The notes below the pieces were generated by a model. It had not been told where the DNA came from, ran no database searches, and saw only the letters and a program-made list of their open reading frames with translations. A stretch of 64,000 nucleotides of DNA from Candidatus Thorarchaeota archaeon (GTDB lineage Archaea > Asgardarchaeota > Thorarchaeia > Thorarchaeales > Thorarchaeaceae), in the NCBI GenBank assembly GCA_020348985.1, contig CP070761.1, forward strand, positions 830,324 through 894,323, written 5' to 3'. How positions within the stretch are numbered: the first letter of the stretch is position 1; each line of letters begins with the position of its first letter. Shown one piece after another: positions 1 to 64,000 of this stretch. The position numbers and the translations under genes are program-made.

Positions 1-684
1 TGTTGAGAAGATGAACTCGTTACAAGTAGTATGTTGGTTGTCTAAGAAGTCCAAAGCCAGTGTTCCATTCATATAGACATAGAACTGACCGTTGTCCTCC
101 CTCGTAATGACAAAGTGTTTCCAACCGAATATATCATCATACAAAAAGTTCTCATACCAGTATAACCTTCGTCCCCTTGGACTAGCAGAATCAGCAACAC
201 ACTTTCCCGCTTGCAATCTTGTCTCGTTACTGTTCTCGTACAGTCCTGTAACGATTTGGATGAAGTAAGATTGAATTCCCCAATTCTCAAAGGTCCATTC
301 AATCGATAGGAAGGGAATCACAATCTCATGATTGTATGTGTCAACTACATCCACGTCGAAACTCCAAGTTCCGTATGCTACTGAGCTGTTATGCGTAGCG
401 ATATTGAATTCCTCGCCTGTACTGTTAGCTCTCAGTGAACCATCTTCAACAGAAAAATGGCCGGGCGGGTTTTCATATGGTGGGTATCCTTCAATAGCAT
501 AGATACTCCATCCAGATAGATTACCATCATCGAAGTCACACGACCAGACCTCATCTGCAATACTGTTTCCATTAATCCTCAAAACATCAAGGCTTGAAGC
601 AGGTGTCGTTGATTCTGGAAAGATGGAGAATATCATCAGAAGCGCTAAAGAGAGTGCAATAAGCCTCAGCTTGTCAGCGGGCAT
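1..684 (-). CDS. Secreted/surface protein with ConA-like (LamG-type) domain; 3' end runs off the window; missing from the ORF track
   Basis: Hand translation: GGAGG SD, then ATG at 684, open to position 1. MPADKLRLIALSLALLMIFSIF is a signal peptide; WSCDFDDGNLSGW and WKHFVITREDNGQFYVYMNG are typical ConA-like/LamG motifs. Confidence 0.75.
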   Translation of the reverse strand, partial: MPADKLRLIALSLALLMIFSIFPESTTPASSLDVLRINGNSIADEVWSCDFDDGNLSGWSIYAIEGYPPYENPPGHFSVEDGSLRANSTGEEFNIATHNSSVAYGTWSFDVDVVDTYNHEIVIPFLSIEWTFENWGIQSYFIQIVTGLYENSNETRLQAGKCVADSASPRGRRLYWYENFLYDDIFGWKHFVITREDNGQFYVYMNGTLALDFLDNQHTTCNEFIFST

Positions 685-804
685 ATCATTTCCTCCAGAC
701 CACGTGAATTGATGCGATTCTTCGCAGTTGATTTCATACTCAAAAGGGGGTCAAAAGAATTCCGACTGGAAATCTCAAGGACCGGCACAGGAGTGATGTG
801 GGTC

Positions 805-1749
805 TCAGAGTAGAGGGACGACCTTCTCATAGAATAGGTTCATGTCTTCAGGACTATTGCTTGGGGGGAATGTGAGTGTGATGCATCCAAAACCCATCCC
901 TATGTAGTTCCTGAGTTGCTCTGCAATCACATCAGGTGTGCCTAGCTTGATCATTTCAGTGCCTGGCTTGGTTGACTCTACTCGGCTTCCTTCTGCATCC
1001 CGGATCTTCTGAACCTTCGCCATGATTTCCTCTCGGTCTCGACCCAAGAATAGTGCGAATCCTATCCCCTTTCTTATCTCGTCGTAGTCCCGGCCAACTG
1101 TCTTACAATGCTCCTTCAACGCCTTGACTTTTCTTTCTACAACATCAATACCGAACCAAGGATGAAAGTGGCTGATGTCAGCGTACTTTGCCGCTATCTT
1201 GAGAGTTGTCCTCTCTCCTCCGCCGCCAATCAATATTGGTACATGTTTCTGCACGGGTGGGGGTGAGTTCAGCACATTTTCATACTGATACAAGACGCCG
1301 CTATGTGAGATTGACTCTTCTTTGAACATCTTCTTGCAGACAATCACGGTCTCTTCGAGACCCATCAATCGCTCCGAGGCTGGTGGAAATCGGCCCATAT
1401 AGCCCATGAACTCATGTTCATGCCATCCTGCGCCAATGCCAAAAATGAGTCGCCCTCCAGAAATAATATCAATTGTTGTTGCCATCCTCCCTAAAACAGT
1501 GGGCTCACGAAATGCGTAGCAGCTCACCAGTGGAGCCAGCTTGATTTCATTGGTCACCGCTGCAAGACCAGAGAGACTGGTCCAGCACTCAAGCGGCGGG
1601 CCCAATCCGGTGCCTGTGTCCATGAAATGATCTGGGATAGAGAAGAAATCAAAACCACTATCCTCAGCCGCCAAACATAGTCTTCTCATTGTCTCAAAGT
1701 CACGACTTATTCCTGATTCATTAATCCCAAACCAGACATCGCTCAGCAT
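805..1749 (-). CDS. Luciferase-like (LLM) flavin/F420-dependent oxidoreductase
   Basis: AEDSGFD..SIPDHF, GRLIFGIGAGWHEHE, PILIGGGGER. Confidence 0.9.
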   Translation of the reverse strand: MLSDVWFGINESGISRDFETMRRLCLAAEDSGFDFFSIPDHFMDTGTGLGPPLECWTSLSGLAAVTNEIKLAPLVSCYAFREPTVLGRMATTIDIISGGRLIFGIGAGWHEHEFMGYMGRFPPASERLMGLEETVIVCKKMFKEESISHSGVLYQYENVLNSPPPVQKHVPILIGGGGERTTLKIAAKYADISHFHPWFGIDVVERKVKALKEHCKTVGRDYDEIRKGIGFALFLGRDREEIMAKVQKIRDAEGSRVESTKPGTEMIKLGTPDVIAEQLRNYIGMGFGCITLTFPPSNSPEDMNLFYEKVVPLL

Positions 1750-2046
1750 TGTTCCCCTGCCTTGAATCAGACCAGCGATCTGTAAAATGGAAGTTTCAGG
1801 TTTGTATTCTGTCTTCTGGTTGAGAAGGAGTGTGTCTTATGCCTCATCTACCTTTGATCAGAAAGAATCGACATCCCATGACTCTGACGAACGAGAGGAC
1901 CTGAGAGCGGTACTGAAGAAATCAGACATCTTCACGAAGAACCATCTCCTTTTAGTTGCAAGCTTGGTCGGCTCTTTGGTAGCGTTCTGGTGTACTTGAT
2001 AGAGAACTTACCTGAACAATCGAATTGTGACCTTTACTCCTCACTC

Positions 2047-2310
2047 CTAGAAATCATTTTTCAATAGATCTAGTTCTTCTCCAAGCAGATAGTGACAGAA
2101 CCAACGAGACGTATGCAAAGCTATCGAATAGTTCTCCCGAGGAGTAATGAACCCATGACCCTTTCCAGGGAGCACAAATAACTCGGTGTGAACTCCCTTG
2201 TCCTTAAGCGCTCTAAACATTTCCTGGACACTCACTACCGTTATTCGTTCATCTTTCTCACCGTGATGCAACAACATAGGTGTCTTCGCTTTCTCAATCA
2301 GCGCAATCAT
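2047..2310 (-). pseudogene. C-terminal remnant of an S9-family peptidase
   Basis: TPMLLHHGEKDERI...LPGKGHGF contains the Asp and His of the triad. An in-frame stop lies just upstream, and no GxSxG region is present. Confidence 0.65.
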
Positions 2311-2507
2311 TCAGAAAGCTTCTGACGACAAGGCACCATCTGCAAATCAAGGATTATTGAGGATAGTCCTTCCAACCTTTACATGACCCGTTCTCTGATT
2401 GGAGGAGAAACCATCTTGTGAAACATCCAACTCTCGTCGCATTCGTACCCTGTACAGGACTGTAGCGATAACTCCAACAGCAACTCCAAACAGAAAGAAT
2501 GGGCACA

Positions 2508-3455
2508 TCACTTTTCCCAGATGTAGCTGATAGAACCCTTCATGTGCTTGAATCCTAGACTTTCATAGAGCCGGATGGCACCTTTGTTCTCGATATCAAC
2601 CTCGAGTTTCATCAAAGCATGATTGTTTTCAGCAGCCCGCATCATGCTGGTTCCAAGAACATACTTTGCGAATCCTTGTCCTCTGTATTCAGGGACAACA
2701 CCAATTCCGTGGACGAACACACTGTTTGTGTGTATGTCGATCTTGACGAAGCCGACAATCGTTTCACCATCAAAGAGAACTATGGATGCTTCCTCCTCTA
2801 TAGGCACTTCTCTTGAAAAGAACGATTCGAAATTCTCTCTTCGTTGTTCGTTGGATTGAGCAGTATACCTTCTGTCTCCTCCAGAGGAAAAAGCTCGATC
2901 ATAATCGGGCCAAAGCTCATCATTAGAGATTTCGGTGAGGGATCTTGTATGCATGTTTTCAGGGATATCTCGAAGACTGAAATCCAGGTTCTTAAGGTCT
3001 GCATCCATGAAAGTCCACTCATAACCTCTTTTCATTCCCGCGGCGGTATACATCTCACCACAAGTTGCAGCATAGTCACGGTATTCATCTGTTATTTCCA
3101 TCAAGAAGACTTCCATTCTGTTCCTTCCTGATGATTCTGTATACTCAATACAATCATGAATAAGACGCTTGCCAATCTCGATGTCAGGGGGGTTGACCAG
3201 TGGATGCCAAGCAAGCTGGTATATCATTGAATTCGTCCAATGGTATACTCCTGCCCAGCCACGAATCTCTTCATCCTCTCTCGCGATCGAAATGAAGTCA
3301 GGACATTTAGTTGGGTCGGATAACCACGCACGGATTTCCTCCAACGTATTGCCATACTTGTAAGGAATTGGGAGCGTGCTGTACGTTTCAAATGTAAATG
3401 CAGCTATTTCTTCTACATCTAATGTATCGTGAGAGTGGTGCTCGACGTTAATCAT
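2508..3455 (-). CDS. Tandem GNAT acetyltransferase
   Basis: GVVPEYRGQGFAK acetyl-CoA motif, N..AIRLYESLGF; two-domain length. Confidence 0.85.
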   Translation of the reverse strand: MINVEHHSHDTLDVEEIAAFTFETYSTLPIPYKYGNTLEEIRAWLSDPTKCPDFISIAREDEEIRGWAGVYHWTNSMIYQLAWHPLVNPPDIEIGKRLIHDCIEYTESSGRNRMEVFLMEITDEYRDYAATCGEMYTAAGMKRGYEWTFMDADLKNLDFSLRDIPENMHTRSLTEISNDELWPDYDRAFSSGGDRRYTAQSNEQRRENFESFFSREVPIEEEASIVLFDGETIVGFVKIDIHTNSVFVHGIGVVPEYRGQGFAKYVLGTSMMRAAENNHALMKLEVDIENKGAIRLYESLGFKHMKGSISYIWEK

Positions 3456-3930
3456 ACTGTGGACTCACTTATACACAATATAATATGGATGGTGTACGTC
3501 AATTCTGTCCTTATTCTGTTTCGATTCTAGCACTTCGCGTACCCTTTCCTGGCATTTCTATATGCCTTTCTTGCTCCCTTTATGCTCCAGCTCTCTAGGC
3601 TCAGTCATGTAATGGAAAAAGAAACTCACAGTTTCGATCTTCTTTGGCACGGAGCTAGCAACCTATTGGATTTCTTGTCATTCGGAATTGGGTTGCACTA
3701 CTTGCTCATTGGTTTTGACCCGATAAATCCGACCTGATTGGCGTCGTTGTACATTCTTTATCTTAGAAGTCGTTCACTGGACGTTGATGAATCAAAGGCA
3801 CATGGAGGAATCGTCGGGACTGAACATTTCTAGCTGGAATAACTAGATTGGCATCAATCAGTTCTCTGCTATATGGTGATGTATTTAACATACTAGAAAG
3901 ATACGTCTACTCAAAATTGAGGACTGAGAA

Positions 3931-4371
3931 ATGGTCTATCGCATTCAAAACATAGAGCAATTCACAGACTTGTGGACGACCATCTACAACACCAAGGGCA
4001 GGCCCGATTGGTCTCATATTTTGCCTTACTATGATGACAGCATTCACTTCCGCGATTGTATCCAAGAGATTCATGGAATGGAAGAATTCAAGAAAATGAC
4101 TGAACGCCTGACCAACAGATCACAAGATCTGCAGATGAAGATAGTCAACATTGTGATGGAAGACAAACTGCTGTTTTTTGAGTGGGAGATGACTCTGAAT
4201 TTCAGACAAACGAGAACTTCAACTATATACGGTTTAAGTAGACTCACCCTGAATGATGAGGGTAGAATCGTAGAGCAAAGAGACTACTACGATCTGTGGG
4301 GTGATGTTTTCGACAATATCCCAGGTGTTTCCAAAGGCTACAGGATGTTCATGAAGAAACTATTCGGGTGA
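3931..4371 (+). CDS. SnoaL/NTF2-like protein
   Basis: YDDSIHFRD, EGRIVEQRDYYD. Confidence 0.85.
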   Translation: MVYRIQNIEQFTDLWTTIYNTKGRPDWSHILPYYDDSIHFRDCIQEIHGMEEFKKMTERLTNRSQDLQMKIVNIVMEDKLLFFEWEMTLNFRQTRTSTIYGLSRLTLNDEGRIVEQRDYYDLWGDVFDNIPGVSKGYRMFMKKLFG

Positions 4372-5321
4372 CTGGCTTGAGTAGAATGAGATACCTGAAG
4401 CAATACAAGATGTCCAACATCATTGCGATGATGCGAAATAACCGAAAAGAGCCAGAAACATGCAATGATGATTTCGAAGGCCGCTTGGTGATTATTTCGG
4501 GCGCCACATCAGGAATCGGTTATGAGACTGCAAGAGAATATGCTTCGCATGGCGCCAACCTTCTTCTCATTAATAGAAACGAAGAGAAGTCAATAGCCGT
4601 ATGTGAAGAGATTCGTGAGGGATTTCGTGTAGAATGTGATTACAAGATTGCGAATTATGCACGATTGTCCGATGTACGAAGAATTGGAAAGGAGCTTCTG
4701 GAATCCGACATAGAAATCGACGTTCTTATTCACAATGCTGGTGTTTATTCAACAAAGAAGGTAATTACCGAAGACAATAATGAGCTCAGCTTTCAAGTAA
4801 ACTATCTTGCGTCCTTCATCCTGAATTACATGCTTAAAGATAAATTGAAGGCAGGGGGAAAAACGCGCATCATCCTTGTCAGTTCAGAAGGCCATCGCTT
4901 TGCTGTCCGTGGCATACGGCTGGATGACCTCAACTATGAAAACCATCGACATACGGGTTTGGGGAGTTATGGTGTGGCGAAAACAGCCCAACTTCTATCA
5001 GTAATCAAGTTTGTTGAGTATTTCGAGGATAGTGGCGTTACCATAAACGCTGTGCACCCTGGCGATGTTAAATCCAATATGGGACTTAATAATGGTCGAA
5101 TATATCGTTTCTTCAAGAATAAGATAATAAATCGTACCTTGAAATCTCCAGAAAGGTCTGCAAAGGCGCTATACTATCTCGGGGTTTCAAAAGAAGTTGG
5201 GGGAATAAGTGGGAAGTTCTTCAATCTGACGACAGAGGAAGAACCCGCACCTCCAGCATTGGACCGAGATGTAGCTGAGGAGCTCTGGAAAGCAACAATA
5301 GAACTGGTGGGCTTGGAATGA
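4368..5321 (+). CDS. Short-chain dehydrogenase/reductase (retinol dehydrogenase-like)
   Basis: SGATSGIG, HNAG, YGVAK, VHPG; GTGA overlap with the upstream gene. Confidence 0.9.
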   Translation: MTGLSRMRYLKQYKMSNIIAMMRNNRKEPETCNDDFEGRLVIISGATSGIGYETAREYASHGANLLLINRNEEKSIAVCEEIREGFRVECDYKIANYARLSDVRRIGKELLESDIEIDVLIHNAGVYSTKKVITEDNNELSFQVNYLASFILNYMLKDKLKAGGKTRIILVSSEGHRFAVRGIRLDDLNYENHRHTGLGSYGVAKTAQLLSVIKFVEYFEDSGVTINAVHPGDVKSNMGLNNGRIYRFFKNKIINRTLKSPERSAKALYYLGVSKEVGGISGKFFNLTTEEEPAPPALDRDVAEELWKATIELVGLE

Positions 5322-6919
5322 GCCAGAACGAACATCGAACGATTATCGTCGGCGGTGGCATGGCTGGATTGACCGCCGCTGCCTATTTATCAAGAGCAGG
5401 ACACAACGTCCTTTTGCTAGAGAAGAACAAAGAATGCGGTGGCCTACTCAGTTCATTTCATCGAGACGGATTCACATTTGATGCGGGTGCAAGATCAATT
5501 CTAAACTCGGGAATAATCCAGCCTATGCTAAATGAACTCGGAATTGAGCTTGAATTGCTTGATAGTCCCGTATCAATAGGAGTCGAGAATGATATCATCA
5601 GTCTTGATTCGGAAACAAGCTTGGATGACTACAAAGGATTGCTAGATAGATTGTATCCAGAAAGCGTCAACGATGTCGACAAAATCATCTCGAAAATTGA
5701 GGGAATAATCAAAGACATGGCGATTCTATATGGCATTGATAATCCCAATTTTAGGGATTTGAAGAGTGATAGAAACTATCTCATCAAGGAACTGCTTCCG
5801 TGGCTGGGAAGATTCATCTTCACCTTGTATCGAATGAACCGAAAGAACGAACCCGTTGAATCATATCTAGGAAAACTGAGTTCAAATCAATCCCTAATTG
5901 ACATTATCGCCCAGCATTTCTTCAAGATGACACCAACGTTTTTCGCATTGGGTTATTTCTATGCATACAATGATTACAGGTATCCAAGGGGAGGCACAGG
6001 CGAGTTACCAAAGGCAATGGTGCAGAAGATCATTGAATGGGACGGAAGAATTCAGACAGGCACCGAAATAACAGAAGTTAATCTTTCCGAAAAGAAAGTG
6101 ATTGACAGGGATGGCAACATGTATTCATTCGATTCTCTCATCTGGAGCGCCGATTTGAAAACATTGTACAGAATATTAGACATCCATGATTTGGATGAGA
6201 AGGTCACTCGCAAAATCTTGAAACAAAAGGAGCTTCTTCTTTCAAAGCGCGGCTGTGATTCTGTCTATTCGATGTACATTGGAGTTGACATGCCCTTGGA
6301 ATCTTTTAACTCCATTTCAAATGGACACTTTTTCTACACACCATCGAAAAAGGGATTGGGCGAGGTACACAAATCGGAACTCAACTCTCTAATCGAGGAT
6401 TTTGAAACCAAATCAAGGGAGGAAATTCTGCGGTGGTTGGATGAGTATTGTCAATTGACGACATATGAAATCTCAATTCCTGCATTTAGAGACCCCGCGT
6501 TGGCTCCCGAGGGAAAAACGGGTTTGATAATAAGCATGCTCTTTGAATACGATCTAATGAAGAGGATCAAGGATGCCAACTGGTATGAGGAATTCAGAAT
6601 CGAAATCGAAAACCGCATGCTGGATACCCTTTCGAACTCTGTCTATCCAGGTTTGAAAGAAAAGGTAATCTTTCAATCATCTTCAACTCCACTAAGTATT
6701 GCCACGATAGCAGGAAGTTCAGAAGGAGCGATCGTGGGATGGTCTTATGAATCACCCGTTCCAGTTGTGCACAATCTCCGAAAGATTGCTAGCTCAGCTA
6801 AGACGCCGATTCCAAACGTGTACCAAGCAGGCCAATGGGCCTACAGTCCGGCGGGAATACCTACTGCAATCCTTACAGGTTGGTATGCTGCCAGAAATTC
6901 AATAAAGAGCAAGAAATGA
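5318..6919 (+). CDS. Phytoene desaturase/retinol saturase-like FAD oxidoreductase
   Basis: IIVGGGMAGL..AAYL, LLEK, GFTFDAG, YPRGG, TPIPNVYQAGQW; ATGA overlap. Confidence 0.85.
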   Translation: MSQNEHRTIIVGGGMAGLTAAAYLSRAGHNVLLLEKNKECGGLLSSFHRDGFTFDAGARSILNSGIIQPMLNELGIELELLDSPVSIGVENDIISLDSETSLDDYKGLLDRLYPESVNDVDKIISKIEGIIKDMAILYGIDNPNFRDLKSDRNYLIKELLPWLGRFIFTLYRMNRKNEPVESYLGKLSSNQSLIDIIAQHFFKMTPTFFALGYFYAYNDYRYPRGGTGELPKAMVQKIIEWDGRIQTGTEITEVNLSEKKVIDRDGNMYSFDSLIWSADLKTLYRILDIHDLDEKVTRKILKQKELLLSKRGCDSVYSMYIGVDMPLESFNSISNGHFFYTPSKKGLGEVHKSELNSLIEDFETKSREEILRWLDEYCQLTTYEISIPAFRDPALAPEGKTGLIISMLFEYDLMKRIKDANWYEEFRIEIENRMLDTLSNSVYPGLKEKVIFQSSSTPLSIATIAGSSEGAIVGWSYESPVPVVHNLRKIASSAKTPIPNVYQAGQWAYSPAGIPTAILTGWYAARNSIKSKK

Positions 6920-7115
6920 CCCGCTGCCCAGGTCCATGAAGTGATCAGGAACAAAGACGAAATCGAAGCTACTATCTTCGGCAGCAAGGCACATCCGTCT
7001 CAAGGTCTCAAAATCGCGACTTACTCCGGACTTCTGGTCAAGAGCAAAAGCGTCTTATGTCCTGTATATCACTACGTCAGACTCCAGCTATGGTAGAACT
7101 GGGAATTCCAGCACG

Positions 7116-8012
7116 GTGTTAGAAATGACCAAGGTTGCAGTCATCTCAACTAGCGACAGAGTCTACGGAGTCAATATGTCGTTTGATCTTCTGAGCATCA
7201 ACCCAGTTGATGGGAAGAATGTGGTTCTGAAACCCAACTTCAACACGGCAGACCCTCCACCTGCATCAACATCCATGGAGACTTTGAGACAAATCATTGT
7301 GAAGATCAAGGAAATGGGCGCAAAGTCCCTGACCATTGCAGAAAGGTGCGGGCCGGCCGACACTGAGGAGACCTTCAGGAAGAAGGGTCTCTACGAGCTT
7401 TCTGAAGAACTGGGCTTCAGAGTAGTTAATCTGTCTGCTCAGCCAGTGGATGATTACGTCATGAAGAGAATCGAAGGTGCTCATTGGAAGGACGGATTCT
7501 TGTTTTCAAAAATCTACGATGAAGCCGAGTGCGTAGTCGAGACCTGCTGCCTAAAGACACACCAATACGGTGGTCACTTCACACTCTCCATGAAGAACGC
7601 GACCGGCCTGGTTCCCCGTGAGGGCTACGAATACATGAAGGAACTACACGGCTCAAAGCACCAGCGCAAGATGATTGCCGAAATAAACGCGGCCTACAAG
7701 TGGGATTTGGTGATCATGGACGGCGTGGTTTCTTTTGTCGACGGAGGCCCCATGGCGGGAACAAGAAAGCAAAGCAATGTATTTGTGGCAGGGACTGACA
7801 AGATAGCCATAGATGCGACTGGAGTTGCCATTCTTAGGATGCTTGGGACTACTCCAGAGGTGAGCAAAGGGCCCGTATTCGAACAAGAACAGATTGCCAG
7901 AGCTGTCGAACTGGGCTTTGGCATATCGTCTCCAGATGAAATCGAGTTCCTGACCGATTCGCCTGAGAGTGAAAGCATGGTTGCCAGGATTCGGACTGAG
8001 TTATCAAGTTGA
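7116..8012 (+). CDS. DUF362 family protein
   Basis: VVLKPNF, LKTH..GHFTLSMKN..G, D.IAID. Confidence 0.85.
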   Translation: MLEMTKVAVISTSDRVYGVNMSFDLLSINPVDGKNVVLKPNFNTADPPPASTSMETLRQIIVKIKEMGAKSLTIAERCGPADTEETFRKKGLYELSEELGFRVVNLSAQPVDDYVMKRIEGAHWKDGFLFSKIYDEAECVVETCCLKTHQYGGHFTLSMKNATGLVPREGYEYMKELHGSKHQRKMIAEINAAYKWDLVIMDGVVSFVDGGPMAGTRKQSNVFVAGTDKIAIDATGVAILRMLGTTPEVSKGPVFEQEQIARAVELGFGISSPDEIEFLTDSPESESMVARIRTELSS

Positions 8013-8030
8013 GACGAAATCTGCTGAATC

Positions 8031-9350
8031 TCATCCACTTCTTCTTCTTAGTATGAAGACTGCTGCTACAACTACGACAGCGGCTCCTCCTGAGATTCCA
8101 CCTAGTAGGATCAGATCAAGACCCTGTCCATTCGTTGTCGTTGTTGTCAGATTGGTCCAGCTAGTCATTGCCCGACCTTGTTGATGAAGAAGAGACTCGA
8201 TTTGCAGCTTGCTCAATGTGAAGCTTGGATATCGTCCCAGGCCATCTTCACGGTTAATCAACAGGAGTATTCCATAGCGGCCAGTGTCGACTTCATTATA
8301 CCACATTTCAGCCATGAATCCCCAGAACATTCCGGAGTGTCCCTGATACAGTTCTGTTACCCACCCCAAATCGTCTGAGTGCATCATGTCTATACTGGCT
8401 GGCTCTAGGAGCTGAACACCATTGAAGGAGCCTTCGTTCATGTGCGCACTCAGGTACTTGGACATATCCATAACAGTGCTGAAGTACGCCCCTGCCCCAT
8501 AGGTGTGTACATCGTAATGTGGGAACTCGAAAGCAGTTGTATCTTCGCGTGTACCGTGTCCGATTGCCAAGCGACCAGAAAACTCTGCAAAACTCGGACC
8601 TGTGCTGCTCATACCCAAAGGAGTCAGGATGTTCTCTTCGATGTAATCAGGGAACGACTGATTGGTTATCTTTTCTAGCAAAAAGCTAAGGAAGAAGAAT
8701 CCTGAGTTTGAATAGGAGGTAGTGGTATTAGAAGTACTCAACCACAGGTCGGGGTCATCTATGTTCGAACCGTTTATAATCTCCCCAAGTGGGGGGCGAG
8801 GTCCAATCCATGGCTCGAAGACTGTCACATTGAGAATCTCAACAAGGCTGGTGTCATAGGGAGTTATCCCGAAAAAGTAATCTCTCGCCATTCCTGCTCG
8901 GTGTGATAAAAGCATACGCGCAGTTATCGTCACGTTGGTATCATTGGGATTTCTCACCTCGAACGGGAGATAATCACTTACATCGGCATCAAGATCAATG
9001 AGGCCCTGCTCGTGAAGCTGCAGATATGCTGTTCCTGTGAAGGTCTTTGAGATTGATGCAATCTTGAACACAGTATCCAGTGATGGCTGGTCACCAAATC
9101 CTTTTGCCCATACCACAGTATCATTGATGACAATGCTGGCGTGAAGAGAAGGGATTCCCACCTCCTCTATTTCACTTTCTATTTTGGATTCTAGTGTCGG
9201 CAAGGAGATTCCAAACGACACATTGGTCTCTGATTGGACCGGCACTGTAAGAGTCAGCGGTACAATGAGAAGCGCTAGTGTCGCACATACGGCAACGAAT
9301 CTTACAGCGGATCTGGAGTTGCCTTTCTTCAATCTGAACAAGATGCACAC
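8031..9350 (-). CDS. Membrane-anchored beta-lactamase-like serine hydrolase
   Basis: FKIASISK (SxxK), LLSHRAG, YSN, GHSG; signal peptide, Thr-rich linker, C-terminal TM. Confidence 0.9.
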   Translation of the reverse strand: MCILFRLKKGNSRSAVRFVAVCATLALLIVPLTLTVPVQSETNVSFGISLPTLESKIESEIEEVGIPSLHASIVINDTVVWAKGFGDQPSLDTVFKIASISKTFTGTAYLQLHEQGLIDLDADVSDYLPFEVRNPNDTNVTITARMLLSHRAGMARDYFFGITPYDTSLVEILNVTVFEPWIGPRPPLGEIINGSNIDDPDLWLSTSNTTTSYSNSGFFFLSFLLEKITNQSFPDYIEENILTPLGMSSTGPSFAEFSGRLAIGHGTREDTTAFEFPHYDVHTYGAGAYFSTVMDMSKYLSAHMNEGSFNGVQLLEPASIDMMHSDDLGWVTELYQGHSGMFWGFMAEMWYNEVDTGRYGILLLINREDGLGRYPSFTLSKLQIESLLHQQGRAMTSWTNLTTTTTNGQGLDLILLGGISGGAAVVVVAAVFILRRRSG

Positions 9351-9630
9351 CCTCTCTACTACATGTCGCTTCTGGGTTATTCTGCAACAGCAACCAAGTT
9401 GTCTGCACTTTCGATGTCGCGGATTTGTGAATTGCAGATTGAAACCAAAACATCAAAGGTAACTAAAATATGTATCTACACTATTTGGTTCCCAAATGAA
9501 ATTCTCACAATCTCGTGAGTTGCAGTTCGTAAACGAAGATTCGAAGCTTTCGAGCAACTGCGACAGAATTCCCAAAGACTGATTTGCTGTATTGACCTAT
9601 TAATGAAGGTCGCGTCAAGGAGGAAGAGAG

Positions 9631-9930
9631 ATGCCTACGTTTATAATCATGGGTAACTTGACTGAAAAAGCTGTCGAGAAAATACGTGAAGAGGGAGAGC
9701 GGCAAAAGAATGCCTACGATCTGGCGAAACAACTTGGCGCCGAGGTCAAGGCTCTCTATTACACGATGGGGAAGTACGATTGGATCGGCATCGTGGAAGC
9801 GCCGGACAATGAGACAGCACTGAAGGGGCTATTCATGTTGGGTGCCGGAGGTTTCACAAGGACACGTACCATGTTGGCCTTTCCAGCAGATGATGTCGCA
9901 AAGATGACTGCAGACCTACCAAAAGAATAG
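9631..9930 (+). CDS. GYD domain protein
   Basis: YYTMGKYD, EAPD, RTRTMLAF; SD upstream. Confidence 0.85.
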   Translation: MPTFIIMGNLTEKAVEKIREEGERQKNAYDLAKQLGAEVKALYYTMGKYDWIGIVEAPDNETALKGLFMLGAGGFTRTRTMLAFPADDVAKMTADLPKE

Positions 9931-10071
9931 CCAATCTCGGTTGAAAGAAGGGCATCAGACTGTATTGTCGGCTCACATTTGAGCTGACATGTCAGTCTGA
10001 GGCATCGGCAAAACACTTTATTCTCCGTCTGCTTCTCTGACATATTGAAGGAGTCAAGGTAGGTCATCAAT

Positions 10072-10800
10072 ATGGAAGGCGAGATACTGGTTGACGCCCA
10101 AGATTCTATCGCAGTCTTGACATTCTCGAGACCTGACAAATTGAACGCCGTGACCAGGCCCATGTTAGATTCTTTCAGCGAGAAGGTCTCACTCCTGATC
10201 AATGACCCTGACATCATTGGACTGATTATCACAGGAGAGGGTGACAAAGCGTTCACGGCTGGTTTTGATTTGGACATGATGAATTCACTTGAAGGTGATG
10301 AACCTACAGAGTTCTTCAAGCACCTCGAGAAGATCATGTATGTTCTATCTGGAAGCAGGAATTGTGTGACTCTTGCGGCTGTAAACGGATACGCAGTTGG
10401 ATTTGGAGCTATGGTCGCATCGGCATGTGACTTTCGCTTCTTCTCTGAGAACGGCGTTTTTCGTTTAATCGAGATAGATCTTGGAATCTTTCCAGGCTCG
10501 GGTGCCGCATCCAATCTGATACGCCTAGTCGGGCCATCAAGAGCGAAGGAGTTGCTCATGACAGCAAGAAGTGTGACAGCTCACGAAGCGTCCAAGATTG
10601 GACTGGCAGATAGAGTATACCCCCAAGGGGAACTGATGGAGAGAAGTCTTGAATTCATGAAGGAACTTGCTCAGAAAGACCGCAAGCTTCTGACAAGGGT
10701 CAAGAATCTTGTCGATGCGATGACCGGTCAGGACATGGAAAGCGCTACTGATCTGGAGGCTGTTTACACAGACGAGTGGCTTCGAGAGTTCAGGAGATAG
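10072..10800 (+). CDS. Enoyl-CoA hydratase/isomerase family
   Basis: RPDKLNA, AFTAGFD, AVNGYAVGFG, EIDLGIFPG. Confidence 0.9.
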   Translation: MEGEILVDAQDSIAVLTFSRPDKLNAVTRPMLDSFSEKVSLLINDPDIIGLIITGEGDKAFTAGFDLDMMNSLEGDEPTEFFKHLEKIMYVLSGSRNCVTLAAVNGYAVGFGAMVASACDFRFFSENGVFRLIEIDLGIFPGSGAASNLIRLVGPSRAKELLMTARSVTAHEASKIGLADRVYPQGELMERSLEFMKELAQKDRKLLTRVKNLVDAMTGQDMESATDLEAVYTDEWLREFRR

Positions 10801-10807
10801 GAGTCCA

Positions 10808-11269
10808 CTAGATGTCGTAGAAATTCTGTCGAGCTGACGTCATCGTCAGAAGGAGAATCGCCACCGCGTTTATTCCAATCATCACCAGTAGGAATTGAGA
10901 GCTTTCAGACCAATCGCTCATAATGAAATTGATGGCCAGAAGCACAATCACTACGAAGTCAACGACTACGGCCATCCGTCCTGAGCCGGACCTCCTACTG
11001 TACATCATCCACGCATAGAGAATCTGTACTATGCCAAAGGGAGGTAGAGCCAATAGAAGGGCCAAGCCAAGTGGATCCGCGATTGTTCCTACATAGGGTA
11101 GGACTGCAATGACAAGCAGCGCTCCCAACCCGAAGTTTGTCACCAACATGAAGCCCGATATGAACTGCAGCAACAATGCAAACAATGAGTTTGTTTCAAG
11201 CTGACTCATCGTTCTTGGTCTATCGGATGGATGAGTCGGAAAAGCAGGTTCATCCTCTGGCCATGCCAT
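10808..11269 (-). CDS. Hypothetical 4-TM membrane protein
   Basis: Four hydrophobic segments; SD-like GAGG upstream. Confidence 0.65.
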   Translation of the reverse strand: MAWPEDEPAFPTHPSDRPRTMSQLETNSLFALLLQFISGFMLVTNFGLGALLVIAVLPYVGTIADPLGLALLLALPPFGIVQILYAWMMYSRRSGSGRMAVVVDFVVIVLLAINFIMSDWSESSQFLLVMIGINAVAILLLTMTSARQNFYDI

Positions 11270-11431
11270 TCTTTATGCCTCTTCTGAAAGGCACACAAAC
11301 TGATATTTGAACATGGTCAAAAGGACTGCTTCACTGTTGCTATAATCAGTATTTCATTTGTCGACTCTGCCCCCAATGGCTTAAATACAACTTGACTTAT
11401 CTGCGAGCCTCTTAATGAAAGGAGTACAGGG

Positions 11432-12415
11432 ATGAATTCGATGGCGAAGAAGGCTGTAGTTGCAATAGGTGGCAACTCTCTAATCAAGGACAAGGCACAT
11501 AGAACCGTTTCAGACCAGTATGCCGCTACTGCGGAAACATGTAAACACATTGCTGACATGATTGAGACAGGCTGGGACGTTGTCATAACTTCTGGAAATG
11601 GGCCTCAAGTAGGTTTCATTCTTCGAAGGTCAGAACTTGCAGCACACGAGTTGCATGAGGTGCCTTTGGACTACTGTGGCGCCGATACGCAGGGTGCGAT
11701 AGGATACATGATTCAGCGAGCTCTCTACAACGAGTTCCATCACAGGAATGTGGACAGGGATGTAGCCTCAGTTGTCACACAGGTATTAGTCGACAGAGAG
11801 GATCCTGCCTTTGAAAATCCTGCCAAGCCTGTTGGATCCTTCATGGAAGAAGATGATGCGAGAAGGAGAGAGAAGGACGAGGGGTGGATTGTCAAAGAAG
11901 ACTCTGGAAGAGGCTGGAGACGAGTAGTACCTTCGCCAATTCCTCAAAGGATAATCGAGCTACCAGCAATAAAGGCGCTCATAAGAGATGGAGTGATTGT
12001 CTATGCTGTTGGTGGCGGCGGCATCCCTGTAATAGAGGATGAGCATGGATATCTGAAAGGAGTCGCGGCCGTAATTGACAAGGATCGCGCGTCAAGCCTA
12101 TTGGCCACAGGACTCGAGGCAGACGTGCTTCTGATCTCAACAGCTGTTGAACAGGTGTATCTCAATTTCGGTACAGATGAGCAGCAACCTATAAACAAGA
12201 TGACTCACGTTGAAGCCGAACGGCATTTAGCAGAAGGTCACTTCGCGCCGGGGAGTATGAAACCGAAAATCGAAGCGTGTGTCCAATTCATCAAGAATGG
12301 AGGCGACTTGGCGATAATCACCGACCCGCCAAACATTACGAGAGCACTCGCGGGAGAGACAGGGACTCACATAGTTCGCGGACATCATGTACCTCCGCCC
12401 CCGGAGAGAAGGTAG
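11432..12415 (+). CDS. arcC: Carbamate kinase
   Basis: VVAIGGNSL, GNGPQVG, GWRRVVPSP, GGGGIPV, AVIDKD, GSMKPK. Confidence 0.95.
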   Translation: MNSMAKKAVVAIGGNSLIKDKAHRTVSDQYAATAETCKHIADMIETGWDVVITSGNGPQVGFILRRSELAAHELHEVPLDYCGADTQGAIGYMIQRALYNEFHHRNVDRDVASVVTQVLVDREDPAFENPAKPVGSFMEEDDARRREKDEGWIVKEDSGRGWRRVVPSPIPQRIIELPAIKALIRDGVIVYAVGGGGIPVIEDEHGYLKGVAAVIDKDRASSLLATGLEADVLLISTAVEQVYLNFGTDEQQPINKMTHVEAERHLAEGHFAPGSMKPKIEACVQFIKNGGDLAIITDPPNITRALAGETGTHIVRGHHVPPPPERR

Positions 12416-12471
12416 AGTCACTTGGACCGCTAGATTAATGGTCAGCCTGACATTCCCAGGCACGACTCAAA

Positions 12472-12852
12472 ATGACTCGAGAAGTGATTTCTACTGAGGA
12501 TGCCCCGAAGGCAATCGGCCCCTACTCACAAGCAATCAAGGCCAATGGCTTTGTGTTTTGCTCAGGTCAGATACCAATAGTTCCGGGGACCGGGGAGATT
12601 CTGAATGGATCAATGGCAGAGCAAACAAGGCAGTCGCTTTCAAACATATCATCAGTCTTAGAAGCCGCTGGCTCGTCATTGAGCAACGTCGTCAAGGTGA
12701 CTGTCTTTCTCAAAGACATGGACGACTTTGGCGAGATGAATGAGGAGTATGCTAGGTGGTTTCCAGCGGATCCACCTGCAAGAGCTGCAATCCAGGCCGC
12801 AAGGCTACCCAGAGATGTTGGAGTTGAGATTGAAGCTATCGCAATTGCCTGA
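12472..12852 (+). CDS. ridA: RidA (YjgF/UK114) enamine/imine deaminase
   Basis: [28 protein letters not shown]. Confidence 0.95.
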
Positions 12853-12870
12853 CTATAGGTTGAGCGGGCT

Positions 12871-14070
12871 TCAAAGACTTGAAAGCGCCTTTGTCTCCAT
12901 GTCGTGGACTTGAGCAAGCAGGTCCCTAATTGGCTCAATGATTCTTGAGAAGTAGGGGACGGCTTCGTCTATAGCTTGTTCCATGAGACTTGGAAGTCTA
13001 TCACTCTGCTTCTTCACTTTGTTCAAAGCCTTCGGACCCTTCTTCTCAAGATCCGAATTGTTTGTCCAGTGGATCTTTCTGATCTCCGCAAGACTATCAT
13101 ACTCGTCCGAAAGAAACGAGTTCGCGATATTTGTCCAAACATCTGAAATCTCTTCAAATTCTGAACTAGCATCCAGAAGATGATCTTCTTCCATCAACTC
13201 TCCGGCTTCTCGCAGGAACGTAGAGTAAATCCGTCTGAAGATGGCACCCCCAGAGCCTCCAGTCTCTATGTAGATATAATGATGTATCATACCTATTAGC
13301 AACCAATTGGGATTGTTTATCATTTTGGGATACTTGGGCAGCATCTCACGCCATTTCAGTATACCATTCAAACCCAGATTCTTGATTGGTGCATTAAACA
13401 TGAAGTCAACATTCTCCTCAATCGCTTTGGGAATCAATCTTCTGAGATCTGGCAGACTCTCTGGCATTGTGAACTGAATCATTTGATTCCGCGCTGGAAA
13501 CGGGTGAAACTTGGAAGCTCGCGCCCTTTGGAGTTGCGTAGCGGGCATCGTAAGTGGTACGTCGAATCTATCTGAGATGTATACAATGTCATCTGGCTCG
13601 TTGATTCCGTAAACAAGGAAGGTGTGTTGTCCGAAGTGGTCGTCCTCACTCGTGCCTAGGTGCGGCAAATAGGCTATGTCCGCACAGACAAAGGCAGGTT
13701 GACCGGTTTTGAGTACAGACTTTAGCTGTTGGTGGGCCCGTTTCGTACTTGAGGACTTCAAGACTGTGAAATCTCCGCCTAGACGCTGAATGGCTCTGCC
13801 TACTAAACCTGGAAACCTGCCACTGTTCATTCCGCCAACAATAGGAGCAAACATCCCCTTCTGAAACCAGTAGACAAATCCCAATCCGGATGCGATTCCG
13901 ACGAACATCTCTTCACTGATCTCATGTCCATAGTGTAACAGCAGTTTCCTAACTGCACTTGTCTGGCAATTGAGGCCGCCGGGCGTATGCTCAAAGTCCA
14001 GCATGATTACGTCGTCTTCTATACCAGCAGGTTCAAACTCCTTCTTCGAGTCTTTCATTCTTTGAATCAC
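12871..14070 (-). CDS. BtrH N-terminal/DUF4872 papain-like protein
   Basis: NCQTSA, SEEMFVGIASGLGFVY, HFGQH.FLVYG, GSGGAIFRRIY. Confidence 0.8.
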   Translation of the reverse strand: MIQRMKDSKKEFEPAGIEDDVIMLDFEHTPGGLNCQTSAVRKLLLHYGHEISEEMFVGIASGLGFVYWFQKGMFAPIVGGMNSGRFPGLVGRAIQRLGGDFTVLKSSSTKRAHQQLKSVLKTGQPAFVCADIAYLPHLGTSEDDHFGQHTFLVYGINEPDDIVYISDRFDVPLTMPATQLQRARASKFHPFPARNQMIQFTMPESLPDLRRLIPKAIEENVDFMFNAPIKNLGLNGILKWREMLPKYPKMINNPNWLLIGMIHHYIYIETGGSGGAIFRRIYSTFLREAGELMEEDHLLDASSEFEEISDVWTNIANSFLSDEYDSLAEIRKIHWTNNSDLEKKGPKALNKVKKQSDRLPSLMEQAIDEAVPYFSRIIEPIRDLLAQVHDMETKALSSL

Positions 14071-14731
14071 CCTTCTTCTTGCTAAACGAATACTTGCGCC
14101 TCTCCTCCTTTATGGATCTGAGAAGAGAGCTTAACCATTCTCTCTCGCATCTTAGAACAGTGAGGGGTCGTTCAAATAGGGCAATAACAACACCGAAGTT
14201 GTCCTGATCTTCAAACTCGGGTCTTCTTCGGGATCCTGATTCTGCTTGTCCTTCGGTGTCCGTTGCTGACTCTATCCTCTCAAAGACCTCGACGTTCCCG
14301 TGTAGGAACCTGATTCGTTCATCAAGACGCCCAATGTACGCTTGGATTGCGCTGACAACCTGGCTTTTCGTCAAGAGTGAACTCCCAGAAAGCCCGAGAT
14401 CAAACTGACTGAAGCGACGAGGCGGATCGCTTAGAAGTCTGACCAGTTCCGTTTCAAGTGTCTGCTTCCCTCGCCTTGTGAGTGAATACACCTTTCTAGA
14501 AGGTCCGAGAGACCCTGTTCCTTCCTTGCTAGCAATTAGTCCCCATTCTTCAAGCTTAGACAGTGCCTTGTATACCGATGACATCTTGATCTCCACCCAA
14601 TTTCGATAACCATGTTCATCGAGTATCTTGTCAATCTCATACCCATACCGGGCACCCCGACCAATCAAGGAGAGAACGGAAATGTAAGTGGGTGCAAGCT
14701 GTTCTGGAGGAGATGATTTCGTTGCAGACAT
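14033..14731 (-). CDS. PadR-family transcriptional regulator
   Basis: YGYEI, SSVYKALSKLEEWGLI, RKVYSLTRRG. Confidence 0.9.
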   Translation of the reverse strand: MSATKSSPPEQLAPTYISVLSLIGRGARYGYEIDKILDEHGYRNWVEIKMSSVYKALSKLEEWGLIASKEGTGSLGPSRKVYSLTRRGKQTLETELVRLLSDPPRRFSQFDLGLSGSSLLTKSQVVSAIQAYIGRLDERIRFLHGNVEVFERIESATDTEGQAESGSRRRPEFEDQDNFGVVIALFERPLTVLRCEREWLSSLLRSIKEERRKYSFSKKKGDSKNERLEEGV

Positions 14732-14747
14732 CTGGCGAGCTCCGCAA

Positions 14748-14797
14748 GTATTCTACTAGTACAATAGATGCTATTCTACTGGTGTAATAGTATATAA
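14748..14797 (-). promoter_or_regulatory. TATA box (14791-14797, minus strand) followed by two 20-bp pseudo-palindromic operators upstream of padR
   Basis: GTATTCTACTAGTACAATAG (14748-14767) and CTATTCTACTGGTGTAATAG (14771-14790); consensus CTATT-N2-ACTAGT-N2-AATAG. Confidence 0.65.
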
Positions 14798-14878
14798 GTG
14801 CTTCGTCAGCCCGAGCTCACCTAGTCGTCACTTTCTATTGGCAAATCCGCTGTGAGCAACTGAATCTGCGACATGAGA

Positions 14879-17740
14879 TCAAACTTCGGCAGGAGTGTCC
14901 GTTCCATCCTCATCTGACCACTGATCGAACAATAGATAGTATGGAACAAGTATCGCAGGCAAGCAAGCGACCAAGACTACTAGCCAATCACTCAATGCAA
15001 GTGGCACTGTGCTGAATGCGAAACTCAACGGACTGTAGAATGTCAGAAGCGTTAACAGAAACGAGAACACAATAGCGGCCATAACATACTTGGCCTCTCT
15101 GATCTCAGTCTTCCAGATGGGTCTGTGCTCATCTCTGCAGCTGAAAACGAACAACAATTCGAAGAGTATGAGGCCTGCAAAGGACATGGATCTAGCATAG
15201 AGTAGCGTATCTGTCCATTGACCAGCATACCAGTTGACAGCGGGACCAGTAATGCCTGGTATCCAGCCTGGTGTGGAGACCCAAATAGCCCACAAGAATA
15301 GCAGTCCAGATGATAGGAACGCAAAAATCCCTCCGACGATAATCATCCTAAACATGCCTCTGTCCAACATTCGCTGCCCAGGTTTTCGCCCCTTGTGGTC
15401 CATCAGTCCCTTCTCTGCAGGGTCTACACCTAGTGCTAAAGCCGGAAATCCGTCTGTTACGAGATTCAACCAAAGTATCTGAACTGGTATTAGCGGAATC
15501 GGGAGACCTAGCATCACCATAATGAAGACGAGCAGTACCTCTCCTGCATTTGCTGAAAGAAGGTATCTCACGAATTTCCGGATATTGGCATAGATCTCGC
15601 GGCCGACCTCAACTGCCGTCACAATTGTGGCAAAGTTGTCGTCAGCCAAGATGACGTCCGATGCTTCTTTCGTGACGTCTGCACCACGGATACCCATTGA
15701 GACTCCCACGTCAGCGGACTTGATTGCCGGCGCATCGTTCACGCCGTCACCAGTCATGGCCACTATATGATCCTGCTCTTTCAGAGCCTTCACAATACGG
15801 AGCTTATGTTCTGGCGCAACTCTTGCGAAGACATCAACATCTCTACTAACTCGAGCGAGCTCCTGATCTGTCATTTCCTCAAGCTGCGAGCCCGAAATGA
15901 CGACTGCATCTCTATCAATCAGTCCTACGCTTCTTGCGACAGCACGAGCAGTCAATGCATGGTCGCCTGTGATCATAAGAGGCCGTATTCCTGCCTTTCG
16001 TGCAGTAATGACGGCTCCACGGACCTCCTCTCTTGGGGGATCCAGCATCCCGCAGAGGCCAACGAAAATCAGGTCCTTCTCTACTTTTGTGGGATCGAGT
16101 GGCTCTGCAATGTCCCTCCTTGAGATCTTCCTGTAGGCGAAAGCCAACACTCTCATCGCCTGCCCAGCAAGGTCGGTGTTGATTTTCAGGATCTGTTCCT
16201 TGGATTCATCGTCGAGGTCAATCTCATCTCCACTCACATAGTTCTGTGTGCACCTTTCCAGAATCACTTCAGGTGCACCTTTGACGAAGGCCCACAATTG
16301 TCCGTCAAGATCCTCAACAACCATCGTCATTCGTTTTCTCTTCGAATCGAATGATATCTCAATAACTTCATCGTATTTCTGCATAGCATCTTCGTGCGGA
16401 AGACAGGCCTTCTCAGCAGCGATGAGGATGGCACCCTCGGTTGGGTCTCCGACTATTGAGAAATCGTTACCCGTTTCCAAGTCTGGTTGTAAGACAGTGT
16501 TTGCACACATTTGTCCAATCTCAAAAAGTCTGACAAGATGTGGGTCAAACTGTGGCTGATACCGTAGGTCCGCGTGTGGAAACCTATCATCATATGGAAA
16601 TGCATCCACACCAAGCACAAATTCTCCGGTTCGATTGTATCCAGTGCCCGTGACTGTTATGTTAGTCCGATTGACATAGACAGCGCGGACTGTCATCTCG
16701 TTCTTTGTGATGGTGCCAGTCTTATCTGACGCTATCACCGTAGTAGAACCAAGTGTCTCCACTGATGGAAGACGACGAACGATTGCGTTCCGTCTGACCA
16801 TTCTCTGAACACCAATCGCTAACGTTATCGTGACTACTGCGGGGAGACCTTCGGGAATTGCAGCCACAGCAAGTGCAATGGCAACAAGGAACGATTCGAG
16901 CAAGGCCTGCTCAGGTATCATTATTACTTGTGCAGCGAAAACAATCGCACAAAGTGCCAGAATCATTAGGCCAACTTTCTTTCCCATGTCTTCAAGGTCG
17001 ACCTGGAGAGGAGTCATCTCCTTCTCGCTCTCTTGAACAAGCTGAGCGATTTTTCCAAACTGAGTCTTCATGCCAGTAGCAGTAATGACTGCGGATCCTT
17101 TTCCGGCAGTTATTACTGAACCTTGGAAGACCATATTCCGCATGTCACCAACTACTGGGCCTTCTAGCTGAAGTGGCTCGTTGGTCTTCCGCGCAGCCAC
17201 GGATTCTCCGGTGAGCACAGCTTCATCTGATGAAAGTCCGACTGCTTGGAAAATCCGACCGTCCGCAGGAACCTTCACGCCAGATTCGAAGAAAACTACA
17301 TCGCCCGGAACGACATCTCTGGATTCAACTTCGACCCAGCGTCCGTCTCTCTTGACTCTAGCTCGTGGGGCAGCAAGTTTCTTGAGAGCTTCTAGCGCCT
17401 TCTCAGATTTGTACTCCTGATAGAAGCCAAAAACTGCATTGAATACAACAATGACAGAAATGACTATGGCGTCGACAAATCCTTCCTCTCCGTGTGCATC
17501 ACCTATGAGACTCATAGCAACAGAGATCAGAATTGCAAAGAGCAGAATGATTACAAGCGGGTCCATGAATTGCTGAAGAAACATCTGAAGCGGGCCGGTT
17601 CTCTTCGCCTCAACTAGTTCATTTGGTCCGTAAACTTCTAGTCTTCTCTCCGCCTCCGCCTGTTTTAATCCGTCAACGGAAGAGTCTAGTCTTTCTAGAG
17701 TTGTTTCTGCGTCGATCAAATACCAGTCGTCTTCGGACAC
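14879..17740 (-). CDS. P-type (IIA-like, Ca2+) cation-transporting ATPase
   Basis: TGES, IPEGL, DKTGT, KGAPE, DPPR, TGDGVNDAP, NLVTD. Confidence 0.95.
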   Translation of the reverse strand: MSEDDWYLIDAETTLERLDSSVDGLKQAEAERRLEVYGPNELVEAKRTGPLQMFLQQFMDPLVIILLFAILISVAMSLIGDAHGEEGFVDAIVISVIVVFNAVFGFYQEYKSEKALEALKKLAAPRARVKRDGRWVEVESRDVVPGDVVFFESGVKVPADGRIFQAVGLSSDEAVLTGESVAARKTNEPLQLEGPVVGDMRNMVFQGSVITAGKGSAVITATGMKTQFGKIAQLVQESEKEMTPLQVDLEDMGKKVGLMILALCAIVFAAQVIMIPEQALLESFLVAIALAVAAIPEGLPAVVTITLAIGVQRMVRRNAIVRRLPSVETLGSTTVIASDKTGTITKNEMTVRAVYVNRTNITVTGTGYNRTGEFVLGVDAFPYDDRFPHADLRYQPQFDPHLVRLFEIGQMCANTVLQPDLETGNDFSIVGDPTEGAILIAAEKACLPHEDAMQKYDEVIEISFDSKRKRMTMVVEDLDGQLWAFVKGAPEVILERCTQNYVSGDEIDLDDESKEQILKINTDLAGQAMRVLAFAYRKISRRDIAEPLDPTKVEKDLIFVGLCGMLDPPREEVRGAVITARKAGIRPLMITGDHALTARAVARSVGLIDRDAVVISGSQLEEMTDQELARVSRDVDVFARVAPEHKLRIVKALKEQDHIVAMTGDGVNDAPAIKSADVGVSMGIRGADVTKEASDVILADDNFATIVTAVEVGREIYANIRKFVRYLLSANAGEVLLVFIMVMLGLPIPLIPVQILWLNLVTDGFPALALGVDPAEKGLMDHKGRKPGQRMLDRGMFRMIIVGGIFAFLSSGLLFLWAIWVSTPGWIPGITGPAVNWYAGQWTDTLLYARSMSFAGLILFELLFVFSCRDEHRPIWKTEIREAKYVMAAIVFSFLLTLLTFYSPLSFAFSTVPLALSDWLVVLVACLPAILVPYYLLFDQWSDEDGTDTPAEV

Positions 17741-18001
17741 AGTACCACTTCAGTGTGCGCGGGCCAAAAGCCTGCCCCTTCTAAGGTTTTCTCTACGCCA
17801 AAAATGACGTGGGACGTACAATTCAGCATGGGACATTCTCATTAGAGTCTTTTCCGCATTGCTGGTTTTTTTGATGAGAAGAGATAAAAAAAGGACGGCG
17901 TTCCAAGCAAAAATGTGCTACTAAGGCAATGCTTTTGAGTGAAATAGCCCGGCGCACACAAGAGAAAACAGTGGAGAAAGACTTCACGTAGGGAGCTAGA
18001 A

Positions 18002-18634
18002 TTGCACGGGAAGACAGATCACAGGGCAGATGTTGGCGAAATACTAAGCCAGGCTTCATGCTTTATCAAGGAATCTCAGTATGACAGAGCGATTAAGGAA
18101 CTGGAGAGAGGCCTAGCCATTGAGCCCGATAACAGGATCTTCTGGGAGGGCGTTGTGGTCTGTAATCTGGGTATGAAGAAGCCCGAGAAGGCGATAGAAG
18201 CTCTCAACCATATCCTCAGGATTGATCCACTGGCAGGACAGATCTGGGGTGACAAAGGCTACCTGCATCTTCTTCTGAATGAGAAGACCGAGGGAATTCA
18301 AGCACTAAAGGAGAGTCTCCGCATAAATCCAAGAAACCCACGCGATTGGCAACTACTTGCAGGCGCCTATGTCTCTGAGGACGAGTGGGAGCTTGCGTTA
18401 GACTGCTATGAGCGGTCTCTTTACCTCGATCCGAACTCGTCTACATCTTGGTACAACTCTGCGGTATGCTACTTCATGCTTGGCGACTATGAAGCTGCAC
18501 TGGTTGCAGTAGAGAATTCGATATCCATAGACCCTTCGCTTGAGTACTTGGCTTCAGAGTGGATTGATATTCTAAGAGATGACATGATAGCACCAGATCT
18601 TGTGACCTACAGTTACGATGAGCCGGCAAGCTAG
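18002..18634 (+). CDS. Tetratricopeptide repeat protein
   Basis: About five TPR units (A..L.P.N...W periodicity). Confidence 0.85.
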   Translation: MHGKTDHRADVGEILSQASCFIKESQYDRAIKELERGLAIEPDNRIFWEGVVVCNLGMKKPEKAIEALNHILRIDPLAGQIWGDKGYLHLLLNEKTEGIQALKESLRINPRNPRDWQLLAGAYVSEDEWELALDCYERSLYLDPNSSTSWYNSAVCYFMLGDYEAALVAVENSISIDPSLEYLASEWIDILRDDMIAPDLVTYSYDEPAS

Positions 18635-18659
18635 CTCCTAGTCTTTGAGTACCTAGGGA

Positions 18660-20594
18660 CTACTTCTCTTCAACAGCGTCCGAATCGTCACCCTCATCTT
18701 CTTCGGGCTCCAGACTGTCCTTCAACAATGCATTCAATTCATTTGTCAAGTCTCGAGTCTGTGACTTCAACTTGAACCGTGTTGCAGTATTGAGTGCCTG
18801 CTGTATAGCTTCAACCAGTCTATCCAATTCTGCCTTCTGTTCGGCACCTTCGGTCATAGAGAAAATTTCCGCCTTTCTTTTTGCCATCACACCCAATAGA
18901 CCTTCAATGGCGGCCAAGGCCTCCTCACGGCTTGTGAAATCCGCCTCAACTTTGTCGTCAGAGGCCTCGATGATTCTTGATATCTGCCCGAAGAGCCCTC
19001 GATATTCATCAAGAGAGGATGACAGAATACCTTCAACTTCACTGTCATCGTCTGCTTCTTTCAACCGTTCTTCTATTTCAACCATGGCCCGCTCGAGGAA
19101 GCCTCTCCGCTCTTCTAGACTCGTCCGTCTCCTCTCCATCCATCGCCACTCACTCCCGATGCTGTGAGTCAAAGCAAGGGCCTGATTTACTTTCTCTTGA
19201 AATTTGCCCAGTTTGGCCTTGGCATCTTCAAGATCTGCTTCCAATCCGTCTGCAATGTGTGAGAGCTGGTAGCTCAGTATATTGTCTGCTTGAGCCTCGG
19301 CAAGGACTCGAGCTTCTTTGAGGGCACGCGCTGCTGCAGTCCACAATGCCTTCACTTCATCATCTGCAGCGGCGGTTCGGCCTTTCATGTCGAGTTCATC
19401 CGAAAGCTGCTCTACTTCTTCACTGAGCTTCTTAATCTCTCCAATCTTGGATCTCAAGAGAGCTCTTCCCAGCCTTGTGTTAAGTTCGGTTGTCAGCCGC
19501 TGACGTTCATCCGGCACTTCCATCAGAGCATGTGTATTGTCAATTAGGAGCTGAAGCGCATTCTCAAACTCTGTGACCGACTCTGGATATTGCGACTGCT
19601 GAAAGAGCTCATCTCCTCGCGCCTGCAGAATCAGTACTTCTTCGAGAACGTCGTACGGCGACGTTCTAAGTAGAGTGGCGCCATAGCCAGAGACTTCCTC
19701 AGCCATTAGGTCGTGTGGACGGTCGTCAAGCATCACTCTGATGATTATTATTCCATCTGAACTTGCAGCGTACACGTACTCGCGGTCAGCAATCGCCCAT
19801 TCAAACTTCACGCCGTTGATCCTGAGCTGACCAACTTCAGTTCCTCGAGTCAAGTCCCATATAGTAAGATAGGATTGAGCAGAAGCAACAACAAGGTATG
19901 GGTATGTAGACCAAATCGATGCTACGGGCACAGATTCCGTGGGAACAAGCGTGTTAACGAGTTTCCATTCTACGCGGTCCCAGATTTTGATTTCACCAGT
20001 GCCCGTACCAATGATTATGTACTCGTTATTTCCTGATGCAACGACGCCTTTCTCCTTGTCTAGTTGCGCAATCTCAGTGGGCGCAGATGTTGTTGCATGT
20101 TTCCATACCACAGGTGCCTCCTTCTTGGCGGAGGTGCAGATCACCTCATCATCTGACCATAGCGTCGTTAAATCGGCCTTGTGCAGCTGCCAACTTGAAG
20201 TCTCATGGGTGTCCTTCTTTATCGACACCAGACGACCTTCGCTAGCCCCAACATAGAAGCGATCACCTTGTAGTGTTGATGTGATGGCCTGATAGGAGAG
20301 TTCAAACCATCCAATCATTCCAAACTCGCCTTTTCTCCAAACGTAGACACGTTTCTCACATGTGGCAAAGACTTGCTCCTCGTCAACATGAACTGCGCTT
20401 GGAGGTGAACTTGTCTCTCCGAGGACAGCAACGGGTTCCCAGTCACTTTTTGAGAAGACCCGTACTCTCCGGTCTCTGCAAGCAGCGTACAGATAGTGCT
20501 CATCGTACGTCAGATGAACGGCGTCAGCCTCCAGGGTGGTCACTATATCTGGTCTAAGAGGTAGCGTTTCATCTCCGGATGCTTGACCAGACAT
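18660..20594 (-). CDS. WD40/beta-propeller + MIT/TPR-like helical bundle + coiled-coil protein
   Basis: N-half WD-like blades (VRVF, VYVW, EIKIWD, LTIWD); central three-helix motif QYPESVTEFENALQLL...RLGRA; helical C-half; acidic tail. Confidence 0.75.
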   Translation of the reverse strand: MSGQASGDETLPLRPDIVTTLEADAVHLTYDEHYLYAACRDRRVRVFSKSDWEPVAVLGETSSPPSAVHVDEEQVFATCEKRVYVWRKGEFGMIGWFELSYQAITSTLQGDRFYVGASEGRLVSIKKDTHETSSWQLHKADLTTLWSDDEVICTSAKKEAPVVWKHATTSAPTEIAQLDKEKGVVASGNNEYIIIGTGTGEIKIWDRVEWKLVNTLVPTESVPVASIWSTYPYLVVASAQSYLTIWDLTRGTEVGQLRINGVKFEWAIADREYVYAASSDGIIIIRVMLDDRPHDLMAEEVSGYGATLLRTSPYDVLEEVLILQARGDELFQQSQYPESVTEFENALQLLIDNTHALMEVPDERQRLTTELNTRLGRALLRSKIGEIKKLSEEVEQLSDELDMKGRTAAADDEVKALWTAAARALKEARVLAEAQADNILSYQLSHIADGLEADLEDAKAKLGKFQEKVNQALALTHSIGSEWRWMERRRTSLEERRGFLERAMVEIEERLKEADDDSEVEGILSSSLDEYRGLFGQISRIIEASDDKVEADFTSREEALAAIEGLLGVMAKRKAEIFSMTEGAEQKAELDRLVEAIQQALNTATRFKLKSQTRDLTNELNALLKDSLEPEEDEGDDSDAVEEK

Positions 20595-20767
20595 GACATC
20601 ATCCCCAGCGCATGGCCATTAGTTCAGAGAAGACGCGTGATGAGGCCTTAAGTCAGTTTCTACGCACCGAAAAATGACACTTTAGAACCATGTTTGAACG
20701 CAGGAATTAGTACCCGCAGAGCTAAATTATGAATGAATATACTAGCTGGTAATAAGTCAGAACAGAG

Positions 20768-20810
20768 TTTAATAGAGGCCCGTTAGATGTCCCATTGCTC
20801 ATTAAGGAGG
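20768..20810 (+). promoter_or_regulatory. Putative TATA box (TTTAATAG) and GGAGG SD of the tubulin-like operon
   Basis: TTTAATAG at 20768-20775; AGGAGG at 20805-20810, 8 nt before an in-frame TTG at 20819. Confidence 0.5.
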
Positions 20811-20818
20811 ATGGTTAT

Positions 20819-23518
20819 TTGACATCAGCTCAAGAATGGAGAAGAAGACTGGATAAGCTCTCAGGATTGAAGGACCATCTTACATCGATAAACCCAGGTC
20901 TCGAAGAACAAGCAGACAGGGTCCTTCGAGGTCTCTATGATATTTACGCTAAGATATCAAAACTAGATAGCGAGCTAGGCAGCACTTCAGGAGTGAGCGT
21001 CCTGAAGAAGAGAAAGATTCAGAGCAGCATAGAATCAGGTCTAGGTGAGCTCGAGAACGAGTTTATGAAGGCGGTTCGTGACCTAGGCGACCTAATGCGA
21101 AAAGAACAGAAGGCGGTTCTTGAAGTACTACCTCAACTACAGAAGATCAAAGAGAAAGAGGCCAAGGCTCTTGTTGGAATCAAGTTTCCGTCAATAGCAG
21201 CAGGAGACATGAAAGATTTCGAGGCGCTTCTGTCCTATGGAGAAGACTTCTCGAAGAGCTACACAGGGCTTCATCAAAGCCTGTCCAGAGAGGTTCAGGA
21301 CAAACTGGATGAAAACAAGAGGACTTTGGAGACATATGAGCGCCATGTGACCATTGACCGAAGCAAAGTGACAACAACTGCGTCCGTGGAGAATGTCATG
21401 GGCTCAACCATTCCCGAGTTGATCACAGTATTCGACAAGTTGAAGTCTGAGACAGAGTTCTTGGACGGCCGCAAAGACGAAGTCAGAAGGATGATTGGAG
21501 TATCACTCATTTCCGAAGTTGAGTCCCTCGAAGCTTCAAGCGACACTGCAGCTAGATTTGGACTCGAATTGCCAATGGACTTCTCAAAGCAACTCAGGAC
21601 CCTGGCTCGCGATGCGGCCAGTGCAACAGATCTAACGACTCTAGTAAGCCTTGAGAATCAGCTGCAGACTTCAATCCTCAAACTGGCAAATATGTTGAGA
21701 GACAGAATCATCAATATCAAACACGAGGTAACCACGAAGATAGTAGAGGGAGGAATCCCAACATCTTCAGATGTTATACCTGAGGCACCACATCTGGCTT
21801 CAGACGAGGAGGATATTGCTAATCTCCTTGCGGCCTACCAGAGAATGGTCGAATGGAGTGGACAAGTCCAGGTTGGACTAAAAGACACGATAGAAGAGGT
21901 GCTTGAGGATATCGAGAGAGCCACAGAACATCCAGAGGATGCTGGAATAAAGGATATTGTTTCAGTGAGGGAGTTCCTTGCTGAAGCTAGAAAGACCCTG
22001 AAGAAAAGCGAAGTCGATGACATGATCAAGACATATCTTCGCGCAAAATCGATGCAGGAAGAGCAAAAGAAGAACATCACTGACAAGATTAGGGCGTACC
22101 TGGCCAGGTTCAACGAGCTGGCAACGTCAGCAGATAGAGTCCTGGACTACGCCCAGCTTTCGAAGAAGGCTCCTAAAGTTGAGGAGCTCGAGGGAGGCAT
22201 CGTCCACCTACTCCAGTCTCTGACGAGTCTGAAGGAAGCTGTTGAAAGTGGAGTAGCGACCTTCAGAGATGCTTGTCAACAAGAGATTGATGCAATTATC
22301 GAGGACCTACAGACGATAAAGCCGGTCTATGCAGAGATTTTCATGCCAATCGTTGTGGACCTTGAGGAGGGCTCGGGCCGGATTGCTAAGATGGACGAAT
22401 TCGCTGAGTTGCGGTCTGAAATGCGCTCGATAAAGGACTCCATACTCGTGAAGGCGAAGGAGGCGCTGGAGAACCTGCGCTATAGACTTGGGGTCAAGAT
22501 AAGATTGGCCGCAGCTAAACTGATGGGCGCAGGCGTGGAAATACCAAAGGAAGTGCAAGAGGCAATCAGCGAACTCAACAATGTAGGAGTGGCAGCTGAG
22601 AATGTCTTCAGCCTGCCTGCAATTGCACGAAAGATGATAGAACTCTACGAGAAGAACATCACTGACAAAGTGATAGGTGCCCTTATTGGAGAAGCACAAG
22701 CGCTTGTGAAATCCTTTGAGCAGGCTACAACCATTGGTGTTGATCTTTCGAAGGAAATGAAGACGCTTCAGAAGATAGTCAGCGATCCACCAGATGAGCT
22801 TGAGGAAGCTGCTGATGCCTTTGACAAAATGAGAGGGCTAACAACCTCCGATGCAGTACAAAAGAAGATCAAAGAACGTGCCAATGAAGCGAACTCTCAG
22901 CTTGAAGAAGCAATCTCGATATTTGAAGCACAAGGTCTCTCTGACTTCGTTTCTCGTTTGCGCAGTCTTCTTGAGAAGGTGCCAGAGCAGCTCGAGAGGG
23001 GCACTACACATGTGAACGAAGCACTTGAGGTTTGCCTAACGTTGGCAACCGTCCAGCAAGAAATGCTTGGCGTGATAAAGGACATCGCCAAGAAGGACGG
23101 AGAGGAACATTCGAAGGATCTCAAGGAAAAGAGTCAACGCTACTCTACTATTGAGAAGGTCTTTGAGAAGCACCCTGATGACTTCAGCAAGATAATCTAC
23201 CCCGTCTCGAGAATCCGGGAGCTAGAAGGACTTCTGGAAGAGGCAGATATGCTCGACCAAGCAATGACATACTTCAACGAGCTGAAGAAGCTTAGAACCG
23301 GTTGGATTGACAAGGCCGAGAAGATGGATGATTGGCACAAAACACTCAGGATGTACTTGACAGGATTTTCACCTGCTGCAAGCGCGGATGACCGTGATAA
23401 ATTCATTGAGGATGCCATCAAAAAGATAAAAGAAACGTTCAGCAAAGAGGACATAAGCACATACCTCTCATGGGCTATCAGAGTCCTTGCTGAAACAATG
23501 GTAGAATCACGCACTTAG
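20819..23518 (+). CDS. Large all-alpha/coiled-coil protein (~900 aa), function unknown
   Basis: E/K/L/A-rich heptad-like composition; no TM and no P-loop seen. Start moved from 20795 to 20819 on the basis of the SD. Confidence 0.8.
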   Translation: MTSAQEWRRRLDKLSGLKDHLTSINPGLEEQADRVLRGLYDIYAKISKLDSELGSTSGVSVLKKRKIQSSIESGLGELENEFMKAVRDLGDLMRKEQKAVLEVLPQLQKIKEKEAKALVGIKFPSIAAGDMKDFEALLSYGEDFSKSYTGLHQSLSREVQDKLDENKRTLETYERHVTIDRSKVTTTASVENVMGSTIPELITVFDKLKSETEFLDGRKDEVRRMIGVSLISEVESLEASSDTAARFGLELPMDFSKQLRTLARDAASATDLTTLVSLENQLQTSILKLANMLRDRIINIKHEVTTKIVEGGIPTSSDVIPEAPHLASDEEDIANLLAAYQRMVEWSGQVQVGLKDTIEEVLEDIERATEHPEDAGIKDIVSVREFLAEARKTLKKSEVDDMIKTYLRAKSMQEEQKKNITDKIRAYLARFNELATSADRVLDYAQLSKKAPKVEELEGGIVHLLQSLTSLKEAVESGVATFRDACQQEIDAIIEDLQTIKPVYAEIFMPIVVDLEEGSGRIAKMDEFAELRSEMRSIKDSILVKAKEALENLRYRLGVKIRLAAAKLMGAGVEIPKEVQEAISELNNVGVAAENVFSLPAIARKMIELYEKNITDKVIGALIGEAQALVKSFEQATTIGVDLSKEMKTLQKIVSDPPDELEEAADAFDKMRGLTTSDAVQKKIKERANEANSQLEEAISIFEAQGLSDFVSRLRSLLEKVPEQLERGTTHVNEALEVCLTLATVQQEMLGVIKDIAKKDGEEHSKDLKEKSQRYSTIEKVFEKHPDDFSKIIYPVSRIRELEGLLEEADMLDQAMTYFNELKKLRTGWIDKAEKMDDWHKTLRMYLTGFSPAASADDRDKFIEDAIKKIKETFSKEDISTYLSWAIRVLAETMVESRT

Positions 23519-23536
23519 ACATGGAGGCAAGAAGAA

Positions 23537-24922
23537 ATGCAGATAGCTGGCTCAAAAGTAGCTGAAGACGAAACGACAAAGGCGGCAGAAGTCTTTGCCA
23601 TCGGAGTGGGCGAATGCGGCTCGAACATCGTGGGATCCTATCTCAAAACAAGCGCAGACAAGAGATTGCCATCGCGTGTTCGCGGATACCTCCTCATGAA
23701 CACCGATAGAGCAGACCTGACAAAGGTGCGCTCAAAGTACGAGATACCGAAGGAAAACACCATGCTCTATGGTGATAGCGAGATTGGTGTTGGTGGCCGG
23801 TTCATGGATGGCTACAACTCCGTCATGGAGTCAAAGGACATCATCTTCGATCAATTGGCCAACCTAGGATTTGAAGGAGTATCAGGATTCTCAATCTTTA
23901 CAAGTCTTGGTGGAGGAACTGGCTGTGGCGGGACACCGGCACTCATTGAATTGCTGAAACAGAGATTCCAGGAAGAGGAAGGCAGAAGGATATTTGTCTA
24001 TGTGATTGGAATCCTGCCTTTCGAGGGCCAATCAAGTGAAGCTCTCAACTCCATATGGGCTGTGTCCAGACTTCTTCGGGCCCAGCTTCAGGAAAGAGGG
24101 GCCGACCTGACTATTCTCCTGTCCAATAGGACCATGCTGAAGAGAATTCTGACTTCTAGAAGAGGCGAGAGCGTGGACTACCTTCAGAGGGAACTCTCAG
24201 TGGACATTGCCGACGTAGATTCTATTCAGACAATGGTACCATCGACTATCGATGAGGGTGGTGAGGCAGAGCTGAGGACTGAGCAAGCGTTTGTCGAGCT
24301 CGTCAATCCACTGGCACTAGAAGTAGTTGAGTCGATGCTATCACCAGGCGTGTATGAGGGCAGCAAGGATGTCTTCCCAACAACGGACCTTGCAGACTAT
24401 GCAAGGAAACTGGACCCGGTTGTTGTTCCTGCACTCTACACGGATGTGGGTTTAATCCCCGACGCTGGCAGTATGCCCAAGCAAATTCGGGCCATGATTG
24501 ACTACGCAGTGAGAGAGTGCTCTTATGCTGATGTCGGAGACCAACCAAATGCTGAAAGTGTCTACTATGTCCTAAGTGGACCTAGAAACATCTCGAAAGC
24601 AGAACATGGGATGCACCTGAAAGAAGCACTTGACAAGTTCATTGCCCCAGGTGCGGCGATAACACCCTGCTATGTACAATACCACACTCCTGAGAGTCCG
24701 ACCAATCTTCTGGTCTTGCTTGGTCTTCCGAAGATTCCTGAGCTGGCTCAGATTATCAACGAAGCCACTCAGCTGGTTAATCTTCACAGCGGAGCGTCCC
24801 CGCTAAAGCAGGGATGGTTTATGAGATCGAAGGGAGTTCCTCGTAAGGAACTTGTGAGTGCCATTGCGGACTTTCGTGAGTTGTTCAGCTACTACATGCA
24901 GCCTTCTGGAGCACAGGAGTAA
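23537..24922 (+). CDS. Divergent tubulin/FtsZ-superfamily GTPase with tubulin-like C-terminal helices
   Basis: T1 GVGECGSNI, T2 NTDRADL, T3 GVGG, signature SLGGGTGCGG, T5 GILPFEG, T7 TTDLAD; C-terminal W..GVPRKELVSAIADFRELFSYY. Confidence 0.92.
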   Translation: MQIAGSKVAEDETTKAAEVFAIGVGECGSNIVGSYLKTSADKRLPSRVRGYLLMNTDRADLTKVRSKYEIPKENTMLYGDSEIGVGGRFMDGYNSVMESKDIIFDQLANLGFEGVSGFSIFTSLGGGTGCGGTPALIELLKQRFQEEEGRRIFVYVIGILPFEGQSSEALNSIWAVSRLLRAQLQERGADLTILLSNRTMLKRILTSRRGESVDYLQRELSVDIADVDSIQTMVPSTIDEGGEAELRTEQAFVELVNPLALEVVESMLSPGVYEGSKDVFPTTDLADYARKLDPVVVPALYTDVGLIPDAGSMPKQIRAMIDYAVRECSYADVGDQPNAESVYYVLSGPRNISKAEHGMHLKEALDKFIAPGAAITPCYVQYHTPESPTNLLVLLGLPKIPELAQIINEATQLVNLHSGASPLKQGWFMRSKGVPRKELVSAIADFRELFSYYMQPSGAQE

Positions 24923-24939
24923 ACCTGGAGGATTGTCCC

Positions 24940-25998
24940 TTGTCTGAATCGATTAATCTCGAAGAGCTCGTGGACAGACTTCTTCTAATTGCTACACTAA
25001 ACTCAACCCTCGTCCATTTCCTCCTGAGCTCGCAGATTGAGGGAAGTGTGGACCCTGACCGGGTTGACTCTCTGACTCAAGGCCTCATGCGAACCAGGAA
25101 ATGGATGGAAGAAGCAACATTGGCAAGCGATGTCCCCGCATCCACAGCCAACATTATGAGTCTAATCGTGAAGCGATTATCTCAGATCGAAAGCCTGCTG
25201 CCCAAGCTCTCAGAGAGAGCAAAGAAGGCCGAGGCTGCCGGCACACCAGCACAGGAGATTCTGTCCATCCTTGAGGGCGATACAACCAATGTGAGACCTG
25301 TGCAATCAGTGGTTGAGTCCACAACAGGAGAAGCAGTCGTTCCGCTTGTGGAGACTGCTCCACCTCCTCCTGTTGAGCCCTACAAGAAGGTAGACGTGGA
25401 GGATGACGAGTTTGGTCTTATTGGCCAGACAGAAAGAATGATTCAACAGTATTCCAATCGATGTCACATCTTGTTGCCGCTCTTCTGGCTAGAGGTTGTG
25501 CGTGAGCTTCACAAATACACGTCAAATTCACCATTTGTGGGAGATGTAATAGAAATCCCGGCAAGGATAGGAGTGCGTATCGCCAAGGGTCTTCTAACTG
25601 AAGCCCCAGGAGCGCGACTTCTTCAGGACTTGGTGAAGAAGCGCCCCGCAGAGAGCTCTCTTGATCCCAATGAGAGTGAACGAATCGAGAGAGCGGTTGC
25701 CAAATACTTCACGGGGGTCGAAGGGATTCTCAAGGGTGACTCACCCAATCCGAATGACAAACTTGGAGAAGCCCAAACTGCGCTTGACGGTTTTGACTGG
25801 GGCGGGCCTGAGCTGGAAAAGAGGATCATCAAGAGAATCAATCAGCAGGTTCAGGAGTCACTTCAGAACGCAGAGTCAGGAACGGATCCACAGCGTCAGG
25901 TGATTCATGCGGAAGTCACGAAGCTTCTATGCAAGCTTCAAGCAGCAATACTTGCTGAACCCCGATTTAGAGAGATTCTAGCTCAGATGAAGCCTTGA
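24940..25998 (+). CDS. Hypothetical helical protein, third gene of the tubulin-like operon
   Basis: GGAGG SD before TTG, 17 bp after the tubulin-like stop; two helical regions joined by a Pro-rich linker. Confidence 0.75.
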   Translation: MSESINLEELVDRLLLIATLNSTLVHFLLSSQIEGSVDPDRVDSLTQGLMRTRKWMEEATLASDVPASTANIMSLIVKRLSQIESLLPKLSERAKKAEAAGTPAQEILSILEGDTTNVRPVQSVVESTTGEAVVPLVETAPPPPVEPYKKVDVEDDEFGLIGQTERMIQQYSNRCHILLPLFWLEVVRELHKYTSNSPFVGDVIEIPARIGVRIAKGLLTEAPGARLLQDLVKKRPAESSLDPNESERIERAVAKYFTGVEGILKGDSPNPNDKLGEAQTALDGFDWGGPELEKRIIKRINQQVQESLQNAESGTDPQRQVIHAEVTKLLCKLQAAILAEPRFREILAQMKP

Positions 25999-26080
25999 TG
26001 AATTCTTGTTGTCGTCAGGTTCACTTGCGTATTTGATATAAGGGTGTGACCCAAGAATCGGTTCACAAAGAGGGGACAAC

Positions 26081-27487
26081 ATGTCCGGTCTCAAGAAGAT
26101 GCTGAATCCGAGTTCCACAGCAGTTGTCGGTGTCTCCACCTCGAACCCGTTTTCGCCGGGGAATGTGATTTTCCGCAAACTATGCTTCGAGAACGATCTA
26201 ACGACGTATGCTATCAATCCAAAAGGCGGGACAGTCGAAGGGCAGAAAGTCTACAAGTCAATCCCAGAAGCCCCAGGCGACATCGATCTCGTCGTCATCG
26301 CAGTGCCATCAAGGTTCGTTCCGCAGATACTGGAGCAATGTGGAGAAAAGGGTGTCAAGGCAGTCATAGTGGTATCAGGCGGATTTGGGGAAACTGGAGA
26401 ATCTGGGCAGAGCCTTCAGACAGAAATTGTAGAGATTGCTAACTCTCATGGAATCACGATGGTTGGACCAAACTGCATAGGTGTCTTCGTACCGGACACT
26501 GTCGATACTTTCTTTCTTCCTAGCGAACGTGTTGCTCGTCCCAGACGTGGCAATGTAGCAATAGTGTCACAGAGTGGCGGATGGCTTGTTGAGCGCTTGG
26601 AGGAGTTCGCTGAAAGAGATGTGGGAATCGCTGCTGCCATCTCAATTGGGAACTCTGCACAGACCGACGTGACTGACTTCGTGCAATACTTCGGAGATGC
26701 TCCCAAAGTAGATGTCATATTGGCATACATTGAGGGATTTCGAGAGCTTGAAGGACGTAGATTCGTTGAGACGGTTCATTCTGTGGCTCGAAAGAAGCCT
26801 GTTGTTGTTCTCAAGGGTGGCGAATCTGAGGCGGGTCATCGAGCCACACAGAGTCACACTTCATCTCTTGCCGGAGATATGGCTGTAGCTGATGCCGCGT
26901 TTCGGCAGTACGGCGTCCTAAGGGCAGTTGATGAAGATGAGGTCATGGCCTACTCGAAGGTGTTCTCTTTTGGTCTTAGATACATGCATGGTCCCAAGGT
27001 TGGGGTGATGACCGTCAGCGGGGGTCATGGTGTGATTGCTTCGGATGAAGCGTCTTATTACGGTCTTGAGTTCCCTCCCTTCTCGGAAGAGCAACAGCAA
27101 GCTATGCGGGGAGTGATGACCCCGGCCTACCAAGGAATAGCGTCCTTCAGAAACCCATGTGATCTGACTGGTAGTGCTTCGGACATTGACTACGAAAGAG
27201 TGCTTGACAAGATGCTAGAGTTTGACACTATCGATGCCGCGTTGCTGCTCCTGCTTCCCTATGCCCCGGGGATATCGTTACAGATAGGAGCGAGAATCTC
27301 GAATGTAGTGAAGCGTCACAATAAGACAGTAGTAACCTATGTACCCAATCTGGACAAGTATGAAGTGATCATTAGAGGATTTGAGCTGAATGGAATCCCT
27401 GTCGCAGACACAATCGAAGAAGCAGTTCAGATGCTGAATGGAATCAGGAAGCACTGCATGTTTCTTGACAGAGAGGGGGCTAAATAG
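26081..27487 (+). CDS. acdA: NDP-forming acyl-CoA synthetase alpha subunit
   Basis: CoA-binding domain, GPNCIG, SQSGG, SIGN, SHTSSLAG (phospho-His), NPCDLTG. Confidence 0.88.
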   Translation: MSGLKKMLNPSSTAVVGVSTSNPFSPGNVIFRKLCFENDLTTYAINPKGGTVEGQKVYKSIPEAPGDIDLVVIAVPSRFVPQILEQCGEKGVKAVIVVSGGFGETGESGQSLQTEIVEIANSHGITMVGPNCIGVFVPDTVDTFFLPSERVARPRRGNVAIVSQSGGWLVERLEEFAERDVGIAAAISIGNSAQTDVTDFVQYFGDAPKVDVILAYIEGFRELEGRRFVETVHSVARKKPVVVLKGGESEAGHRATQSHTSSLAGDMAVADAAFRQYGVLRAVDEDEVMAYSKVFSFGLRYMHGPKVGVMTVSGGHGVIASDEASYYGLEFPPFSEEQQQAMRGVMTPAYQGIASFRNPCDLTGSASDIDYERVLDKMLEFDTIDAALLLLLPYAPGISLQIGARISNVVKRHNKTVVTYVPNLDKYEVIIRGFELNGIPVADTIEEAVQMLNGIRKHCMFLDREGAK

Positions 27488-27496
27488 TCCAGGGTG

Positions 27497-28627
27497 TCAT
27501 GCGCCTTGAGTGATCTGCAGCAAGTCTATGTCAAGTGACTTCAGTGATTCTGCAAGTTCCCCGGTGATAACTAGAGGCTTCTCTGCAAGGTCTTCGACCT
27601 TCTGAGACCCTGTCAAATACATGGCAACTTTGAGGCCCTCTATCATCCGTTCTATCTCAAGTACTACGTCCAATGATGAGCCTTGAGCAGCAGGACGTAG
27701 CACCGGAAGTGCGATTCCAGCAGCCATCGCTCCCAAGCTTAGCGACTTGGCGACGTCCAACCCTGTCCGTATTCCCCCGGTTGCTATTACCGACAAATTG
27801 GTTGCATCGCTTACCATTATGATGCTAAGTGCTGTGGGGATGCCCCAGTCCCAGAATTCAATGCCCAGCTGCGCCTTTGTGTCGTCATCTTCGCGAACCG
27901 CTCTGAAGTATTCTACTGCAGACCAGCTTGTACCCCCGACACCACCAACGTCTACGCCAGACACTCCGATGCTCTCAAGCCTCACTGCGGCATCTCCTGA
28001 GATACCAGCTCCGGTTTCTTTGACAATGACCGGAATGTCAACCGATTCAACAACTGATGCAATGTTGTCTAGGACTCCTGTAGAGTCACAATCTCCTTCC
28101 GGCTGAATTGCTTCCTGGAGCGGATTCAGATGAATTGCCAATATATCCGCATCAATCATCTCAATGGCGGCTGAGGCAGCATCAACATGAGTTGCCCCGA
28201 CATTTGCTATAACCGGCACGCTGGGAGCGAAATCTCGTACAACCCGAAAAGTTTCTACGAGTGATTCGTCCTCCACCGCAGCACGTTGACTTCCCACGCC
28301 AATTGGAATTCCTAATTCTTCCGCGGCTTCTGCCAGTCGTTTGTTGATGTCAAGAGTGTCAGGATGACCTCCAGTCATTGCGGCAATCATGATCGGTGCA
28401 TCGGCACGCAGACCCAGGAAATTCACAGTGAGATCGATGGAGTCTTTGTCAATCTCCGGAAGAGCGTTATGAACCAGCTTGATGTCCTCTAGCATTGTGG
28501 AGATTCGGCTTTGGACATCTTCTTCCAAGCATATCTCAATATGTTCGATCTTTCTCCTTCGAGTCAGGGCCGCTTCATCGGAATCGTCTGTGCTTTCTGA
28601 GTCCGGAAGTGATTCGCCTCGTGTCAA
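27497..28627 (-). CDS. fni: Type 2 isopentenyl-diphosphate delta-isomerase
   Basis: RRKIEH, AMTGG, GVGSQR, HLNPLQE, KETGAG, GGTSW, GGIRTGLD. Confidence 0.95.
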   Translation of the reverse strand: MTRGESLPDSESTDDSDEAALTRRRKIEHIEICLEEDVQSRISTMLEDIKLVHNALPEIDKDSIDLTVNFLGLRADAPIMIAAMTGGHPDTLDINKRLAEAAEELGIPIGVGSQRAAVEDESLVETFRVVRDFAPSVPVIANVGATHVDAASAAIEMIDADILAIHLNPLQEAIQPEGDCDSTGVLDNIASVVESVDIPVIVKETGAGISGDAAVRLESIGVSGVDVGGVGGTSWSAVEYFRAVREDDDTKAQLGIEFWDWGIPTALSIIMVSDATNLSVIATGGIRTGLDVAKSLSLGAMAAGIALPVLRPAAQGSSLDVVLEIERMIEGLKVAMYLTGSQKVEDLAEKPLVITGELAESLKSLDIDLLQITQGA

Positions 28628-28742
28628 CGGCTGTCCTCCTGTGTTTGCATCTAGGCTTCAAACGCTAGATAGCAATTGTGGTCATGTTGTATGTCTCCCC
28701 AATACCAACTACAGGAAGTCACCAAATCGTTATCACAACAGA

Positions 28743-29030
28743 TTATGCTTGTGCTCTGTCATCCGAAGTAAGAAGAATCTCATCGATGAGCGTGGACACA
28801 AGATTCGAGAAGACTCCTACAACAAGAGCGTCTTTTCGCAGCTCTGCAGCCGTGAAGAGACTGTAGGTGAAACTGGTGCGGTTTGATTCGTCCGAGTTTG
28901 CTTGAGTCAGCATATCACGTCCAGTCATCTTGGAGTAGCGTTCGAAGAGATTGTGACGGTCCGCCATTCGATCTGCGTAGGCCTTGATTGCGTTCTTCAG
29001 GTCACCAATGATAGCTTTTGCTTCTGTCAT
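28743..29030 (-). CDS. Small hypothetical helical protein
   Basis: GGAGG SD upstream; amphipathic helices; no family recognised. Confidence 0.55.
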   Translation of the reverse strand: MTEAKAIIGDLKNAIKAYADRMADRHNLFERYSKMTGRDMLTQANSDESNRTSFTYSLFTAAELRKDALVVGVFSNLVSTLIDEILLTSDDRAQA

Positions 29031-29185
29031 CTAGGTCCCTCCCAATAACTTGCGAATACGTGATTGCCTATGCCTGCATATCATGTAAACCTTGCCTCTG
29101 CAAACGATTTGGGTGTTCTTCTCAATTTGCGCCAGACGAAGCATTTATTGTGCATCACGGACACGACCACATTTGTGGGCTCAAC

Positions 29186-29728
29186 ATGGACGAGGAAAAA
29201 TACCGAGTCGAAGAGACAAGTGAGTCAGAGGAAGAAAGAACTGGAATCCTGAAACCACTCCCAACTGCTGAAGGGCCTGACAACATCGAGATGATAAAGG
29301 GGAGAGCTGTTCCCATTGTCAAATTCCTCGGAATCCGAATGAGAGAAAGTAGAAAAGACATTCTTGTCATGATCTTGATCCCATTGCTCATCGCGATTGT
29401 GGACGTTAATCTCTATGCGCTTGTTGTTGTAGACGTCCTAGAAGAGAGTTCCCTGTACATGTTTGCTGTTCCGCTATTAGCCGCAATTCCAATCGGTCTA
29501 GTAGTCCCCCAGACAAGCCGAGCTCTATTCAGCGCCTTTATGACCGCTGTGTTCTTCATGACATTCTTCTTGCTGTTTATGGCCAGCCCAGCGCTAATCG
29601 CTCCTGAACTAGACGCCAGCTCCTTCATTATATCCGGTCTTGTGGTGGCATCGATTTACCTGCTCTTTATCATTGTTGCCTCATTGGTTGGAACGTTTAT
29701 TGGAGCTGTCGCCAGAGAGTTTGCCTAG
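29186..29728 (+). CDS. Hypothetical 4-TM membrane protein
   Basis: Likely start MDEEK at 29186; acidic N-terminus, then four TM segments. Confidence 0.7.
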   Translation: MDEEKYRVEETSESEEERTGILKPLPTAEGPDNIEMIKGRAVPIVKFLGIRMRESRKDILVMILIPLLIAIVDVNLYALVVVDVLEESSLYMFAVPLLAAIPIGLVVPQTSRALFSAFMTAVFFMTFFLLFMASPALIAPELDASSFIISGLVVASIYLLFIIVASLVGTFIGAVAREFA

Positions 29729-29917
29729 TAATCTGGAAATAGATGCGAACCATCAGAAAACGATAGCAGCCAACGGTTTTTCATCCTTTGACTGAGTTTA
29801 AGAGTAAGAACTGTGAATGAAGTGCAACACATTCAGTGCAAGATTGCTACAAAAGCGAAAGGAAACGATGGGACTCAGAGTGCAAAACAAGGATCAAGTT
29901 AGAAGGGGCTGCCTTGA

Positions 29918-30616
29918 ATGGCAATTGCTGTCACGAAATTCCCAGGAACCAACAATGCTGGAGACATGATTCGTGCTCTCGCTCTAGTGAGAGGTGCGGA
30001 TCCCTTTCTAGTGACAATCAAGGAAGGCAATAACACATTAGATAACGCAGATGGCGTTGTCGTTCTTGGTGGACTGATCGACGAGAAGCTCATAGGAATT
30101 GACAAATCAGAAAAAGTTGGTACACTAATAGACAGTATCATCATGTTTGCGGCAGAGGGCAGGCCAGTCCTGGGGACTTCAGGGGGCTTCCATATTCTTA
30201 TTGAATCAGGCCTCTTACCAGGGAGTCTCCTCCCAAATGAATCCGGGAGGTTCCTCTGTAGATGGGTGAATGTGAAAGTCAGTGATTCATGCACTTCTCT
30301 AACAGATGGGCTTGAAGGTCTTGTCCTCAGGCTTCCCATATCACATGCAAGAAGCCAATTTGAATGCACAGAAGGCACACTAAAGCAATTGAGAGCGACT
30401 GCGAGGATTGCTTTCAGATATTGCGACAAGAACGGCGAGATTACAACAACCTCCAATCCAAATGGATCAACTGATGGTATAGCCGGAATTGTCAACGACA
30501 AGGGAAATGTAATGGGCATGATTCCTAGCCCAGAAAGGGCATCAAGGCCAATCCTAGGCTCGGAAGATGGGCAAGCCATTCTTGAAAGCTTTGTGAGAGT
30601 GGCTGGGTCCGCCTGA
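29918..30616 (+). CDS. purQ: PurQ-like glutamine amidotransferase homologue with degenerate catalytic triad
   Basis: FPGTN, ESGLLPG, N.SGRFLCRWV, NPNGS...IAG, GNVMGM; has GTSGG for GICNG and SPER for HPER. Confidence 0.8.
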   Translation: MAIAVTKFPGTNNAGDMIRALALVRGADPFLVTIKEGNNTLDNADGVVVLGGLIDEKLIGIDKSEKVGTLIDSIIMFAAEGRPVLGTSGGFHILIESGLLPGSLLPNESGRFLCRWVNVKVSDSCTSLTDGLEGLVLRLPISHARSQFECTEGTLKQLRATARIAFRYCDKNGEITTTSNPNGSTDGIAGIVNDKGNVMGMIPSPERASRPILGSEDGQAILESFVRVAGSA

Positions 30617-30617
30617 G

Positions 30618-32753
30618 GTGTGTAAGATGCAGCTGAAGGACGAGCTCGAGCAAGCTACTAGCAGACTCGGCAGGGAACTAAGCGGTCTAGAGCTTGCTGT
30701 TCTTGAATCATTCTGGAGGGAGCACTTCAGCTTGAAGAGCAGCACGCAGTCACTACACCTTCTGAAGAATGCAATTCCTGATTTCAATCCGGACGTTTGC
30801 AGAGTGGAAGAAGGAGTAGGTGTTTCCGAAGTAGTCAGCCTAGCAATCGCAATTGACACTCTTAACCCAGCAGACAGGAAGATTAGTTGTGCCGATGAGT
30901 CAACAATAGTCGGCACCGTAACGAGGACATTGGCATCCAAAGGGTTTATTCCGTTCTTGCTTGCCAACAGCTTCAGACTCAAGATTCCTTCTGAGCCGAA
31001 ACATTTTGACTTGCTGACAGCACCAATATCTAGGACTGCCGGATATGGTAATACTCTTGGAATCCCGACACTATGCGGCGAATTGCAGTTTGACGACTCC
31101 TACTACGGATCTGGTGTTCTGAATGTGGCCTGTGTGGGAGTTCGTCAAAGTACAGATGTAAAAAGAATCACACCAGCCAAAGGAGACATAGTTGTACTAA
31201 TGTTGGCAGGGGCTTGGAGGAAGAGAAGCTCATCCAAGAGTGGTGTAGAAGAGAATTCAGTTCTTGACGCTTTGGCTACGAGATCCCTTCTTGACGGTCT
31301 CGAGCTGATGAATAGGCAAGGAATTGCGACAACATCAGAAAGTGTTGGTTGTGGTGGCTTGGCATCAGCAATAGGGACAATGACCGTTCGACACAAGATT
31401 GGGATCACGATTAGAGCTGAAGGTCTCTCAGGGATATTTGCCGGAAACTGGGAGCAGGCTTTCCACAGTCCATCCGAACCCGGAATTGTCCTCATCATTC
31501 GACAGGAAAGTCACGACACAGCCTTGGAAATTGCGGACTTGGCCGAAGTTGAACTCCATGTGGTTGGAGAAGTGACAGGTGACGAGTTCTACACCGTAGT
31601 CGAGGGGGATGAAGAGAAGGCACGTATTCCCTTCTCTGTTCTGACGGAATGCTGTCCCGCACTTGACAGAATTGAGGCCGAGCTGCCTGTTCAAAACATC
31701 TCCTTAGAGTGGGTCGAGGAACCGGATGACTTCCTTCCTATCATAAGAGCGATTATTGGGTCACCTAACATATGTAGCCGCTCAGTCATCTATAGTCAGT
31801 TCGATCAGCATGTTGGAGTCAGAACTGCCTTGGATATCGGCGAGAATGCTGGCGTATTTGAGGGACCTCACAACCAGATATTTGCAGTTGCGAGTGACTG
31901 TAATTCCTACTGGTGCCTCTTGGACCCACTTCATGGAGCTGCAAACTCGGCATGTGAATCCCTCCGTAACGTGGTGTCAGTTGGTGCAAAACCAATCCTC
32001 ATAGGTAGCGCCCTAAATTTCGGTAATCCGGAACGAATCGAGTCCTATGCACAATATGCAGAATCTGTTAGAGGAATCGGTCAGTTCTGTCACGACTTTG
32101 AAGTACCAATAGGAGACCTAGCTCTCTCGATGTTCAATGAAGAAGAGATTGGAGGTCGTCTAGAGAGGATAAACCCGACTCCTCAGATCTTTATGGTCGG
32201 CTCATTTGCTCATGGTGTGAGACCGGTTAGGCGAACACTATGTACTCCGCTAGCAAACATATTCCTCCTTGGAAACACTCACGGAGACCTCAACTGTACA
32301 GAATTCCAACGAGTGCAAATGGGGAAAGTGGAGGGCCTTCCGCCTCGATACCGTCCGGAAGACGAAAAGAATGCGATGAAGGCGATTCTTGAGGCACACT
32401 CTAGGAGATTGATTCGGGCGTGCAACAACGTGGGCCGCGGAGGCATTGCTGTGGCACTCTTGAAAATGGCTGTCAATAGCAGCTACGGCTTCAAAGTGGA
32501 ATTCTTGGATCTTCCCGGCACAGCGAGAAGCCTCACTCAGGTGCTTTTCTCGGAAACATCTGCTAGATATCTTGCCGAGGTAACTGAAAGTAACCAAGAT
32601 GAGTTTCTTGGAATAATGGAGAAGAATAAAGTACCCCACGATGAACTGGGCCTGACTGTTACTGAGCCTATTGCAAGATTCGGAAAGTTCAGCATTCCAG
32701 TCAGTGAGGTGACAGACATATTCGAGAATGGTCTGCGAGCATTCGGCTCATGA
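30618..32753 (+). CDS. purL: PurL-like (small FGAM synthase II) homologue, degenerate
   Basis: LGREL..LEL..L...WREHFSLKS, GELQFDDSY, YSQFDQHVG, LNFGNPE, INPTP, LFSET. Confidence 0.8.
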   Translation: MCKMQLKDELEQATSRLGRELSGLELAVLESFWREHFSLKSSTQSLHLLKNAIPDFNPDVCRVEEGVGVSEVVSLAIAIDTLNPADRKISCADESTIVGTVTRTLASKGFIPFLLANSFRLKIPSEPKHFDLLTAPISRTAGYGNTLGIPTLCGELQFDDSYYGSGVLNVACVGVRQSTDVKRITPAKGDIVVLMLAGAWRKRSSSKSGVEENSVLDALATRSLLDGLELMNRQGIATTSESVGCGGLASAIGTMTVRHKIGITIRAEGLSGIFAGNWEQAFHSPSEPGIVLIIRQESHDTALEIADLAEVELHVVGEVTGDEFYTVVEGDEEKARIPFSVLTECCPALDRIEAELPVQNISLEWVEEPDDFLPIIRAIIGSPNICSRSVIYSQFDQHVGVRTALDIGENAGVFEGPHNQIFAVASDCNSYWCLLDPLHGAANSACESLRNVVSVGAKPILIGSALNFGNPERIESYAQYAESVRGIGQFCHDFEVPIGDLALSMFNEEEIGGRLERINPTPQIFMVGSFAHGVRPVRRTLCTPLANIFLLGNTHGDLNCTEFQRVQMGKVEGLPPRYRPEDEKNAMKAILEAHSRRLIRACNNVGRGGIAVALLKMAVNSSYGFKVEFLDLPGTARSLTQVLFSETSARYLAEVTESNQDEFLGIMEKNKVPHDELGLTVTEPIARFGKFSIPVSEVTDIFENGLRAFGS

Positions 32754-32811
32754 GAAGAATGAGACTACCAAACACCAACTATAAGGGACCGTCATCGCAT
32801 TTAGCCGGAAG

Positions 32812-33966
32812 TTGATTGGATTGAAAGGCAAGCTTCTCTATCCATATTCTGACTCACTTTTGCATTATGAGTTTCGAACAGACCACCCACTCAAGCCAGA
32901 CAGACTAAGTCTTACGTACGAACTTTCGAGGCAGCTGGGATTGCTTGAGGACGTCCAAGTTATAGAGCCGATTCCTGCTACTAGAGAGGAGTTGGAGATG
33001 TTCCATTCTCCAGAATTCATTGATGCAGTAGAAGAAGCAGGAAGGACTTTGGAGCCTGCACCTTACTACGGCCTCGGAACAGCAGACAACCCCTTGTTTT
33101 CAGAAATCTATGACGCCGCGTCAAGATATGTCGGTGCGACTTTGGTGGGAGCAAAGGAAATGCTGAAGAATTCATCCAATGCTTTTTGCATCTCTGGAGG
33201 TCTGCATCATGCTCAACGCAGCAAGGCAAGTGGGTTCTGCGTGTTTAACGACATTGTCGCTGCCATCCTGCAATTCAGAGAGGCGAAGTCTTCGAGAGTC
33301 TTGTATGTTGACATTGATGCACACCATGGTGATGGGGTCCAGAATGCATTCTACAGGTCAAAGGATGTGATGACTATCTCATTACATCAAACTGGACGAA
33401 CTCTCTTTCCCGGCACTGGTGATATCTACGAAGCAGGTGAGGGAGAAGGATTTGGATACTCGGTCAATATCCCCCTACTTCCTGGTGCAGGAAGCCCTGA
33501 GCTTCTGAGAGTACTGGAAGAGGTTGTGCAGCCCCTATTTGCCGCGTATAGGCCGGATCTTCTTGTCACTCAGCTCGGCGTTGATGCTCACTTCTTGGAC
33601 CCACTGGCGAATCTGACGTTTACATCTCACGGATATGAAAGAGTTGTGAAATCCATGAAAGACCTAGCCAAGAAACACTGCAGTCACGGGTGGCTCGCTT
33701 TGGGAGGGGGAGGATATCATCCTGTCAACGTGGCACGCTTATGGTCATTGTTCTTGGCTGAGATTCTGGGAAAGAAAATCCCAAGGTCTCTGCCTGAGGA
33801 GTTTGTTAGGCTCTGTGAATCAAAAGGCTACTCGAATTTCCCTGAGAACATGAGAGATGAGGACGAAGTCATACAGGCATTCCTCCCAAGAGAGATGATT
33901 CAACTTGATCTTGATAGGGTCATTCGGAAGATCCAGGAGGACATCTTCCCATATCACGGAATGTAG
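32812..33966 (+). CDS. acuC: AcuC/class I HDAC-family deacetylase
   Basis: HPLKP.R, GGLHHA, SGFCVFND, DIDAHHGDG, FPGTG, GGGGY. Confidence 0.9.
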   Translation: MIGLKGKLLYPYSDSLLHYEFRTDHPLKPDRLSLTYELSRQLGLLEDVQVIEPIPATREELEMFHSPEFIDAVEEAGRTLEPAPYYGLGTADNPLFSEIYDAASRYVGATLVGAKEMLKNSSNAFCISGGLHHAQRSKASGFCVFNDIVAAILQFREAKSSRVLYVDIDAHHGDGVQNAFYRSKDVMTISLHQTGRTLFPGTGDIYEAGEGEGFGYSVNIPLLPGAGSPELLRVLEEVVQPLFAAYRPDLLVTQLGVDAHFLDPLANLTFTSHGYERVVKSMKDLAKKHCSHGWLALGGGGYHPVNVARLWSLFLAEILGKKIPRSLPEEFVRLCESKGYSNFPENMRDEDEVIQAFLPREMIQLDLDRVIRKIQEDIFPYHGM

Positions 33967-33973
33967 TTGAAGG

Positions 33974-34597
33974 TCACTGTGTTGTCGCAGAATCTAGCTG
34001 GAGATCTATCCACCTTCTTACTATCTTTGTGACAAGATCTGAAGCAGCGGCCATGATCACGGAATCAGCATCTTCTGAGAGAAGAGAGGAAGGATCTATC
34101 CCTGAACGAGCCATTCTAAGTAGGGGTGGATAACAGAGAAACCCCAATCCCTCAACAACAGTAGAGGAATCAGTCCCGGTAATGACTAGATCTGTGCCGA
34201 GCAGATCTAACGGTGATGCATCAGAATCGATACTAACCAGACTAAGCAGTGTCGATGCATCTGCGGTAATTAGAACGTCAGGTTCGACACATTCGTCAAA
34301 GAAAGTGCAAGTTGTCTTACTGAACTCAAGTGAGTAGAGCTCTCCGCTGTCACTGGCTTCAAAGCAGATTGTCAAGTGATAGAAGGACTGCCCTGCCCCC
34401 TCTAGATGAGTGTCAAACTCTTCCTCAGACATTTCATGAAGCCTACTAGCTTGCTCGACGTTCAGGTTGAGTGCGGCGCGTGCACCGTCAACAATAGGGC
34501 CTAGGTACTCAAGCAACATGAATTTGTCGCGAGTCACCTCAGACGAAATGAGCTTCAATGCCTCTCGCAGAGTGCGTCTTTGTTCATCTTCGGTCAA
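33974..34597 (-). CDS. Protein with SCP2-like lipid-binding fold
   Basis: EPDVLITADASTLLSL...SPLDLLGTDLVITG resembles SCP2 motifs; likely TTG start at 34597 after GAGGA. Confidence 0.55.
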   Translation of the reverse strand: MTEDEQRRTLREALKLISSEVTRDKFMLLEYLGPIVDGARAALNLNVEQASRLHEMSEEEFDTHLEGAGQSFYHLTICFEASDSGELYSLEFSKTTCTFFDECVEPDVLITADASTLLSLVSIDSDASPLDLLGTDLVITGTDSSTVVEGLGFLCYPPLLRMARSGIDPSSLLSEDADSVIMAAASDLVTKIVRRWIDLQLDSATTQ

Positions 34598-34691
34598 GAG
34601 TCCTCTAGCTCCTAGGTTTGGTCTCACATATAGCCATAGTGCTGACGACATCATCACACAATAAATGATAAGGACTGCAATATGCTTGAAA

Positions 34692-35450
34692 ATGGGGCCA
34701 CAATTGACAATCGACATACATACTCATCTCGGAGCGGTCAGATCATCATATCAAGACGTGAATGAAGAGGATGTCTCCGAGCATGCAGACAATCTAGTTC
34801 AACGCATGGATGGATTTGGTATAACCAAGGCAGTCCTGACACCTCTCGAACCATGGATTTCAACGGACAAATACATGCAAGCTGCTGCCATCTACCCAGA
34901 CCGACTTCTTAGTGCATGCTCGATAATTCCCAGACCCATAGAATTCGCGAGGAAGGAGATTCACAGGTATTCAGATGAGGGATGTCGAGCTCTGGTATTG
35001 GATGAAAGATCGTACCATCCAGCAGACCCAGCGACCATGGCCTTGGTTGAAGAGGCCGTAGATAATCAGTTGGCCCTCTTTCTCCACAATCATGAGATGA
35101 CTGTAGACACTATTACCTTCATAGATCGCATTTCACAGATCCATGAAGACGGCAAGTTCGTTGTCTTGCACATGGGGAGCCTCTTTGGTTTTCATAACCT
35201 AATTCCCCTTATGCAAAGAGAGAACATTTGGCTTGAAACATCAGTGACTCTCATAAAGCTTGTAGAGTCACCATTGCGCGTTTTCCTAGATGCGCTTGTA
35301 CAGGATGTTGGTGTTCGCCGCCTCGTCTTTGGGTCGGACCATTTCACAGATTATGCGGACCTAATGGCCGCTCTAAATATGATGAATCTGAACATAGAAA
35401 CAAGCAAAGTGATCCGGGAGTTGAATGCTAAGCAAATCTTGGGCCTCTAG
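34692..35450 (+). CDS. Amidohydrolase_2-type metal-dependent hydrolase
   Basis: IDIHTH, FLH, VLHMG, NIWLETS, LVFGSD. Confidence 0.85.
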   Translation: MGPQLTIDIHTHLGAVRSSYQDVNEEDVSEHADNLVQRMDGFGITKAVLTPLEPWISTDKYMQAAAIYPDRLLSACSIIPRPIEFARKEIHRYSDEGCRALVLDERSYHPADPATMALVEEAVDNQLALFLHNHEMTVDTITFIDRISQIHEDGKFVVLHMGSLFGFHNLIPLMQRENIWLETSVTLIKLVESPLRVFLDALVQDVGVRRLVFGSDHFTDYADLMAALNMMNLNIETSKVIRELNAKQILGL

Positions 35451-35462
35451 TCTTCTGACCAC

Positions 35463-35825
35463 TCAGGGAAGATTATATTCCGCAATCCGAGAGTTCAACA
35501 TGGACATGTGAACGAGCTCCTCGATATCGCCCTGATTAGGCAGACCAATTAGCCTAGACTGACCCACCAAGATTGTTGGCAATGCCAATATCTCTAGCTG
35601 TTCCACAAGTTCAGGTCGTTCATCTATGCGGGATTCTACAACCTCAACTGGACCCTCGTAACAAGATATGTCTGAAGCTACTTCTCGAGCTAGCTCTAAT
35701 GCCTTGCTACAGAATGCACAGGTTTTGCTCGTGAAGACAGTCACTGTCACCTTTGTGGATGGCGCCATTTGTCCGCTCTGCAAACTATACATGTCCGCAG
35801 AAGCTAGATTGTTTCGCTGAGTCAA
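35463..35825 (-). CDS. Small thioredoxin-fold protein (CAFC)
   Basis: FTSKTCAFC, ILALPTI (cis-Pro), IGLP. Confidence 0.8.
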   Translation of the reverse strand: MTQRNNLASADMYSLQSGQMAPSTKVTVTVFTSKTCAFCSKALELAREVASDISCYEGPVEVVESRIDERPELVEQLEILALPTILVGQSRLIGLPNQGDIEELVHMSMLNSRIAEYNLP

Positions 35826-35858
35826 GAGATCACCTCCTCCTTCTAAGGTAAACCTCCT

Positions 35859-36110
35859 TCATTCCGCAAAGACTGGAGGCTTGAGCCTTATGGCTTCTGT
35901 CACCGACTCTATTGCTCGTAGGGGAATAGCCTCCCATGAGAAGGGCTTACGACCAGCGTCCTGACGTTCAACAATGACGAGTGGACCTTGTGAGTCCTCG
36001 TACCAGACTTTCCTAACTCGTCCTATTGGGAATCCCCTAAAATCGCACACAACCTTGTTTTTCAAGAGATACTTCATCTTCTCGTCCTGCATGACTCCTC
36101 GCTCATGCAT
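35859..36110 (-). CDS. PRC-barrel-like protein
   Basis: LKNKVVCDFRGFPIGRV...AIPLRAIESVTEAIRL. Confidence 0.7.
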   Translation of the reverse strand: MHERGVMQDEKMKYLLKNKVVCDFRGFPIGRVRKVWYEDSQGPLVIVERQDAGRKPFSWEAIPLRAIESVTEAIRLKPPVFAE

Positions 36111-36187
36111 TGAGATGAGAACTCATTCATGAGGATGTGTACAATCCCCGCATTTTCGACGTAACACTTACTGTATGCCAGAATAGG

Positions 36188-36766
36188 CTATCTGGGTCTC
36201 ATTCGGTCATCGTATCCCCATTCTACGATCGTTTCTTCTTCACTTGTAATCAATGTCCCTGATACGCAATATCCTGCCGCCCCCATGATGAGGCCGAGGA
36301 TATTCATGGCTCCTCCCACAACGATGAATGTTCTCGAGTCACTCAATTGTGTGTAGGCGACATCAATCCAAGTAATACCATCCACCCGATCTAGGTTTAT
36401 TGTGTAGTTCCCATAGCCAAGTTCAATGATCGTCCTTTCTTCGTAGGTCATCGGTTGCACATCTTCAAGACGATCTGCAGAATTAAGAGTGATGTTGAAG
36501 ATACGTTCTTCCAACGTGTCATTGTCTACAATCCTAAGGTCAATATAGATAGTAGTATCATTGGAGGGTCTTGCGGCCATGACAATCTCAATCTGGTCAT
36601 AGAAGCCGGCTGACTCCCACATCTCAAACGCATATTCATCGCCGGTCGTGGCAATATAACCAAAGGCATGGTAGGGAGCGTTGAGAATGATGGCGCCTCC
36701 AATCAAAATTACGGCTGCGCCCCCAAAGTACAGAAATGCCTTCTTAGAGAACCAAGGACTGCCCAA
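36188..36766 (-). CDS. Membrane protein with two TMs flanking an extracellular beta domain
   Basis: N- and C-terminal hydrophobic helices; NxT sequons. Confidence 0.7.
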   Translation of the reverse strand: MGSPWFSKKAFLYFGGAAVILIGGAIILNAPYHAFGYIATTGDEYAFEMWESAGFYDQIEIVMAARPSNDTTIYIDLRIVDNDTLEERIFNITLNSADRLEDVQPMTYEERTIIELGYGNYTINLDRVDGITWIDVAYTQLSDSRTFIVVGGAMNILGLIMGAAGYCVSGTLITSEEETIVEWGYDDRMRPR

Positions 36767-36914
36767 CTCGATTCACCCTATGGTTCAAGAATCTGTTGTC
36801 TGTTTTATAGGTGTAACGAACAAGGCGGAAGCCCCTCATTTCTGACCTTAAATAGATCAGAATGAATAGAACGTTTGGTGGGATTGAGGAAACCGCTCCG
36901 CGGAGAGGGCTAGA

Positions 36915-38072
36915 ATGAATTCATCAGTGGGATTTGAGAATGGTCTTTGGAGACTAATCCCGAAGAATCACTTCGTTTCGATGTCTTTCTTCAGGGAGGA
37001 ACCACTAATCAACTGGGGCTACACGGAGTCGGTCCTGTTCACAGCCTATGATGTATGCCGCAGCTCGGATTTCTGGATTGACTCAGTGATTCGGTCAGGG
37101 AAGACACTCAAAGAAGCGATGACAGATCTTGGCTTTCCAAAGAAGACGTCTATGATGGCGGATACTGGTGTATTTGAAATGGAGGCGAAGAAGGCGGGAA
37201 TAGCCAGATCCCTCGGCATAGATGTGGATATCGCATTGACAAACGAGGAAATCTTTGAAGCCTACAGATTGTCAGGAGCTGACTACTTTGTCTCACCGGA
37301 CGAGATTATTCAGCCAACCGAATCATCTGAAGAAATGAATAAGAAGATCGAAGTCATCAAACACAACTTCACAGACTTGTTGGATGAATTTCCAGCTCGG
37401 AAGATTGTAGCAGTCATCCAGGGGACAAACAGAAGCACTATCACAATGATCTTTGACTTCTATCGGTCTCACGGCATTCGGCACTTTGCTATAGGGGGAC
37501 TCATACCTCTTTGGCGTCATGACAAAGAGCTCTTCAAGAAGACGTTGAACTATGTCAGGAAAATCACGAAGGGCAATTGGCTTCACGCTTTCGGGCTACC
37601 AATTCTGAGGCTCCTACCTTTCTATCTCCATAAAGTTGGGGTGGACAGTATTGACACGTCAATGCTACTCTATCTAAGTGCTAGGAGAAGGTACGTTGTC
37701 GGCTTCGAGATAGTACCTGTACGGCTCGTTGATTTCGCCTCCTGTGAATGCGTTGCTTGCAGTGTTCTATCACCGAAACTCCATCCACGTCGCTACGATT
37801 TCTTTATGAATCTCTATATCCAAAATATCGTAGAAGCCGCGAAGTACTCCGAGAATCCTGAACTCGCTAGGAAGAAGAAGGTAATAGCAAAGGAAAGTCA
37901 GATTACTGGCAGGAGAAGACAGACAGATCACAGAGTGGAATCCAAGACACCTCGGTGCCATCCACGGCTTGGAAGACTGCTGAAGAGGCGATTCAGGAGA
38001 ACACAGGACATCAACATGACGAATCAGGTGAGGGTGAGTACTCAAACAGATGCCAATTCTGAACCAATGTAG
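36915..38072 (+). CDS. Divergent tRNA-guanine transglycosylase (TGT)-family protein
   Basis: MADTGVF, SPD, VIQG, FAIGGL, LHAFG, VDSIDTS, CECVAC. Confidence 0.8.
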   Translation: MNSSVGFENGLWRLIPKNHFVSMSFFREEPLINWGYTESVLFTAYDVCRSSDFWIDSVIRSGKTLKEAMTDLGFPKKTSMMADTGVFEMEAKKAGIARSLGIDVDIALTNEEIFEAYRLSGADYFVSPDEIIQPTESSEEMNKKIEVIKHNFTDLLDEFPARKIVAVIQGTNRSTITMIFDFYRSHGIRHFAIGGLIPLWRHDKELFKKTLNYVRKITKGNWLHAFGLPILRLLPFYLHKVGVDSIDTSMLLYLSARRRYVVGFEIVPVRLVDFASCECVACSVLSPKLHPRRYDFFMNLYIQNIVEAAKYSENPELARKKKVIAKESQITGRRRQTDHRVESKTPRCHPRLGRLLKRRFRRTQDINMTNQVRVSTQTDANSEPM

Positions 38073-38102
38073 ACAAAACGTCGTTGACCATAAGGAATAA
38101 AT

Positions 38103-38552
38103 GTGGAGGACAATGGCATCTCGTCAGAACGACAGGAGCATCATCAAATGTACTTTGAAATCGGTGTGGCGTTTTGGTCTGTTGTAGTGTTCCTTTTCCT
38201 GGTATTCTGGATTGTACAAGAGGGATCCCGTTGGCAAAAGAATAGACTCCTCGGAGTGTTTGCGAGATTCATTCAACATTCTGCAGGAAGGGCGTTCGTC
38301 CTATTCTTCCTTCTAACAATACTGATTATTCCAGCGTCACTCTCAGTAATGTCTGGCTTATGGTATGATGCTTGGCTGGCCGGCGGAGGCAACGCAGGGT
38401 TTACTAACACAGTTCCTGTTGTCACGACCTTCCTTCTGATGTTCCTACTGCTTTCAGGAATGATTCCTGTAATGTGGTCATCCTTCAGAACCTGGCGCCA
38501 AGCCGTCAGAAGTGCCAGAGAAGTCAGAGTTCAGACAACTGCCGAAATGTAG
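38103..38552 (+). CDS. Hypothetical 3-TM membrane protein
   Basis: Three hydrophobic segments; true start may be MYFEI. Confidence 0.7.
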   Translation: MEDNGISSERQEHHQMYFEIGVAFWSVVVFLFLVFWIVQEGSRWQKNRLLGVFARFIQHSAGRAFVLFFLLTILIIPASLSVMSGLWYDAWLAGGGNAGFTNTVPVVTTFLLMFLLLSGMIPVMWSSFRTWRQAVRSAREVRVQTTAEM

Positions 38553-39532
38553 TCAAATCGATGAAGTTATGCGGGTGCAATCCGCATTTCAGTCCATACG
38601 TATTCCTAGGAATGATCCTCGTGAAATCTGTCGAACTAGCCGAAGGCGTTCACGTAGCCATAGGTCCTCATTTCCCTCAATGTAACACGGTTGTGCTAGT
38701 TTCCGAAACTGTCACAGTTATCGATCCTGGATGTCCTTTGGAGACCTTGAGATTCACATTACGAAAGCTTGGCAAGGAAATCAACGACATCGACTATGTT
38801 GTGCTCAGCCACATACATCCAGACCACATCACGCATGCATCAAGAATAGAAAGAACGTCAAGATGCAGAATCGTGGCGAACGATATTACTGCACCTCTCT
38901 TCGATGAGAAAGAGGAGATGAAATGCTTTCTAGGATTTCACAAGGGAGAATTGGTCAGACCTCTTTGGGAGAACTTGGTCAATGAACGGATGTATGGCGC
39001 CCTTGATGAAGGCAGAACGAATTTCGTTGTTAAGGATCAGGAAGAGATCAGTCTCGGAGATCACACTCTAAGGATGGTGTACACTCCAGGCCATTTGCCG
39101 GATCACATGTGCATTGAGCTGGTTGAGTCGAATCTCTTGTATTCGGCAGACATTGATTGCACAGAGTTCGGTCCTTTCTACGGCCACTGGAATTCGTCAA
39201 TCACTGAGTTCAAGCAATCAATAGAATTCATTCTCTCCAGCAACTACGAAGGGCTGATAAGTGGACACCTTGGGCAACCGCTGTTACGGGAATTCAAAGA
39301 CCCTCTGAAATCTTTCCTTCGTCAATTTGACGTTCGCGAGGACTTAGTTTTGCTCGAGATCTCCGGAGGGGCAAGAACCCTGGGTGAAATCATGGCTCAT
39401 CCACTAATCTACCCGTCTCTGTCAAACCCGGTATTCCTCTATTTTGAGAAGTGGATGATTGAACATCATGTTCAGGAGCTGCTCAAAAAGGGAAAGGTCT
39501 GGCTAAAGAAAAATCAAATCCTACCCACCTAG
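38474..39532 (+). CDS. Metallo-beta-lactamase-fold hydrolase (true start probably ~38612-38621)
   Basis: VIDPG, SHIHPDH, TPGH, SAD, ISGH. Confidence 0.88.
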   Translation: MVILQNLAPSRQKCQRSQSSDNCRNVVKSMKLCGCNPHFSPYVFLGMILVKSVELAEGVHVAIGPHFPQCNTVVLVSETVTVIDPGCPLETLRFTLRKLGKEINDIDYVVLSHIHPDHITHASRIERTSRCRIVANDITAPLFDEKEEMKCFLGFHKGELVRPLWENLVNERMYGALDEGRTNFVVKDQEEISLGDHTLRMVYTPGHLPDHMCIELVESNLLYSADIDCTEFGPFYGHWNSSITEFKQSIEFILSSNYEGLISGHLGQPLLREFKDPLKSFLRQFDVREDLVLLEISGGARTLGEIMAHPLIYPSLSNPVFLYFEKWMIEHHVQELLKKGKVWLKKNQILPT

Positions 39533-39596
39533 AAGTTCGAAATATCTTGTGCTATACTGAAAGATATATCTCCTTAACCATCGTTAATGCTATTGC

Positions 39597-41732
39597 TTGA
39601 GAGGGAGTATCTCAAAAGGTGGGAGCGCTACGACTTCAGGAAAACATGGTAAAGCAAACCGTTTGATTGACGAAAAGAGCCCATATCTTCTCCAGCATGC
39701 CTACAATCCAGTAGAATGGTATGCATGGGGAGATGAGGCATTCAACCTAGCAAAGAAGAAGGACAAACCAATATTCGTCTCAATCGGGTACAGCACTTGC
39801 CACTGGTGCCATGTAATGGAAACCGAGTCATTTGAGGACGACGAAGTTGCCAGACTAATGAACGAGGCTTTCGTCAACATAAAAGTGGACCGAGAAGAAA
39901 GACCTGACATCGACAAAGTGTACATGTCTGTCGCACAGATGATGACCGGAAGAGGTGGCTGGCCGCTTACGATTATCATGACACCTGACAAGATTCCGTT
40001 CTTCGCGGCCACATACATTCCCAAAGATGACCGATACGGACAGCTGGGGATGCTGAGCCTTGTTCCGAGGGTGCAGGAATTGTGGACATCACAGAGAGAA
40101 GAAATCGAATCCACTGGCGTACAAATAGCTGCTTCACTTGGGCAAGTCGAGCAATCTGGGGATAGCTCGGAACTCATTGTTGACGACCTGGCCCACGGTT
40201 TCAACTTCCTCTCAGACAGGTTCGATATTGAACGGGGTGGCTTTGGTTCCTCTCCGAAGTTCCCTACGCCTCACAATCTGATGTTCTTGCTGCGCCACTG
40301 GAAAAGGACTGGGGATGAGTACGCACTCCGAATGGTGGTCAAGACTCTCAAGGAGATGAGAAAGGGAGGAATATTCGATCAGGTTGGGTTTGGATTTCAC
40401 AGATACTCAACTGACGCATCGTGGCTGCTTCCTCACTTCGAAAAGATGCTCTATGACCAGGCCATGTTGATTATGGCGTATTCCGAAGCATATCACGCAA
40501 CGGGAGACAAGGAGCTGGGTAGGGTTGTTGAGGAAGTCGTCACCTATGTTGAACGTGATTTGATGAGTCCAGATGGTGCATTCTACTCTGCAGAGGATGC
40601 AGATAGTGAAGGTGTTGAGGGCAAGTTCTACGTCTGGACAGAGAAGGACATCAGAGAAGCACTGGAAGATGATGAATTCGAAGTGTTCAGGGAGGTATTC
40701 AATATCCGACCAACGGGGAACTTTCACGATGAAGCAACAGGTGAACAATCAGAGTCGAACATTCCCCACATCACTCGCTCACTCTCTGCTTCGGCAAAAT
40801 CACTAGGATACGAATTGGAGCGTGTTGAGGAATTGGTAGAGTCCTCCAGATTGGCGCTCCTAGCCCAACGTGAGAAGAGAGTGAGGCCACATCTCGACGA
40901 CAAGATTCTGACCGATTGGAACGGGTTGATGATTGCGGCTCTCGCCAAGGCTTCAAGAATCACAGGAGTTGAGAGATATCTCAGACTCGCTGAACGAAGC
41001 CTTGATTTTGTCCTATCGACGCTTCGTGAGGATGGGCGCCTCTCGCATAGATACAGAGAAGGAGAGTCGGACATTCTTGCTTTCCTTGACGATTATGCGT
41101 TTCTAATCTGGGGATTGCTGGAGCTTTACGAGACCACTTTCAATCTGGAGTATCTCAAACTTGCAGTTGCACTGAATGATGAGATGTTGGAACATTTTTG
41201 GGATCCAGAAGGAAAGGGGCTGTTCTTCTCAGGGAATCTTGCAGAGAAGCTAATTGCCCGGAACAAAGATGCATATGATGGAGCCATTCCTTCGGGAAAT
41301 TCCGTTGCCATGTTCAATCTGATTAGACTCGCAAGACTCCTGGGTAGAAACGAGTATGAAGACAGAGCATTGGAGATCAGTCGCACCTTTTCTGCAACGG
41401 TCAGACGGGCTCCAGGAGGATTTACGATGATGCTGCTAGCCGCAGATTTCGCAATTGGACCTTCGTATGAGATTGTGATTGCAGGTGATCCAGGGAGCGA
41501 GGACACACGACTGATGATATCGACGGTGCGATCAGTTTTCCTTCCAAACAAAGTTGTATTGCTGCGGACAGGAGGAGAACAATCGAGACACGTGACGGAG
41601 CTGGCCTCGTACACGAAGTTCCACGAGCAGGTAGATGGGAAGGCAACTGCGCATGTATGCATAGACTATAATTGTAAACTGCCGACCACTGATGCATCCC
41701 ACATGTTGAATCTTCTCGGAATCACTAGATGA
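39597..41732 (+). CDS. YyaL/SPATA20-like thioredoxin + six-hairpin domain protein (DUF255)
   Basis: [48 protein letters not shown]. Confidence 0.95.
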
Positions 41733-41847
41733 CAGCAACATGTGAGATTCAGATGATTCCATTGAAAGCGCCATCCACTAGGCTTATTTTGGAGGCGACG
41801 GCCGGACTTTAGGGGTCCCTCACTGGAACATCGGAGCAAATCACCGT

Positions 41848-44010
41848 ATGCTACTAATGAAAGGAAGCTTCATTGGTCTTACAATCTTTGCCCTGCTGGG
41901 CTTGATTACATCCGGCACATTGGTCACCTCGCCGGCAGTTTTCTTCGCAAAGACTCCTGCACAAAGTCTTGAGTTCTCTCAAGAGAACATCTACACCTTC
42001 TATCAAGGCGGCACTCTCGACTCAATTCAAGTGGTGAGATACGAAACTCTGTCAGACGCATTGGCCGCAGTCAATTCTGGCGATGCAGATCTGTTCGGAC
42101 ACCTGATAGAGCCTGAAGACTATGATCTAGTAGGGGGGTTTCCTGATCTCAATCTTCAGTGGGCACACGATACGAGAATAACGATGTTAGCCATCAATGC
42201 TGGATCTCATCTTCTCGGGAACTACCATTTGAGACGTGCAATAGCATTTGCAATTAACAAGACCGAATTGAGCTCAAACTCTATGAATGGAATTGTTGAC
42301 CCCGTGGACTTCCTGGTTCCTCTAAACAACGAGTTTTCCCCAGAGGAATCCGATGGAGGTCTCTTCTACGACTCCGACATTGGCCAAGCTCATGCTGAAC
42401 TTGCGGCAGCGGGGATGCTAGACGTGGACAGTGATGGTGTCGTAGAGGGTCCTGATGGCAGCGAATTCCAGTTCGGGCTGTGGTACCCCGAAGATGTTTC
42501 TGGATACAATGCGAGCGCTCAAGCTATCTCATCTGACCTTTTCAGTGTGGGAATAAACAATACTCTTGTTCCAATGAATTTCTCCACTCTTCAGAGTCAG
42601 ATTGGAAATCATACCCTGACGTATGACCTCGCATTGTATGAAGAAGAGCTTCCGAGGTACGGATTTGAGTGGGCTGCAACAACATTCGAATATGATCCCT
42701 GGCCCATTGATGGTAAGAATATAGCAAACGTGAACGATGAAGTTCTGAACTCGATAGCTACGGAATTCATTGCGTCTATTGACCTTGATGAAATCAAGTC
42801 AAACGCAAGAAATATGCTAGTCGCAGTGAGGGATAGGTGTCCCGTTATCCCGTTATTCGCCCACAGATGGCTTTCGGTTTACAATGATGTGAATTTCGAG
42901 GACTGGGTTGACGAAACAAACGGGGGGGCATTCAGTATCTGGAATCCAGTCAGCATCTCTGTGCGTCCTGGTGCCGAGAACGAACTGGTCGTTGCAGTCC
43001 TTTCGGACTTCTTCAATGACTTCTTCACATCTCTCAATCCCTTTGGATCGGGTACTGCTGTAGATCAAGACTGGCTTATCAAACAGTTCAATCCTTACAT
43101 GCTTGTCTACGATTCGCCACTTGCCACAATGCCCGATGGGACAGCAGTTCCGAGGCACGCAACTTCCTGGGAGATGCTCTTTCTCGGTCAAGTGTCAGAT
43201 CTAGCCGCACATCAAACACGCGCTCGTTTCTATTGCGACTCACAAGCCACTTGGACCGATGGCGTTCAGATGAACGCAGAAGACTACAGGTTTACCTATG
43301 AGTTCTATGCAAACAATTCCCTCGTAGAGAATCCAACGCTAATAGAAGAGGTCAAAGTAACTGGGGACTACATCGCAGGAGTCACATACAACACAAGAGA
43401 CATCTTCTCCTATCGAATTCTGGGTTCGCTGCCTATTCTTCCTCAACACATTTGGGAGGGTATGGACCCAGAGACCTGGTCTCCAACAGTACAGGACTCT
43501 TTGGGTTCAGGACCATTCACAATAACTGCATTCACCTCTAATTCCTCACTGACAATGTCCAGAAACAACCAATACTACCCAGAGGCAGACACGAGTCCGC
43601 CAACACTACTGGGTATCACAATCATTCCCGAGAATCCGATTCCAGCTGATAGTGTTGTGTTTCGTGTCTTCGTTGATGACAGGAGTAGAGTATCAAATGT
43701 GACTCTCGATTATGTGTATAGCATTGGACAAATAAACTTCACAGAATCGCAACTAATGATTTTAGGTGCCCAGGGTTACGAAGCAACAATCCCGGCAAGA
43801 GTAACTGCGAATGCAGTGACATACGAGATTACTGCTACAGATTTCTGGGGTAACAGCGCAGTGATAGCAGAAGGCTCCTACAGTAGACAAACAACAAGCG
43901 TGCCTGGCGGCCTTGAACAGCTGACACCTTATTTTGTTGGCATATCCCTTGTTCTGGCCGTTCTGGCAATCGTAGTAATGGTCGTAATCTATCGGGAATT
44001 AGGGTCATAA
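41848..44010 (+). CDS. ABC peptide-binding (SBP family 5)-like surface protein with C-terminal anchor
   Basis: LRRAIAFAINK, WTDG..MNAEDYRFTY, LPILPQHIW, GSGPF; signal peptide and C-terminal TM. Confidence 0.75.
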   Translation: MLLMKGSFIGLTIFALLGLITSGTLVTSPAVFFAKTPAQSLEFSQENIYTFYQGGTLDSIQVVRYETLSDALAAVNSGDADLFGHLIEPEDYDLVGGFPDLNLQWAHDTRITMLAINAGSHLLGNYHLRRAIAFAINKTELSSNSMNGIVDPVDFLVPLNNEFSPEESDGGLFYDSDIGQAHAELAAAGMLDVDSDGVVEGPDGSEFQFGLWYPEDVSGYNASAQAISSDLFSVGINNTLVPMNFSTLQSQIGNHTLTYDLALYEEELPRYGFEWAATTFEYDPWPIDGKNIANVNDEVLNSIATEFIASIDLDEIKSNARNMLVAVRDRCPVIPLFAHRWLSVYNDVNFEDWVDETNGGAFSIWNPVSISVRPGAENELVVAVLSDFFNDFFTSLNPFGSGTAVDQDWLIKQFNPYMLVYDSPLATMPDGTAVPRHATSWEMLFLGQVSDLAAHQTRARFYCDSQATWTDGVQMNAEDYRFTYEFYANNSLVENPTLIEEVKVTGDYIAGVTYNTRDIFSYRILGSLPILPQHIWEGMDPETWSPTVQDSLGSGPFTITAFTSNSSLTMSRNNQYYPEADTSPPTLLGITIIPENPIPADSVVFRVFVDDRSRVSNVTLDYVYSIGQINFTESQLMILGAQGYEATIPARVTANAVTYEITATDFWGNSAVIAEGSYSRQTTSVPGGLEQLTPYFVGISLVLAVLAIVVMVVIYRELGS

Positions 44011-44011
44011 T

Positions 44012-45559
44012 CTATTGGGAAGGACGTCGCCTCACGACCATGATGACAAGAAGAACCAGTCCGACAACGCCAACTCCAGCAACCAAAAGCAAGGGTCCAT
44101 ACAAAGTAATTGGGTTTGAAGGCCAGATTGACTCAAGCTCGTTTCCTGCGGCCAACCAAGAGTCAGCGATACCAAGAAGATGGTTTGATATGATGTCCAG
44201 TTCAGCCGTGAATTGCTCAAGTGTTTCACCTAGTGGGTCTTCAGAAGAGCCAGCCTCCACAGTGGCATTGAACTCCTCTGCGATATCAAAAAACGTCCCG
44301 AATACTAACGAGTCACGTTCTGAAATGCCCCCTGGATTCACAAGGCTTCTATTGTCGGCCATTGCTACAAAGTGTGGCAATGCCTCTTCGCCAGCCGCGA
44401 TGAACTCAGACAAATCATAGTCCGGCATTAGAGTCTGAATTGATTCCAGTGCTGCTCTGTAAGAGAGATACTGAAGGGTCAACTGAGCCTCCAGACCGAT
44501 TCCAATGGCCACAAAGGCTATCGCAAGAAACTCTTCAGGATTCTCCCAGGACCAAAACTGGGACAAGTACTCTTCAAGTCCAGCAGATGTCATGTCGGAA
44601 CTTAGGGCACGAAATCCAGTCTCTCCGAAAGAGCCAATCAATGCGTCCGGGCTGTCGGGGGCGTAGGTCTGGGGATTGCCCAACAATCGGTCTCTTATGG
44701 CTGGTCCAAGTATGGAACCCACGTCCTCAGGTCCTTCTCCATTCTGTCGGATTTCCAGAGTTATGTAGTATCTGTTCGCCCAAGCACTATTCAATGCCGT
44801 ATAGGTTATCTCCGAGTAGTTGCCTCTTCCATCATCAGGATAGCCAAATTCTTCTCCAAATGAACCAACACCAGGGTCGGATATGTAGGCGATTCCTAAT
44901 GTTTTGTTGTAACCCACCACAACTACGCCGTGTCCGCCTCCCGTGATTCCTTGTTCTCTGAGAATATCATAGTCGTCAGCCGGTAGCCAAGCAGGGTCGA
45001 CGCTAATCACAAGTGGATATCCATTGTCGATCGATTCTTCTATCAAGCTAAAGGCATCGTTCTCTCCGTCAAGCAAGCCTACATTTACTCCCCAGGATTC
45101 GTATACGTCTATGACGTTCCCGATGCCAGGAGAATCACTGGACAGATACAGGGTGAGATTCAGGCCATAGAGTTGCGACAGTAGAAGTGTTGATCCAAGC
45201 TGGTCATAAAGTGCACCCGGAAGCATAGTCAACGTCTCTTGGTAGTTGAAGTAGGCCCATGAGAACCCTATCGTTGATGCCGCGAAGACGTCATGAAGGT
45301 CCAAAGGAACACCGGCATGTTGAACCACCATAGAAGTTGCGGCCCATGCGCAGAACCCGTTAATCTCTTGCCATACGTATGGAACATCCTGAAGGACAAT
45401 GGCACCGTCAGCTGCGATGGAATTGGTCGTTGATCCTACGCTAGCAGCTGAAGAGGTTGTCGACAAGGGTCTCGGCGAGACCACCAATATCATGAACAGA
45501 ATTGCGGCAACTCTGAGAGACCTCAATGTGCTTCTTGTCCCTTGTCTTGTCAACATCAT
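44012..45559 (-). CDS. Membrane-anchored C39/papain-like peptidase domain protein
   Basis: VPYVWQ..GFCAWAATSM, GHGVVVVGY, ISDPG; C-terminal TM. Confidence 0.8.
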   Translation of the reverse strand: MMLTRQGTRSTLRSLRVAAILFMILVVSPRPLSTTSSAASVGSTTNSIAADGAIVLQDVPYVWQEINGFCAWAATSMVVQHAGVPLDLHDVFAASTIGFSWAYFNYQETLTMLPGALYDQLGSTLLLSQLYGLNLTLYLSSDSPGIGNVIDVYESWGVNVGLLDGENDAFSLIEESIDNGYPLVISVDPAWLPADDYDILREQGITGGGHGVVVVGYNKTLGIAYISDPGVGSFGEEFGYPDDGRGNYSEITYTALNSAWANRYYITLEIRQNGEGPEDVGSILGPAIRDRLLGNPQTYAPDSPDALIGSFGETGFRALSSDMTSAGLEEYLSQFWSWENPEEFLAIAFVAIGIGLEAQLTLQYLSYRAALESIQTLMPDYDLSEFIAAGEEALPHFVAMADNRSLVNPGGISERDSLVFGTFFDIAEEFNATVEAGSSEDPLGETLEQFTAELDIISNHLLGIADSWLAAGNELESIWPSNPITLYGPLLLVAGVGVVGLVLLVIMVVRRRPSQ

Positions 45560-45582
45560 ATAGAACTGTCGATGGAGGCGTG

Positions 45583-45607
45583 GACCGTCCAGTCATACTG
45601 GACGGTC
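45583..45607. repeat. Perfect 11-bp inverted repeat (hairpin or operator)
   Basis: GACCGTCCAGT-CAT-ACTGGACGGTC between two co-oriented genes. Confidence 0.7.
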
Positions 45608-45616
45608 ACTTTCAGG

Positions 45617-47860
45617 CTAATGAAGGTCGAATCTTGACGAATCTGCTACCTCAATGGCAAGAGCGCCATTACCCAAACTGGCAACGAAGCTGCTCGTCCA
45701 CTCAGGCATTGCCGGCTCCGACCCTTCTTCCAATATAGCCTGCCAAGCCTCGTCTGTTAGTCTATCACTCATGGGTTGCGCAAACTCGTAGTAGGAAAAT
45801 GTGCCGCCTCTTGTCAAGACGACTTCACCATTTATGAGGACGGCTACATAGATGAGCATCGGGTAACCGACCGCCTCCTCAAGTACTGTTCCAGAGTTAG
45901 CATCAGTATGGACATCCGCGATGACTGCCATACTATCGTCGGCATCTGAAGTAATCTGCTCATCATTAGGCATGGTTACAATCTCACTAAGGATCATTCC
46001 ACTGTTCTCAATCAAGCCAACCTCTGTTTCATTGAGTGATTGGCCAGTTAGTTCCTTTATGGAGATCTCACGCAGTGACTCCAGAAAATGAAGCAGAGTT
46101 GCGAGTCTGAGTGCAATGACTTCTGAGAGGAGAGATCTCTCATCAAGACCGTCAATCATCATACTGCACAAGGATGCCAATCTTCCATAGACATGGGGCA
46201 CAGGTTCCACGTAACCCTGACCTGGAGAGGGTGGAACAGACGTCTCGTAAGTGTAGGACTGTTTTGCATATAGAATGGTGTCGTGACGCAGTTCGGCCCA
46301 TGAACCTAGGGCGGTCATTAACTGCTTGTCAACCCAGGCCTCACTTTGCATGAATAACGGGTAGCCTTCTCCAGGATCACTTAGAAGAGGGAGCAAACTA
46401 TAGAGCCAAAGATAGTAGAGATTTTTGGTCCATTCGGCGACCGTGATGTTTTCAACCATATCCCAAAGCATTTCCATTTGCTCAACATAGTTGGGATAGT
46501 GTTTCTGATCGTCCAGAAGCTCCCAAGCCCTATCGGAGCCGAGAGCAGCCATTACATCAAGTCCTTTTGGCATCATTCTTCCCCCAACATGCTCGAAGAC
46601 TAGTTGACCCAGAATGTAGCTGTCAGGAATGAAGCGCTGACCCATGAATCGAAGTCCCTTGGTTTTGTTGAGACCTTCTCCTGCGGCAAGACTCGTTGAC
46701 AGAATCGTTGGATCTCTTAATAGGACTGCAGCCTCAATGAATTCAGAGAGAAGCTGATCATTGTCCAATGCAGTGAGCACAACTTCTGTCCCATATATAT
46801 CGGCAATGAGATTCAAATACTCAGTCGGTAGCAAGTCGTCGGCATCTCCGACAAAGAAGACAGTGGGTTGATAGACTGCCTCCCACACTTCATAACCAGT
46901 GACTCCTGGCGGAAGAGTATCTATCTCGTCTTGAAGTGCCAACGTAACTAGTATTGCCTGTGCGGTCTCGTCAAATCCCTTTGGATTAGGTGACAGGATA
47001 CCATCCGGGATGAGACGGAACACAATCCGTCCGTACCACATCAGAGCCTTGAAGTATCTTTCCAAGAGCTCGCTTCTCGTGTAGTGACCTCTCGGCACGT
47101 ACTGGCTGAAATCTTCGTCATAGCCCATGAACCATTCATTGGATATTCCAGCATGAGCGTCAATCAAGGAGATTACTTCATCGACGAGCTCAATCACTTC
47201 TGAGGGGATTGTGGCATCATCATCTAGCAGTTTCAGAGTAACCGAAAAGTATGCCACATTTCGAAGAGCTGCATCACTCCATCGTCCTTCTGGGGCGCCT
47301 AGGTACTGCTCATAGGATGATTCCAGCATGGAAACCGTAAGATTCCCAATGAGATCCCAGAATGAATACACCTCAACTTCTCGCAATGCAAGATCATACA
47401 ACACATGAAACGCATGCAATACCGCATCTGACGACACGAATGATGGGAACAGACTGTCATTGTTGTCTTCAAGGATTTCGTGAATCTGCTTGAACTGGAA
47501 CTGCGGCACTGCAGCAAATCCGTTTTGCTCAATCAGTGTTATCACCGAGGTTCCTAACGCAGGATAAGAAGCGAGATTGACTACGTTCGATAGCCCAGGG
47601 GATACTGAGTATTCAGGAGCATTGGGGGTGATATCCTCATCATACGGAACGAAGTCTGCAAAACTGGTTGGCACAATCGTGTCTATGGTATAGAATGGAA
47701 CGTTCGGGTGACCATCAGGGATAATCCCTGGTGGGAAGCCACCAAGAAGAAAAAGGCTCATCACCAGACTGGTAGCAAGAATCCCAGAGATTAGTCCACT
47801 CGCAACCATTTTGCTCTTCGTTTGTGTATCAATTGTCTTGATTATCCGGTGCGGCATCAT
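45617..47860 (-). CDS. DUF3160 family surface protein
   Basis: SDAVLHAFH, DFSQYVPRGHYT, FMGQRFIPDS, GSWAELRHDTILYAKQ, ADVHT, GGTFSYYEF; start trimmed to MMPH. Confidence 0.88.
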   Translation of the reverse strand: MMPHRIIKTIDTQTKSKMVASGLISGILATSLVMSLFLLGGFPPGIIPDGHPNVPFYTIDTIVPTSFADFVPYDEDITPNAPEYSVSPGLSNVVNLASYPALGTSVITLIEQNGFAAVPQFQFKQIHEILEDNNDSLFPSFVSSDAVLHAFHVLYDLALREVEVYSFWDLIGNLTVSMLESSYEQYLGAPEGRWSDAALRNVAYFSVTLKLLDDDATIPSEVIELVDEVISLIDAHAGISNEWFMGYDEDFSQYVPRGHYTRSELLERYFKALMWYGRIVFRLIPDGILSPNPKGFDETAQAILVTLALQDEIDTLPPGVTGYEVWEAVYQPTVFFVGDADDLLPTEYLNLIADIYGTEVVLTALDNDQLLSEFIEAAVLLRDPTILSTSLAAGEGLNKTKGLRFMGQRFIPDSYILGQLVFEHVGGRMMPKGLDVMAALGSDRAWELLDDQKHYPNYVEQMEMLWDMVENITVAEWTKNLYYLWLYSLLPLLSDPGEGYPLFMQSEAWVDKQLMTALGSWAELRHDTILYAKQSYTYETSVPPSPGQGYVEPVPHVYGRLASLCSMMIDGLDERSLLSEVIALRLATLLHFLESLREISIKELTGQSLNETEVGLIENSGMILSEIVTMPNDEQITSDADDSMAVIADVHTDANSGTVLEEAVGYPMLIYVAVLINGEVVLTRGGTFSYYEFAQPMSDRLTDEAWQAILEEGSEPAMPEWTSSFVASLGNGALAIEVADSSRFDLH

Positions 47861-48038
47861 ACTTTCAGAAGAGTACAGATTGTACTTAGTACCATAGTTT
47901 AGAACGACCAAGGCGGAATTGGCCAGGCGATTGAGGGCGGCTGTCCATAGATTAGAACAGGCAACTCTGGGCAACAGTTTACAGCGAAGGATAATGTTAA
48001 TTGGTCGGGCAAATGGTCACAGCGTGGGGAGACTCGAC

Positions 48039-48491
48039 TTGTCCCAGAGCTCAGATGACGAAGATCTTGAACCAGCCCTCAGAGGCACCACCCTACGCGT
48101 ATACTGGTTCATGCTCCAAGAGGGAAATCCGGTCGGTGTTCGTCAGGTTCAGAGAGCGCTCGGCATGTCAAGCCCCTCAGTAGCGAGTCATCATCTGTCC
48201 AAGCTCGAATCACTTGAGTTAGTGGAGAAAGGACCTGACAATTCCTACGAGCTAAAGAGAATTGTGAAGGTAGGAGTCCTCAAGAACTTCGTCACATTTC
48301 GGGGAGTGATGCTCCCTAGGTATGCATTCTTTGCTGTGTTTTTCACTGCATTTACAACGGCATATCTTGTCATTGCATCTATGACCTCAGTTACTTTGTT
48401 TGACCGGTACGTTGCAATGGCTGTGGGTATAGCGGGCGCCGTTTTTGGTTGGCTTGAGACCTATCGACTATGGAAGCTGAAATTCGCCTAA
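48039..48491 (+). CDS. Winged-HTH regulator with two C-terminal TMs
   Basis: LRGTTLRVYW..VGVRQVQRALGMSSPSVASHHLSKL; likely TTG start at 48039. Confidence 0.8.
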   Translation: MSQSSDDEDLEPALRGTTLRVYWFMLQEGNPVGVRQVQRALGMSSPSVASHHLSKLESLELVEKGPDNSYELKRIVKVGVLKNFVTFRGVMLPRYAFFAVFFTAFTTAYLVIASMTSVTLFDRYVAMAVGIAGAVFGWLETYRLWKLKFA

Positions 48492-48569
48492 TGCGGCCTT
48501 TGGAGGATAGGACCTGGAGAGCAATCTTTATTCGCATTATAGCCTGACGCTTTCGAAGCCAGAGGTAGA

Positions 48570-49655
48570 ATGATGAACTACCACCTAGTCTTGACAAGGA
48601 GATGCAATCTGAACTGCTCCTATTGTCGAGGCGGCGAGGAAGATGGCCCTAATTCCGATATTCAGTACTCGTTGGATGATCTCAAACGGTTTCTACAGAC
48701 GGACCGTAATTTGCAGATTATGTTCTACGGTGGTGAGCCCACCCTCCGCATTCCGCTCATGCTAGACATTATGGGCCGGTTTGACGGCGCAAGGTTCATG
48801 CTACAGACAAACGCACTACTCCTGAACAAGATTCCGTTTGACCATGTGAAGAAGTTTCATTCAATTCTAGTATCGATTGACGGTCCAAGAGGAACAACGG
48901 ATGGATACAGATCTGCCGGCGTCTATGATAGAGTTGTAGGAAACGTACGATGGCTTAGGTCAAACGGATTCGAAGGTGACATTATTGCACGGATGGCGAT
49001 ATCAGAGCAAAGCGATGTCTATCGAGATGTGAGGCACCTCTTGGATCTGACGGACCCGTCTTTCGATCATGTCCATTGGCAGCTAAACGTTGTGTGGGAT
49101 GCAGAGGACAACTGGACCGATTTCGATGGTTGGATTCGCACAGTCTACAAACCGGGGATAGAAAGGCTAGCCAGAGAATGGGTTGAAAGGATGGAATTTG
49201 GAATAGTCGAAGGGATTGTCCCCTTCTTGCCCATTATGCATGGTCTTCTGACAGGAGAAAGCTCAGGTCTCAGGTGTGGGTCTGGGATTGACACTTTCGC
49301 GATCCATGTAGATGGACGAATAGGAGTGTGCCCAATATCACCGGATTGGGACTTTTCCATTGTAGGTGACATTTGGGAATCCAGTCCTGCAGATCTGAAG
49401 GACACGATGTCAGTGGATGAGCCGTGTCCGAGCTGCGGCGAATTCGAATTATGCGGAGGTAGGTGTCTCTTTGCCAACAAGGAAAGACTCTGGGGAGAGG
49501 AGGGCTTCAAGAAAGTCTGCGGAACTGTGGAGCACCTCATAGGTCGCTTGAGGAGTAAGGTTCCTAAGGTCCAGAGCTTCATTGACGATGGGCGCATTTC
49601 TCTTCAAGACTTCAGCTACCCAGAATTCAATAACGGCTGCGAGATTGTGCCATAG
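48570..49655 (+). CDS. Radical SAM/SPASM protein, archaeal AF_0577-like
   Basis: CNLNCSYC, YGGEP, SIDG, CGSG...CP, CPSC....CGGRC, C-terminal NNGCEIVP. Confidence 0.88.
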   Translation: MMNYHLVLTRRCNLNCSYCRGGEEDGPNSDIQYSLDDLKRFLQTDRNLQIMFYGGEPTLRIPLMLDIMGRFDGARFMLQTNALLLNKIPFDHVKKFHSILVSIDGPRGTTDGYRSAGVYDRVVGNVRWLRSNGFEGDIIARMAISEQSDVYRDVRHLLDLTDPSFDHVHWQLNVVWDAEDNWTDFDGWIRTVYKPGIERLAREWVERMEFGIVEGIVPFLPIMHGLLTGESSGLRCGSGIDTFAIHVDGRIGVCPISPDWDFSIVGDIWESSPADLKDTMSVDEPCPSCGEFELCGGRCLFANKERLWGEEGFKKVCGTVEHLIGRLRSKVPKVQSFIDDGRISLQDFSYPEFNNGCEIVP

Positions 49656-49669
49656 TAAGGATAAGTCTT

Positions 49670-50224
49670 CTAGAGGTCTTCTTCTTCAACAACCTCAGGT
49701 TCTCGTAGGTCCTTCATCATGACGATGATCTCTTCCTTATTTCGCTTCAAACGTTTGGTCTCAACGTATCCTAGTCTCTGGAAGAAAGTTCCCTGATACT
49801 CAATGTATCCGTAGACCTCAATCTCAACGCAAGTTGCATTCATGTGCTCAAGTAGATTTTCAGCATATTCAACCATTAGCGTTCCTATGCTCCTCTTACG
49901 AAACTTCGATCTGACAGCAAGTCTTTCGATGACCCCTACGGTTCCACTCATGCTAACCCTCATAGTTCCTACAACAAGTTCGCCAACGAGAGCCACGTAG
50001 ATGTTGCCCATCTGGATGTGTCTCGAAATCTTCCCAAGTCCTTCATCTAGTGCGGCCGGAGTCCTAGAGAGCCTTTTCTTGACTGGTTTGTAGGCTTCGG
50101 CAATGATGGACTTGACTAGGTCCACCTCTCCGAGCTCTGCTCTCCTAATTGTGACTTCGGCGTAATTGTAAATTGGGTGAACCCCCTGAATCGCACTTCT
50201 CCAGTGTATGTCGCAAATCATCAT
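49670..50224 (-). CDS. GNAT acetyltransferase (true start probably downstream of 50224)
   Basis: RLAVRSKFRKRSIG, FFQRLGY. Confidence 0.85.
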   Translation of the reverse strand: MMICDIHWRSAIQGVHPIYNYAEVTIRRAELGEVDLVKSIIAEAYKPVKKRLSRTPAALDEGLGKISRHIQMGNIYVALVGELVVGTMRVSMSGTVGVIERLAVRSKFRKRSIGTLMVEYAENLLEHMNATCVEIEVYGYIEYQGTFFQRLGYVETKRLKRNKEEIIVMMKDLREPEVVEEEDL

Positions 50225-50387
50225 AAATGATTTGGGCGCGGCACAAGTGGGCAGTTCAGGTCATCGATGTTTGGTAGATGGCACTCTCGTAGCCAGAATC
50301 CATGGCCAAGAAAGCCGTAAGTACGACTAGCCAACACTTATGTCTGTGTCTGCAAAACACATTGTTGTTTACCGAGGAGGTAGGCCT

Positions 50388-50537
50388 ATGGGAGAAGAAG
50401 AAAATGATGATGAAGTTGTAGATTCTCAGAAGATGAGCTCACGTGACAAGAAAGAGCTTCAAGAAGGGCTCTGCGTCAATTGTGCAATTGTGTCTGTGGT
50501 TCTCTCATTCCTGCTTACGCTTCTTATGGTTCTTTGA
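50388..50537 (+). CDS. Small tail-anchored membrane protein
   Basis: GGAGG SD, then MGEEENDDE...; C-terminal hydrophobic helix. Confidence 0.55.
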   Translation: MGEEENDDEVVDSQKMSSRDKKELQEGLCVNCAIVSVVLSFLLTLLMVL

Positions 50538-50721
50538 CATAGGGAGACTTGTGCCCCGAGTGCTGTTCCACCTTTAATACTTGAAACAGAGGAAGAGAAA
50601 GCAAGACAGGCACAATCAAGAAAGAGAAGGGAGGAGGGTCTTTAGAAGCGAGATTTGGGACCCATTGAATGGTAGTTGCATTATCCAATCAGAGTGTACC
50701 ACTTCTAGGTGGTTATGGTCA

Positions 50722-53700
50722 TCAATTTGATTGATCCAGTCCTTTAGCGATTTCATCAATAGTTGTTGGGAGCATCGCGATGTCTTCTCCAAGACCTTGA
50801 ATTTCTAGATATGATTTTGTGCTTCCCAGAGTTCCAGTAATGAAGAGTCTTAGCGCTAACTTCTTCTTTGTGTATTTTCCTTCAGCAAAACCTCTTACGA
50901 TTCCTCTGAAAACACCTTCATCTATTGTTCTACTTGAATCTATGATGCGGAAGTTTCTTGCTGGAAGAAGAGTCAATGCTTTTGAGAACAAAACCTCAGG
51001 ATCCTGATTCAATTCCCGCTTTTCCTTAGTGGCTGCCATCTCATTTAACAAGAATTCAAATTCCGTCAGAGATGATTCGAGTGGAGTAAGTAAGTCACAT
51101 ACTGAACGAATGACATAGGGTTCGACAGGAATTACCTGGGTTTGATTCTGATGATCAATATATGACACTGTAGTGAGAATCTGACCTTCAACGCAGTCCT
51201 TCGTTGGAGTTAGATTGAATTGAGGAGACCTAAAACCGCCTGGTTCTATTCGTGCTATCTTTTTCAATCGCTCTCCTGACAGTTCCATGCAGTCTTCGGG
51301 GTATGCGACGATAGTCACTATGACATTATTGATTACGCTCTTTGTGTCGTTTTTCACTTTCACTTTGTACTCAAATTCATCGCCTACTATCTCTGCACCT
51401 CTGAGTACTTCAACTCGGCCAATCGAGGGTGGTTCAATTTCTGCTACTGGTGTTACTTTGGGTTTGCCTTTTAGTCGAACACGTGAAAGAATAACCAAGA
51501 CTGCCACTATACCGACACCGCCTGCGGCAACAAGAGTCATTGTAACGTCTGCACCATCTCCAGTAAATCCAGTAGCGGACCACACAGTAGTTTCAACATT
51601 ACATGTAAACTCAGTTATACCATGGACTTCTTCGCTTGTGACTTGTCTAGTCGTATATCGATACGCTCGGCCATCATTGCGATCCGTGAATAGTGACTTG
51701 TTTGAGTCAGTGAAAGACATCCACCATGAGCCATTTCGTTCAATTACGATTTGATAACTAGTACATGGAGAATTATCATAATCAAATGAGACTGAAAGAG
51801 TGAAAGTAACTTCTTGTCCATTTGCCACTGCTTCAGAACTTGCCTGAATATCAATGACTAATCTATCCCAGATAACCGAAACAAACTGACTATTCTGATC
51901 TACTTGGGTTATCCCTTGAGTGTTTCCAGAGCATGCAACAGAATCAAAGGTGTTGGCCGTGACACTTGTCTCAATATCAGTGAAATTCCAATGACCACCA
52001 CTTCCAGAATAGCTTGCACTAATCGAGTTTATCATGACTATGCCATCAATTACAGGTGACATATCATACTCATAGTAAATCTGAACACTAAGCCATGCTT
52101 GGTCATTTATGTTAAGATGTGAATACTCTACCCAATACCCTTGCACTTGGATCCGATCGGAAATGTATGTATCTTGATAGGCGGTATAAAGTAGATCAGT
52201 TCCTGAGAATCCATCACCTTCTCCAACTACTATGATTGTGAGTATGTTTTCACCAACTTGATCATCAGCATATCCTGTGATGTCAAAATTACCATCCGCA
52301 AATGAAGGGTCAGTCCAAGGGCCAACACTATTCCCATAATCTGTCATTGAAACCCATACATCTGTTTCATTGTCTGATGGAAAGTTGTCACCTGAACCAA
52401 AGTAGACTAGTGTTCCAGTAACATAGAATATGCTGTTCAGGTCACCTCTATCTGTTGGTCCCACGTCATCATCAATTGTCAAACTAAGAATGTCAAGACG
52501 GGTTTCAATATCCCAATTGCTCTCATAAAAATCGGAATCGAACTCACTTGAAGTGTCGTTGACAAACTGCTTCACATCAATGTCCATGATATCAGGATGG
52601 CTCCAGCTAATCTTGACATGCCATGTAATATCGATTGAATTGACGGACTTGACATATGAACTCCAAGTTGCCAAGGTAAGAGATCCTGAGCCATTGAAAA
52701 TCGAGAATTGATTTGTGTCCTCATCGAATATGAGTGTCCAGTAGTTAGTAGTTCTACTATTATCAAATAGGAGAAGTATCACTTTGTCGATGTCTGAATA
52801 ACCATCTGGGTCACTCACATTGGTCGTTATGAAATAGTAATGGTATTTGGCATAGAGATAGGTTGTATCGTCAGGATTTATCAGGACAGGAGATACATCA
52901 TTCACAGGATTTTGGTTCGGAATTTGAGTCCAAACGACTTGTTCAACATTGGTAACGAACATAGTAAGACCGTATGTACTCTCACTAACTCCAGCACCAG
53001 TAGTGTTTGCCCTGTATGTATATGTTACATCTGAACCAGTGTCGTTGAAGAGGGTCTTGTTAGCATCAGTAAAAACTTGCCAATCACTGACGTTTCTATG
53101 AAATTGAATCGTATAGGTCGTACATGGTAGATTGTCATAGTCGTATACGACTGTCAAAACGAAATTGACTTGAACACCGTTATTTGGTGTTTCATCGTCC
53201 GCTTGAATATCTATGACAAGTCTATCCCAAATGATGTTTGTTGATTGACCATTTACATTGACAACTGTTATTCCATAAGTACTGTCAAGAGCCCCAGTGG
53301 AGTTCACGAAATAACCAAGTCGACCTATGATGTCATATGATCCTGTCACCAGTTCAAAATGATCTGTCTGCCATGTCATAGCAGAATTATTCATGTAGAG
53401 TGTGTCACCGCTCGTAAGAAGAGTATTGTCATATTCAAGTTCAGCTGTCACACTAATTGTAGCAGATGACCAGATATCTATTCGATTATCATTCGCCGAA
53501 GTAGACAGGATCCTAATTCGGTCCCAAATACAGAATGTATACCAATCTCCTGTGTAACTAGCTATTGCTGTGATTCCATGCGAGTCCCCAGACGGGCTAC
53601 CTGGATCGTAGGCACGTCTGCCAACAGTATCGTACTGGAATGTTGTATCGTTCCACGCGAAAACGCCGTCAAAGCTGGTATTATCGAAATTATATCTGGC

Positions 53701-55251
53701 AGTCACAACGATACCGGATGCGTTCTCATTGACACTGATTCGTTGGTTAGTCGGTCCAGTGATGGTCACATTCAGAGAATCCCAAATAACATAGTTCGCA
53801 CCATCAAAACCAATTACAGAAATGTAGTAGACGGGATCGGTGACGGATATGACACGATAACCTCTTTTTCCAACGGTCGTATATAGGAACGTTGTATGAT
53901 TCAATGTTAGTGTGCCCGAAAACTGTGTCCAATCTGATTCATAGTAGGCAAATACTGTAATACCTGATGCATTTTGATTGACGTTAATTCGATGGTCAGG
54001 TATTGTTATATTGCATGACAAAGAGTCCCAGGTTTGCGTAATTGATTGACCATTCTGGTCAACCGCTCCAGCCAGACTATGAGAACCTCCAGAAAATGTG
54101 ACTGAATTGTATGTAAAAGCTTGAGCGGTCGCTTTCGTGTCCACAATTATCCAACCAGAGTAACTAGCCCAGTAGGTTGCGCTAACTCCATTTACGGTAA
54201 CTGTGCCAGTCGTCACCAAGGAATCATCATAATCATAGTAAATGATCAGCAATTGCTTGGCGGGAACATTGATGTCTATTCTTGATGAGTTTAGTTGACT
54301 GTATGATTGAACTTGAACACGGTCTGCAATATAGGAATCAGATGGTGAAAGAGTATAGTATAGATCTGAACCTCCAAAACCAGCTCCTTCTTCAACTATT
54401 TTGACAGTGTACCAGTCTAGGCCTACTTGATCATCAGCATAGCAAGTAATATCGAAAGCTCCTGATGGAATGATTGTATCACTCCATGGTCCTAGAACAC
54501 TTCCATATTGTGGTGCTGAAACCCATGCATCAATTTGATTTGAAGGAGGATTCAAAGTGGATCCACGATAAGTAGTTGTCCCAGTAATGTGGAAAACCTC
54601 ATCAAGATCTCCCCGGTCAACTGTTCCGCCATCGTCACTAGTCACACTTGGAATAACAGAATAATCGAGGCGTGTTTCAATGTCCCAATTCACTTCATAC
54701 CAATCAGCATCAGAAGTTGCGTTATAATCATAGACGTACTGGTAAACATCAACATCTGCTGAAGCGAGATGGTACCAATCTATTCGTAATACGAAAGTTG
54801 CATCGATATCATTTCCAGATCTAGTTGCGCTGCAAGAACCAGTTTGTAGTGCAATGTTCCCTGAACTTCCGACCTCTGAGAAAGTGTTAAGGTTTTCATC
54901 ATATTTGACCTTCCAATACTCAGTAATTCGATTATTATCATATAGAGATAGTTCGATATACTCTATTGCTTGGTAGCCATCTGGGACTGATACATAAGCT
55001 GTAATCTGATAGTCTCTCAATTGAGCATACATATTATCAGTGTCATCTGGGTTTTGCAATACTGGAGCCTGGTCATTAACTGGATTAAATGAAAGCTCAT
55101 GATGTTTTTCTGGACAAATTCCTGTTATTGGTACCTCCATTGCCCTCTCGATTACATTTGACACGTTTATTAACGACATTATGATGGTGAAGCAAACTAT
55201 AGAAGTTATCAGAATAAGAACTCGGTTCTTTGGTCCAAACATGTAACCCAT
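50722..55251 (-). CDS. Large repetitive cell-surface glycoprotein (type I membrane) with cytoplasmic adaptin/coatomer-appendage-like domain
   Basis: N-terminal signal/TM; duplicated ~350-aa module plus WD(S/R)L beta repeats; many NxS/T sequons; TM followed by a basic stop-transfer; ~230-aa cytoplasmic domain. Confidence 0.85.
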   Translation of the reverse strand: MGYMFGPKNRVLILITSIVCFTIIMSLINVSNVIERAMEVPITGICPEKHHELSFNPVNDQAPVLQNPDDTDNMYAQLRDYQITAYVSVPDGYQAIEYIELSLYDNNRITEYWKVKYDENLNTFSEVGSSGNIALQTGSCSATRSGNDIDATFVLRIDWYHLASADVDVYQYVYDYNATSDADWYEVNWDIETRLDYSVIPSVTSDDGGTVDRGDLDEVFHITGTTTYRGSTLNPPSNQIDAWVSAPQYGSVLGPWSDTIIPSGAFDITCYADDQVGLDWYTVKIVEEGAGFGGSDLYYTLSPSDSYIADRVQVQSYSQLNSSRIDINVPAKQLLIIYYDYDDSLVTTGTVTVNGVSATYWASYSGWIIVDTKATAQAFTYNSVTFSGGSHSLAGAVDQNGQSITQTWDSLSCNITIPDHRINVNQNASGITVFAYYESDWTQFSGTLTLNHTTFLYTTVGKRGYRVISVTDPVYYISVIGFDGANYVIWDSLNVTITGPTNQRISVNENASGIVVTARYNFDNTSFDGVFAWNDTTFQYDTVGRRAYDPGSPSGDSHGITAIASYTGDWYTFCIWDRIRILSTSANDNRIDIWSSATISVTAELEYDNTLLTSGDTLYMNNSAMTWQTDHFELVTGSYDIIGRLGYFVNSTGALDSTYGITVVNVNGQSTNIIWDRLVIDIQADDETPNNGVQVNFVLTVVYDYDNLPCTTYTIQFHRNVSDWQVFTDANKTLFNDTGSDVTYTYRANTTGAGVSESTYGLTMFVTNVEQVVWTQIPNQNPVNDVSPVLINPDDTTYLYAKYHYYFITTNVSDPDGYSDIDKVILLLFDNSRTTNYWTLIFDEDTNQFSIFNGSGSLTLATWSSYVKSVNSIDITWHVKISWSHPDIMDIDVKQFVNDTSSEFDSDFYESNWDIETRLDILSLTIDDDVGPTDRGDLNSIFYVTGTLVYFGSGDNFPSDNETDVWVSMTDYGNSVGPWTDPSFADGNFDITGYADDQVGENILTIIVVGEGDGFSGTDLLYTAYQDTYISDRIQVQGYWVEYSHLNINDQAWLSVQIYYEYDMSPVIDGIVMINSISASYSGSGGHWNFTDIETSVTANTFDSVACSGNTQGITQVDQNSQFVSVIWDRLVIDIQASSEAVANGQEVTFTLSVSFDYDNSPCTSYQIVIERNGSWWMSFTDSNKSLFTDRNDGRAYRYTTRQVTSEEVHGITEFTCNVETTVWSATGFTGDGADVTMTLVAAGGVGIVAVLVILSRVRLKGKPKVTPVAEIEPPSIGRVEVLRGAEIVGDEFEYKVKVKNDTKSVINNVIVTIVAYPEDCMELSGERLKKIARIEPGGFRSPQFNLTPTKDCVEGQILTTVSYIDHQNQTQVIPVEPYVIRSVCDLLTPLESSLTEFEFLLNEMAATKEKRELNQDPEVLFSKALTLLPARNFRIIDSSRTIDEGVFRGIVRGFAEGKYTKKKLALRLFITGTLGSTKSYLEIQGLGEDIAMLPTTIDEIAKGLDQSN

Positions 55252-55664
55252 ATCCCCCTTTCCAAGATCTGAATAGGATTAACATCTTCGGGTTGCTATG
55301 TAGGAATTACCAAAATCCAGGTACAATTCTCTGACACTTTTGGCAAACCCGTTTCACATTTCATGATTGGTCTGCGATATAAGTCTGCGGACAATCGCCA
55401 TTGTCGCAATCAATTCTATTGAAAAGATACGTTCTTGAGTGTAGCTGCTGTAATTCTGCAATCTTCGATTCTCATCACAGGGACAATTGTTGGTGCTGGC
55501 ACCTCCCACCAAGAGATCTGCTTGGCATCCTTACCAAGAGCAGATGTGCTAGCAAACATCCTCATGTTGTTGTCATTGGTCCTCAAAGCGCTGATTGGAT
55601 AAGCCTCCGAACCTGTCCAAGAGTCCAATCAAAGAATAAGAGAGGGGGCTAGGTGCCCCCACAG

Positions 55665-57068
55665 CTAATCCTCTTCTTCGTCCTCTTCTTCACCAAGGCG
55701 TCTAGCACGGCCAAGTCGGCGGCTATCATCGACACGTAGTCGACGAGAATCAGGAGGCGCAATTGCATCGGATGGTTCTCTTTCACCTTTTGGCTCGTAC
55801 TCCTCAGGAGCTTCAGAGGCCCTCAGGATTTCTTCATCCACTTCTCCTTCTTCGAAGACCTCACCCTCATCTCTTGCCCTCTCGACGATTCGTTCAACTC
55901 GTTCTACGCGAAGATAGTAGATCATTGTGAACATGGCCATGAGTGGGAATGCGAGGAGTTTTGCGATGTCCCTAAACAAGAAAGTGGCGAAGTTGACTTC
56001 TGCTGTCCAGAATCCAGGGAAGAACCAGCCGCCAATGGCTGAGCCGGATCCTGAGGCAGCGATTATGCTGTCGACAAAGAAGAATCCACTGGCCAGGAAG
56101 AATGTTATCAGAGGTCCTAGGTCTCTTGTTCGAGCTTTAGATTCCTCAACTTCTTCGGTTACGGTTCTTCCAATACCACTCATTGCATAAACCAGGAAGA
56201 ACAAAGACATGGCAATGTCAACAGCTTCCATCGAGGGAGCCGATGATCTCCTCATCACATTGAACAAGAAGTAGCCCGAGTAAATGGAAATGAACAAGGT
56301 TAGAAGACTGATATTGATTGCAGCTCCTTTGGTCGCATACCTGAAGTAGGAGAGAAGTGAAATCAGGGCAAAGAGCCCCAACAGCCCAAATGCTCCTAAC
56401 AGGAAGGGGAAGTGCAAAGAGACATTGTCCTGGAATTCTGGGAACACAGGGCCCAATAGAGCACTGATTCCGAACATATCTCCTGGGATTACAACTAGGG
56501 CAACTACTGCTTCAGCTGCTATGATGCCAATCCCGATAATCAGTATGATGAAGGCGAGAATGCCTGTGCCAATACCTCCCTTCTTCGGTTCAGCAATTGT
56601 CGCAATCCGCAGACTAGTCCTTGATGATAGGTAGCCTTGGAATCCAATCCACCCCACCCAACAGAATGCTGCGAATATGAAGAGAATAGCTTCTCCGAGG
56701 AATATCGACATCCACACAGAAATTGCAAACGAGACCGCTAGCCAGGCCACACCCTTCATCTCAGTCACACGACCTCGGCCTCGCCTTGTAATCCAAAGCC
56801 GATCTAGCCTCAGAGCGAGCAGCAATGTCCCGATCATGAAGTAGATTGTGCCCGTCGCACCGAGATATGCGAAAGTGGTTATCAGAATCGTCTCAATCGT
56901 TGTTCCAATCACCCATGTTTGAGACAGTAGGAACGAAACGAAGAATGACAAGAAAACTGTCATGACAAAAATGATCAGATAGGCCACGTAGCGCCTCGTT
57001 TTGAAGAACACTTTCAGGCCTTCAACAATGCCAGAAAGAATAGGAATACCCAAAACATCATCCTCCAA
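55665..57068 (-). CDS. Polytopic membrane protein (~10-11 TM) with acidic C-tail
   Basis: Multiple hydrophobic segments; charged tail. Confidence 0.8.
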   Translation of the reverse strand: MEDDVLGIPILSGIVEGLKVFFKTRRYVAYLIIFVMTVFLSFFVSFLLSQTWVIGTTIETILITTFAYLGATGTIYFMIGTLLLALRLDRLWITRRGRGRVTEMKGVAWLAVSFAISVWMSIFLGEAILFIFAAFCWVGWIGFQGYLSSRTSLRIATIAEPKKGGIGTGILAFIILIIGIGIIAAEAVVALVVIPGDMFGISALLGPVFPEFQDNVSLHFPFLLGAFGLLGLFALISLLSYFRYATKGAAINISLLTLFISIYSGYFLFNVMRRSSAPSMEAVDIAMSLFFLVYAMSGIGRTVTEEVEESKARTRDLGPLITFFLASGFFFVDSIIAASGSGSAIGGWFFPGFWTAEVNFATFLFRDIAKLLAFPLMAMFTMIYYLRVERVERIVERARDEGEVFEEGEVDEEILRASEAPEEYEPKGEREPSDAIAPPDSRRLRVDDSRRLGRARRLGEEEDEEED

Positions 57069-57246
57069 TTCTGCATCTCCGAAGTACTTGGTTCGATTTA
57101 AGCTTTGCAGAGGTTCTGCTCACGACAAGAAGATGGTCTTCAGAAACCCTTCTGCTCATGTGAACACTTCGGTCAAACGCAAACTGAATTGAAAGCAATG
57201 GATTTCCACATAAGTTAGCTTTAATAGCGCTCAAAACGAATCCTTA

Positions 57247-57351
57247 GTGTGGCCGGGTGGCTGACAGGGTCTTGTTTTCGTAACATGCCCTCATTACAAA
57301 CAACTCCCCCCCTCCTACCACAGCCTTGTCGGCACTGGCCACACCTCTTTT
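57247..57351 (+). ncRNA. Candidate ~100-nt structured small RNA
   Basis: 57247-57270 pairs with 57323-57344 (~22 bp, several G-U pairs); inner hairpin 57272-57303; C-rich loop; TATA at 57220; 3' CUCUUUU. Confidence 0.6.
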
Positions 57352-57463
57352 CCGTTCAAATCCAAATACAGCATGTCGGCACATGAGTCCACGTTGACCG
57401 CATTCCTTTTCTATGGTTTTGCTCGGAATTTAAGGTGTGTGGAAACTTGGAGCGTGAGAGCGA

Positions 57464-58237
57464 ATGTCATCAGCGCAAGTTCAGATTGTCACCCAAGGAC
57501 TGTCCAAGAATTTCGGGCCTATTGAAGCTTTGAAGAATCTCGATCTAGAGGTGAAAAAGGGGAGCACCTTCGGATTCCTCGGACCAAATGGAGCGGGCAA
57601 GACAACTACAGTAAGAATACTCTCAGGACTGCTGAGGCCCAGCTCAGGAAATGCAGCTGTCTGTGGATTCGATGTCCTGACGCAGCAAGATGAGATAAAG
57701 GGCGCAACAGGACTGCTCCCTGAGACACCGGGGCTCTACTCCAAACTATCTGCAGTCGAGTTTCTAGAGTTCATTGGTGCTCTCAACGATCTGACTGGAG
57801 AGATTGTCAACAAGAGAATCGACCAACTGCTCGCTCTTCTTGGTCTTGAAGGACGTCAGAATGATCTTCTGGAAAGCTATAGCTCAGGGATGAAGCAGAA
57901 GGTTCTGGTAGCTTCAACGATTCTCCACGATCCGACTCTGGTGTTTCTCGATGAACCAACATCAAGGTTGGATCCATCTGCAAGTGCCCTTGTAAAGGAA
58001 ATCATCCTCGCTCTCGCCAAGGAGACCGAAACTACGTTCTTTATTTGCACTCACATGACAGACTTTGCTGAAGATGTCTGCGACATCATAGGCATTCTAA
58101 ACGAGGGCGTTCTGTCAGCCTTGGGTTCTCCCAACGAGATAATCGATCAAGTAGGTGCCAATGACCTTGAGGACGCCTACCTCAAGATAGTCGGTGGTGA
58201 AGTTGACCGCGAGAAGCTTCTCACTTGGAGGCAGTGA
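57464..58237 (+). CDS. ABC transporter ATP-binding protein
   Basis: GPNGAGKTT, YSSGMKQK, VFLDEP, CTH. Confidence 0.95.
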   Translation: MSSAQVQIVTQGLSKNFGPIEALKNLDLEVKKGSTFGFLGPNGAGKTTTVRILSGLLRPSSGNAAVCGFDVLTQQDEIKGATGLLPETPGLYSKLSAVEFLEFIGALNDLTGEIVNKRIDQLLALLGLEGRQNDLLESYSSGMKQKVLVASTILHDPTLVFLDEPTSRLDPSASALVKEIILALAKETETTFFICTHMTDFAEDVCDIIGILNEGVLSALGSPNEIIDQVGANDLEDAYLKIVGGEVDREKLLTWRQ

Positions 58238-58326
58238 TCGAGGACCGGGAGATGCAAACGCTCTAAGAATGTGATACAAACACGGATATTCCGAATACCG
58301 TGCATATGCTTTGAGGTTCACCCCGG

Positions 58327-58659
58327 ATGACAGATTGTCTGCCACCAGCAAATACGTCGTGTGGGAGATGCGGATGTGTGATCTTCTATACCGGGGAGGA
58401 TTGTGTTCTTTGTCCTCTAGCAAGTGACATTCTCAGAAACACCGCCTCCAGTCTGGGGGTCTCTAGTCAGTCGTTCTGCGAGGTGGACGTCGATGCCGAT
58501 GCTGGATTGGCTATTGACTCCTCTTTGGTTGCGATTCCCTCGATGAGAATCTGCGACAGACAATTGAATGGACTTCCCGATGAAGCATCGATACGAGATG
58601 CATTGGTTCGCGCCATGATTCTGCAGCCATGTTTCATTGATGATTCTGTACGTTCTTGA
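58327..58659 (+). CDS. Small thioredoxin-fold protein (CVLC)
   Basis: FYTGEDCVLC, EVDVD, AIPSM, NGLP. Confidence 0.65.
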   Translation: MTDCLPPANTSCGRCGCVIFYTGEDCVLCPLASDILRNTASSLGVSSQSFCEVDVDADAGLAIDSSLVAIPSMRICDRQLNGLPDEASIRDALVRAMILQPCFIDDSVRS

Positions 58660-58728
58660 GATTAGTACTTGAACCGAAAGAAAGAAGGCCAGCAAGAAAT
58701 TACCGCACAAACTGTTGCGGTGTTGTGT

Positions 58729-59640
58729 GTGGATTCCATTGATAGAGGAATAGCCCTCGATCTAAGCAGGGATTGTAGGACTTCCCTACAGAAGCTTTCA
58801 CTCAAGTATAACATAAGCTCGAACGCCATCAAAAAACGGATTGACAAACTTCTCGAGATTGGAGTAATTGAGAAATTCTTGGTCAGGTTGAGTCGGGCGA
58901 TGGCAGACACAGAGATGCTATTTGCGATAGTGTACACGGACAAGTCAGTAGATGATGACACATTCGCTGAGAGAGTCTTTGAACATCCACAAGTTGCTAG
59001 CGTACATTACGATTCTTTTGGTTCCTGCATAGTGCACGCAGAGTATTCCGGAGCAAAAGAACTTGGTGAATTGGGAGTGTTTCTCCGTGGACTAGAAAGC
59101 GTCACAGATGTAGAGTTACACACTTTGCCAATTGCCAGAGGTAGCAAGGTCGAACTCAAGAACCTACAGATGCGAGTGCTTGTCCCGCTACTCGACAATC
59201 CACGAATGTCCGTCACTGACATTGCCCAGGCTACAGGTTTGACAGCTCGAAGAGTTCGTCGGACGATCCAAGAGCTGTCTGATGGTGGAGGTGTTGAGTT
59301 CACGGTGGCTCTGACTTTCCCTGCCGCAGACACGACTTATCTCGCCTTTCGAATGACCTGGGATTCGAAGATAATAAGTCCGGAGCAGATAGATTCAATC
59401 ATAAAGAAGCAGTTTCCAAACGACTACTATCGGTCAGTGTATTCGGCCATTGAGCCGATAATCTGGTGTGACTTTATCGTTGGACATGCCCGTGATGCTG
59501 AAACCATTACAGCAAAGCTAAGGAAGATTCCGTCTGCAACTGTAGAGAATACCATCATCGTCTACCCGCCAAAGAAGCGGCGGAACATCAGAGAATTGAA
59601 GCTCCGTAAGATGCTTTCAGATGCAGGATATCTCCATTAG
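58729..59640 (+). CDS. Tandem Lrp/AsnC-type wHTH regulator
   Basis: MDSIDRGI..DL..DCR.S and LDNPRMSVTDIA..TGL..RRVRR; likely GTG start at 58729. Confidence 0.85.
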   Translation: MDSIDRGIALDLSRDCRTSLQKLSLKYNISSNAIKKRIDKLLEIGVIEKFLVRLSRAMADTEMLFAIVYTDKSVDDDTFAERVFEHPQVASVHYDSFGSCIVHAEYSGAKELGELGVFLRGLESVTDVELHTLPIARGSKVELKNLQMRVLVPLLDNPRMSVTDIAQATGLTARRVRRTIQELSDGGGVEFTVALTFPAADTTYLAFRMTWDSKIISPEQIDSIIKKQFPNDYYRSVYSAIEPIIWCDFIVGHARDAETITAKLRKIPSATVENTIIVYPPKKRRNIRELKLRKMLSDAGYLH

Positions 59641-61021
59641 AAGTTAGACCTGAGCTATTGATAGATTGTGACCTCGAAGGGCAGGTCACCTTTATCTTCT
59701 CAGTTCTCGAGACTCGGTTTCCAGATGAATCGGTTGCAGACACTATGAAGTCATATATGCCATCGGGCAAGTCAAATGCTACTCTGCCAAACGTACTGTT
59801 CGCCCAGAATACAGGGTTCTCGACTCTGAAGAAAGAAATCTGGATGCCTTTGCCAACGATAGCGATGTCGACATCAGAAATCCAGCTGCCGTCATCTATG
59901 ACTTCAGCTAGAAACGCAGTTCCCTCACGAGTCACAATCGTCCTCATGTTTTCAATTCTAGGGCAAACAGTATCTGAAAGACTGTGTGCAAACACTTCAA
60001 TCTCCTGTCCGACAGGAATGCTATCAAGCAATATGAATACCCTTCCATTCTCTCGGGAAATGACATACTTATCAGAGAGCCGACCCCCATCCGCAATCGC
60101 AAACTCAGTCCAGTGACGGGGTATCTCAATACGATATGTCAGCGCAACGCCAAACGAGAAGTCATCATCCAGTTCTGTCCGGAAGGATATGCTGTGCTTA
60201 CTCCTCCTACTTGATGTAATCCTCAACGAGTCTCTTTCGAGTTGGTACGCTAGGGCCTCACCCCAGCTCGTGTACCAGGTATCCTTTCTCACGGCAATCT
60301 GCTTTAGCATTTCAAAGAATTCAGATCGTTCTGCAGGAGTGAACCACTTGGAGTGTCCATAACACTTGTATGCGGCGTAATCATCGCCTGCACGCGCAAC
60401 CATTTCTTCGAATGTGGTGATGAGCCGATTCATGTTCTTGCCCTTTACACCATCGACTGATGGGAAAGAATGCACTGCGTGCCCAGGATTCTCAATAGGC
60501 CAAGTTCCTCGGTTTGAAGCCGATTCATATTGAATTCCACGCGCCAGTCTGAAGAACTCAAGTGCCTGCTCCTGAGCTGCATCATTCTGTGATCCGTAGG
60601 GATACGCAAATACAATCGGTGTGAATCCGAACACTCGCTCGATATCACTGATGCTTTGACGAAGCAAGTATTCTCTATAGGACTGGTTCAGTTGAGCATG
60701 ATGGAGATGCTCTCTAGAGTGGGACTGAATGTCGTGGCCCCGGAACAACATGTCAAGTCCCCACAGCTGTGCGACATCTATTTGACTCGTCACTGCAAAC
60801 GTTGTGTGTTTGAATCCGAGGTCATCTTCAAGAAACGAGAAAGCTAAGTCATCACCCCCATCATCCCAAGAGAACATGAAAGCGAACTGCCTTCCTCCGC
60901 GGAAAACCTCGACTTCTGGGCTTGATGCTTCGGTCATTGATTCATCAATGCTGAAAGCAAAGAAGGAATCGAGGAGCAGGAACATTACACCAATGATCAC
61001 GACGACCGTCTTTCTTCTCAA
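59588..61021 (-). CDS. Secreted polysaccharide deacetylase (NodB-like) with C-terminal beta domain
   Basis: FSWDDG, HDIQSHSREH, FAYPYG. Confidence 0.85.
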   Translation of the reverse strand: MRRKTVVVIIGVMFLLLDSFFAFSIDESMTEASSPEVEVFRGGRQFAFMFSWDDGGDDLAFSFLEDDLGFKHTTFAVTSQIDVAQLWGLDMLFRGHDIQSHSREHLHHAQLNQSYREYLLRQSISDIERVFGFTPIVFAYPYGSQNDAAQEQALEFFRLARGIQYESASNRGTWPIENPGHAVHSFPSVDGVKGKNMNRLITTFEEMVARAGDDYAAYKCYGHSKWFTPAERSEFFEMLKQIAVRKDTWYTSWGEALAYQLERDSLRITSSRRSKHSISFRTELDDDFSFGVALTYRIEIPRHWTEFAIADGGRLSDKYVISRENGRVFILLDSIPVGQEIEVFAHSLSDTVCPRIENMRTIVTREGTAFLAEVIDDGSWISDVDIAIVGKGIQISFFRVENPVFWANSTFGRVAFDLPDGIYDFIVSATDSSGNRVSRTEKIKVTCPSRSQSINSSGLTSNGDILHLKASYGASIL

Positions 61022-61328
61022 TAGAGTCTCCTTCTACTATTCTGCAGACTTCCGTTGTAGCAGCATATGGCCGAGTGCCTATCCTGCATTACGGTCTGCT
61101 CTGCAATTTTGACGACAAGCAAAGATGTATGATCTATTGCATCAGATCTTATCGTCAAGAGATAATCCGAATTCAAAAGATAATAGTCAAGGGTTTGAAC
61201 ACACTCGTTCAATCAATTGGACACTATTGTTCTGACAATTAGAACGATTCAAGCAATTGATTTTGCCCTATGCTCGCAAAGCTTTTCCGGTTGGAGCCTT
61301 AACTGGTTTCTAAGGTGGGATAGCAGAA

Positions 61329-62495
61329 TTGAGCAGCTCCTTGGTTGACCGCGAATCCACAGTTGATCTGCTGAAGGACCTAGTGAAGATAGATTCTGTA
61401 AATCCGTCCCTTGTCAAAGGTGCGGCGGGGGAAGCAGAAATCGCTGAGTTCCTTTCGGACTACATGCAGGGACTGGGTCTGAGAACCGCTGTCGAGGAAG
61501 TGGACACAGGCAGACCTAATGTAGTGGGCGTCTTGGAGGGGGAGGAACAAGGACCTTCACTGCTTCTTAATGGGCACACAGACACTGTTGGCGTGGATTA
61601 CATGGATGTTGACCCATTTAATCCAGTGATAAGAGACGGCAAGCTGTACGGTCGAGGCGCCTTTGATATGAAAGGGGGTCTTGCTTCTATTGTGGCTGCC
61701 ACAAAGGCTGTTGTGGAGTCCGATAGAAAGCTAAGGGGCAATCTCGTGATATCTGCAGTCTGCGATGAAGAATACGCGTCAATAGGTACAGAGAGACTCA
61801 TGAATGATATTCTACCTGACGCCGCAATTATAGGAGAACCGACGGAACTCGACATTCTGGTTGCTCACAAGGGATTCTCATGGGTTGAGATTGTGACAAG
61901 AGGGTTTGCCGCCCATGGTAGCCAGCATGAAAAGGGAATCGATGCTATAGCAATGATGGGACGAGTTCTTGTAGAGTTGGAGAAACTACAAGGAGGCCTT
62001 GCTAGGAAGACACATGAGAAAGTGGGTCATCCGACACTCCACGCTTCAATTATAGAAGGCGGAAGTGAGCTAAGTACATATCCCGATTGTTGCGTGCTCA
62101 AAATCGAATGGAGGACTGTGCCTGGCGAAGATGAGTCAACGATTAGAAATGAGATTGAGTCAGTGCTTTCGGGACTTGCAAGCAGGGATGGCAACTTCAA
62201 AGCAGACTATGAGATTATTCTCTCCAGAGGACCAATGGAAGTCTCAGAGAATGAATCAATCTGTCAGAGCCTTGCAAACGTGATTCTTGAAGTAACTGGA
62301 CGTGTACCAGAATACATTGGTAGACCTTTCTGGCTCGACACAGAAATCATCTGGAGGAAAGGAGTGCCTGCAGTAGCATTTGGTCCAAGTGGTGACGGGG
62401 CTCATGCAGCGGTAGAGTATGTCAATGTTGAATCTGTGATTACCGCGGCACGTGTGCTAGAGAGATTTGCACATAGCTACTTAGGATCCATTTAG
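61329..62495 (+). CDS. M20 ArgE/DapE-family deacylase
   Basis: LNGHTDTV, GRGAFDMKGG, DEE, GEPT, AHGS, GAH. Confidence 0.92.
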   Translation: MSSSLVDRESTVDLLKDLVKIDSVNPSLVKGAAGEAEIAEFLSDYMQGLGLRTAVEEVDTGRPNVVGVLEGEEQGPSLLLNGHTDTVGVDYMDVDPFNPVIRDGKLYGRGAFDMKGGLASIVAATKAVVESDRKLRGNLVISAVCDEEYASIGTERLMNDILPDAAIIGEPTELDILVAHKGFSWVEIVTRGFAAHGSQHEKGIDAIAMMGRVLVELEKLQGGLARKTHEKVGHPTLHASIIEGGSELSTYPDCCVLKIEWRTVPGEDESTIRNEIESVLSGLASRDGNFKADYEIILSRGPMEVSENESICQSLANVILEVTGRVPEYIGRPFWLDTEIIWRKGVPAVAFGPSGDGAHAAVEYVNVESVITAARVLERFAHSYLGSI

Positions 62496-63557
62496 TTGTG
62501 GAAGAGAGAGAAAAAGATGGATGTGATGGATTTGGCAGAAGACAACGTAAGAGTACTGTTCATCTGGGATGCACGCGCAGAACTACGCGACTTCCTGCAA
62601 GCGGGACTGGCCGACTTGGAAAACGTGGAACTCGTGTTTCCAGACGAGACTGATGATGAGACTCTCGTAAAGCTCGCGCCGGATGCGGACATCATGATTG
62701 GCTGGAGACCCTCCAGAGATCTCCTGAGCGCCGCCAAGAAGATGACTCTTTTTGTAAATCCAGGTGCCGGAGTTCAGCACCACATTGAGGTCTTTAGAGA
62801 GATCAACCAAGAGCAGAGCGTTGTCCTGGTCAACGGCCATGGCAACTCCTACTTCACTGCTCAGCATGCCGTGGCGTTGCTCCTCACACTGACAAACAAG
62901 ATTGTGTCTCACCATGAATGGATGAGAAACGGAAAGTGGCGTACAGGAGATTCTGACGCAAGCTCGATTCCTCTCAGGTATAGGAAAGTGGGCCTCCTGG
63001 GATACGGAGCAGTCAACAGACAAGTTCATCGGTTCCTCCAAGGTTTCGATTTGGATTTTCATGTCCTCAAAAGAAGTTGGGAGACTCAACCACGGACACA
63101 GCCCACGAACTACAGGAAATACGAGCCTGCTCAGATTCACGAGTTCTTGAAGGACATAGATACATTGATTGTCGCTGTTCCTCAAACGCCAGAAACGATA
63201 GGACTGATAGGTCGAGAAGAGCTTGAGCTGCTGGGAGAGGATGGTCTCATCGTCAATATGGCCCGGGGAGTAGTGGTTGATGAGCAGGGTCTGTTCAACG
63301 TTCTGAAAGAAAAAGCCATTGCTGGTGCTGCTATTGACGTCTGGTACGAATACAGACCAGAGCCTGATGCCGAAGGCCGGAAGTTCCCTTACAACTATCC
63401 GTTTCACGAGCTTGACAATGTCATCCTTTCTCCACACAGAGGTGCCTCTCCTTTCAGAGACCTAGAAAGGTGGAATGAAGTCACAGAGAACATAAGGCGC
63501 TTTGCAGTCGGAAGAACAGACTTTCTAAACGTGGTTGATCTTGACCGCGGGTACTGA
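62496..63557 (+). CDS. D-2-hydroxyacid dehydrogenase family (true start probably ~62517-62526)
   Basis: GLLGYGAV, VPQTPET, NMARG, AAIDVWY, SPHRG. Confidence 0.9.
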   Translation: MWKREKKMDVMDLAEDNVRVLFIWDARAELRDFLQAGLADLENVELVFPDETDDETLVKLAPDADIMIGWRPSRDLLSAAKKMTLFVNPGAGVQHHIEVFREINQEQSVVLVNGHGNSYFTAQHAVALLLTLTNKIVSHHEWMRNGKWRTGDSDASSIPLRYRKVGLLGYGAVNRQVHRFLQGFDLDFHVLKRSWETQPRTQPTNYRKYEPAQIHEFLKDIDTLIVAVPQTPETIGLIGREELELLGEDGLIVNMARGVVVDEQGLFNVLKEKAIAGAAIDVWYEYRPEPDAEGRKFPYNYPFHELDNVILSPHRGASPFRDLERWNEVTENIRRFAVGRTDFLNVVDLDRGY

Positions 63558-63879
63558 CCAACCGAATTCCTATGTGCACAGGACCACACAAGGAGACTCA
63601 ATTACTTGTTGTCATGAGTTCTCTCATCCGAGTCTGGCTCTTGAGGAGCAAGAGCAAGGGAGAAATCCCAGCCGACCCAGTTGTCGAGGAAGCTCGGCCA
63701 CCGTTCCAGGCCCAATCATTGCGTTGTCTCCGTTTGTCCTGATGACTGAGGTCGGCACTGTTTCTTCTTACTTCCAAAACCAATATCTTCATTCATATGT
63801 CGGGATTCTCTCAGGTGGAATTGGAAAGGATACCATTTCTGACTGCAGTCAGAGCAATCCGAAATGAGGTCAAGTGCTG

Positions 63880-64000
63880 ATGGAAGGCGTAGACAACAAT
63901 GAAACAGCAGTTGAATCTGGAGAGGAAAGAAGGAACTTCTCGTTGAGCTTCTTGAGCGATCGACATATTTTGGCTCCGTGGATTCTGCTTGCACTCACCG
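63880..64000 (+). CDS. 5' end of a probable membrane protein (runs off the window)
   Basis: GAGGT SD, then MEGVDNNETAVESGEERRNFSLSFLSDRHILAPWILLALT, open to the end. Confidence 0.55.
   Translation, partial: MEGVDNNETAVESGEERRNFSLSFLSDRHILAPWILLALT

Follow-up and report, generated by a model that had tools for sequence, protein, structure and literature searches.

A conserved three-gene module around the tubulin-superfamily GTPase Asg.Tub in Asgard archaea: a probable filament system

Introduction

Asgard archaea are the closest archaeal relatives of eukaryotes. One of their tubulin-superfamily groups, Asg.Tub, was described by Santana-Molina, del Saz-Navarro and Devos (2023, Front Microbiol, PMC9871819) as a CetZ-like group of four sequences, stemming from Thor SMTZ1-83, Thor AB-25, Heimdall LC-3 and B3-JM-08 (accessions KXH77455.1, OLS30664.1, OLS26264.1 and PWI48967.1). 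Its phylogenetic position was reported to be unstable, between CetZ and the tubulins, and its gene neighbors were referred to as "unknown and unrelated genes", mostly encoding coiled-coil proteins. The searched literature contains no functional test of any Asg.Tub protein.

Other described systems share certain aspects with Asg.Tub. The CetZ proteins (Duggin et al. 2015; structures 4b45, 4b46 and 3zid) are the closest solved relatives of its N-terminal GTPase domain and, as Asg.Tub seems to be, are archaeal non-division members of the superfamily that occur beside FtsZ1 and FtsZ2. In the BtubA/BtubB-BtubC operon of Prosthecobacter, genes for a tubulin-superfamily polymer are also combined with that of an all-helical accessory protein; BtubC, the "bacterial kinesin light chain", stabilizes the BtubA/BtubB filament (PMC9871819). 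OdinTubulin and AtubA/B of Lokiarchaeum ossiferum belong to the same phylum and superfamily as Asg.Tub. The TubZRC and PhuZ systems are typically small operons, made up of a tubulin-like GTPase and accessory proteins, and the Asg.Tub locus resembles them in being a small operon around a divergent tubulin-like GTPase.

Locus organization

The window analyzed here is a stretch of 64,000 nucleotides from a Candidatus Thorarchaeota genome (GCA_020348985.1, CP070761.1:830324-894323). The features of the locus are collected in Table 1.

Table 1. Features of the Thorarchaeota Asg.Tub locus; positions are counted from the first nucleotide of the window.
Feature	Position	Strand	Remarks
TPR-repeat protein, 210 aa	18002..18634	+	Pfam TPR_1, E 1.9e-27
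WD40 gene, 644 aa	18660..20594	-	N-terminal WD40 beta-propeller (~residues 1-290) and C-terminal helical half
Divergent intergenic region	20595..20818	.	TATA-like TTTAATA 20768-20774; Shine-Dalgarno AAGGAGG 20804-20810
Gene 1, predicted all-helical rod protein, 899 aa	20819..23518	+	ORF 20795-23518
Gene 2, Asg.Tub tubulin/FtsZ-superfamily GTPase, 461 aa	23537..24922	+	Pfam PF00091
Gene 3, two-domain orphan protein, 352 aa	24940..25998	+	Family found downstream of the GTPase

The initial annotation of the window had proposed an operon of three co-oriented genes, and this layout is confirmed from the sequence: spacers of 18 bp (genes 1 and 2) and 17 bp (genes 2 and 3) separate the genes, each of which has its own GGAGG-type Shine-Dalgarno sequence, AAGGAGG lying 8 nt ahead of the TTG of gene 1, GGAGG (23522-23526) ahead of the ATG of gene 2 and GGAGG ahead of the TTG of gene 3. 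The TTG at 20819 is the likely true start of gene 1, since a homologue also measures 899 aa and the ESM Atlas record starts at residue 9. In the divergent gap of 200-224 bp between the WD40 gene and gene 1, TTTAATA is a candidate promoter element, to judge from the typical archaeal TATA-to-start spacing.

The same annotation had placed a WD40/helical gene diverging upstream and a TPR gene beyond it, and Pfam bears out both assignments, the WD40 protein matching several beta-propeller families (E 1e-8 to 1e-5). The gene had also been called MIT-like; sequence searches do not support this label, the C-terminal half of the protein giving only a weak TPR_11 match (Pfam, E 0.003), and neither Pfam nor a PDB sequence search (best E 0.32) finding an MIT domain. 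The usual archaeal ftsZ neighbors are missing, as had been noted: none of the secE/nusG/sepF type occurs among the ORFs annotated between 12.8 and 29.7 kb. The locus is flanked by genes for a P-type ATPase, a PadR regulator, a CoA ligase and an FMN dehydrogenase. Among public runs, the stretch is listed in sediment-type DNA metagenomes only, and no RNA run is listed for it.

The GTPase

The gene 2 product, singled out at first by a GGGTG(C)G motif, is indeed a member of the tubulin superfamily. It matches the Pfam family Tubulin (PF00091) over residues 18-202 with an E value of 1.6e-18 and 68.1 bits (cut-off 33), and its GTP-binding and T7 motifs are intact. At residues 125-132 it carries GGGTGCGG, the T4 loop of which, GGGTGCG, has a Cys where the GGGTG(S/T)G signature has Ser or Thr. 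This loop and the T1 motif GxGECGxN are invariant in 26 aligned sequences with identities down to ~43%, in an alignment with a mean column identity of 56%; the invariant positions are G23, G25, E26, G28, N30, G125-G131, N197, D284 and D287. The last two lie in TTDLADY, which aligns with the tubulin-type row NTDLSEY in the published alignment (PMC9871819) and would correspond to a T7-type loop with the acidic residues expected of the tubulin/FtsZ superfamily. The T6 region reads LLSN instead of the usual DN, and is followed by a variable insert of ~45 residues.

The C-terminal half behaves differently from the N-terminal GTPase domain, in that it matches no Pfam family. The closest solved structures are those of CetZ proteins, and these align with the N-terminal domain only (4b46, E 1e-13; 3zid, 9e-9; 4b45, 6e-8); among PDB sequences, OdinTubulin and AtubA/B give weaker matches (7evb, E 6e-6; 9f6t, E 2e-5). 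In a protein language model, the nearest clusters are CetZ-like, with some TubZ-type clusters among the neighbors. None of the C-terminal families of the superfamily is detected by Pfam in the protein: FtsZ_C (PF12327) and the TubZ C-terminal family do not match, CetZ_C (PF21011) gives nothing at E values up to 1 over residues 205-461, and Tubulin_C (PF03953) is found neither in the protein nor in the whole genome, the same model being positive in eight other Asgard genomes. CetZ_C likewise gives no match in the whole genome, with Haloferax volcanii as a positive control. The score against the TIGR00065 equivalog is 30.4 bits, with a cut-off of 295. Taken together, these results support a separate branch of the tubulin superfamily.

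By its sequence, the GTPase is a member of the Asg.Tub family. The homologue in Heimdall LC_3, which is annotated as CetZ, has 52% identity at a query coverage of 98% and aligns over its full length including the C-terminal half; that of Thor AB_25 is 87% identical, and the supplement sequences of KXH77455.1 and PWI48967.1 (PMC9871819) show the same motifs. The locus had been presented as a candidate undescribed one, which for the GTPase family is incorrect in view of its publication in 2023, with the remark on mostly coiled-coil neighbors. In comparison with CetZ, Asg.Tub lacks a detected CetZ_C domain, has a distinctive conserved C-terminal half and is ~70-110 residues longer than the chains in 4b45, 4b46 and 3zid. 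It also has dedicated operon partners, while CetZ shows none in the published gene-context comparison (PMC9871819).

The partner proteins

Gene 1 had been read as encoding a helical protein of ~900 aa, in agreement with the AlphaFold2 model (pLDDT 86.6, pTM 0.41), in which ~30 helices of 20-45 residues form a long rod. The protein, with a pI of 5.1 and no transmembrane segment, is thus predicted to be an acidic all-helical rod of serial helical bundles, and it is conserved evenly along its length. It matches no Pfam or NCBIfam family, its fold has no Foldseek or VIA match above background, a search of the PDB sequences with the family profile retrieves nothing meaningful, and a Protein Atlas search returns only its own Thorarchaeota cluster. 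The rod protein family is an Asgard-restricted orphan family.

Several candidate relatives of the rod were considered. PRC1 (4l3i; Z 7.5 at an rmsd of 30, with a probability of 0.47 and an E value of 0.27), the dynein tail (E 0.04) and BAR/I-BAR bundles (first ~150 residues, Z 7.4-8.1, non-significant) were dropped because their scores do not exceed the noise stated for helical proteins. A relation to the gamma-tubulin-complex proteins (GCP/GRIP) finds no Pfam match at E values up to 0.1 and no fold match, the 899-residue model having been searched whole, so that single domains can be missed.

In the gene 3 protein, a disordered linker, acidic and rich in Pro (~104-148), connects an N-terminal three-helix bundle (residues 7-111) with a C-terminal domain (~150-352), which is helical and strongly conserved and in which D156, P180, P223, L227, G288, E293, R295 and K351 are invariant. 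The AlphaFold2 model has a pLDDT of 82 overall and >90 in the C-terminal domain. Thus, both partners are modeled with confidence as all-helical folds, and like the rod protein and the GTPase, the gene 3 protein is acidic and without transmembrane segments. No relatives are found by PDB, Atlas or sequence searches, and the family profile matches nothing meaningful among PDB sequences. Fold searches recover only the generic N-terminal three-helix bundle (Z up to 10.5), with a best Foldseek E value of 0.2 and Atlas TM-scores of at most 0.31; the C-terminal domain has no usable match in the Protein Atlas. The family, which comprises just 53 clusters in a set of 1.84 billion representative proteins, is again an orphan Asgard family. 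Neither the rod (~900 aa or more) nor the two-domain protein is detectably related to BtubC, which is a TPR protein; furthermore, BtubA/B are true tubulins with Tubulin_C, a domain that Asg.Tub lacks.

Distribution and inheritance

The GTPase is found in 125 of 400 Asgard genomes. True tubulins, recognized by their Tubulin_C domain, are detected in no more than 8 of these genomes, and Asg.Tub is not seen in this sample in any of the four GTDB families to which the 8 belong. The rod gene lies directly upstream of the GTPase gene in all 63 loci with enough flank, and a member of the gene 3 family lies downstream in all 76. Of 23 hand-picked distant loci, which cover >9 GTDB families, 20 contain the full triad. 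BLASTP relates the neighbors to the rod protein with E values of 6e-25 to 1e-119 and to the gene 3 protein with 4e-23 to 5e-48, and distant gene 3 relatives from an exhaustive profile search are again found within triads. Across loci, the rod protein measures 870-1,585 aa and the gene 3 protein ~290-600 aa, and the genes are separated by ~12-20 bp or overlap. Therefore, conservation of the neighbors in related genomes, the failure of which had been named as a refuting result, is borne out in distant Asgard lineages, among them Thor-, Hermod-, Sif-, Borr- and Hod-/Heimdallarchaeota, and the recurrence of the three-gene order is more than chance. No further gene is conserved across the triad loci.

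The association of the three genes is not absolute, since one GTDB family labeled Hod-/Heimdallarchaeota has a second pair of rod and GTPase genes without gene 3, and one locus has a lone gene 3 homologue with the other two genes missing. The branching of the GTPase tree agrees with taxonomy, the clades being those of Thor, Hermod, Sif/Borr and Hod/Heimdall, and no relatives are found among 2.9 million viral contigs. Compared with the earlier report (PMC9871819), the family is the same, with shared motifs and full-length similarity, while four sequences amid unrelated genes are now replaced by 125 genomes, and the context, in the loci with enough flank, is a fixed three-gene module. This distribution, and the fixed module with its two orphan partner families, are what is new here.

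The WD40 and TPR genes are Thorarchaeota-specific neighbors outside this pan-Asgard core. Of the 42 Thor-type loci, 35 have the WD40 gene as a direct neighbor and 38 have a homologue of the TPR gene in the place that it occupies here, while neither is present in any of the 14 non-Thor loci. Full-length homologues of the WD40 protein are confined to 67 of the 85 genomes of a single GTDB family. This restriction speaks against the propeller-type regulator that the WD40 protein had been taken for. Genes of the Ras/Arf family are also seen near the triad in several loci. A small GTPase was considered as a fourth component and left out of the system because these genes belong to different subfamilies and lie at varying distances.

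Proposed mechanism and alternatives

We consider it rather probable that 20819-25998 is the Thorarchaeota copy of a cytoskeletal module, composed of a GTP-driven filament, a rod-like scaffold and an adaptor, and, jointly with this reading, that the module is Asgard-specific and vertically inherited. Asg.Tub would polymerize head to tail on GTP, and each subunit may, through its T7 aspartates, activate hydrolysis in the next, by analogy with FtsZ, CetZ and tubulin. The rod protein could serve as a scaffold, spacer or cross-linker, bound along protofilaments or between them. The gene 3 protein may dock on the filament or the rod via its conserved C-terminal domain, which would leave the variable N-terminal bundle and the flexible linker to extend to a lineage-specific target or to regulate assembly. 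It is gene order that suggests the scaffold or cross-linker and adaptor roles, since neither partner resembles a known filament-binding protein. Tight translational coupling might ensure a fixed stoichiometry of the three proteins. Since the same genome contains FtsZ1/FtsZ2-type genes, two genes with Tubulin and FtsZ_C domains representing two canonical FtsZs, the module is most likely involved in cell shape or internal organization and is not the primary divisome. In Thorarchaeota, the divergent WD40-helical protein and the TPR protein may have joined the locus as lineage-specific accessories.

It could also be imagined that the partners share a pathway with the GTPase without binding an Asg.Tub filament; for example, the rod may form a polymer of its own, similar to intermediate filaments or crescentin, or a membrane coat, with the GTPase as regulator or nucleator. 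The length, even conservation and serial helical bundles of the rod would fit this, as would the weak BAR-type likeness at its N-terminus and the fact that a tubulin-binding fold is recognized in neither partner. However, the BAR-like scores do not rise above the noise level, and the invariant T7 aspartates and GTP-binding loops are more in keeping with a GTPase that self-assembles than with one acting purely as a switch, which makes this explanation unlikely, if worth keeping in mind. The latter point also bears on a non-polymerizing, Misato-like tubulin-fold switch or pseudo-enzyme, which, monomeric or dimeric, would work in a complex with the two partners. The deviating T6 region with its variable insert and the unmatched C-terminal half agree with such a protein, but T1, T4 and T7 are invariant down to the lowest identities, a pattern expected for polymerization-coupled hydrolysis, and we regard this as quite doubtful.

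That Asg.Tub is a divergent CetZ orthologue for cell shape, comparable to haloarchaeal CetZ1, with incidental neighbors, draws on the best PDB matches, the nearest language-model clusters, the annotation of the LC_3 homologue and the term CetZ-like used in PMC9871819. Nevertheless, the likeness is limited to the N-terminal domain, CetZ_C is found in neither protein nor genome, the gene contexts of Asg.Tub and CetZ are dissimilar (PMC9871819), and neighbors conserved in every locus with enough flank are not incidental; this explanation appears improbable. Least credible is a TubZ/PhuZ-like system for DNA segregation or mobile-element positioning that has settled in Asgard chromosomes. Its typical layout, a GTPase with accessory genes in a small operon, is present, and TubZ-type clusters are among the language-model neighbors, but the TubZ C-terminal domain, a DNA-binding adaptor and a mobile-element context are all lacking. 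The partners are acidic and all-helical, unlike DNA-binding proteins, the flanking genes are ordinary chromosomal ones, and inheritance follows host taxonomy, with no relatives among the viral contigs. We hold this origin to be very improbable.

Significance

Judged from the sequence data, the three genes together probably form an unexplored filament system. It is tempting to speculate further, though the odds are clearly against it, that the triad represents an ancient cytoskeletal machine of Asgard archaea, predating the split of the Heimdall group from the Thor/Hermod group. Its polymer would branch between CetZ and true tubulin, and in the rod and adaptor, such a polymer would have dedicated filament-binding factors of a MAP-like kind, the first from prokaryotes. 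The machine would shape cells or organize the cytoplasm in the numerous Asgard lineages for which no true tubulin is detected.

Work so far has centered on the rare true tubulins (8 of 400 genomes), while Asg.Tub is far more widespread (125 of 400) and highly conserved. With its two conserved orphan partners, it constitutes a concrete three-protein system for expression and reconstitution. Such a system could show how a polymer that is neither FtsZ nor tubulin functions with dedicated partners in Asgard archaea, and it could be used to test whether tubulin-family filaments regulated by accessory proteins preceded eukaryotes.

Organization of the Locus

Comparison across Asgard genomes shows that three genes of the window make up a conserved, tightly coupled module around a tubulin-superfamily GTPase, the predicted GTP-binding and T7 residues of which are intact. 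This triad encodes a rod protein (gene 1, P0001), the GTPase (gene 2, P0002) and a third, adaptor-like protein (gene 3), all acidic and without transmembrane segments. The gene set listed in the initial annotation, a TPR gene, a WD40-helical gene and three co-oriented genes, was recovered as open reading frames (ORFs), and the gaps within the triad, read there as 17-18 bp, measure 18 and 17 bp.

GGAGG stands 10 nt ahead of gene 2 (ATG start) and 9 nt ahead of gene 3 (TTG start). The ORF of gene 1 opens with TTG 20795, and an AAGGAGG stands 8 nt ahead of the in-frame TTG 20819. From the latter codon the protein counts 899 residues, as does its homologue P0248, and the ESM Atlas record, beginning at residue 9, agrees with this start. 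From a TATA-like TTTAATA about 45-51 nt 5' of TTG 20819 we infer a putative operon promoter. Downstream of gene 3, the next gene, for a CoA ligase, follows after an 82-bp gap holding its own A/T-rich box, which suggests that the triad genes form one separate transcription unit. Elsewhere in the window, genes for a BtrH_N/DUF4872 protein (399 aa) and a PadR-family regulator (232 aa), overlapping by 38 bp, stand upstream of a P-type ATPase, apparently unconnected with the triad.

Coordinates of features in the window and in other Asgard loci (L handles)
Feature	Positions	Strand	Basis
BtrH_N/DUF4872 and PadR genes	window 12871-14731	-	
TPR gene	window 18002-18634	+	ORF
WD40-plus-helical gene	window 18660-20594	-	ORF
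TTTAATA, putative promoter	window 20768-20774		
AAGGAGG	window 20804-20810		
Gene 1, rod protein	window 20795/20819-23518	+	ORF
Gene 2, GTPase	window 23537-24922	+	ORF
Gene 3, third protein	window 24940-25998	+	ORF
CoA ligase gene	window, from 26081		
Second rod-GTPase pair	L045:7980-12740		
Second rod-GTPase pair	L048:4555-9326		
Tandem large helical proteins	L049:9583-17156		
Triad of differing partner size	L059:7001-8809		
Triad of differing partner size	L061:782-5539		
Solo gene 3 homologue	L062:7001-8038		
Ras/Arf gene	L001:102-1037		
Ras/Arf gene	L003:4532-5113		
Ras/Arf gene	L040:3184-3771		
Ras/Arf gene	L044:11-859		
Ras/Arf gene	L046:16586-17119		
Ras/Arf gene	L047:16480-17307		
Ras/Arf gene	L061:1-102		
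Ras/Arf gene	L062:916-1524		

The Asg.Tub GTPase

Gene 2 matches the Pfam Tubulin/FtsZ GTPase domain with 68 bits (cut-off 33), while its score for the FtsZ equivalog TIGR00065 is far under the cut-off (30 versus 295 bits). For residues 205-461, the C-terminal half, Pfam gives no match, be it to the FtsZ_C, Tubulin_C, CetZ_C or TubZ C-terminal families or to any other; by these C-terminal domains, a canonical CetZ, FtsZ, tubulin or TubZ identity was ruled out. Besides this GTPase, the genome encodes two canonical FtsZs with Tubulin and FtsZ_C domains, and a genome-wide search found no CetZ_C or Tubulin_C protein. With a 26-member family profile, the best PDB matches are the CetZ structures 4b46 (1e-13), 3zid (9e-9) and 4b45 (6e-8), followed by beta- and gamma-tubulins (about 1e-6) and then by OdinTubulin and AtubA, every match being restricted to the N-terminal domain.

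Conservation within the family is strong from end to end (56% mean column identity), with GxGECGxN, GGGTGCG, LLSN and TTDLADY, the last including D284 and D287, as invariant motifs. TTDLADY can be compared with NVDFAD of FtsZ and NVDLTEF of alpha-tubulin. It is aligned with NTDLSEY of the tubulin-type row in the published alignment and appears to correspond to the T7 catalytic loop. On sequence grounds, gene 2 belongs to Asg.Tub, a group defined from four sequences by Santana-Molina et al. 2023 (PMC9871819), who termed it CetZ-like, found its position unstable between CetZ and tubulins, and described its neighbours as unknown, mostly coiled-coil genes.

Partner and Neighbouring Genes

Pfam and NCBIfam searches with gene 1 returned no known family, and Foldseek, VIA-align, Atlas and PDB profile searches all stayed at background level. 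Its AlphaFold2 model (34-sequence alignment) is confident (pLDDT 86.6) and all-helical, showing about 30 helices, each 20-45 residues long; its pTM is low (0.41), as would suit a predicted elongated chain of helical bundles. Partner sizes vary widely among triads: in L059 and L061, rod proteins are as long as 1,311 and 1,585 aa, and a 602-aa gene 3 homologue is extended at its N-terminus by about 285 residues. One genome of f11, a Hod-/Heimdallarchaeota-type family, has tandem large helical proteins of 1,202 and 1,173 aa upstream of the GTPase (L049). BLAST with P0001 detected only the distal one, and the tandem may stem from a duplication of the rod gene.

In the model of gene 3, a three-helix bundle at the N-terminus is joined by a disordered linker, Pro-rich and acidic, to a helical C-terminal domain (pLDDT >90) in which nearly all invariant residues are located. 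Fold and sequence searches gave no relatives. As for the family itself, 1.84 billion representative proteins, searched exhaustively with its profile, yielded only 53 clusters. Three distant relatives were checked, two lying within triads and one being solo. The solo homologue in L062, 345 aa long and matching the family profile at E 2.5e-28, has no rod or GTPase gene next to it. Its neighbours are MoCF_biosynth and CDC48 genes, as they are for complete triads at Heimdall-group loci, for example L001; it looks like a locus that lost two of the three triad genes.

The WD40 and TPR neighbours, taken initially as part of the locus, are indeed present, but in its Thorarchaeota version only. Of 42 Thor-type loci with enough upstream flank, 35 contain WD40 and 38 contain TPR; neither gene occurs in any of 14 loci from other lineages. 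Full-length WD40-helical homologues occur in 67/85 genomes of f1, the Thorarchaeota family; outside f1, matches cover merely part of the propeller at 23-28% identity, and two Thor genera that retain the triad miss the gene. For this gene, initially called WD40-MIT-like, Pfam and PDB sequence searches found no MIT domain. Both genes may be lineage-specific accessories, or just stable neighbours.

Distribution and Inheritance

Full-length GTPase homologues (49-96% identity) occur under Thor-, Hod-, Heimdall- and Hermodarchaeota and Asgardarchaeia labels, and record titles add Sif- and Borrarchaeota. In a sample of one genome per Asgard species (n=400), the family is present in 125 genomes, a tally that, like the others here, covers related, non-independent genomes and describes distribution only, not statistics. 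It is near-universal in some GTDB families, namely f1 (75/85), f11 (20/22), f14 (15/19), f30 (5/5) and f6 (4/4); with the gene 2 query, none was found in f22 (0/135) and f8 (0/31).

The neighbours that had been proposed as partners of the GTPase travel with it: pairwise BLASTP identifies homologues of the flanking genes at Heimdall-, Asgardarchaeia- and Hermod-type loci. Of 23 distant loci picked by hand, 20 proved to carry all three genes in an ORF and BLASTP scan, the others being one contig end and two second-paralogue loci. In a further set of 80 loci, every one of the 63 with 2.9 kb or more of upstream flank has the rod gene, and every one of the 76 with 1.2 kb or more on the downstream side has the third gene; median gaps are 12-20 bp. 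Beyond the triad, all-against-all clustering of the loci revealed no gene conserved across lineages.

Two f11 genomes, G067 and G072, hold a second rod-GTPase pair (L045, L048). These are deeply branching paralogues, with a rod of about 1,140 aa and a GTPase 50-51% identical to P0002, followed by a convergent 740-aa ORF and no recognisable third gene; this pair may use the adaptor from the main locus. In eight loci of several lineages, a small GTPase gene of the Ras/Arf family occurs no more than 8 kb from the triad (in L062, from the solo gene 3); in L003 and L040 it is directly upstream. These genes represent different subfamilies (Arf-like in L001, Ras/Rab-like in L003) and their kind is abundant in Asgard genomes, so this proximity may be coincidence.

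A quick maximum-likelihood tree of the GTPase tracks taxonomy, with Thor plus f2, Hermod, Sif/Borr, Hod/Heimdall and f3/f5/f6 clades. The family joins the genome's own FtsZs, the only outgroup, via a very long branch, in a quick search that carries long-branch warnings. The viral contigs searched contained no relatives. Together, these observations point to an Asg.Tub that was already present in an early Asgard ancestor, was inherited vertically and was subsequently lost in some lineages. Two labels conflict with the tree: L087 is titled Hermodarchaeota and has a GTPase 85% identical to the query within the Thorarchaeota clade, and L134, titled Odinarchaeota, falls within the Hermodarchaeota clade. 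Both are probably mislabelled or mis-binned MAG material.

Possible Function

In the reading favoured here, Asg.Tub would polymerise head-to-tail, driven by GTP, the rod protein would serve as scaffold or cross-linker, and the third protein would act as adaptor or regulator through its conserved C-terminal domain, in a role other than primary division. This reading as a whole seems fairly probable. The genes might instead serve a common pathway in which the partners do not bind an Asg.Tub filament, which we consider rather unlikely. The CetZ structures heading the profile search would suit a plain CetZ orthologue, yet with a C-terminal half that does not match CetZ_C this is improbable. That a protein with an apparent T7 counterpart is a non-polymerising switch seems less probable still, and a mobile-element partition system, set beside a tree that tracks taxonomy, is very improbable.

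Relation to Known Systems

The locus had been put forward as undescribed; the GTPase family had in fact already been named. In the literature searched, we found no description of the fixed triad and its breadth, of the two orphan partner families or of the Thor-specific additions, nor any paper that characterises this GTPase family or either partner. For Asgard archaea, tubulin-superfamily proteins of a non-canonical kind are mentioned by Brown & Duggin 2023. True tubulin, recognised by Tubulin_C, occurs in only 8 of the 400 genomes (G047, G138, G298-G299 and G301-G304), with four copies in G138; these span four families (f10, f21, f28, f29), all without Asg.Tub in the sample. Judged from this sample, the spread of Asg.Tub through the Asgard phylum is much wider than that of true tubulin.

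What the first reader, a model, noticed from the sequence alone, without database searches (positions are those of the whole stretch)
18660..20594. WD40 propeller fused to an MIT-like three-helix domain and coiled coil, divergent from the tubulin operon
The segment at ~19440-19655, DVLEEVLILQARGDELFQQSQYPESVTEFENALQLL...PDERQRLTTELNTRLGRA, follows the MIT pattern of Vps4 (QYEEAY..Y.NGL.YL...P....I......YL.RA, recalled from memory). A single TPR-like hairpin is the alternative reading. Known: MIT domains occur in Vps4, spastin and katanin p60; katanin p80 is WD40 + helical; propeller + alpha-helical fusions are also the protocoatomer architecture. Finding it facing a tubulin-like operon suggests a filament regulator or membrane-coat link (inference).
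Basis: partly seen in the sequence, partly recalled or inferred. Interest (0 to 1): 0.72.

Follow-up and report, generated by a model that had tools for sequence, protein, structure and literature searches.

The report
Thorarchaeal WD40 propeller with helical rod
A real, conserved 644-residue gene found only in one family of Asgard archaea encodes a seven-bladed WD40 propeller joined to a rod of three-helix bundles; it always sits head-to-head with an uncharacterised tubulin-like operon, but the proposed MIT domain reads better as a single TPR-like three-helix bundle and its function is still inferred.

Summary
The ORF at 18660-20594 (-) is real. More than 200 homologues share about 50% identity over the full length, and the AlphaFold2 model has pLDDT 87.

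Architecture:
- a seven-bladed WD40 propeller (aa 13-289);
- a flexible linker;
- an invariant SPYDVLE cap;
- about four consecutive three-helix bundles (aa 312-627);
- an acidic tail.

The "MIT-like" segment (aa 312-384) is the most conserved part of the helical region. It superposes on MIT domains (Z about 10, rmsd 1.6-2.0 Å), but equally well on designed three-helix bundles and TPR caps. Pfam MIT does not detect it. Profile searches recover TPR repeats, while MIT chains score only E 0.2-0.6. The rest of the rod has no homologue among 1.84 billion representative proteins.

The family is confined to Thorarchaeaceae (33 of 43 sampled genomes). In all 28 same-contig cases it lies divergently upstream of a triad made of a 900-aa helical protein, a CetZ-like tubulin GTPase and a 350-aa protein.

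The triad occurs in at least nine Asgard families, eight of them without this gene. Some Thorarchaeaceae genera have the triad but not the gene. The conserved block also carries metabolic genes.

The gene is most likely an accessory scaffold or adaptor of the tubulin-like module. This is an inference.

The parts
18660..20594 (-). Whole gene (P0001, 644 aa): WD40 propeller plus helical rod. The family is specific to Thorarchaeaceae.
   Evidence: ORF. More than 200 full-length homologues at about 50% identity. AF2 pLDDT 86.7.
19728..20558 (-). Seven-bladed WD40 beta-propeller, aa 13-289. Blades 2-4 are the most conserved.
   Evidence: 28 strands by DSSP. Foldseek matches beta-TrCP and WDR5 at E about 1e-16. 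About 15 Pfam propeller families hit below threshold. Conservation is 0.78-0.81 in blades 2-4 and 0.52-0.66 in the other blades.
19662..19727 (-). Variable, low-confidence linker, aa 290-311.
   Evidence: pLDDT <50 at aa 303-309. Conservation 0.51.
19443..19661 (-). First three-helix bundle, aa 312-384. It has an invariant SPYDVLE N-cap, one TPR-like motif (aa about 324-359) and a conserved LIDNTHALxEVPEER loop.
   Evidence: Helices 313-332, 336-352 and 361-404. Highest conservation of the helical region, 0.75. TPR_11 E 0.0013 and TPR_2 E 0.0047. Consensus TPR chains at E 4e-7 to 1e-4, MIT chains at E 0.2-0.6. Superposes on MIT domains, designed bundles and TPR caps at Z 9.3-10.5.
18714..19442 (-). 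Three further three-helix bundles forming a rod, aa 385-627. Neighbouring bundles share long continuous helices (361-404, 439-488).
   Evidence: AF2 rod model, pLDDT 89.4. Spectrin- and plakin-repeat alignments, e.g. 5j1h Z 10.7 with 156 residues aligned. No homologue outside the family in 1.84 billion representatives.
18663..18713 (-). Disordered acidic C-terminal tail, aa 628-644.
   Evidence: pLDDT <50. Conservation 0.16.
20595..20821 (.). Divergent intergenic region. A CTTAAG motif lies on the P0001 side. On the P0002 side, CAGAACAGAG-TTTAATAGA is followed by GGAGG and a TTG.
   Evidence: Alignment of 13 intergenic regions. Sequence.
20795..23518 (+). P0002: about 900-aa all-helical protein, first gene of the conserved triad. 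Its true start is probably the TTG at 20822.
   Evidence: No Pfam family. Homologues sit upstream of the GTPase in all 20 loci examined that cover that side, across nine Asgard families. Start inferred from the conserved SD and TTG.
23537..24922 (+). P0003: divergent tubulin/FtsZ-superfamily GTPase, CetZ-like. It is the third superfamily member in this genome, besides two canonical FtsZ genes.
   Evidence: Pfam Tubulin 1.6e-18. Best PDB chains are 4b46 (2.9e-9) and 3zid. Three PF00091 loci in the genome. 75-91% identity within Thorarchaeaceae and 43-62% in other Asgard families.
24940..25998 (+). P0004: 352-aa two-domain helical protein with a variable linker, third gene of the triad.
   Evidence: No Pfam or PDB match. 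Homologues follow the GTPase in 18 of 20 loci.
18002..18634 (+). P0006: 210-aa canonical TPR protein, convergent with P0001. In genomes that lack P0001 it sits directly upstream of P0002.
   Evidence: TPR_1 1.9e-27. Loci L004-L006 and L008. Present in 13 of 13 loci.

Best explanation
P0001 is a lineage-specific (Thorarchaeaceae) scaffold or adaptor protein. Shown: an N-terminal seven-bladed WD40 propeller is tethered by a flexible linker to a rod about 330 residues long, built of four successive three-helix bundles. The first bundle carries one TPR-like motif and an invariant SPYDVLE cap and is, with propeller blades 2-4, the most conserved part. Inferred: these two conserved surfaces each bind a partner, so the protein bridges two things. 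One of them is most likely a component of the neighbouring module: the P0002 helical protein, the P0003 CetZ-like tubulin GTPase or the P0004 protein. It would then act as a dispensable accessory factor that localises, bundles or links the filaments, in the way that WD40-plus-helical adaptors such as katanin p80 or NEDD1 serve eukaryotic tubulin systems (comparison from general knowledge). It is not a core part of the module.
For: Structure:
- AF2 models have pLDDT 86.7 (full length) and 89.4 (rod).
- Propeller matches reach E about 1e-16.
- Spectrin-repeat-like and three-helix-bundle superpositions appear.
- Conservation peaks in blades 2-4 and in bundle 1.

Linkage:
- The family is present in 33 of 43 sampled Thorarchaeaceae genomes.
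- Wherever it shares a contig with the GTPase (28 genomes including this one), the two matches lie 2.9-3.5 kb apart in divergent orientation. The one exception is 5.2 kb, where a TBP gene is inserted.
- The block TPR-P0001-P0002-P0003-P0004 is kept in 13 of 13 loci from at least 10 genera, while the outer flanks vary.
- Each of the two divergent genes keeps its own conserved promoter-like motif.

Precedent: haloarchaeal 'Halo_adaptin' loci combine a CetZ-like gene with propeller-bearing proteins (PMC10936438). Asgard CetZ-like 'Asg.Tub' genes were reported to have coiled-coil neighbours (PMC9871819).
Against: - No physical or expression evidence was obtained.
- The triad occurs without any P0001 relative in eight other Asgard families, in Thorarchaeaceae genera g3 and g9, and in genome G103. 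In those Thorarchaeaceae genomes the TPR gene abuts P0002 directly. The gene is therefore dispensable for the module.
- The equally conserved block also holds a CoA-ligase-like gene and an FMN-dehydrogenase-like gene with no evident cytoskeletal role. Conserved order within one family may therefore be inherited rather than selected.
- No motif in P0003 or P0004 co-varies with the presence of P0001.
Confidence: 0.45

Rival explanations
1. Unrelated neighbour. P0001 is a generic WD40/TPR-type protein-interaction scaffold working in some other process. Its position next to the tubulin-like operon would be inherited gene order within a single archaeal family.
For: - The conserved block also includes metabolic genes.
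- P0001 has been cleanly lost or is absent in g3, g9 and G103 with the triad intact.
- The triad is widespread without it.
- There is no co-varying motif in the triad proteins.
Against: The divergent arrangement and spacing are kept in 28 of 28 same-contig cases, across genera whose P0001 proteins share only 43-56% identity, while the outer flanks have rearranged.
Confidence: 0.35
2. First reader's reading. Residues 312-384 are a true MIT domain that docks a MIM-like motif, either in an ESCRT-III protein or in the proline/acidic linker of P0004. This would couple the tubulin-like filament to membrane remodelling.
For: - Structural superposition on MIT domains: 2w2u_B Z 10.3, rmsd 1.9 Å, 72 of 74 residues; 5lb7_B katanin p60N Z 9.7, rmsd 1.6 Å; also 2v6x, 4a5x and 2rkk.
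- hhalign against 29 Asgard Vps4 MIT domains aligns helices 1-2 in register, with P 7e-4 and probability 26%.
- MIT chains appear at E 0.2-0.6 in the profile search.
Against: - Pfam MIT gives no hit at E<=10. Whole-genome scans with it find only Vps4 in seven Thorarchaeaceae genomes.
- Designed bundles and TPR caps score as well as MIT domains.
- The third helix runs on for 44 residues into the next bundle.
- Profile searches recover TPR repeats, not MIT proteins.
- The genome's Vps4/ESCRT-III locus is about 2.1 Mb away.
- The P0004 linker motif is equally conserved in genomes lacking P0001.
Confidence: 0.12
3. Protocoatomer-like membrane-coat protein (beta-propeller followed by alpha-solenoid), ancestral to or analogous with COPI, clathrin or nucleoporin scaffolds.
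For: The domain order is propeller then helical region. A COPI propeller is among the propeller matches (9qpq_F). A 2026 preprint reports Thorarchaeia-rich propeller+solenoid structural clusters (10.64898/2026.10.28.762692); whether P0001 belongs to one is unknown.
Against: The helical part is only about 330 residues and models as three-helix bundles sharing long helices, not as stacked hairpins. Foldseek gives no coat or nucleoporin match (best E 0.011, TM <=0.24). None appears in the top 50 of the exhaustive structural search or in the Atlas searches.
Confidence: 0.05

Closest known systems
WD40-repeat scaffold proteins with C-terminal helical domains that serve tubulin systems (katanin p80, NEDD1; from general knowledge)
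   Same: N-terminal seven-bladed WD40 propeller followed by a helical region, and genomic association with a tubulin-superfamily gene. The bundle 1 fold also superposes on the katanin p60 N-terminal MIT-like domain (5lb7_B, Z 9.7, rmsd 1.6 Å).
   Different: There is no sequence relationship. No Katanin_con80 or other family hit was found in the helical part. Partner binding is untested. Here the propeller and the three-helix bundle are in one chain.
MIT domains (Pfam PF04212: Vps4, spastin, MITD1, Vta1)
   Same: Antiparallel three-helix bundle of about 75 residues with a TPR-like first hairpin. Superposition is 1.6-2.7 Å over 64-80 residues.
   Different: The MIT profile does not detect it. 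The third helix continues into a further bundle. The similarity is no better than to designed bundles or TPR caps.
Tetratricopeptide repeat (TPR) proteins
   Same: aa 324-359 match the TPR consensus. Consensus TPR chains score E 4e-7 to 1e-4, natural STIP1 scores 1.7e-4, and the profile matches up to 22 repeats in TPR proteins.
   Different: There is only one recognisable motif. There is no tandem array or superhelix, and the Pfam scores are below threshold.
Spectrin/plakin repeats
   Same: Successive three-helix bundles are joined by continuous long helices to give a rod. Plectin SR5-6 aligns at Z 10.7 with 156 residues and rmsd 4.7 Å; alpha-spectrin R15-17 aligns over 229 residues.
   Different: No Spectrin Pfam hit. 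Z is in the range the tool calls non-discriminating for helical proteins. The bundle lengths differ.
Asgard 'Asg.Tub' CetZ-like loci (Santana-Molina et al. 2023, PMC9871819) and haloarchaeal Halo_adaptin ESCRT loci with a CetZ-like gene and propeller-bearing proteins (Makarova et al. 2024, PMC10936438)
   Same: A divergent CetZ-like GTPase is flanked by uncharacterised coiled-coil or helical proteins, and in the haloarchaeal case by beta-propeller proteins.
   Different: I could not verify that P0003 belongs to the published Asg.Tub clade. This locus has no Vps4, ESCRT-III or Ig-like adaptin-appendage genes. The WD40 gene was not described in those papers as far as I could read.

Membership tests
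MIT domain (PF04212) | Match to the MIT sequence profile | tested here: not met
   hmmscan of aa 300-410 at E<=10 gave no MIT hit. The PF04212 scan of the own genome at E<=1 hit five places, none of them in this gene. In seven Thorarchaeaceae genomes it hit only the Vps4-like ORFs.
MIT domain (PF04212) | Asymmetric antiparallel three-helix bundle of about 75 residues | tested here: met
   Model aa 311-384 aligns to 2w2u_B (72 of 74 residues, rmsd 1.9 Å, Z 10.3), 2v6x_A, 5lb7_B, 4a5x_B and 2rkk_A. Designed bundles (9mni, Z 9.9) and TPR caps score the same, so this feature does not discriminate.
MIT domain (PF04212) | Profile-profile similarity to bona fide (Asgard Vps4) MIT domains | tested here: inconclusive
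   hhalign of A2 against 29 Vps4 N-termini gave probability 26% and P 7e-4 over 34 columns covering helices 1-2 only. Against the neighbouring TPR protein the probability was 8.5%.
MIT domain (PF04212) | Binds a MIM motif of an ESCRT-III-type partner | not testable with these tools
   This needs a binding assay or a structure. No ESCRT-III or Vps4 gene is in the locus; the genome's Vps4 is at 2.97 Mb and this gene at 0.85 Mb.
TPR repeat | 34-residue helix-turn-helix matching the TPR consensus | tested here: met
   TPR_11 E 0.0013 and TPR_2 E 0.0047, both below the Pfam cut-off. The A2 profile hits consensus TPR chains at E 4e-7 to 1e-4 and STIP1 at 1.7e-4. The A3 profile matches 4-22 repeats per protein in TPR proteins.
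TPR repeat | Tandem array of three or more repeats forming a superhelix | tested here: not met
   Only profile positions about 19-55 ever match TPR repeats. The following helices are 44 and 50 residues long.
WD40 beta-propeller | Seven four-stranded blades closing a ring | tested here: met
   28 strands in aa 13-289. Foldseek to WDR5 gives TM by target 0.80 and rmsd 3.0 Å over 300 columns; beta-TrCP gives E 6e-17.
WD40 beta-propeller | Pfam WD40/propeller model above the curated cut-off | tested here: not met
   PF00400 scores 20.9 bits against a cut-off of 27. About 15 propeller families hit below their cut-offs. The repeats are divergent.
Protocoatomer (beta-propeller + alpha-solenoid) | C-terminal alpha-solenoid of stacked helical hairpins | tested here: inconclusive
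   The model shows three-helix bundles sharing long helices. No coat, nucleoporin or HOPS chain is listed, but only the top rows are shown.
Spectrin repeat (PF00435) | Consecutive three-helix bundles linked by a continuous helix, and a sequence-profile match | tested here: inconclusive
   Structural alignments to plectin and alpha-spectrin repeats give Z 9.2-10.7, which is a non-discriminating range. No Spectrin Pfam hit at E<=10.

The most novel reading that the evidence does not exclude
P0001 is an archaeal counterpart of eukaryotic WD40-plus-helical tubulin adaptors such as katanin p80 or NEDD1. Its conserved TPR/MIT-like first bundle would dock onto the Asgard CetZ-like filament module (P0002/P0003/P0004), and its propeller would recruit a second structure. 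Thorarchaeaceae would then have a regulated tubulin-family cytoskeleton with a dedicated accessory factor.
Probability: 0.15. Interest if true: 0.75.

Novelty: new variant of a known kind. Interest (0 to 1): 0.4.

Why it matters

The neighbouring three-gene module (helical protein, CetZ-like tubulin GTPase, small helical protein) is conserved across at least nine Asgard families and its GTPase shows 75-91% identity within Thorarchaeaceae. It is nevertheless experimentally uncharacterised.

A lineage-specific WD40-rod protein tied to it would be a candidate first accessory factor of a non-FtsZ tubulin-family system in Asgards, and a practical handle for pull-downs. If the link is only positional, the gene is simply one more uncharacterised WD40/TPR scaffold.

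The work also corrects the MIT annotation. The resemblance is a shared three-helix-bundle geometry, not family membership.

Tried and rejected
- Complex prediction of full-length P0001 with P0004 returned 'no answer' (score 0.00). This is neither support nor evidence against. The size limit prevented testing full-length P0001 with P0003 or P0002.
- The sequencing-run search listed no RNA holder, only sediment metagenome DNA. Expression was therefore not assessed and read laying was not used.
- Foldseek of the rod against PDB gave nothing below E 0.01, only TPR-like rows with TM <=0.24 and rmsd about 30 Å.
- ESM Atlas searches by features and by structure gave only sub-threshold TPR or generic WD40 leads. 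About 705-aa Campylobacterota WD40 clusters scored 0.90-0.91 by features and were not followed up.
- hhalign of the rod against P0002 and P0004 alignments gave no similarity (probability <1%). The rod is therefore not a duplicated piece of its neighbours.
- I looked for motifs in P0003 (C-tail, H6-H7 insertion) and in the P0004 linker that track the presence or absence of P0001, and found none.
- Distant propeller matches in other Asgard families (G112, G003, G086) are generic or double WD40 proteins. They are unlinked to the triad and lack the rod.
- PDB profile searches with P0004 and with the rod gave nothing significant beyond consensus TPR.
- I could not determine whether P0001 belongs to the Thorarchaeia WD40 or propeller+solenoid clusters of preprint 10.64898/2026.10.28.762692, because no supplement is held.
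Full report
**The gene.** An uninterrupted 644-codon ORF lies at 18660-20594 on the minus strand. A word-indexed search of 5.8 billion proteins returned 209 significant hits. The best 120 listed are essentially full-length at about 47-58% identity (one at 80%), and nearly all named ones are labelled Thorarchaeota or Promethearchaeota MAGs and annotated as 'hypothetical', 'WD40 repeat' or 'TPR repeat' proteins. The window lies in a single 3.16-Mb contig. A 40-sequence alignment (A1) has 56% mean column identity and many invariant residues. This is a real gene under purifying selection.

**Architecture.** AlphaFold2 on A1 gave mean pLDDT 86.7. It shows:
- 28 beta-strands in aa 13-289, i.e. seven four-stranded blades;
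- a low-confidence linker (aa 303-309, pLDDT <50);
- eleven helices: 313-332, 336-352, 356-359, 361-404, 411-434, 439-488, 493-513, 518-546, 556-578, 583-606 and 610-627;
- a disordered acidic tail.

Foldseek against PDB matched the propeller to beta-TrCP/FBXW11, Fbw7 and WDR5 at E 1e-17 to 1e-14, with TM by target up to 0.83. Pfam sees only sub-threshold propeller hits; PF00400 scores 20.9 bits against a cut-off of 27.

A separate model of aa 305-630 (A3) gave pLDDT 89.4 and pTM 0.63. Foldseek found no solved structure below E 0.01 for it. The exhaustive VIA search aligned longer spans to spectrin and plakin repeats:
- plectin SR5-6: Z 10.7, 156 residues, rmsd 4.7 Å;
- alpha-spectrin R15-17: 229 residues;
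- plectin SR7-8: 167 residues.

Together with the 44- and 50-residue helices that run from one bundle into the next, this indicates a rod of about four consecutive three-helix bundles rather than a two-stranded coiled coil. The tool warns that Z below about 13 does not discriminate for helical proteins. I therefore treat 'spectrin-like' as a description of geometry, not of ancestry.

**The MIT question.**

- The first bundle (model residues 7-80, protein aa 311-384) superposes on the Sulfolobus Vps4 MIT domain (2w2u_B, 72 of 74 residues, rmsd 1.9 Å, Z 10.3).
- It also superposes on yeast Vps4 MIT (2v6x_A, Z 9.9), katanin p60N (5lb7_B, rmsd 1.6 Å, Z 9.7), MITD1 (4a5x_B), Vta1 (2rkk_A) and calpain-7.
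- hhalign of the segment's alignment (A2) against 29 Asgard Vps4 N-termini, which I extracted from genomes, aligned helices 1-2 in register. Probability was only 26% and P was 7e-4.

- De novo three-helix bundles (9mni Z 9.9, rmsd 1.2 Å; 9jm8; 8xyv) and TPR caps (FKBP38, Cpr7, sNASP) score the same.
- The Pfam MIT model gives no hit to aa 300-410 even at E<=10.
- A six-frame scan of the whole genome with PF04212 at E<=1 hits five places, none in this gene. The best is a 409-aa Vps4-like ORF next to an ESCRT-III-like ORF at 2.97 Mb.
- In seven Thorarchaeaceae genomes the same model finds exactly one place each, the Vps4-like ORF.
- The A2 profile against all PDB sequences recovers consensus TPR proteins (E 4e-7 to 1e-4) and STIP1/Hop (1.7e-4). 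MIT chains appear only at E 0.2-0.6.
- The A3 profile against 1.84 billion representative proteins finds the family itself and its fragments. Beyond those, it finds only multi-repeat TPR proteins, in which profile positions about 19-55 (aa 324-359) match 4-22 repeats each.

Conclusion: the segment is a three-helix bundle whose first hairpin is a single TPR-like motif. MIT and TPR share that hairpin; Pfam MIT itself cross-hits a TPR protein (P0160). The resemblance is real at the level of geometry, but family membership is not supported. The rest of the rod (aa 385-627) has no detectable homologue anywhere.

**Conservation.** Per-region majority fractions:

| Region | Majority fraction |
|---|---|
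| Blades 2-4 | 0.78-0.81 |
| Blades 1 and 5-7 | 0.52-0.66 |
| Bundle 1 | 0.75 (12 invariant residues) |
| Bundles 2-3 | 0.63 |
| Bundle 4 | 0.55 |
| Linker | 0.51 |
| C-terminal tail | 0.16 |

The invariant residues of bundle 1 include S312-E318 (SPYDVLE), D352, L357 and P361. Two surfaces therefore look functionally constrained: one side of the propeller, and the TPR-like bundle.

**Neighbourhood.** Downstream, and divergent from P0001, lie three genes:
- P0002: 907 aa, all-helical, no Pfam family.
- P0003: 461 aa, Pfam Tubulin/FtsZ GTPase domain at 1.6e-18. Its best PDB chains are 4b46 and 3zid, which I recall as CetZ structures.
- P0004: 352 aa, with no family or PDB match.

The genome also has two canonical FtsZ-type genes elsewhere, so P0003 is a third, divergent superfamily member.

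Across 201 sampled Asgard genomes, P0003 relatives occur in 77:
- 40 of 43 Thorarchaeaceae at 75-91% identity;
- eight further families at 43-73%.

In all 20 loci I fetched that cover it, P0002 precedes the GTPase, and P0004 follows in 18 of 20. The conserved unit is thus a three-gene module. It probably corresponds to the 'Asg.Tub' CetZ-like group whose neighbours were described as coiled-coil proteins of unknown function (PMC9871819). I could not verify clade membership.

**Linkage of P0001.**
- P0001 relatives were found in 33 of 43 sampled Thorarchaeaceae genomes. In the other 158 Asgard genomes only generic propeller matches appeared.
- In 27 other genomes plus this one, the P0001 and P0003 matches share a contig. 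They are always divergent. The gap is 2.9-3.1 kb in 25 of them (the length of P0002), 3.5 kb in one, and 5.2 kb in one where a TATA-binding-protein gene is inserted.
- In the six remaining genomes the hits lie at contig ends or the GTPase was not found.
- In 13 loci from at least 10 genera, the following seven genes are all retained while the outer flanks vary: the TPR gene, P0001, P0002, P0003, P0004, a CoA-ligase-like gene and an FMN-dehydrogenase-like gene.
- Genera g3 and g9 and genome G103 have the TPR gene directly upstream of P0002, with no P0001 there. The rod profile finds nothing elsewhere in five such genomes, which are 88-99% complete.

P0001 is therefore a lineage-specific, dispensable insertion or loss within a conserved block. 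The inclusion of metabolic genes in that block means that conserved order alone is weaker evidence of shared function than it first appears.

**Intergenic region.** Aligning 13 intergenic regions shows two conserved elements:
- CAGAACAcAC-TTAAGA about 35 bp upstream of a GGAGG and a TTG. This places the likely P0002 start at 20822 rather than 20795.
- CTTAAG on the P0001 side.

These are consistent with separate promoters. This reading is an inference.

**Mechanism.** The shown facts are the fold, the two conserved surfaces, the restricted distribution and the fixed position. From these I infer a bridging scaffold. One conserved surface would bind a component of the tubulin-like module and the other a second partner, by analogy with katanin p80 and NEDD1 (general knowledge) and with propeller proteins in haloarchaeal CetZ-like loci (PMC10936438). 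I put this at about 0.45, and the unrelated-neighbour alternative at about 0.35. A true MIT-MIM coupling is at about 0.12 and a protocoatomer-like coat at about 0.05.

**Tests that gave no answer** are listed under Tried and rejected: complex prediction with P0004, RNA runs, Atlas searches, homology of the rod to its neighbours and motif co-variation.

**Verdict.** 'MIT-like' should be replaced by 'TPR-like three-helix bundle at the head of a spectrin-like rod'. The family is new but built of known domain types. Its tie to an uncharacterised Asgard tubulin-like module makes it a reasonable, though not compelling, experimental target.

Noticed in passing
window 20795-25998: The three-gene module P0002 (about 900-1180 aa helical), P0003 (CetZ-like tubulin GTPase) and P0004 (about 300-360 aa) is conserved in order and orientation in at least nine Asgard families. 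P0003 shows 43-91% identity. The module, rather than the WD40 gene, is the widely conserved feature.
   Followed up: partly
window 20795-20824: The listed TTG start of P0002 (20795) lies upstream of a conserved GGAGG. Alignment of 13 loci suggests that the real start is the in-frame TTG at 20822.
   Followed up: partly
window 26081-28627: A CoA-ligase-like gene (Succ_CoA_lig/CoA_binding, 468 aa) and a convergent FMN-dehydrogenase-like gene (376 aa) follow the triad in 13 of 13 Thorarchaeaceae loci. The CoA-ligase-like gene also follows it in a distant family (f16, 33% identity).
   Followed up: partly
L021 4553-5170 (genome G134): A 205-aa TATA-binding-protein gene is inserted between the P0001 and P0002 homologues. 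This is the only locus in which the divergent pair is separated.
   Followed up: no
L024 (G000:C1:2970440-2973616): The genome's only MIT-profile hit is a 409-aa ORF, presumed to be the Vps4 homologue from its MIT-profile hit and size only. It lies next to a 206-aa ESCRT-III-like helical ORF, about 2.1 Mb from this locus.
   Followed up: no
window 14879-17740: A 953-aa P-type ATPase gene sits between the TPR gene and the upstream amino-acid-kinase and RidA-like genes. It has no counterpart in any of the 13 syntenic loci, so it is probably a local insertion in this genome.
   Followed up: no
L014/L015 (genome G139), and G136, G184: Some genomes of one Asgard family (f22) carry two copies of the P0002-P0003 pair, at 50-58% identity to P0003. 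P0002 there is expanded to about 1140-1185 aa.
   Followed up: no

Follow-up and report, generated by a model that had tools for sequence, protein, structure and literature searches.

An Asgard tubulin/FtsZ-superfamily GTPase assigned to the Asg.Tub lineage: conserved gene neighbourhood and predicted C-terminal helices

Introduction

The origin of tubulin from FtsZ- or CetZ-like ancestors is an open question, and the Asgard archaeal lineage Asg.Tub bears on it. Genuine tubulins and microtubules were recently discovered in Asgard archaea. The Asg.Tub clade was named by Santana-Molina, del Saz-Navarro and Devos (2023, Front Microbiol 13:1100249; PMC9871819). In the available sections of that paper, four Asg.Tub sequences are sampled, coiled-coil genes are described beside them, and the idea of an intermediate state is raised with caution. 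The same sections describe the position of Asg.Tub between CetZ and tubulin as unstable: the Fig. 4 trees place it basal to tubulins, the Fig. 6 tree joins it to Halo.Tub with only 62% support, and the authors hold it to be nearer CetZ, with artubulins as the sole candidates for tubulin ancestry. A Duggin-lab survey lists the Asgard proteins among TSF proteins that it terms non-canonical, and the CetZ-related Asgard clade that serves as an outgroup in tubulin phylogenetics is probably Asg.Tub. We found in the papers surveyed no biochemical, structural or cell-biological result on any Asg.Tub member.

For comparison of mechanism only, the nearest described arrangement is the BtubA/BtubB/BtubC operon of Prosthecobacter, in which a gene of the tubulin family and one for a helical-repeat partner share a transcript. 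BtubC stabilises the BtubA/BtubB filament, as summarised in the available text of PMC9871819.

Here we describe a gene from Candidatus Thorarchaeota archaeon that lies in a 64,000-nucleotide stretch of contig CP070761.1 (positions 830,324 to 894,323, forward strand; hereafter the window). An earlier sequence-only reading had described the gene product as a mosaic of FtsZ/CetZ-like nucleotide loops and a tubulin-specific C-terminus, and as a possible intermediate between FtsZ/CetZ and tubulin.

Results

The gene is the open reading frame at 23537..24922 of the window (+ strand, ATG start), and it encodes a 461-aa protein. Residues 18-202 match Pfam family PF00091 with 68.1 bits (cut-off 33; E 1.6e-18). 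Every motif listed in the sequence-only reading was located: GVGECG (residues 23-28), NTDRADL (55-61), GVGG (84-87), SLGGGTG(CGG) (123-132), ILPFEG (159-164), ALNSIWAVSRL (169-179) and TTDLAD (282-287). Within these loops and beside them, G23, G25, E26, G28, N55, T56, G84, G86, G87, G125-127, G129, C130, G131, G132, N171, N197, P281, D284 and D287 do not vary among 35 orthologues. Given the strength of the PF00091 match and the invariance of the loop residues, the motifs are not due to chance.

The N-terminal GTPase domain, with loops T1-T6, spans residues 18-204 (23588..24148, + strand); the Pfam match accounts for residues 18-202, and the domain aligns to CetZ1 (4b46; E 1e-11 in an HMM search). 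Mean column identity is 0.77 and 54 columns are invariant. The set of GTP-binding loops is complete and strongly conserved. The T4 signature SLGGGTGCGG (residues 123-132; 23903..23932, + strand) has the consensus GLGGGTGSGG in CetZ and GGGTGSG in tubulin. We count GGGTGCGG, which occupies residues 125-132 and is invariant in 35 orthologues, as an instance of the general T4 pattern GGGTG[SAT]G in which Cys130 stands in for the Ser, Ala or Thr of tubulin, FtsZ and CetZ. The T6 loop is also unusual, with LLSN instead of DN.

The T7 loop and start of H8 (TTDLAD, residues 282-287; 24380..24397, + strand) follow an invariant proline, P281, and agree with the tubulin consensus D-L-x-[DE]-[YF]-x-x-x-L-x-P. 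D284 and D287, the two acidic residues that the earlier reading had seen kept from FtsZ NxDxxD, are retained in all 35 orthologues. By analogy with the family, D287 is the presumed catalytic acid; we take it to be equivalent to FtsZ D212, alpha-tubulin E254 and CetZ1 E218. Between H6 and H7 lies a variable insertion (residues 205-245; 24149..24271, + strand) that has no CetZ counterpart in the hhalign alignment. Its mean column identity is 0.46, with zero invariant columns, and much of it has low confidence in the AlphaFold model: block-mean pLDDT is 48-67 over residues 201-250, falling below 50 only at 235-241.

Orthologues (50-96% identity) came exclusively from Asgard archaea. All full-length matches that carry a taxon name are Asgard, and there are only two full-length clusters at 50% identity among 1.84 billion representatives. 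In the available part of the published Asg.Tub supplementary alignment, members OLS26264.1 (Heimdall LC-3), PWI48967.1, KXH77455.1 and OLS30664.1 (the last two from Thorarchaeales) have the same conserved C-terminal half as the 461-aa protein, including the shared C-terminus LGLPKIPEL...WF.RSKG...LF.YY. The terminus of OLS26264.1 is identical to that of P0114, a member of the family described here. As far as that source goes, the protein itself does not differ from published Asg.Tub. Together, the reading frame, the PF00091 match, the orthologues and the C-terminus alignment assign the 461-aa GTPase, at the level of sequence, to the Asgard-specific Asg.Tub lineage, as a non-canonical, CetZ-like member of the tubulin/FtsZ superfamily.

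The protein does not have the signature of FtsZ: it scores 30.4 bits against TIGR00065 (cut-off 295) and has no match to PF12327 (FtsZ_C). Elsewhere in the same genome, another two genes with PF00091 score strongly as FtsZ-type. There is likewise no match to Tubulin_C (PF03953), either for the whole protein at E <= 1 or for residues 205-461 at E <= 10; the same model does recognise tubulins of Odin and Loki, with E-values from 1e-12 to 1e-28.

Sequence profiles place the protein far closer to CetZ. With a CetZ alignment that we verified by its match to 4b46 at 3e-150, hhalign gave a full-length match of 373 columns (probability 99.8, E 2.9e-28), whereas the match to tubulins was confined to a 114-column core (columns 68-194, E 2.1e-10). 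The closest solved structures by sequence are CetZ1 and CetZ2 of Haloferax volcanii (4b46, at E 1e-11 by HMM, and 4b45) and M. thermophila CetZ (3zid). The N-domain aligns to CetZ without net indel and shares with it GVG, GLGGGTG.GG, LP...EG and N-A/S-x-x-x-x-S-x-L. The description of the N-domain as a mosaic does not hold, since the motifs read as tubulin-like also occur in the CetZ consensus or in M. thermophila CetZ (GQCG-type T1, GLGGGTGSGG, LP...EG, GVG and N-A-x-x-S-L). In contrast, the hallmarks of a tubulin N-domain (GQxGxQ in T1, DLEP in T2, a long H1-S2 loop and VVEPYN in T5) are missing: T2 has NTD and not DLEP, and T5, LPFEGQSSEALN, has LPFEGQS where tubulins have PSP..VVEPYN. Residues 18 and 89 align with BtubB residues 3 and 102, respectively, while the offset to CetZ1 is constant. 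Hence, the 461-aa GTPase lacks ~28 tubulin residues between H1 and T3.

The C-terminal stretch to which the sequence-only reading had drawn attention, 24734-24900, corresponds to I400 to Q455. An AlphaFold model of the protein (pLDDT 82) has a predicted two-domain fold joined by a core helix, H7, and three helices beyond S10. These are a predicted H11 (residues 401-417), H11ʹ (422-431) and H12 (436-453), encoded at 24737..24895 (+ strand), and an S10-H11-H11ʹ-H12-like arrangement is modelled at residues 390-453. Block-mean pLDDT is 87-90 over residues 401-450. Column identity in the helices is 0.63-0.74, about as high as in the C-domain, and G396, P398, E402, A410, L413, H417, S421, W427, F428, K432, G433 and L449 are invariant. 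In the model, the order and lengths of S10, H11, H11ʹ and H12 resemble those of tubulins.

We compared the protein with tubulins proper (eukaryotic alpha/beta/gamma-tubulins, OdinTubulin, 7evl, Lokiarchaeal AtubA/B, 9f6t, and BtubA/B, 5o09) and with the CetZs. Superpositions of tubulin, OdinTubulin and BtubB reach model residues 455-461, whereas solved CetZ chains stop at 415-424, at or just past the end of H11, so that tubulin superpositions alone span all three C-terminal helices; these ranges are the first and last aligned residues on one AlphaFold model, and AlphaFold was trained on many tubulin structures. The solved CetZs (CetZ2, 349 aa; CetZ1, 395 aa; M. thermophila CetZ, 373 aa) have 8-28 residues beyond the end of the superposition. 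Judging from the superposition ranges, H11 is present in CetZ, and the S10-H11 junction is similar in the two families (LPKIPEL here, VPRIKEL in CetZ1). Of the proposed tubulin-specific H11-H12 pair, both helices are predicted by the model and the tubulin-type superpositions reach through H12, but H11 is not specific to tubulin. The CetZ pattern of H11 followed by a short tail does not describe the 461-aa GTPase, in which H11 is followed by 44 residues predicted as two more conserved helices. These ~40 extra conserved residues, the H6-H7 insertion, the Cys in T4 and a different operon distinguish it from CetZ. We conclude that the protein is predicted, from the model, to have an extra C-terminal helical layer (H11, H11ʹ and H12) placed as in tubulin.

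Sequence comparison of the C-terminus does not discriminate between the two families. The by-eye alignment with beta-tubulin came back from hhalign with one additional gap, yet neither family is matched significantly: the probability is 6% for the tubulin C-terminal profile and 15% for the CetZ one. A search of the PDB with an HMM of residues 386-461 returned no tubulin or CetZ chain at E <= 10 and only chance-level matches, to a proteasome alpha subunit and an Fe-hydrogenase. Pfam searches with residues 205-461 and 386-461 returned nothing. The earlier observation that H12 is much less acidic than in tubulin and lacks an E-hook was borne out: the region that follows WF..KG has a net charge of -1 in the 461-aa GTPase and of -1 to -8 in most sampled members (+1 in one), as against -5 to -12 in eukaryotic alpha-tubulins.

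Asg.Tub is monophyletic in a 96-row maximum-likelihood (ML) tree (support 100/100). In an FtsZ-rooted ML tree of four groups only, Asg.Tub and tubulins are split from CetZ and FtsZ with 97/95 support and a branch length of 0.78. In an FtsZ-rooted tree with more groups sampled, tubulins, Asg.Tub and further non-canonical groups share a clade (98/92) to which canonical CetZ does not belong. The canonical CetZ clade (96/82 to 98/93) excludes Asg.Tub; we take its bound from the Thermococcales CetZs (Brown & Duggin 2023), which are not identified by name in the tree set. AU tests disfavour a clade of Asg.Tub and CetZ (p 0.005 with 43 rows, 0.039 with 35 rows), as well as a union of all CetZ-like groups that leaves out the tubulins (p 0.026), a group named after the tree had been seen.

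Asg.Tub also falls outside the tubulin clade (100/100, stem 1.15-1.6), without being its immediate sister group. It is joined at 94/82 by a clade without a name, grpX, in a tree set from which artubulins are absent. In the 96-row tree the link between Asg.Tub and tubulins has only 51/90 support. We considered whether grpX is the published Halo.Tub and rejected this, as Halo.Tub members are 540-630 aa long. A distant relative, P0128 (28-31% identity), was not detected in 400 Asgard genomes, bar cross-matches to Asg.Tub. Given the long stems (1.6 for tubulin and about 1.2 for Asg.Tub), long-branch attraction could yield a grouping of Asg.Tub with tubulins, and it may affect the tubulin-side position of Asg.Tub.

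The GTPase gene lies between two genes on the same strand. The upstream gene, UP (20795..23518, + strand), ends 18 bp before it and encodes a 907-aa protein of no known family. Judged by composition and weak matches, UP is largely helical; it has no Pfam family above cut-off, and its family HMM gave only weak PDB matches (apolipoprotein A-I and other helical proteins, E >= 0.002). The downstream gene, DOWN (24940..25998, + strand), begins 17 bp after the GTPase gene and encodes a 352-aa two-domain helical protein, also of no known family and with zero Pfam matches. Its AF2 model (pLDDT 82) has a three-helix bundle (residues 7-100), a disordered linker (106-142) and an all-alpha domain (150-352). 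Foldseek and VIA-align wide returned no convincing structural relative of DOWN, the VIA-align wide list being filled by the N-terminal bundle and barely covering the C-domain. Overall, UP and DOWN gave only generic three-helix-bundle or amphipathic-helix matches across Pfam, the ESM Atlas, PDB family HMMs, Foldseek and VIA-align wide.

The order UP-GTPase-DOWN, the shared strand and the tight spacing are conserved in 19/19 loci from at least nine GTDB families. Homologous UP is adjacent in all 19 loci and homologous DOWN in 18, consistent with the coiled-coil neighbours described for Asg.Tub. Across loci, UP is ~900-1300 aa long, and the two-domain helical protein DOWN is ~300-600 aa. Compared with Prosthecobacter, the operon has one GTPase gene and no heterodimer pair, and UP and DOWN resemble neither BtubC/TPR proteins nor, in the searches above, any other protein in sequence or fold. 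A divergent WD40 gene was considered as a member of the module and rejected, being missing from the three annotated loci with wide flanks. Complex prediction for the GTPase with DOWN gave an ipSAE of 0.00 in both runs, a result that says nothing for or against contact. The sequencing runs that hold the operon locus are sediment metagenomes, with no RNA run listed among them.

The family occurs in 124 of 400 Asgard species genomes, mostly as a single copy, and in 74/85 genomes of the source organism's own family. There is zero overlap between these genomes and the eight genomes that encode true tubulins. Asg.Tub is widespread in Thor-, Hod- and Heimdall-type genomes without true tubulins, with ~50% identity across classes.

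Discussion

What might an Asg.Tub protein do? Our preferred explanation, to which we assign a probability of roughly 75%, is that the 461-aa protein is an Asg.Tub orthologue that forms a GTP-driven filament with two operon partners. Like its relatives, the GTPase would bind GTP and polymerise head-to-tail into protofilaments, with the T7 aspartate D287 of one subunit completing the GTPase site of the next. UP and DOWN would act on the filament by anchoring, bundling or regulating it, and would dock most plausibly on the conserved, non-acidic H11ʹ-H12 surface (WF.RSKG) or on the variable H6-H7 insertion. These roles of UP and DOWN are guesses, because neither partner can be placed in a fold or family. 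The three proteins would make up a cytoskeletal module specific to the lineage and separate from the two FtsZ division proteins, whose genes lie at other sites of the genome.

An alternative explanation, and the one closest to the sequence-only reading, is that Asg.Tub is an evolutionary intermediate in the true sense: among prokaryote-only lineages it would be the nearest sister of tubulins, combining CetZ/FtsZ-type loops with H11-H12 helices. The 97/95 split, the 98/92 clade and all three AU tests speak for this reading, as do the reach of the modelled helices and the Fig. 4 trees in the available part of PMC9871819. However, the direct sister relationship fails: grpX comes with Asg.Tub. The link to tubulins is poor in the largest tree, and long-branch attraction may have acted. 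The sequence profiles favour CetZ, the Tubulin_C match and the extra N-domain residues of tubulin are missing, and the C-terminal similarity falls short of significance, with tubulin faring no better than CetZ. Asg.Tub and true tubulins do not co-occur, hence no genome holds both states, and the authors of PMC9871819, in the sections cited above, favour a place nearer CetZ, reserve tubulin ancestry for artubulins and recover only the 62% grouping with Halo.Tub. We consider an intermediate in this sense unlikely. A bolder version, in which Asg.Tub and a few relatives are the surviving prokaryote-only sister of tubulins, H11ʹ-H12 emerged ahead of the N-domain changes of tubulin, as a docking surface for UP and DOWN in the role of “proto-MAPs”, and Asgard lineages kept either the module or tubulins, is speculative and seems to us quite unlikely.

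It is improbable that the protein is a divergent canonical CetZ with a role like that of CetZ1 in haloarchaea, where membrane-associated filaments control cell shape and motility-related morphology. That reading draws on the solved CetZs as best matches by sequence among structures, the 99.8% full-length profile probability, the common S10-H11 junction and the name “Tubulin-like protein CetZ” that one source gives to the orthologue from Heimdall LC_3; against it are the position of Asg.Tub outside a supported CetZ clade, the AU tests, the H6-H7 insertion and the additional C-terminal helices. The gene context is also different, contexts of CetZ and CetZ-like genes being unrelated according to the available sections of PMC9871819, and the Duggin-lab survey classes the Asgard proteins as non-canonical. 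A non-polymerising GTPase or a regulatory pseudo-tubulin, perhaps one that switches a large helical partner in a nucleotide-dependent way, would fit the unusual T4 Cys and T6 LLSN and for the constant pairing with a very large helical protein, possibly itself the structural element. Nevertheless, lineages with an overall identity of only 50% retain both T7 aspartates without exception, residues that are relevant only at a polymer interface. Among tubulin/FtsZ-superfamily members whose T7 and GTP loops are intact, none is known to be non-polymerising, which also counts against a pseudo-tubulin, and we regard this as highly improbable.

The family of the 461-aa GTPase is already described, both as a clade and in its ambiguous position, and is hence no discovery as such. 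New beyond the published account are the invariant three-gene operon, the non-overlap with true tubulins, the distribution in 124/400 genomes and the H11ʹ-H12 prediction; in the available sections of PMC9871819 we found no structure model, H11ʹ-H12 prediction, strict three-gene order or 400-genome distribution. The combination of a CetZ-like nucleotide half, a predicted tubulin-like C-terminal layer and the position in the trees makes Asg.Tub a target for purification and cryo-EM. Furthermore, the operon and the H11ʹ-H12 prediction point to co-expression of the three proteins, with the WF.RSKG surface as a target.

A conserved member of a described clade

The GTPase gene at 23537-24922 (+) is an open reading frame for 461 aa, and all of the nucleotide-loop and tubulin-like motifs quoted in the sequence-only reading are where they were said to be. 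Pfam recognizes a Tubulin/FtsZ GTPase domain at residues 18-202 (68 bits, cut-off 33), and neither Tubulin_C nor FtsZ_C matches the protein. With the NCBIfam FtsZ equivalog the score is 30 bits, where 295 is the cut-off. Our alignment A1 comprises 35 orthologues, with a mean column identity of 59%; the T1-T6 loop residues are invariant in it, as are both aspartates of the T7 motif TTDLAD, D284 and D287. The host is an Asgard genome in a single contig of 3.16 Mb, with two FtsZ-type genes at other sites.

All full-length relatives with a named taxon are from Asgard archaea: those in MAGs labelled Thorarchaeota are 85-96% identical, and those of other lineages, Hodarchaeales, Heimdall and Hermod among them, 50-62%. 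When 1.84 billion representatives were scanned exhaustively with HMMER, only two full-length 50%-identity clusters came up; the next hits were a few distant relatives, namely P0128 (28-31% identity) and P0135, followed by CetZ/FtsZ-like proteins with E values of 1e-9 or more. The clade was named Asg.Tub by Santana-Molina et al. 2023 (PMC9871819), who present it as a new CetZ-like group in Asgardarchaeota. In their account its placement is unstable, either with tubulins or near CetZ, and the genes beside it encode unknown coiled-coil proteins. In their supplementary C-terminal alignment, two Thorarchaeales proteins and one of Heimdall LC-3 (P0114 in our set) share the C-terminus of the window protein. 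Another published Asgard clade, related to CetZ and used as an outgroup in tubulin phylogeny, is probably the same, and the Duggin-lab CetZ survey classes Asgard proteins as “non-canonical TSF proteins”. We found no biochemistry or structure of any Asg.Tub member in the literature. The window gene is thus a real, well-conserved member of an already described clade, and its reading as an intermediate is already in print, caveats included.

A CetZ-like body with a predicted tubulin-like C-terminus

The proposal that the N-terminal domain is a mosaic of FtsZ/CetZ-like and tubulin-like parts dissolves on comparison with CetZ. GECG, SLGGGTG and ALNSIW..S.L are equally CetZ-like, since their equivalents occur in the consensus of our CetZ alignment (IG.GQAG, GHGVG, GLGGGTGSGG, LG.LP...EG and NAARSL.TL) and in the CetZ of M. 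thermophila, which has GVGQCGN. The identity of this alignment was verified against PDB (CetZ1 4b46, 3e-150; CetZ2, 4e-105; M. thermophila CetZ, 6e-47). In profile-profile comparison, A1 matched CetZ over 373 columns from T1 to the C-terminus (probability 99.8%, E 2.9e-28); with aligned tubulins of Odin, Loki and eukaryotes as the target, the match covered only 114 columns around T3-T6 (96.8%, E 2.1e-10). phmmer pairs query residue 18 with residue 3 of BtubB and residue 89 with residue 102, whereas the offset to CetZ1 is constant. The window protein therefore lacks ~28 residues that tubulins have before T3, in agreement with a remark on CetZ-type indels in the published account of the clade (PMC9871819).

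The C-terminus is where a likeness to tubulin may persist. With A1 as input, AlphaFold2 (pLDDT 81.9, pTM 0.84) predicts a strand at 390-396 followed by helices at 401-417, 422-431 and 436-453, with block-mean pLDDT of 87-90 across residues 401-450. The predicted order and approximate lengths are those of S10-H11-H11ʹ-H12 in tubulin structure 1JFF. Foldseek did not distinguish OdinTubulin, gamma-tubulin and CetZ, all near E 1e-18. VIA-align gave 33.7 for OdinTubulin 7evl (model residues 17-461 on 4-425), 33.3 for CetZ 3zid (16-424 on 1-349), 32.4 for both CetZ2 4b45 (17-419) and BtubB (17-457), 31.6 for CetZ1 4b46 (17-415) and 31.2 for beta-tubulin 1jff_B (17-457 on 2-437). From these ranges, H11 is common to CetZ and not specific to tubulin; the sequence-only reading had called the whole H11-H12 pair tubulin-specific. 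The last two predicted helices, H11ʹ-H12, are spanned in the tubulin superpositions only. The crystallised CetZs (349, 395 and 373 aa) continue for only 8-28 residues past the aligned part, a remainder too short for H11ʹ-H12.

The three C-terminal helices (column identity 0.69, 0.74 and 0.63) roughly match the remaining C-domain in conservation (0.64; GTPase domain 0.77). In the C-terminal part of the protein, G396, P398, E402, A410, L413, H417, S421, W427, F428, K432, G433 and L449 are invariant in A1. In sequence, the likeness of this region to beta-tubulin is not significant. Global hhalign against a tubulin C-terminal profile reproduced the register of the by-eye alignment with one extra gap, pairing WF.RSKG...L..A..D...LF.Y with HWY..eGmee.ef.eA.e....L..dY, but at 6% probability. 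A search with the profile of residues 386-461 alone found no tubulin or CetZ chain in PDB at E <= 10. Global hhalign against the CetZ C-terminal profile gave 15%, and in the full-length HMM alignment LPKIPEL at the S10-H11 junction pairs with VPRIKEL of CetZ1. A tubulin-like H11ʹ-H12 is thus a plausible and interesting structural prediction, possibly biased by the training of AlphaFold on many tubulin structures, and we regard these predicted helices as a moderately supported lead.

Position relative to CetZ and tubulins

Could Asg.Tub be an intermediate between FtsZ/CetZ and tubulin? Our trees (IQ-TREE, LG+C20+F+G4 by PMSF) show no robust nesting of the clade within FtsZ or CetZ, and they do not reach sisterhood with tubulins. 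With 96 sequences, Asg.Tub is monophyletic (100/100), is joined by P0128, P0140 and P0178 (95/78) and falls outside canonical CetZ (96/82), and the support connecting it with the tubulin clade is weak (51/90). In an FtsZ-rooted tree of 43 sequences, canonical CetZ (98/93) is sister to a clade (98/92) that holds the P0135 group and, at 94/86, tubulins (100/100, stem 1.6) beside Asg.Tub and grpX, an unnamed tubulin-superfamily clade (together 94/82). A tree of FtsZ, CetZ, Asg.Tub and tubulins only splits Asg.Tub and tubulins from CetZ and FtsZ at 97/95. An exclusive clade of Asg.Tub and CetZ costs 17.1 lnL with 43 rows (AU test, p 0.005) and 8.3 lnL with 35 rows (p 0.039); uniting all CetZ-like groups with tubulins outside costs 11.4 lnL (p 0.026), for a group named after the tree was seen. 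Because of these trees and tests, a position on the tubulin side of canonical CetZ is moderately favoured, in agreement with Fig. 4 of PMC9871819. Asg.Tub is not the direct sister of tubulins; branches are long, and artubulins, Halo.Tub and gamma, delta and epsilon tubulins lie outside our set. In Fig. 6 of PMC9871819, Asg.Tub is resolved with Halo.Tub at only 62%. The tree position is a second lead with moderate support.

P0128, P0140 and P0178 form a small distant group (28-31% identity), sister of Asg.Tub at 95/78 to 99/98, that shares with it GGTGCGG, ILPF, LLSN, VNP, DL.DYA.KLDP and LG.PKI.EL. P0128, on a Logan contig of SRR7811641 (L033), has SMC-ScpA and dihydroorotate dehydrogenase genes upstream of it and no gene for UP, the operon partner described below; a search of 400 Asgard genomes did not recover it. 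The grpX proteins (100/100; 400-450 aa) are P0137, P0139, P0141, P0147, P0153, P0163, P0165, P0170, P0171, P0175, P0179, P0181, P0191 and P0198; they are not the published Halo.Tub, whose members have 540-630 aa. P0176 (WP_371837179.1, 438 aa), named as gammaproteobacterial (Microbulbifer epialgicus), matches Tubulin (E 3e-49) and Tubulin_C (E 5e-6) and falls within the tubulin clade, adjoining eukaryotic alpha-tubulins (98/91). Unless it reflects contamination or gene transfer, this would be a tubulin of a bacterium other than Prosthecobacter.

A conserved operon and its distribution

The GTPase gene is the middle of three co-oriented genes separated by gaps of 18 bp and 17 bp. UP (20795-23518, +; 907 aa) and DOWN (24940-25998, +; 352 aa) belong to no Pfam family. 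Their homologues (16-59% identity and 873-1326 aa for UP; 24-66% and 293-602 aa for DOWN) keep the same order and strand around the GTPase gene, UP in 19/19 loci and DOWN in 18/19; the loci come from at least nine GTDB families and include the second paralogous copy of several large genomes. The only PDB matches of UP in an HMM search were weak ones to helical proteins, for example apolipoprotein A-I, and UP has no relatives beyond its own cluster. In the DOWN model (pLDDT 82), a disordered, Pro-rich linker (106-142) separates a three-helix bundle (7-100) from a well-defined all-alpha domain (150-352); searches by fold and by sequence gave no convincing relative. Predictions of a GTPase-DOWN complex scored ipSAE 0.00 in both runs, which counts neither for nor against contact.

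A second, more divergent GTPase copy (441-452 aa, E about 1e-204) is present in eight large genomes, all from the GTDB family f11 (G057, G061, G067, G068, G072, G073, G074 and G077). The copy of G067 (L046, G067:C1:2894300-2903800) has its own UP-like gene (1140 aa), and BLAST detected no DOWN homologue there. Head-to-head with the window operon, ~200 bp away, is a divergent gene (18660-20594, -); its 644-aa product combines a WD40 beta-propeller with a TPR-like hairpin and ends in a long acidic coiled coil. This gene is not beside the operon in the three annotated wide-flank loci (L004, L006 and L008), so any link to the module would be lineage-specific at most. In two distant lineages (L004 102-4280 and L008 749-3843), genes for small GTPases of the Arf/Ras family and for a MoCF_biosynth protein (PF00994) are among those immediately upstream of the operon, with one for a CDC48-type AAA ATPase as well in L004. 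The downstream neighbours in the window are ordinary metabolism: a CoA-binding/succinyl-CoA-ligase-like protein of the type of the ADP-forming acyl-CoA synthetase alpha subunit (26081-27487, +) and an FMN-dependent dehydrogenase-family protein (27497-28627, -).

A family profile finds Asg.Tub in 124 of 400 Asgard species genomes, including 74/85 of the window's own family and 20/22, 15/19, 5/5 and 4/4 of four others; it finds none in one family of 135 genomes and several further families. True tubulins, recognized by Tubulin_C, occur in only eight of the same 400 genomes, from four families, and none of the eight has Asg.Tub. These tubulins (loci L009-L020; G047, G138, G298, G299 and G301-G304) include four copies in one 6-Mb single-contig genome and one in each of four genomes of 1.3-1.4 Mb. 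Since the genomes are mutually related and many are incomplete, we treat the complementarity as a lead rather than as a statistical finding.

What might Asg.Tub do? The nucleotide pocket and T7 loop are intact and strongly conserved, the tubulin/FtsZ fold is predicted, and the extra helical layer is conserved. By analogy with the family, Asg.Tub would polymerise head-to-tail in a GTP-dependent manner, with D287 activating hydrolysis in the adjacent subunit. In tubulin, the H11ʹ-H12 surface is the motor- and MAP-binding face. UP and DOWN may be filament-associated scaffold or adaptor proteins, possibly docking on the conserved H11ʹ-H12 patch (WF.RSKG) or on the variable H6-H7 insertion. We propose a cytoskeletal role apart from FtsZ-based division. 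New relative to the literature that we found are the conservation of the operon, the distribution and the predicted structure, from which clear experiments follow.

Follow-up and report, generated by a model that had tools for sequence, protein, structure and literature searches.

A thorarchaeal surface protein with a predicted appendage ('ear') module in its putative cytoplasmic tail

The window analyzed here, a stretch of 64,000 nucleotides from the genome of a Candidatus Thorarchaeota archaeon (GCA_020348985.1, contig CP070761.1), contains a gene for a surface protein whose C-terminal end, of ~230 residues, is by predicted fold an appendage ('ear') module of the type found in eukaryotic vesicle coats. 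In eukaryotes such ears are the partner-docking hubs of the coats and have motif-binding pockets on the top of the platform and on the side of the sandwich, the motif pockets of the AP-2 appendage being the FxDxF/DPF/WxxF sites. The reading that we consider probable, based on a structural model, is that the gene encodes a surface glycoprotein-like type I protein with a true ear on its cytoplasmic side, in which the subdomains have the same order and packing as in the ears of beta-COP, gamma-COP and AP-2 and which acts as a docking platform. What is predicted to be the same module as the eukaryotic coat ears recurs in the inner tails of many surface proteins of Asgard archaea, which is relevant to the question of how cargo selection and coat recruitment originated.

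The layout of the gene and its protein is summarized in Table 1. Hydropathy indicates a hydrophobic signal at the N-terminus and a single helix further on, after which the translation continues for 254 residues to the stop codon at 50722-50724; in frame, the tail alone corresponds to 50725-51486 and the tail with the TM helix to 50725-51540. A GGGGG motif lies immediately 5' of the first ATG. Scans against Pfam and NCBIfam gave no match for the tail or for the entire 1509-aa protein. The ectodomain of ~1200 aa, the two internal repeats of which share 46% identity over 361 columns (BLASTP, E 3e-90), has 87 homologues besides its own record, the named ones being mostly 'hypothetical proteins' of Thorarchaeota, and a hydrophobic segment at the N-terminus is common to many of them. 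Its feature leads in the Atlas are archaeal Ig-like surface proteins with every score below 0.9, and therefore no fold can be named for the ectodomain.

Table 1. Features of the gene and of the encoded protein (positions in the window).
Feature	Position	Strand	Basis
Whole gene, 1509 aa, predicted type I membrane protein (signal/anchor, ectodomain, TM helix, ear tail)	50722..55251	-	ORF list, translation
Signal peptide or signal anchor at the N-terminus, aa 1-36, with its hydrophobic core at ~aa 10-30	55144..55251	-	hydropathy peak 2.5 at aa 10-30
Ectodomain, aa 37-1237, Asp/Ser/Thr/Asn-rich, 22 N-x-S/T sequons	51541..55143	-	no Pfam or NCBIfam family
Ectodomain internal repeat A, aa 56-415	54007..55086	-	BLASTP of protein halves against each other
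Ectodomain internal repeat B, aa 781-1135	51847..52911	-	BLASTP of protein halves against each other
Transmembrane helix, aa 1238-1255	51487..51540	-	hydropathy 2.4
Juxtamembrane linker, basic, with proline, tail residues 1-24	51415..51486	-	sequence; pLDDT 66-87, lower than ear
Predicted ear subdomain 1, beta-sandwich, tail residues 25-128	51103..51414	-	eight predicted strands, pLDDT 93-98
Predicted ear subdomain 2, alpha/beta platform, tail residues 129-251, opening with the conserved junction V-C-D-L-L-x-P	50734..51102	-	
Final three residues and stop codon, no Zn ribbon after	50722..50733	-	frames checked; contigs of public runs

The ear was modeled by AF2 using an alignment of its family, as AF2 with the tail as a single sequence gave a pLDDT of 36. 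A first-pass annotation of this DNA had described an Ig-like sandwich followed by a platform that ends in a strand-helix, and had likened the pair to the appendages of beta-COP and alpha-adaptin. The predicted secondary structure agrees, with eight strands at tail residues 25-128 and then strand-helix-strand-helix, four strands and a last helix at residues 133-251, and the structure comparison ranks coat appendages best, the top whole-module matches being those of beta-COP/COPI, alpha-adaptin, beta2-adaptin and gamma-COP with BBSome chains lower. All of the strings that the annotation quoted (MTLVAAGGVGIVAVLVIL/SRVRLKGKPK, FEYKVKVKNDT, VINNV, IEPGGFRSPQFNL, GQILTTVSY, and also DLLTPLESSLTEFEFLLNEM and LEIQGLGEDIAMLPTTIDEI) occur in the translation of 50722-55251 on the minus strand, and the segment that it assigned, 50722..51560, does contain the TM helix and then the tail, but the start at 51560 is one base out of frame.

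In the predicted model the Ig-like sandwich is aligned inside every structural match of the ear, the platform is located directly behind it, and the two superpose jointly on the appendages in the same order and with the same mutual packing, while the identity of the tail to these structures is only 7-15%. The Atlas feature scores of the ear are 0.94 for an unnamed archaeal cluster and 0.85 and 0.84 for two further unnamed clusters, and the named look-alikes listed, at 0.79-0.83 and as a lead only, are all eukaryotic adaptin/COPI appendage clusters. The tail does not match Alpha_adaptinC2, Alpha_adaptin_C, B2-adapt-app_C, Coatamer_beta_C or COP-gamma_platf (Pfam) at E<=1, the same families are absent among the 25 listed of the 166 families matched by 51 members of the alignment (E<=1), and no adaptin/COPI appendage family of Pfam is listed for the 149 relatives scanned. 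Likewise, among PDB sequences a phmmer search with the tail gave only chance-level matches and a profile of the ear family found no appendage at E<=10. A look-alike without kinship, in which an Ig-like sandwich and a helix-grip/TBP-like domain that are unrelated to coat appendages were joined by chance, appears very improbable, and the modeled fold suggests that the Thorarchaeal ear is akin to the eukaryotic ears.

The eukaryotic systems differ from the window protein in what precedes the ear. The beta-COP appendage (PDB 9qpq chain H is presumably that of COPI) matches the modeled window ear in its sandwich and platform fold, with 14% identity and no signal from the Pfam family Coatamer_beta_C. 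However, the ear of beta-COP belongs to a soluble coat subunit, in which it is preceded by a HEAT trunk and a hinge, whereas the window ear sits behind the TM helix of a surface protein, and, unlike COPI beta-COP, it has no known coatomer partners. The AP-2 appendages of alpha-adaptin (PDB 1w80, 1b9k, 3hs8) and beta2-adaptin (1e42, 2iv9, 3h1z) show 7-9% identity, and the window protein has neither the clathrin-binding hinge nor the trunk of these adaptins. In the ear superfamily the module closes a large soluble subunit of HEAT/ARM repeats, from which a flexible hinge separates it; this placement is not that seen here, where a TM helix and a 24-residue linker are found instead. BBSome subunits with GAE and platform (PDB 6vbu, 6xt9, 6voa) score far below the coat ears, and the window protein is without their propeller.

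Archaeal ears have been published already and the window gene adds one more. In the accessible part of the study, archaeal 'adaptin appendage-like regions' consist of IG and TBP domains and are carried by Asgard Vps28-C/longin multidomain proteins and by Meth_adaptin, arCOG15284, which includes WP_013898578.1 (GOLD, TM helix, IG, TBP) and a Zn-ribbon form; a row of its supplement names PDB 5nzr chain B as 'Coatomer subunit beta (appendage region)' (Makarova et al., 2024, mBio 15:e00335-24). The suggestion made at first pass, that the protein may be a receptor with its own coat adaptor built in, is thus not new, since an ear that a TM linker connects with an outer domain is among those described in the same study. 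The fold assignment of these ears, IG-like and TBP/helix-grip, is shared with the window ear, an outer domain is joined to the membrane-linked one via a TM helix as in the window protein, and the adjoining Zn ribbons, winged helices and longin-like modules recur in the relatives of the window ear. Compared with the ears in that part of the study, the window gene lies outside any ESCRT neighborhood, its ectodomain belongs to a Thorarchaeal beta-repeat family and is not GOLD, and the protein is without Zn ribbon, winged helix, Vps28-C or longin (Makarova et al., 2024). The only hint of a tie to arCOG15284 comes from the archaeal cluster with the feature score of 0.94 mentioned above, which has a length of 243 aa and in which the commonest phylum is Methanobacteriota.

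With the 254-aa tail as query against 1.84 billion proteins, 473 cluster representatives match at E<=1e-3, of which 139 also pass E<=1e-30, so the ear family is more than a chance resemblance, and the window copy keeps the consensus residue at 26/26 columns that are >=90% conserved and at 59/60 columns that are >=70% conserved. The ear is present in 136 of the 301 genomes sampled from the phylum, and a single-protein locus search found six loci, in Thorarchaeota, Promethearchaeota and uncultured-archaeon MAGs; one genome of the same genus (98% complete) gave no match to the ear query, and the module is therefore dispensable. It is an exchangeable cassette. Of the 144 proteins in which the ear is complete, 64 carry one or two helices ahead of it, 39 are of multipass type and 41 lack an upstream helix. 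The survey of ear fusions that had been proposed at first pass showed the ear behind ectodomains of many unrelated kinds as well as behind multipass membrane domains and soluble repeat domains, the parts ahead of the ear including beta-helix, beta-propeller, solute-binding, PKD/Ig, multipass and soluble TPR/LRR/HEAT/WD40 types (Pfam scans, 149 relatives), with HEAT repeats in only one listed relative, P0091. The modules behind the ears are Zn ribbons, winged helices, roadblock/longin-like domains and coiled coils, a C4 Zn ribbon being present in 97 of 150 relatives and a Vps22-type winged-helix tail of ~75 aa ending five others.

The window copy is a ribbon-less variant of the ear, and no CxxC...CxxC remnant of a pseudogenized Zn ribbon is found past the stop codon in any frame of 50225-50760. 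Having neither ribbon nor winged helix, it is unlike most of its relatives, and their properties may therefore not apply to it. None of the 87 ectodomain homologues has an ear, and the window protein is the sole carrier in its ectodomain family. What the window gene contributes is modest, namely an ear without ribbon in an ectodomain family whose other members bear different tails, and therefore cytoplasmic tails appear to be swapped among Thorarchaeal surface proteins.

The side of the membrane on which the ear is located can be predicted from the residues flanking the TM helix. In the window protein there is no K/R in the 15 residues before it and five in the 15 after it, and in 80 of the 85 relatives with a helix <=120 aa ahead of the ear, K/R is more frequent behind the helix than before it (mean 3.9 versus 0.24), while five are tied and none is reversed. 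Because of this bias toward the ear side and the Zn ribbons behind the ears of relatives, and with a single later helix, the tail is predicted to be cytoplasmic and not extracellular, as had been supposed at first pass. The opposite view, that the arrangement is an artefact, owing either to an extracellular tail or to a chimeric assembly at the ectodomain-ear junction, draws on the otherwise ear-less ectodomain family, on an alternative public gene call (P0002, 1472 aa) that begins at residue 38 and drops the signal sequence, and on the TM junction, which no contig piece spans among the matches listed (low-depth contigs). It is almost certainly wrong, however, in that the K/R bias and the Zn ribbons favor an inside location, the source genome is one contig of 3.16 Mb, run X1 has depth in 30/30 bins along the gene, and the 3' end is reproduced exactly, with 0 differences across the stop codon, by contigs from two studies (three public runs). 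No RNA dataset carrying the gene is found among the matches listed.

In the docking reading that we favor, a linker of ~24 residues would hold the ear beneath the cytoplasmic face of the membrane, where, like eukaryotic ears, it would serve as a passive docking platform for cytosolic proteins, binding short motifs or small domains in them. Such docking could couple the surface protein in cis to intracellular machinery for sorting, turnover or anchoring, and partner docking and a sorting role of the window ear are what we infer by analogy with the coats. Since the window copy is ribbon-less, the ear itself must be the source of any output; residues 1276-1509 are a minimal construct for partner hunting. 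The neighbors of the gene encode a GNAT acetyltransferase, a radical-SAM/SPASM enzyme, a DUF3160 protein, a C39-like peptidase, a solute-binding protein and an ABC ATPase, among which no functional link was found and no ESCRT gene is near, and a linkage to a coat, to ESCRT or to a partner was likewise not found in the gene neighborhood or in the ESCRT and ear loci of the genome.

A rather unlikely alternative is that the ear is an ESCRT-coupled sorting tag, which would dock specifically on ESCRT-II-like or ubiquitin-binding machinery as an analogue of ESCRT-0 so that the surface protein is sorted into vesicles or removed. A role as functional analogue of ESCRT-0 is already proposed for Asgard ear proteins in the accessible part of Makarova et al. 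(2024), and some relatives do join an ear to ESCRT-type modules, P0066 to EAP30 (38.4 bits; cut-off 26.8) and the five mentioned above to a Vps22-type winged helix, the tail of P0100 aligning with the second winged helix of the Vps22-like protein of the source genome (hhalign 94.8%, E 5e-8). Such a fusion may, however, stand in for an interaction instead of reporting one. The Zn ribbons of relatives match zf-Sec23_Sec24 (13/51) and Vps36-NZF-N (6/51), but these matches are weak and under the Pfam cut-offs, and the window copy has neither ribbon nor winged helix. Similarly, the source genome has a full ESCRT locus (EAP30, Vps25, Vps4, Snf7) at 2.969-2.973 Mb of the contig, but this is ~2.09 Mb from the gene, and none of the eight ear genes of the genome, at 0.67, 0.73, 0.88, 2.21, 2.44, 2.65 (two genes) and 3.15 Mb, is near it.

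It is also conceivable, although distinctly unlikely, that the role is structural, the ears binding each other or an element of the cytoskeleton or membrane skeleton, whereby surface proteins would be clustered or immobilized without any sorting. This would fit the high number of ear genes, which reaches at least eight per genome, some as tandem arrays, and the soluble two-ear proteins of ~760 aa that are kept across the family, and the conserved basic residues R29, K41 and K43 and the G-K-Y-T-x-K loop, together with the short 24-residue tether, would set the ear against the membrane. On the other hand, no self-association or cytoskeletal link is seen, and the varied effector-like modules at the C-termini of relatives (Zn ribbon, winged helix, roadblock/longin-like, coiled coil) fit a signaling or sorting hub better than a brace.

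A more far-reaching version of the docking reading, which we regard as quite doubtful, is that ear-tailed surface proteins are self-adapting cargo, in which the ear, being part of the receptor, would recruit Zn-ribbon, ESCRT-II-type winged-helix or longin partners and so drive surface glycoproteins into membrane buds or internal vesicles. Membrane traffic with cargo and adaptor in one polypeptide would then represent a stage before the soluble AP/COPI adaptors of eukaryotes. If true, the window copy, which has no ribbon, would mean that docking needs nothing beyond the ear. The accessible part of a recent preprint describes internal vesicles with a luminal coat resembling the cell surface in a Heimdallarchaeon (10.1101/2025.11.06.686947), and a surface-protein sorting device should therefore be directly testable.

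A gene for an SPFH protein with a Zn ribbon is present in 38/41 genomes of the family. A pairing of ear and SPFH genes was rejected as a conserved link, as the ear is <=1.5 kb away in only 1/30 loci, that of the source genome itself. At this locus, paralogue 8, whose ear is soluble and bears a Zn ribbon, adjoins the gene for SPFH and Zn ribbon, an arrangement reminiscent of the Meth_adaptin neighborhood.

The surface protein combines a surface-exposed body with a single pass through the membrane and a folded module of two subdomains, which is set ~24 residues below the membrane and matches the ears of coat complexes. Such an ear had been read from the sequence by the first-pass annotation, whose quoted strings are all present in the last 272 residues of the translated gene; its observation is confirmed as written, although the start coordinate it gave, 51560, is off frame by one base. 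AlphaFold2 gave pLDDT 36 for the 254-aa tail as a single sequence, and the model used was that obtained with an alignment of the tail and 50 relatives, each ≤560 aa and 28–58% identical (pLDDT 93.6, pTM 0.77). It consists of eight strands (tail residues 25–128) and, in residues 133–251, strand-helix-strand-helix followed by four strands and a final helix. Three structure searches with this model were concordant. The top Foldseek match in the PDB was 9qpq_H, a 243-residue COPI leaf chain (E 2e-10, TM 0.66, 237 columns), after which came the ears of AP-2 alpha, beta2 and gamma-COP and, ranked lower, BBSome chains. With this sandwich-plus-platform model the earlier reading of a coat-appendage-type ear holds. 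A protein-language-model comparison gave leads only: the best was an unnamed archaeal cluster (0.94; commonest phylum Methanobacteriota), two more unnamed clusters came next (0.85 and 0.84), and the named clusters listed were all eukaryotic adaptin/COPI/AP-3 appendages (0.79–0.83). A Pfam scan of the tail gave no match, the 51 aligned ears matched 166 families at E ≤ 1, of which the 25 listed include no appendage family, and a profile of the ear family found no appendage among PDB sequences. Structure searches thus agree but sequence profiles are blind, and therefore the same fold and two-domain arrangement as in coat appendages are well supported, homology to the eukaryotic appendages is a reasonable inference, and the ear falls outside the Pfam appendage families by profile. 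A look-alike fold is an improbable rival reading. C98, a cysteine in the loop ahead of sandwich strand 7, and C130, at the sandwich-platform junction (V-C-D-L-L-x-P), each recur in ≥90% of the 51 ears in the alignment.

Hydropathy finds only two strongly hydrophobic stretches in the protein. The N-terminal one has n-, h- and c-regions as in a signal peptide or anchor, and a GGGGG motif lies immediately 5' of the first ATG. A public annotation begins the protein at residue 38 (1472 aa), leaving out this hydrophobic signal, and SD-like motifs precede both ATGs; the long start was kept because many ectodomain homologues start with a similar hydrophobic segment. Between the two helices Asp, Ser, Thr and Asn abound and Lys is scarce at 1.2%, compared with 7.5% Lys and 9.4% Glu in the tail. 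The ectodomain (aa 37–1237) carries 22 N-x-S/T sequons, where 16 are expected from composition, and an internal duplication (aa 781–1135 against aa 56–415; 46% identity, E 3e-90). The second helix has no Lys/Arg in the 15 residues before it and five in the 15 after. Among the 85 relatives with a helix ≤120 residues upstream of the ear, these residues are commoner on the ear side in 80 and on the opposite side in none, with five ties (means 3.9 and 0.24). A W-x-C-x2-C...C-x2-C zinc ribbon, which is a module of the reducing cytoplasm, follows the ear in 97 of 150 proteins examined. From this charge bias and these ribbons the tail is predicted to lie inside the cell, and the cytoplasmic placement proposed earlier holds as a prediction.

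Coordinates of the surface-protein gene, its parts and related loci (G000:C1, single contig of the source genome; L numbers, stretches of that genome with their own coordinates)
Feature	Location	Strand	Detail
Surface-protein gene	window 50722-55251	-	single open frame, 1509 codons
Start-codon ambiguity	window 55140-55251		two ATGs
N-terminal hydrophobic stretch	aa 10-30		hydropathy
Second hydrophobic stretch	aa 1238-1255		hydropathy
Tail proper	window 50725-51486	-	254 aa
C98 and C130	window 50725-51414		tail numbering
Lower G+C	window 50001-56000		
467-aa ORF	window 55665-57068	-	directly upstream of surface-protein gene
Peptidase/DUF3160/TIGR04084 group	window 44012-49655		
Two-ear size-class protein	G000:C1:2443497-2445776 (L019:7498-9777)		~760 aa, soluble
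ESCRT locus	G000:C1 2.969-2.973 Mb		EAP30, Vps25, Vps4, Snf7
521-aa ORF	L015:7975-9540 (C1 ~2.973 Mb)	-	adjoins Snf7 gene
Soluble ear + Zn-ribbon gene	L022:7386-8327 (C1 ~0.733 Mb)	-	
SPFH/Band-7 + Zn-ribbon gene	L022:8578-9450 (C1 ~0.733 Mb)	+	
Paralogue 2	L016:5118-6050	-	ear-tailed membrane protein
HEAT-repeat protein	L016:6178-8406	+	743 aa
Ankyrin-repeat protein	L016:8476-11223	-	

With the tail as query, 473 cluster representatives were found at E ≤ 1e-3, including 139 at E ≤ 1e-30, and the surface protein and its best 149 distinct matches were examined. The ear is almost always near the C-terminus, in proteins of 99–2867 aa. Of the 144 proteins whose ear is complete, 39 are multipass and 41 lack an upstream helix; the other 64 have one or two. 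Preceding the ear in the 149 relatives are outer or soluble parts with Pfam domains such as right-handed beta-helix/NosD, SBBP propellers with DUF7948, LVIVD repeats, family-5 solute-binding protein, TSP3, PKD/Big, LanC-like/glycosidase-like domains, PQQ and WD40 propellers, LRR and TPR. Unusual architectures include HEAT repeats plus ear, like a miniature adaptin (P0091), propeller plus TIR plus ear (P0135), a BBS2_Mid/Itfg2-type propeller (BBS2_Mid 33.5 bits, cut-off 27) with ear and Zn ribbon (P0145), and ear plus PCI winged helix (P0150). Behind the ear, 93 of the 150 end in the Zn ribbon and four have further sequence after it; nothing follows in 13, the surface protein among these, and a ~75-aa tail in six; five of these tails have a winged-helix motif in common, with ...YFPGL at its end. 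Longer extensions (23) include a coiled coil with hydrophobic end, a double winged-helix-like part with terminal helix, and a roadblock/longin-like type; one is of another kind and ten are truncated. The ear is matched in 136 of 301 sampled genomes of the phylum, in 70/76 of the window's own family and in 52/68, 5/5 and 6/7 of three others, with 0/28, 0/19 and 0/21 among several further families; copies range from none to at least eight per genome, tandem arrays included. One same-genus genome, 98% complete, has no match to the ear query. Open frames of ~760 aa, 51–56% identical to the window ear, occur in many genomes of the family, the source genome included; proteins of this size class (P0003–P0007) carry the ear twice in tandem, with a Zn ribbon at the end, and may be the core member of the ear family.

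Eukaryotic ears are passive hubs binding short motifs. By analogy, the ear probably docks cytosolic proteins and would thereby link its surface protein to machinery for sorting, turnover or anchoring, as had been hinted by the first-pass idea of a receptor with a built-in coat adaptor. The gene's neighbours (GNAT acetyltransferase, TIGR04084 radical-SAM/SPASM enzyme, DUF3160, C39-like peptidase, solute-binding protein, ABC ATPase and an unassigned 467-aa ORF) include none suggestive of an ear partner. Less probable rival readings make the ear a structural brace or a specific ESCRT tag. P0066 fuses the ear to EAP30/Vps36 (38.4 bits, cut-off 26.8), and the last 81 residues of P0100 match the second winged helix of the genome's Vps22-like protein (hhalign 94.8%, E 5e-8, 33% identity). 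The effector-like modules behind the ear in relatives (Zn ribbon, ESCRT-II-type winged helix, roadblock/longin-like) point towards ESCRT and small-GTPase systems, as proposed for Asgard ear proteins (Makarova et al., 2024). All three modules are missing from the window copy, and no genomic linkage supports this idea at its gene. The source genome, a single 3.16 Mb contig 86% complete by marker count, has eight ear genes (36–59% identity to the window ear). Six of them bear the Zn ribbon, and the two without it are the window gene and a frame of 351 codons at 0.67 Mb. Its ESCRT locus is far from all eight; a 521-aa ORF there matches no Pfam family.

At 26/26 columns conserved at ≥90%, and at 59/60 conserved at ≥70%, the window ear agrees with the consensus, and hence the copy has not decayed. 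From the stop to the next gene there is no trace of a Zn ribbon. Contigs of three public sediment runs (two studies) span the stop codon with 0 differences, so the short, ribbon-less end is real. FastTree on 148 ear segments groups the window ear with two ribbon-bearing and one ribbon-less ear (support 0.95), inside a clade of 14–17 containing most ribbon-less ears, a placement that suggests ribbon loss within its subgroup. An artefact, such as an assembly chimera at the ectodomain-ear junction, was also considered: the single-contig source genome and the continuous depth in run X1 speak against a chimera, though none of the contig pieces listed crosses the junction. Apart from its own record, the ectodomain has 87 homologues, many partial, with short basic, acidic or LTKKELLELIPDD-type repeat tails; none has the ear. 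The gene is therefore a lone instance of these two Thorarchaeal families being joined, and shows that tails are swapped. The named homologues of the ectodomain, and those of EAP30 from this genome, bear with few exceptions the name Thorarchaeota or Promethearchaeota.

The archaeal ear is an already known kind of protein, to which the window gene adds a member. Appendage-like IG + TBP regions are described in archaeal ESCRT neighbourhoods, in forms including one with a Zn ribbon and a GOLD-TM helix-IG-TBP protein (arCOG15284), and Asgard multidomain proteins combining appendage, Vps28-C and longin were proposed as ESCRT-0 analogues (Makarova et al., 2024, mBio). Pfam AP-complex appendage domains are reported as detectable in Asgard genomes, unfused to each other (Eme et al., 2023), and the Asgard-eukaryote groups listed in a 2026 structural-clustering preprint include AP/COPI subunits as well as a BBS7/ITFG2 cluster. 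Particular to the window gene are the missing Zn ribbon and an ectodomain family otherwise without the ear.

Among 94 ORFs scanned near the seven further ear genes, one pair was suggestive: a soluble ear + Zn-ribbon gene head-to-head with an SPFH/Band-7 + Zn-ribbon gene, an arrangement like that published for Meth_adaptin. This SPFH gene occurs in 38/41 genomes of the family, and a conserved link was rejected, an ear lying ≤1.5 kb away in 1/30 loci, the source genome's own only. Paralogue 2, at a contig end with its frame open to the last base, is divergent from a protein with C-terminal HEAT repeats, next to which is an ankyrin-repeat protein. Near the surface-protein gene, the 467-aa ORF matches no Pfam/NCBIfam family, and the grouped C39-like peptidase (515 aa), DUF3160 protein (785 aa; 626 bits) and TIGR04084 enzyme may be a peptide-maturation set. 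G+C over the gene is 0.41–0.43, against 0.46–0.51 in most of the window, and could stem from Asn/Asp/Ser/Thr-rich coding or from a variable, recently shuffled gene.
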